Shown piece by piece: positions 1 to 10,459 of a stretch of 10,459 nt of DNA; position 1 is the first letter of the stretch; each line of letters starts with the position of its first letter. The notes beneath the pieces were generated by a model that did not search any database, was not told the DNA's origin, and saw only the letters and a program-made list of their open reading frames with translations. Location of the stretch: assembly GCA_044356215.1 (NCBI GenBank), contig JBIKWQ010000097.1, positions 1 through 10,459 of the forward strand. Reading direction: 5' to 3'. The DNA is from Bdellovibrionota bacterium (GTDB lineage Bacteria > Bdellovibrionota_C > UBA2361 > OMII01). The translations under genes and the position numbers were made by a program.

Positions 1-109
1 CTTTGGCTTTTGAATTTTCGGTGCTCACCCTGACGGTGCCAGGGTTGCGCTCCGAAAAATTCAAAAATCCTGCGTGCTTTTGAGCATCTGCACCATTTTC
101 ATCCTCCTT
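1..109. repeat. Palindromic REP/MITE-like element, probably truncated by the window start
   Basis: Long hairpin: TTTTGAATTTTCGG (8-21) pairs with CCGAAAAATTCAAAA (52-66, one bulged A), and inner ACCCTG (27-32) pairs with CAGGGT (40-45). The flanking arm CATCTGCACCATTTTCATCCTCC (85-107) resembles the ends of dispersed intergenic palindromic repeats (recalled, unverified). Confidence 0.5.
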
Positions 110-198
110 AACTGCTCTTTTTAGGTTTAATTGTAGATGCCTTCACTTTTATTTCGGAAGCGGGTAGCGTAAACATAAGTCAAAAGTATTTGATAAAT

Positions 199-216
199 GT
201 GACCACGGCTGGTCAC
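199..216. promoter_or_regulatory. Inverted repeat upstream of alr (possible operator or 5' UTR hairpin)
   Basis: Perfect GTGACCA-CGGC-TGGTCAC (7-4-7), ending 19 bp before the alr ATG. Confidence 0.3.
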
Positions 217-235
217 CCTGATCTTAATAATTTCT

Positions 236-1372
236 ATGAACGGGCAGATATCGAGTCAATTTGTTCAGAGGCCGACTCATATCGAGGTCGATGTAGCGGC
301 GCTGAAAGCTAACTTTAGATCGATTAGGGATCGGGTTGCCCCTGCCAAGGTCATGGCCAGCGTGAAAGCTAACGGTTACGGACACGGTTTGGTCACAGTG
401 TCCAAGGTTTTGGAGGAAGAGGGGATCGATGGCTTAGGCGTGGCATACATCGAGGAAGCCTTAGAGCTGCGCCGCGCGGGCATTAAAACACCGGTATTAG
501 TTTTCGGCGGCCTGATGCGGGAACAGCTAGAGCTTTATATCAACAACGACGTTGATCTAACGGCCTCTTCAGTCAGTAAGTTAGAGTATATAGAGGCTAC
601 AGCGGCCCGGCTGGGCAAGCGCGCCAGGGTACATCTTAAGATAGATACTGGACTAGAGCGGATCGGGGTCCACCACTACTCGGCTCAATCGTTGTTTGAC
701 GCGGCGTTGTCGGTACGGAGCTGTGATGTTGTAGGGGTCTATTCTCATTTTGCAGAGGTTAATAGACACGACTTGTCCTTGGCTAACCTTCAACTGGAGC
801 GGTTCCTGACATCGCTTGAGTATTTCGAGCGGCGGGCAAGCGCTCCGTTTTTAAGGCATATCGCTAACTCTGGGGCAGTTTTGGGGATGCCCGAGAGTTA
901 CCTAGATATGGTTAGACCGGGTTTGTGCCTCTACGGGGTCATGCCGGACCGGTCGTTTGATGGCTCATTAGATCTAAAGCCGACCCTGAGTTTAAAGAGC
1001 CAGGTGGTTTACTTTAAGGTGGTAAAGGAGGGTGCTGGGGTTAGTTATGGGCATGCGTGGACAGCTCCGCAAGATACAAGGGTCGTCACCGTCCCAATCG
1101 GTTATGGTGATGGATACCTACGTGGGCTTTCGAATAAAGCCCAGGTTCTTATCGGCGGCCAGCGTCGGCCAGTCATTGGCCGGGTTTGTATGGACCAACT
1201 AATGGTTGATATCTCCCCATCAGGCGAGGCCTATAATGGCGATGAAGTGGTTTTAATTGGCCGTCAAGGGGATCAAGAGATAAAAGTAGAGGAACTGGCG
1301 GCGCTACTTGATACGACACCGCACGAGGTGCTGGTTATACTGAGCCAGCGGGTGCCGCGGGTGGTGGTTTAG
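236..1372 (+). CDS. alr: Alanine racemase (PLP-dependent)
   Basis: PLP-lysine motif ASVKANGYGHG, HLKIDTG, YSHFA, HIANS, MVRPG, catalytic Tyr in GVSYG, PIGYGDG, GRVCMDQ; 378 aa is a typical length. Confidence 0.97.
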   Translation: MNGQISSQFVQRPTHIEVDVAALKANFRSIRDRVAPAKVMASVKANGYGHGLVTVSKVLEEEGIDGLGVAYIEEALELRRAGIKTPVLVFGGLMREQLELYINNDVDLTASSVSKLEYIEATAARLGKRARVHLKIDTGLERIGVHHYSAQSLFDAALSVRSCDVVGVYSHFAEVNRHDLSLANLQLERFLTSLEYFERRASAPFLRHIANSGAVLGMPESYLDMVRPGLCLYGVMPDRSFDGSLDLKPTLSLKSQVVYFKVVKEGAGVSYGHAWTAPQDTRVVTVPIGYGDGYLRGLSNKAQVLIGGQRRPVIGRVCMDQLMVDISPSGEAYNGDEVVLIGRQGDQEIKVEELAALLDTTPHEVLVILSQRVPRVVV

Positions 1373-1427
1373 CTCCGAGTAGAGCATAATTAATCGTTCG
1401 GCCCCCCTTTCTTTTTGTCACCAGAGC

Positions 1428-3047
1428 TTAGTCGCGGGTGCTTTGGAAGTTTTTGGCGTCCTCCTTGAGGTAGCCAGCGAGAATAATATGGCCATTTTCG
1501 CGCGCATGGTCTTCGGCTCGCTTGTTACATCGGTCTTTCAATTTTGGATTCGCGTTAAATTCTCTAAGAACCTCAATGAAATACTCATTGCCCTTTTCCG
1601 CGGCGACCATCAGTAATGTCTTGTTACCATCAAAGCGATCGTTAATCCTGAACTTCTTGTTTGTCGTTAGAAAGTCCAAGATTTTTTTGATTCTACTAGT
1701 TACCTGAGCCCCTTCTTTTCGATAATCGTCGGTGGTAATTTTGCTAACGGCCGCAATCAAAAATTTACGAATGTTCTGAGGAGTAAGCGCTTTAGTTACC
1801 TTATCTGTCGGCATAAGGTTTTTGTTGTTTAGGAGAAGAGAGATTAACTCCTCAAAACGCTCCGGTTTGAAAAGCTCAGGATCGATTTTCTCCGCGACTC
1901 TATTTAAATCAGACTTAGCTCGAATGGGTTTAGCTCTTCTTTTTGACGGGGTAGGTACCGTGTTGCCCTCCTCCTTTAAGCGCTCACGAAGTCGCGTGAG
2001 ACCGCTATTTGTAACATCAGCTAGTTCGAAAAAATCAGCGGTACTTATGACCGCTTGTCGCGGATCTTTTACCCACTTTATTTCCGAACTGTTGAGCAAG
2101 ATATTGCTCATTTCGTCGAGAAAATCGCGCATGCTATTAATATCAATACACTGCTTGGCGAGACTTATTTGATCCTCGGTTAGCCCAGCATTCCCTCCAA
2201 AAGAAAGGGCTTCCACAGGATGGCGTTCGAGGATAAATTTTAAGAGCTCTTCATTCCTGGCATTTAGTGCTAATTTACCGAAGCCATATGAATAATACTT
2301 AGATCCATATTTCTCCCATACAGGCTGTCTAATATCTCCAGGGCGTATACCAAAAATATCGAGCTTTTCATCCAGCGGCTTTATGAGCCTAAGAGCTAGG
2401 CGCCTGTTCGCGATGGCGGTCATTAAGTTATCAACTGAGGCTAGAAGAGCGGGTGATGTACGGCCCCAGATAAATGCATCCCCTTTAGCGTGATTAAAAG
2501 ATAGCATTTCATCCACAAGGCTCGAAACGATTCGCAGGTCTGGCTCAGGAAAGGTCAGAGCTATTAAGTTAAGTTTGTTCGCCTTTGCATAGAACGAGTT
2601 CAGGGCATTTGGTACTTCATAAGCAAGACTCGAATAGAGGTCGGCGCCCTCGCCCTTCTTTTTAGTTCTTTCAGACCAGATGTTAACCAATTTCGGATCA
2701 CAACAGGCGGTCAAGAGATCGCTCGGAGTGATATTGTTATGCTCAAATTTGCGAACGTTTAAACACAGAGTCGAGATGAGAGCCGCGATGAGTTCCTTGA
2801 TTTTGTTACCTTTTTCTTCTGAACTAGGGAAGTAACTTCGCCAGACACTCTCCACTAGCTTTCTCGTAAGGTTTTGATCCTTGAAGTCCTCTTTCAGCAA
2901 GTCAGTGGCAATTTCAAAAGGATCTACTTTTGGAGATGTCGCTTGATTGGCCCATCCCGAGGAGGACGCTCCGTCAGCTTGAGAAAAACAAAGAGCTGGG
3001 GTACTTGATTGATGCGCAATGCCAGTGAACGCCATAACTGTAGACAA
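1428..3047 (-). CDS. Hypothetical protein with C-terminal ankyrin repeats
   Basis: 539-aa ORF. The C-terminus DGNKTLLMVAAEKGNEYFIEVLREFNANPKLKDRCNKRAEDHARENGHIILAGYL fits about two ankyrin repeats (nt 1467-1646). The N-terminal ~460 aa are unrecognised. Start uncertain (TTG 3047 or ATG 3035). Confidence 0.8.
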   Translation of the reverse strand: MSTVMAFTGIAHQSSTPALCFSQADGASSSGWANQATSPKVDPFEIATDLLKEDFKDQNLTRKLVESVWRSYFPSSEEKGNKIKELIAALISTLCLNVRKFEHNNITPSDLLTACCDPKLVNIWSERTKKKGEGADLYSSLAYEVPNALNSFYAKANKLNLIALTFPEPDLRIVSSLVDEMLSFNHAKGDAFIWGRTSPALLASVDNLMTAIANRRLALRLIKPLDEKLDIFGIRPGDIRQPVWEKYGSKYYSYGFGKLALNARNEELLKFILERHPVEALSFGGNAGLTEDQISLAKQCIDINSMRDFLDEMSNILLNSSEIKWVKDPRQAVISTADFFELADVTNSGLTRLRERLKEEGNTVPTPSKRRAKPIRAKSDLNRVAEKIDPELFKPERFEELISLLLNNKNLMPTDKVTKALTPQNIRKFLIAAVSKITTDDYRKEGAQVTSRIKKILDFLTTNKKFRINDRFDGNKTLLMVAAEKGNEYFIEVLREFNANPKLKDRCNKRAEDHARENGHIILAGYLKEDAKNFQSTRD

Positions 3048-3139
3048 CGACTACCTATTAAATCCGGGCCTTTATATGGGTAGTATATAATTTCCCTCCC
3101 GCTAATCAAATCAGCCGAAAAAGTCATGAAATCCGTCTT

Positions 3140-3928
3140 CTAGCAGCTTACATCCCCACCCCTAACAGTCGCTATCGCGCTAACTACCGCGAGCTCCGAC
3201 CTAAGAATAGAGGGACCCAACGAAACGGGTGTGGCGTACACTCTTTCCCGTAATAGACTAATCTCCTCGGGGGAGGGGTCTCCCTCCGGCCCGATGATGA
3301 GCAGCGCTGGTTTGCTTTTATCGGCTGTTTTTATCACGTCGCTTAAGAGCTTTATTCCTGGTTCAAGAGAGCAGAAGTATAGATCCACATCGCGATCTCT
3401 TTTGAGCTCAGTGATCGCTATTTCAAGTGAGCTGTGAACCCTTACCTCGGGTGGCTTTCTCTGTCTACTTTGTTGGGCCGCCGCGACAGCGATCTTAGAA
3501 AGGCGAGACTCACGCTGCTTGAAGTCCTCGGCGCTCTTTAATCTAACAACGCTTCTAGGTGACTGCCAAAAGTGAATAGCGCGGCATCCTAGTTCAGTGC
3601 TCCAATCGCAGATCTGATCGTTTTTATCTCCTTTGCAGAGGGCGCATAAGATTAAGAGTTCTCTCTGTTTAGGTGCGTTGTCCGAGATCCATGCGGTAAT
3701 GGTGATGGTAACTCCAGCCGCTGTAAGGGATTCAATAGTCGCTAGCCCGATTACTCCCGTGGCTGGATCTCCTACCTCAAGTGCCTCACCAGCTTTTAGC
3801 CTTAAGACATCCCTTAGATAGTGACTCTCGCTATCTGTCAGTTCTATTCGTTTAGGGAGGGGGTCAGAAAACAAAAGCCGCGCGTCACTCAAAAAAATTC
3901 GTGGGCCTGATGAGTAACGCGCGGCCAT
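3140..3928 (-). CDS. rsmE: 16S rRNA m3U1498 methyltransferase RsmE
   Basis: HYLRDVLRLK, K-G-D-K..STELG, AAAQQSRQ, SPOUT motifs IIGPEGD and SLGPSILRSELA. ATG at 3928 preferred over TTG at 3934. Confidence 0.95.
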   Translation of the reverse strand: MAARYSSGPRIFLSDARLLFSDPLPKRIELTDSESHYLRDVLRLKAGEALEVGDPATGVIGLATIESLTAAGVTITITAWISDNAPKQRELLILCALCKGDKNDQICDWSTELGCRAIHFWQSPRSVVRLKSAEDFKQRESRLSKIAVAAAQQSRQRKPPEVRVHSSLEIAITELKRDRDVDLYFCSLEPGIKLLSDVIKTADKSKPALLIIGPEGDPSPEEISLLRERVYATPVSLGPSILRSELAVVSAIATVRGGDVSC

Positions 3929-3948
3929 AAGCAAAAAGATGAGAGGAC

Positions 3949-4560
3949 CTACTTCTTACGTAGACCCATCTTCTCTAAACGTTGAGCTAGGTAAGGGATC
4001 TTATCGTATCCAACGATGCGCTCACCGCTCTCGAATACGAATGTTGGGGTATCAAACACACCTAGCTTGCGACCACGCTTGTAAATTCCCTTAACGCGCT
4101 CGCGAGTGTCAGAGGAAGAGACCTTGCTTAGGAAGTCACCGAGGTCGATATCGAGGTCATCGCACAACTCGTTCATGAACGCGTCCTGATTTGGATCCTC
4201 GCCTAATCCCCACCACTTGTTAAATACCTTGATGTTGTACTCTAGAAGTACGCCTAAATCGTTAGCGATCAGAGCGCCGCGTGTTATACGACCTGGGTCG
4301 AACTCAACTTCCGGCCAGTTCTCTGGGTAGGTGATAGCTAAGCCGCGATCGCTGGCGATACGACGGGTGTCCTCAAATAGGTAAGAAAGCTTGTCAGGAA
4401 GGATCCCCTGTTGTGGAACTGGGTTACCTGAGGCGCGCGCCGAGAAAGGCTGCCAAAGGAGCTCTACGTTGTATTTCTCCTGGATGTCGTAAATCGGGTC
4501 CATGGCCAAATACGAGTAGGGACTCTGGAATGAATAGAAGACTTCAATTTTATCTGTCAT
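3949..4560 (-). CDS. DsbA-family / 2-hydroxychromene-2-carboxylate isomerase (glutathione S-transferase kappa-like) protein
   Basis: N-terminal IEVFYSFQSPYSY (Ser-type rather than CxxC) and C-terminal GVFDTPTFV cis-Pro loop; 203 aa. Lies 20 bp upstream of the rsmE ATG, so the two are likely co-transcribed. Confidence 0.85.
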   Translation of the reverse strand: MTDKIEVFYSFQSPYSYLAMDPIYDIQEKYNVELLWQPFSARASGNPVPQQGILPDKLSYLFEDTRRIASDRGLAITYPENWPEVEFDPGRITRGALIANDLGVLLEYNIKVFNKWWGLGEDPNQDAFMNELCDDLDIDLGDFLSKVSSSDTRERVKGIYKRGRKLGVFDTPTFVFESGERIVGYDKIPYLAQRLEKMGLRKK

Positions 4561-4609
4561 AAGGGCACTTTAAAGTAGAAAGTTAAATAGCTTCTCACTG
4601 AGTGGTGGC

Positions 4610-4630
4610 GATCATCGGTCACCGAGGATC
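4610..4630. promoter_or_regulatory. 21-bp near-perfect palindrome (candidate operator)
   Basis: GATC-A-TCGGT-C-ACCGA-G-GATC: 9 of 10 arm positions are complementary. It lies in a divergent intergenic region, directly abutting the candidate ncRNA. Confidence 0.4.
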
Positions 4631-4866
4631 AAGCCAGATTAGGTTAGCGGGGGATGAGAGGTCTTTTAAAAATCTCGCGCCCGTAGCCCAACTTATACCC
4701 GTGAAGCAGCCTTCACGGGGGTACTTACGTATAACTTTTGTGGTAGCGGACCTTCTGCCAAGGCGAGAGTACGCTACCCCCAAGAGGCGCGTAAGTAATA
4801 TCTGCCAGCCCAAGGTGTGGTATGAACCATCCAACTCTTAAAGGTAAAGTATTCCGGATCTGGCTT
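4631..4866 (+). ncRNA. Candidate large structured ncRNA (possible raiA-motif-like RNA or cis-regulatory leader)
   Basis: Closing stem AAGCCAGATT (4631-4640)/GATCTGGCTT (4857-4866) encloses four stems: 4642-4651/4680-4688; perfect CCCGTGAAG/CTTCACGGG (4698-4719); a long rod 4722-4797; and 4814-4832. Several G-U pairs form only on the + strand. Confidence 0.65.
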
Positions 4867-5034
4867 ATTTGCAAGATTAAGTCCTACAAACTTCGGAAAA
4901 ACGGGTCCGTATTAACCCCGGGCGGTCTTCCGGCTAGTGATTGCAGTCTTTGTTGTTAGAGCTTATTTACCTTTCCGGTTAAAATTTGCTAGTGTCCTAG
5001 CGGAGTTGCGACGATAATGATTGGTCTTAATCGC

Positions 5035-5955
5035 ATGCGAATAGGTGAATTACTAAATACAGGTAACGGGGGCAATGGATCTAAGATAGGCCTCGATAGA
5101 CCTATTCTCTGCCTAGAGATTAACCCGCCGCGTGGAACCGAGATTGAGCCGGTGCTAGGCCGATATGCTGATCTTAAGGGGGTCGACCTCGTGAATGTAA
5201 CCGACTCAGCGTTAGCCAAGATGAAGCTGTCGGGAGTTGTATTCGCTGCACTATTTAAACAACGGTACGGGATTGAGCCGGTTGTTAACCTCTCTTGTAG
5301 AGATCGGAATGTGATAGCTCTCCAGGCTGACCTCTTGGGAGCTTGGTCACTCGGTATAAGATCGATTGTGGCTTTAACAGGAGACGCGGTTACAGTCGGT
5401 GATCTTCCAGAGGCAAAGGGAGTTTTTGAGGTTAACTCGGTCGGTCTTTTAAATATTATCTCAACCCTAAACTCCGGAAAGGATCTGGCTGGAGTAGATT
5501 TGAAAGGTGGCACGAAGTACGTGCCAGGAGTCGTTGTTAATCCAAACGCTAAGAACAGGGACGCCGAAATCCGTCGTTTGCAACGTAAGCGAGATGCTGG
5601 CGGTTCATACGCGTTGAGTCAGCCGGTTTTCGATGTAGAGCACGCTGTGTCTTTCTTTGAGGCGGCCGCTTCTACAGGTATCGATAATTTTGTCGGGTTG
5701 TTACCGTTTAAGAGCGCTAAGTCTTTTGAGGCGGTAGCTAAGGTTCCTGGGATAAAGGTGCCGGAAAAGGTGTTAGAGAAGGTTAGATCCTTAAGTGAGG
5801 GTGACGTTCAGAGCTATTCGATTGATATAGCCTGCGAGATAGCGGAAAAAACGAAGCCGTATGTGCGAGGTTTTCACGTTGTCAGTGGTGGTTCTCCGCT
5901 AGCGGCGATAGAGTTAACAAATCGACTCGCTTCGTGGATAGCCGCGAGGTGGTAG
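5035..5955 (+). CDS. metF: Methylenetetrahydrofolate reductase family protein (stand-alone, like the C-terminal domain of YitJ)
   Basis: EINPPRG, VNVTD, LSCRDRNVIALQADLLGA, ALTGD, GVFEVNS, SQPVFD, GFHV motifs of the FAD-linked MTHFR barrel. Start is ATG 5035 or 5017. Confidence 0.88.
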   Translation: MRIGELLNTGNGGNGSKIGLDRPILCLEINPPRGTEIEPVLGRYADLKGVDLVNVTDSALAKMKLSGVVFAALFKQRYGIEPVVNLSCRDRNVIALQADLLGAWSLGIRSIVALTGDAVTVGDLPEAKGVFEVNSVGLLNIISTLNSGKDLAGVDLKGGTKYVPGVVVNPNAKNRDAEIRRLQRKRDAGGSYALSQPVFDVEHAVSFFEAAASTGIDNFVGLLPFKSAKSFEAVAKVPGIKVPEKVLEKVRSLSEGDVQSYSIDIACEIAEKTKPYVRGFHVVSGGSPLAAIELTNRLASWIAARW

Positions 5956-5995
5956 AGGTTTATGTTGTTTCGGATTTAATTGAGAGGATAGAGAG

Positions 5996-6580
5996 ATGAA
6001 GCGTAGAGAGGAGATGACATTCCTAGAGAGGATCTACGTTGTAGAGATCGCCAAAGGATTGCGAATTACCTTTGGTAAGCTAATCGGTAATCTGTGGTTG
6101 CACATATTACATGCTCTTGGGGTGAAGACCTCATTGGCCGCCGCCGCTTCAATCCAATACCCTAATGCCCGTCGGCCGTATCCCCCACGGTACCGTGGAC
6201 GCCACAGATTGACCCTTTATCCAAGCGGCGATGTTAAGTGCACCTCGTGTTTTCTCTGCGCTACGGCGTGTCCGGCTAAGTGCATATACATCGAGGCTTC
6301 AGAGCATGAGGACCCAGAGGTAGAGAAATTTCCGAAGCGCTACGAGATCGATACGCTTTTATGTATCTACTGTGGATACTGTGTTGAGGCGTGTCCTGTA
6401 GACGCAATCCGAATGGATACGGGTCTACACCCAGAGGTTTACCCAGCGGATCCGCGTCTCTTTATTGAGGATAAGGAGACACTAATGGAGCGCTCTCGTG
6501 TTCTAGAGGATCTCGGACCAGAGCGTCTCTACGATATGCATATGAAGAAGATGCAAGAGCTCGAAAAGGTAATACTCTAA
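5996..6580 (+). CDS. nuoI: NADH-quinone oxidoreductase subunit I (NuoI)-like 2x[4Fe-4S] protein
   Basis: IQYP...YRGRHRL, two ferredoxin motifs CTSCFLCATACP and CIYCGYCVEACPVDAI, and YEID; purine-rich RBS upstream. Confidence 0.9.
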   Translation: MKRREEMTFLERIYVVEIAKGLRITFGKLIGNLWLHILHALGVKTSLAAAASIQYPNARRPYPPRYRGRHRLTLYPSGDVKCTSCFLCATACPAKCIYIEASEHEDPEVEKFPKRYEIDTLLCIYCGYCVEACPVDAIRMDTGLHPEVYPADPRLFIEDKETLMERSRVLEDLGPERLYDMHMKKMQELEKVIL

Positions 6581-6585
6581 TTGGG

Positions 6586-7905
6586 ATGAAAGCCTCCCGG
6601 TTATACAAAGCAAAGCTAGCCGCGTTAATAGCGACGCTGCTACTCGTTCCATTCCAATCGATAAATGCTGAGCCCGATCTACCAAAAGGTGTCGGGCCAC
6701 TTCCAGATCCAGCAAAAGGAGCTAAAGCGGGAGCGTTAGTTACCCCCGAGCACTCAGCGCTTTACAAAACGCTTCTGTTACCTGAGTTGGCCAAGCTAAA
6801 CGAGCAGGGCGAGTTTGTGTTTGAGGCCCTTCGCGCGCCTAAAGAGCCAACACGCTTTACCGCTAACCAAGTAGCTAGAGAGGCTTTTACAGCTCCTTCT
6901 GCAAACGGCGAACTGAAAACAAAAGAACTTTCTGGCTTGCCGACCCCTTTATTTAATTTGGGGAATACAGCTAGTGGAGATCTGACTCAGGCCGCGTATA
7001 AGATCTTGTGGAACGCGGCGTCGTTAGGATGGAAAAACGCTTACCAATCATCAGAGCTCTCTCTCCTTCTTTTTAAAGCGCCAGACAGTGAGCCGCATAA
7101 GCTAGGATTTGGGATTGAGCGGATCTATCCATCAAAGATGGGGTTACAGCTAGGAGGATTAGACCCAGTCTTTAGAGAGAGAATCTCTGCCAGCACGCCA
7201 GAGGCGATCAAGGGATTAGCCTGGCTTACCTTGAGATTCTTTGGGCAGGATCCGGATTTTGTTTGGGCCGCTTCTCCAGTCGTTAACCGAGTTAGACAAA
7301 TAACTGGAAGTAATCGTTCCGACTCTATTTTTACGGGTGTCTTCTCACCTGATGATCTATTTGTTTGGTCCGGCAAAGTTGAGTTGGCCGAGCCATCGGC
7401 TTTATCGTTAGTTTCACTTTTGATTCCGATACTGGAAGACCCAAATTTAAAGGGCGAAAAGAGCGATGACTGTTCGGTGTATTCGTATAAAGACGATAAC
7501 GCTGTAAGTTTTAATTATCAGAGCGCGCGCTTTAAGGGGGCGGGGAAGTGGGTGCCTTCTAATGTGATTATGGTACCCCGTCAAGTTTGGAGGATCGAGA
7601 TGACCAAACGTGATCCGTTCTCGCTCGATACTAGAGAGACACTTTATGTCGATAAAGATACAGGGATGCCTATTTACCGAGTGGTTTGGGATCAGGGTGG
7701 TAGGTTGCGTAAGGTAACTGTTGGATTTATGCGCTCGGTAGAGTCAGCGGAAGCGCAGCCGGAGCCGCAGCTAGCTGGTCAGGTGATCCTATCTGGAAAT
7801 GGAACCTCAAGGCTTGCGTTAGTATACGATTCCTTAAAGCTCTGCCCGAATTTTCCGCGGGGTAAAACGATAACGGATTTTGATCCTAGTTTGTTTGTTA
7901 AGTAA
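6586..7905 (+). CDS. Exported DUF1329 / outer-membrane lipoprotein-sorting (LolA-like) family protein
   Basis: N-terminal signal peptide (basic residues, a hydrophobic stretch, then INA-E). Family-like segments RVRQITGSNRSDSIFTGVFSPDD and LYVDKDT...VWDQGGRLRK. Confidence 0.7.
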   Translation: MKASRLYKAKLAALIATLLLVPFQSINAEPDLPKGVGPLPDPAKGAKAGALVTPEHSALYKTLLLPELAKLNEQGEFVFEALRAPKEPTRFTANQVAREAFTAPSANGELKTKELSGLPTPLFNLGNTASGDLTQAAYKILWNAASLGWKNAYQSSELSLLLFKAPDSEPHKLGFGIERIYPSKMGLQLGGLDPVFRERISASTPEAIKGLAWLTLRFFGQDPDFVWAASPVVNRVRQITGSNRSDSIFTGVFSPDDLFVWSGKVELAEPSALSLVSLLIPILEDPNLKGEKSDDCSVYSYKDDNAVSFNYQSARFKGAGKWVPSNVIMVPRQVWRIEMTKRDPFSLDTRETLYVDKDTGMPIYRVVWDQGGRLRKVTVGFMRSVESAEAQPEPQLAGQVILSGNGTSRLALVYDSLKLCPNFPRGKTITDFDPSLFVK

Positions 7906-7934
7906 GCGAGGTTTTGCCGGCCTTCCTTAGGTAA

Positions 7935-8372
7935 TTACTTAACCCGCCTCAAATGCCCAACAGCGGCGCGCGGAGTTTTGATTCTCGCTCTTCCCTCGCG
8001 ACGCTCAAGCTCAGCGTTGCGCTCCTCTTGAGTCAGAACCAGATGAAGAATGTCAGGTGGTGTGGAATCAGTCCAAACATACTCCTCACCACGCACTGAA
8101 GACGCGCCCCAGATGCTGCCCCACGGAATCACGCATGTAAAATACTCAGAACCAAATAGCAGCTCAGCAGTGATCTTGTTGTCATCAGTAGAGAGCCGGC
8201 CCTTAAAGAAGCGACTTAGGCGTAAAGTAACAGTGCGGTTATCCATCAAGTATGGAGGCATGACGACACCATTAAAAGCTGGATTGATATGCACTAGAAC
8301 TTGTTCGTCATTCAAAAGACGCTCGACAGTGGTTTGCTGATTAGCTTGAGTTCTGTTTTCGGTAGTCATCAT
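7935..8372 (-). CDS. sspB: ClpXP protease specificity-enhancing factor SspB-like adaptor
   Basis: GVVMPPYL, LLFG...CVIPWGSIWG core, and C-terminal HLRRVK matching the ClpX-binding tail of SspB (LRVVK in E. coli). Confidence 0.85.
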   Translation of the reverse strand: MMTTENRTQANQQTTVERLLNDEQVLVHINPAFNGVVMPPYLMDNRTVTLRLSRFFKGRLSTDDNKITAELLFGSEYFTCVIPWGSIWGASSVRGEEYVWTDSTPPDILHLVLTQEERNAELERREGRARIKTPRAAVGHLRRVK

Positions 8373-8631
8373 TTTAAATCTCTTCCCATGGACTCGTTCA
8401 CAACGCTTCCCCTACGAGCCCTAAATGAAAATCAGAGCCAGCTCGTTCACATATCAGGTATAGATGCAGGGTTTGCTAGATGAGCTTCGTTTGGTTTTAA
8501 AGAACTAGTCACCCGATCTAGAAGGGAGAGCTGTAAATGTCATAAGAGCCTGAAATCGCATGTTAAATTGCTTGACTTGCTTGCTTCTCCTGCTTCTCCA
8601 AATTGGACCGCGGCGCTCCCGCGCCGCCCTG

Positions 8632-8660
8632 TTGCCTTATAGGATCCCAAAGCGTACCCT
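8632..8660 (+). promoter_or_regulatory. Putative sigma70 promoter of the ArnT-family gene
   Basis: TTGCCT (8632-8637), 17-bp spacer, TACCCT (8655-8660), ending 10 bp before ATG 8671. Confidence 0.4.
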
Positions 8661-8670
8661 CGCCATCACC

Positions 8671-10356
8671 ATGACGAATAGCAATCTCTTAAAGCAGGCT
8701 TTTATTCTGGTAATCGCATGCGCATCGCTCCTTGCTCTGCCTTGGCTTGAGCGTCCTTTTCACACACGGGGCGAGCCACGTGAAGCTTTAGTAGCGCAGT
8801 CGATGTTAAAGACGGGTAACTGGATCTCTCCTCCAGCCTACGATGGCGCGGTGCCTTCAAAGCCACCTTTCTCTCACTGGCTAATAGCAATCGCGTCTCT
8901 TCCAGGGGGAGAAGTAACAGAGGCCACATCAAGACTACCTTCAGCCGTGGCGATAATAGTTTTTAGCGCGGCGTTCTTCGCTTTCTTAAGTAAACGTGTG
9001 TCACAAGATGTAGCTTTAGCTACATCTTTGATTCTTTTATCAAGTAGCGAGTGGTTTCGCGCAGCCTCAACGTGTCGTGTCGATACCATTCTGGCAACTA
9101 GTATGGCGGGGGCGATGTTAGCTTTGTACGCTTGGTGGGAGCGCGATTTTAAGGGGATTCCGTGGCTAGCTTTAGTTTTGACATCGTTTGCCGCGCTCAC
9201 AAAGGGACCAGTCGGGATAGTTTTACCAGTTGGTCTCTTCTCCCTATTTTGTTGGATTAGAAGTGGGGCAGGAGCTCGGATCCTATTCCCGATCGCGCTC
9301 CGAGGTTTATACGTGGCAGTCCCAGTGGCACTAATAGTGTCAATTTGGTACATCCTTGGATATCTAGATCGCGGCGAAGCTTTTATAGATAAGATTCGTT
9401 ACGAGAACTTCGAGCGTTTCACGAGCCAGATGGCGGACGAGCCGCACAAGCACTCAGCGGCCTACATGGTCGGGATGCTACTTCTTGGGTTGTTGCCGTG
9501 GAGTATCCCCTTAATCCTAGCGGCGCTTTCTGCTTTGAGGCGAGGTGATTTATCGCTCAAAGGGGTTCTTCAAAAATATCTCACTAATTGGCGCTCTCTT
9601 TCACCGCTATATCAGTACTCGTGGATAGTATCGCTTGGAGTGTTTGTATTTTTTTGTATCCCTTCTAGTAAGCGCAGCGTTTATCTTCTGCCGATGTATC
9701 CATGCGTGGCGCTTTTAATCGAGAGCGCCCTGAGACGTATAGCCACTCACGCAGCGAAGTTTTTCACCATTCCCACAAAGATTATCACAGCCTCTGCCGC
9801 GTCTATTTTAGTGTGCGCGGTTGTCTTAAATATTACTAAGTTCTCAGGCGTCTCCTTAGATCCAAGCGCCTTATTAGAGAGCATGCGGGTCACAAAGCTA
9901 TTATCGGTTCTATTAATTCCGGCGCTTATCTTGTGGCTCGCAAATCAAGTGTCGAGGGAGGCTTTTAATAGGCCCGTTGAGAAGCTAGCCGGCGCGGTGC
10001 TACTCGCGGTAGTAGCTATTAGTTTCTTTGTTTACGATTCGGTAGCATGGCAGTTGTCTCCTAAGAAGTGGCTAAACGATCCAGCTTTAGTAAAGGTGCT
10101 AAACAGCGAACCAAATCCAAGACTACTATCATTTGGTAGCGAAGCTTACGGAGCCAGCTTTTACCTAGAGCGACCGTTCTCACGCGCGGTTCCAGGAGGT
10201 GATATTCCAACAGGATCGCTAGTCTTCATGGAGGCAAGGAAGCTGCAAGATTTCCAGCAGCAGCTTGGATTGCGAAGCGAGGAGGTGATCCGTTATTCAA
10301 GTGGGGTTGAGAGTAGCAAGAAAGATCTGGTGGTGGTTAGGGTGGTTGGGGGGTAG
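8671..10356 (+). CDS. ArnT/PMT-family (GT-C fold) membrane glycosyltransferase
   Basis: GEPREALVAQSMLKTGNWISP, SKPPFSHW, SRLPSA, LTKGPVG, LLPWS, SKRSVYLLPMYP and many hydrophobic helices. ATG 8671 preferred to 8560 because the family N-terminus begins there. Confidence 0.9.
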   Translation: MTNSNLLKQAFILVIACASLLALPWLERPFHTRGEPREALVAQSMLKTGNWISPPAYDGAVPSKPPFSHWLIAIASLPGGEVTEATSRLPSAVAIIVFSAAFFAFLSKRVSQDVALATSLILLSSSEWFRAASTCRVDTILATSMAGAMLALYAWWERDFKGIPWLALVLTSFAALTKGPVGIVLPVGLFSLFCWIRSGAGARILFPIALRGLYVAVPVALIVSIWYILGYLDRGEAFIDKIRYENFERFTSQMADEPHKHSAAYMVGMLLLGLLPWSIPLILAALSALRRGDLSLKGVLQKYLTNWRSLSPLYQYSWIVSLGVFVFFCIPSSKRSVYLLPMYPCVALLIESALRRIATHAAKFFTIPTKIITASAASILVCAVVLNITKFSGVSLDPSALLESMRVTKLLSVLLIPALILWLANQVSREAFNRPVEKLAGAVLLAVVAISFFVYDSVAWQLSPKKWLNDPALVKVLNSEPNPRLLSFGSEAYGASFYLERPFSRAVPGGDIPTGSLVFMEARKLQDFQQQLGLRSEEVIRYSSGVESSKKDLVVVRVVGG

Positions 10357-10408
10357 GGCGTCGCAGTGTTTTTGGTAAGTTACGGAGACAATTAGTAAAA
10401 TATTTTTT

Positions 10409-10435
10409 ACCACAGAGGACGCAGAGGACACAGAG
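10409..10435 (+). repeat. 9-bp tandem REP-like repeat ACCACAGAGGACGCAGAGGACACAGAG
   Basis: Units CACAGAGGA (10411-10419), CGCAGAGGA (10420-10428) and CACAGAG (10429-10435) in intergenic DNA after the ArnT-family gene. Confidence 0.6.
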
Positions 10436-10459
10436 AAAACCCCATAATTGCCCATAAAA

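Follow-up and report, generated by a model that had tools for sequence, protein, structure and literature searches.

The window analysed here, a stretch of DNA of 10,459 nt, contains an intergenic region between two divergent genes. To the left of it, on the minus strand, lies a gene for a DsbA-like thioredoxin-fold protein of the HCCA isomerase/kappa-GST-like type (3949–4560; Pfam PF01323, E 2.1e-25). Among solved structures the protein comes closest to 2-hydroxychromene-2-carboxylate isomerases (E 3.2e-08), with kappa-class glutathione transferases also near. To the right, the plus strand carries an MTHFR gene (5017–5955), followed rightward by one for a NuoI-like 4Fe-4S protein. This arrangement, with the dsbA-like gene and rsmE leading away to the left and the MTHFR gene to the right, is kept in all loci examined.

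The DsbA-like protein is 83–96% identical across the genus. The third codon positions of its gene are only 0.40–0.55 identical, and unconstrained sites must therefore be near saturation. That the protein is conserved although third positions are near saturation points to exceptionally strong purifying selection, and not to recent transfer. The adjacent RsmE is just 40–72% identical over the same genus.

On the plus-strand side, the top-scoring model for the MTHFR-like gene was that of a bifunctional homocysteine methyltransferase/MTHFR, whose reductase half it matched with 245 bits against a cut-off of 453 bits. It is paired with the gene for the NuoI-like two-cluster ferredoxin (together 5017–6580, plus strand) in every relative whose sequence reaches the second gene. 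In relatives, similarity to the MTHFR ORF starts only at residue ~22–28 (5017–5100, plus strand), so the ATG at 5017 may be a wrong start. Shortly 5′ of this gene, the window and clade C (L006–L009) share a second conserved block, TTTGCTA.G...GG.AGTTGCG (~4985–5012, plus strand), which resembles the TTTGCAAGG block at the −35 hexamer described below and could be a shared protein site or an MTHFR leader. Elsewhere in the window, a 539-aa ORF (1428–3047, minus strand) has no Pfam family and matches only, faintly and at its C-terminus, a sigma-70-family model (E 3.7e-4).

A first-pass annotation, made from the letters alone, had placed an unannotated structured RNA of about 236 nt on the plus strand of this intergenic region (4631–4866), with a 10-bp closing helix enclosing four stems (P2 to P5), and had considered it unlike tRNA and tmRNA. 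No Rfam 15 family matched either strand of the whole window at the gathering threshold, and the sole match at E values up to 10 within 4500–5100 was noise, a mammalian lncRNA model at 4963–5052 (E 9.2). ARAGORN likewise returned no tRNA or tmRNA genes in the window.

Extent and distribution of the conserved core

The part of the region that is conserved among relatives comprises ~4780–4838 together with two hexamers, TAnnnT (4846–4851) and TTGCAA (4869–4874). BLAST against 40 relatives matched eight of 24 same-genus genomes, and only over ~4744–4884. A scan with a 20-nt pattern, covering one genome per prokaryote species, recovered 16 stretches, 11 of which have the same flanks. The five without these flanks are chance matches, near the number estimated for a pattern of such size.

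We built a covariance model on the core (R1), which matched 34 of the 36 family genomes, each of them once, namely 33 of the 34 other genomes of the genus and the window's own, but not the one genome of the sister genus. Over wider ranges it matched 35 of 91 genomes of the order and 35 of 124 of the class, and the single extra match beyond the family (30 bits) spans the promoter part only. In the genus genome that gave no match (83% complete), the DsbA-like protein was also unmatched. A further 13 full core matches came from 19 metagenome loci encoding the DsbA-like protein. The conserved core is restricted to one genus.

The 236 nt of the first-pass annotation are present once in the window's own 3.24-Mb assembly. 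We also considered a MITE or other dispersed repeat and rejected it, given one copy in each of the 34 matched genomes and a terminal inverted repeat that is not conserved; many dispersed copies, which the first pass had named as the sign of a MITE, were not seen. A small ORF within the core was likewise excluded, by reading frames that are not conserved and by a 1-nt indel between clades. To this extent the first-pass reading is supported, in that the locus holds a non-coding element which is conserved and single-copy.

Within the core block, which spans ~58 columns, mean pairwise identity is 0.73 (minimum 0.55), an aptamer-like conserved domain in the generic sense used for riboswitches. Across the genus, strong purifying selection acts on the first ~60–70 nt of the predicted minus-strand RNA, and the remaining leader is free to change in both sequence and length. 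Leaders measure 174–294 nt within the genus, with 385 nt in L065 and about 280 nt in the window, and between 110 and 320 variable nt separate the conserved domain from the start codon.

Promoter-like hexamers and the predicted minus-strand leader

We read the two conserved hexamers as a putative promoter on the minus strand, directed toward the dsbA-like gene. The −35-like hexamer TTGCAA (4869–4874), which is its own reverse complement, occurs in all 34 tabulated loci because it served as the search anchor; it is also found in the sister genus G041 and in L062, which belongs to another family, and a conserved block adjoins it on its upstream side. The −10-like hexamer (4846–4851, TACTTT in the window) is invariant at positions 1, 2 and 6 in the 34 loci, where it takes the forms TACCTT (30), TAACTT (2), TACTTT (1) and TACCGT (1). 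Between the two lies a spacer (4852–4868) that measures 17 nt in each of the 34 loci, fixed in length but variable in sequence, which differs between clades and holds the 3′ arm of the first-pass closing helix (4857–4866). A sigma-70-type geometry, with a spacing of 16–18 nt and conserved T1, A2 and T6, was found in 34 of 34 loci and likewise in G041. A consensus promoter scan of 4450–5100 did not list the TTGCAA/TACTTT pair, which has 7 of 12 matches (hand count) against a threshold of 9 of 12. As a genome-wide promoter type the TTGCAA/TAnnnT pattern is not recurrent (three sites vs one in the control).

The same promoter-like pair also occurs where the leader is absent, 30 nt 5′ of the gene start in L062 and 40 nt 5′ of it in L081, a close relative. 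The L081 metagenome contig (1074–1160) retains the −35 hexamer, the spacer and the final ~28 nt before the start codon around a leader of just 40 nt, and its DsbA-like gene is 92% identical over the 76 residues that the contig contains. This natural variant without the conserved RNA core shows that the leader is not needed for the gene to be present, a point against our preferred reading. In the sister genus G041 (L085, 900–1199), TTGCAA-N17-TACCTT stands before a leader of ~260 nt with an unrelated sequence, and the DsbA-like gene behind that leader is 87% identical to the one in the window. Long leaders seem to be a trait of the family, and the conserved core seems specific to the genus.

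Downstream of the −10 hexamer, identity is 0.29 in the first eight alignment columns, 0.73 in the core that follows and 0.28 in everything after it. From this onset of conservation, 7–8 nt past the −10 hexamer, we infer a transcription start at 4837–4841 on the minus strand. Parts of the window between 4000 and 5600 are contained in 24 RNA runs, and we examined the contigs of four of them. Contigs from three RNA libraries span 4568–4819, 4497–4827 and 4611–4819, and the second of these bridges the dsbA-like start codon at 4560 and the intergenic region. As these contigs carry no strand information and RNA libraries can include DNA, they speak for presence and for continuity with the dsbA-like gene only, and their depth is unable to rank expression. 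The three contigs end within 8 nt of each other, without loose ends, at positions (4819, 4827 and 4819, unstranded) that fall 12–20 nt short of the predicted start; their shared end points, though weakly, to a boundary close to that start. The lack of contig cover over 4864–5457 in the four RNA libraries is not evidence for strand or for expression of MTHFR.

Folding of the region and the strand of the 5′ domain

In the window itself, all stems of the first-pass annotation were found where it had placed them. The plus strand of 4631–4866 folds at −91 kcal/mol (z −4.68), with none of 200 dinucleotide shuffles equally stable, and both its MFE and its centroid structure give the 10-bp closing helix, P2, P3 and P4. 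The minus strand of the same segment reaches −79.4 kcal/mol (z −2.21; 4 of 200 shuffles equally stable). Over 4558–4839, the z-scores are −4.21 for the plus and −2.16 for the minus strand, which counts against a minus-strand reading. By these z-scores and shuffles, which concern this genome only, the fold is therefore beyond chance and better on the plus strand, as the first pass had expected of its folding check.

Relatives present a different picture. L063 is a strain with a DsbA-like protein identical to that of the window, and its leader is identical across the first 124 nt from the right-hand end. The nine substitutions and three indel columns that separate the two all lie in 4599–4722, on the P2/P3 side, and most of them disrupt pairing in P2 or next to it. 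In the closing helix, L063 carries a 3′-arm change that is not compensated and weakens the duplex from −17.8 to −11.1 kcal/mol. Among 43 sequences, complementarity of the closing-helix arms is −11.04 kcal/mol for native and −11.39 kcal/mol for clade-swapped pairs, and only four of the 43 fall in the best 10% of the swap test. P2 (4643–4690), P3 (4698–4719) and the closing 5′ arm (4631–4640) all lie in the variable remainder of the leader (4561–4721, minus strand), where pairwise identity is about 0.28. The five-helix unit of 236 nt thus did not survive the comparison, its closing helix, P2 and P3 all being unconserved in relatives, whereas P4 and P5 fall within or adjoin the conserved part. 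The stems are real in this genome, but among relatives conservation of the region extends over no more than ~60 bases. A strong fold in a single genome (z −4.7) therefore calls for caution, this one being mostly lineage-specific and partly made of promoter spacer.

The P4 rod (4722–4797) forms on either strand in the window. Its 5′ half, as read on the minus strand, overlaps the hairpin II described below, and its distal half is variable. In the swap test the native rod had a small advantage of −1.6 to −1.9 kcal/mol, absent in clades D–F, and its plus-strand consensus in one clade (RNAalifold) came to −4.75 kcal/mol with a covariation term of +1.58.

Over larger segments the folding signal was weak, with a slight lean to the plus strand. 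For whole leaders, mean z is −1.45 on the plus and −1.03 on the minus strand, lower on the plus strand in 23 of 32 but weak on both. The rod segment has a mean z of −1.18 (plus) vs −0.69 (minus) and falls below −2 in 12 of 43 sequences on the plus strand vs 3 of 43 on the minus strand. With RNAalifold, neither strand yields more than a small consensus energy (−7.46, −6.96 and −4.75 kcal/mol). In L059, L055 and L044, six to eight pairs are G-U on the plus strand only. The first pass had argued for the plus strand from G-U pairs that would be A-C mismatches on the other. This held in the window but not across relatives, where strand-neutral counts from ungapped best duplexes were about even (83 G-U vs 91 A-C, and 61 vs 51 in a second count). 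Such strand-neutral duplexes are often spurious, so we drew no conclusion on strand from them, and a single-column covariation listing was too noisy for use.

The conserved domain itself gave a clearer signal. Read on the minus strand, it begins with a 5′-proximal hairpin, P1 (UGGU/ACCA, 4818–4829), which corresponds to P5 of the first-pass annotation and starts about 10 nt past the predicted start. P1 is paired in 98.8% of 160 cells, and one sequence shows a double change from U-A to G-C; the helix is symmetrical and is therefore uninformative on strand. It is followed by a nearly invariant linker (4794–4817) with columns at least 90% conserved, which contains GGGCUGSCAG (G-box 1), and then by hairpin II (4770–4793), with ten pairs and one bulge. 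Here the C-rich box ACGCGCCU, in the form A(C/U/A)GCGCCU, pairs with a downstream G-rich stretch (GGG.GCGU) in every sequence. Hairpin II forms in the minus-strand MFE structure of the local 40 nt, and for these 40 nt the minus strand is the more stable in 40 of 44 sequences (−13.53 vs −9.67 kcal/mol) and, on average, in all nine clades.

We aligned all 44 sequences to a second model comprising P1 and hairpin II (model R2, alignment A8). Over the 14 modelled pairs, four in P1 and ten in hairpin II, 91.9% of 541 cells pair, compared with 88.8 ± 0.6% when shuffled. Five pairs, four of them in hairpin II, are changed on both sides, a count reached in 4 of 500 shuffles. The covariation score is 0.138, compared with 0.093 after shuffling; none of the 500 shuffles attained it, and slid controls did not go beyond 0.075. 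On the minus strand hairpin II has 97 G-U vs 3 A-C cells, and it is therefore canonical in 89.0% of cells on this strand and in 64.3% on the plus strand. Because A8 was fitted to a minus-strand model it leans to that strand; the ratio is nonetheless large. Most core columns never vary, and the RNAalifold consensus is only about −7 kcal/mol. On the minus strand RNAalifold also pairs 4805–4811 with 4785–4790, an alternative to hairpin II such that the two exclude each other; it has few variants, and in these the pairing is kept only on the minus strand.

Collecting homologues and examining covariation, as the first-pass annotation had proposed, thus bore out conservation for ~60 bases but not for the outer helices, and the best covarying helix reads on the minus strand. 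The plus-strand assignment of the first pass was not supported: the 3′ arm of the closing helix falls in the variable spacer of the promoter-like pair, hairpin II is canonical far more often on the minus strand, and an RNA-library contig joins the region to the dsbA-like coding sequence.

Interpretation and relation to known elements

The conserved element is most likely not a plus-strand RNA of 236 nt. We think it probable that the dsbA-like mRNA has a long untranslated leader on the minus strand, and that the conserved element is a genus-specific promoter together with the 5′ domain of this leader, with a putative function. Transcription would run leftward from about 4839. The 5′ domain would consist of the hairpin at 4818–4829, the invariant G-rich linker at 4794–4817 and the C-rich box, which could pair either downstream (hairpin II, 4770–4793) or upstream (4785–4790 with 4805–4811). 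This domain may act in cis as a control element: the invariant single-stranded box would be recognised by a trans-acting factor, be it a protein, a small ligand or an RNA, which would select one pairing, and the choice of pairing, together with the 5′ hairpin, might set the stability or translatability of the mRNA. What the analysis establishes is the conservation, the geometry of the promoter, the single copy, the restriction to one genus and the strand bias of hairpin II, whereas the transcription start, a transcript from the minus strand and any function are predicted.

Searches for the more usual devices came up empty. If the start site were sequestered, leaders should be complementary to the start region, but mean z was +0.32 in the core and +0.10 in the remaining leader sequence. 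Terminator-like hairpins occur in just 13 of 44 leaders, at inconsistent positions, and among these leaders we found no expression platform based on a terminator or on start-site sequestering. A long-range partner for the invariant linker gave a mean z of −0.37, with 3 of 43 sequences below −1.64, which is not significant; by eye, similar-looking partners of the linker recur. Since start sequestering, a terminator and a long-range partner were not found, and 110–320 variable nt lie between the domain and the start codon, we favour a cis-acting 5′ domain recognised in trans.

One alternative follows the first-pass annotation in taking the element for a structured RNA on the plus strand, which could be a small RNA of its own or a long leader or riboswitch of MTHFR. 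In its favour are the window fold (z −4.68 vs −2.21), a mean z over relatives that is lower on the plus strand, long plus-strand rods with six to eight G-U pairs in L059, L055 and L044, and a position 5′ of MTHFR in every locus that reaches this gene. We nevertheless consider it improbable. Such an RNA would have a variable 5′ side without a conserved promoter-like feature, no terminator-like hairpin at its 3′ side in a plus-strand scan, and a 3′ closing arm that shows no covariation and coincides with the variable spacer separating the two conserved hexamers. Moreover, hairpin II is canonical in just 64.3% of plus-strand cells, the rod consensus in one clade is only −4.75 kcal/mol with a positive covariation term, 130–400 variable nt separate the element from the MTHFR start, and one contig connects it to the dsbA-like coding sequence instead.

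Cut off or ended early, the minus-strand 5′ domain might also become a 5′-UTR-derived small RNA that acts in trans rather than in cis. Conservation limited to the first ~60–120 nt, a long, variable and dispensable spacer to the start codon, and the failure to find a cis expression platform would all suit such an RNA, for which the invariant single-stranded box is a possible seed region. A conserved terminator or processing signature was not found, however, and one contig runs unbroken from 4497 to 4827, so we regard this reading too as a doubtful one. The least probable explanation, with a very small chance of being right, is conservation at the level of DNA, in which operator or nucleoprotein sites would regulate the divergent dsbA-like and MTHFR genes and RNA structure would be irrelevant. 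Although weak thermodynamic and RNAalifold support for structure and the conserved block on the upstream flank of the −35 hexamer are consistent with it, ~60 nearly invariant nt are long for operators, two-sided changes and a 97:3 ratio of G-U to A-C in hairpin II are unexpected for DNA, and the block begins right past the predicted transcription start.

If the element is instead read, as we prefer, as the 5′ domain of a dsbA-like leader, three kinds of known element invite comparison. Long 5′ UTRs with a 5′-terminal stem-loop, such as the E. coli ompA leader, shield mRNA from decay. Like them, the element is a long leader before a single gene, with a small hairpin ~10 nt from the predicted 5′ end and no ligand-type expression platform found; unlike them, it has an invariant stretch of ~45 nt behind the hairpin, and the comparison concerns layout. 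That stretch behind P1 suggests specific recognition and not end protection alone. With the riboswitches and cis-acting leaders of Rfam the element shares a 5′ leader whose 5′ domain is conserved and whose remainder varies, and one C-rich box with two mutually exclusive pairings, but it matches no family, lacks a terminator or start-site platform and is confined to one genus. MITE- or REP-type repeats are likewise stem-rich intergenic DNA, and compared with L062 and L081 the leader resembles an insertion between promoter and start codon; in contrast to such repeats, however, the element is single-copy, always at the same locus, and its closing helix (the terminal inverted repeat) is unconserved.

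A literature search of titles and abstract openings turned up nothing on this element. We conclude that a new member, restricted to one genus, can be added to the conserved 5′ leader elements, a broad class, and that its strand and boundaries are unlike those first proposed. A bolder possibility, which we hold to be unlikely although worth stating, is that the ~70-nt minus-strand domain represents a new class of two-state sensor RNA. Its invariant C-box would switch between the upstream and the downstream G-box on binding of a ligand or protein, and this partner would have a connection with the thiol/glutathione chemistry of the enzyme encoded behind it, the kappa-GST/HCCA-isomerase-like one. 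The domain would need neither a classical terminator nor a start-site platform and could work via mRNA decay, for example.

If our reading is right, this would be an uncatalogued family of cis-acting leader RNAs from an uncultured genus, preceding an unusually conserved thioredoxin-fold enzyme. Natural comparisons are on hand in the leaderless L081 and L062 and in the sister genus G041 with its different leader. As a compact (~70 nt) and strongly constrained RNA, it would offer a test of how a gene may be controlled without the usual terminator or ribosome-site switch.
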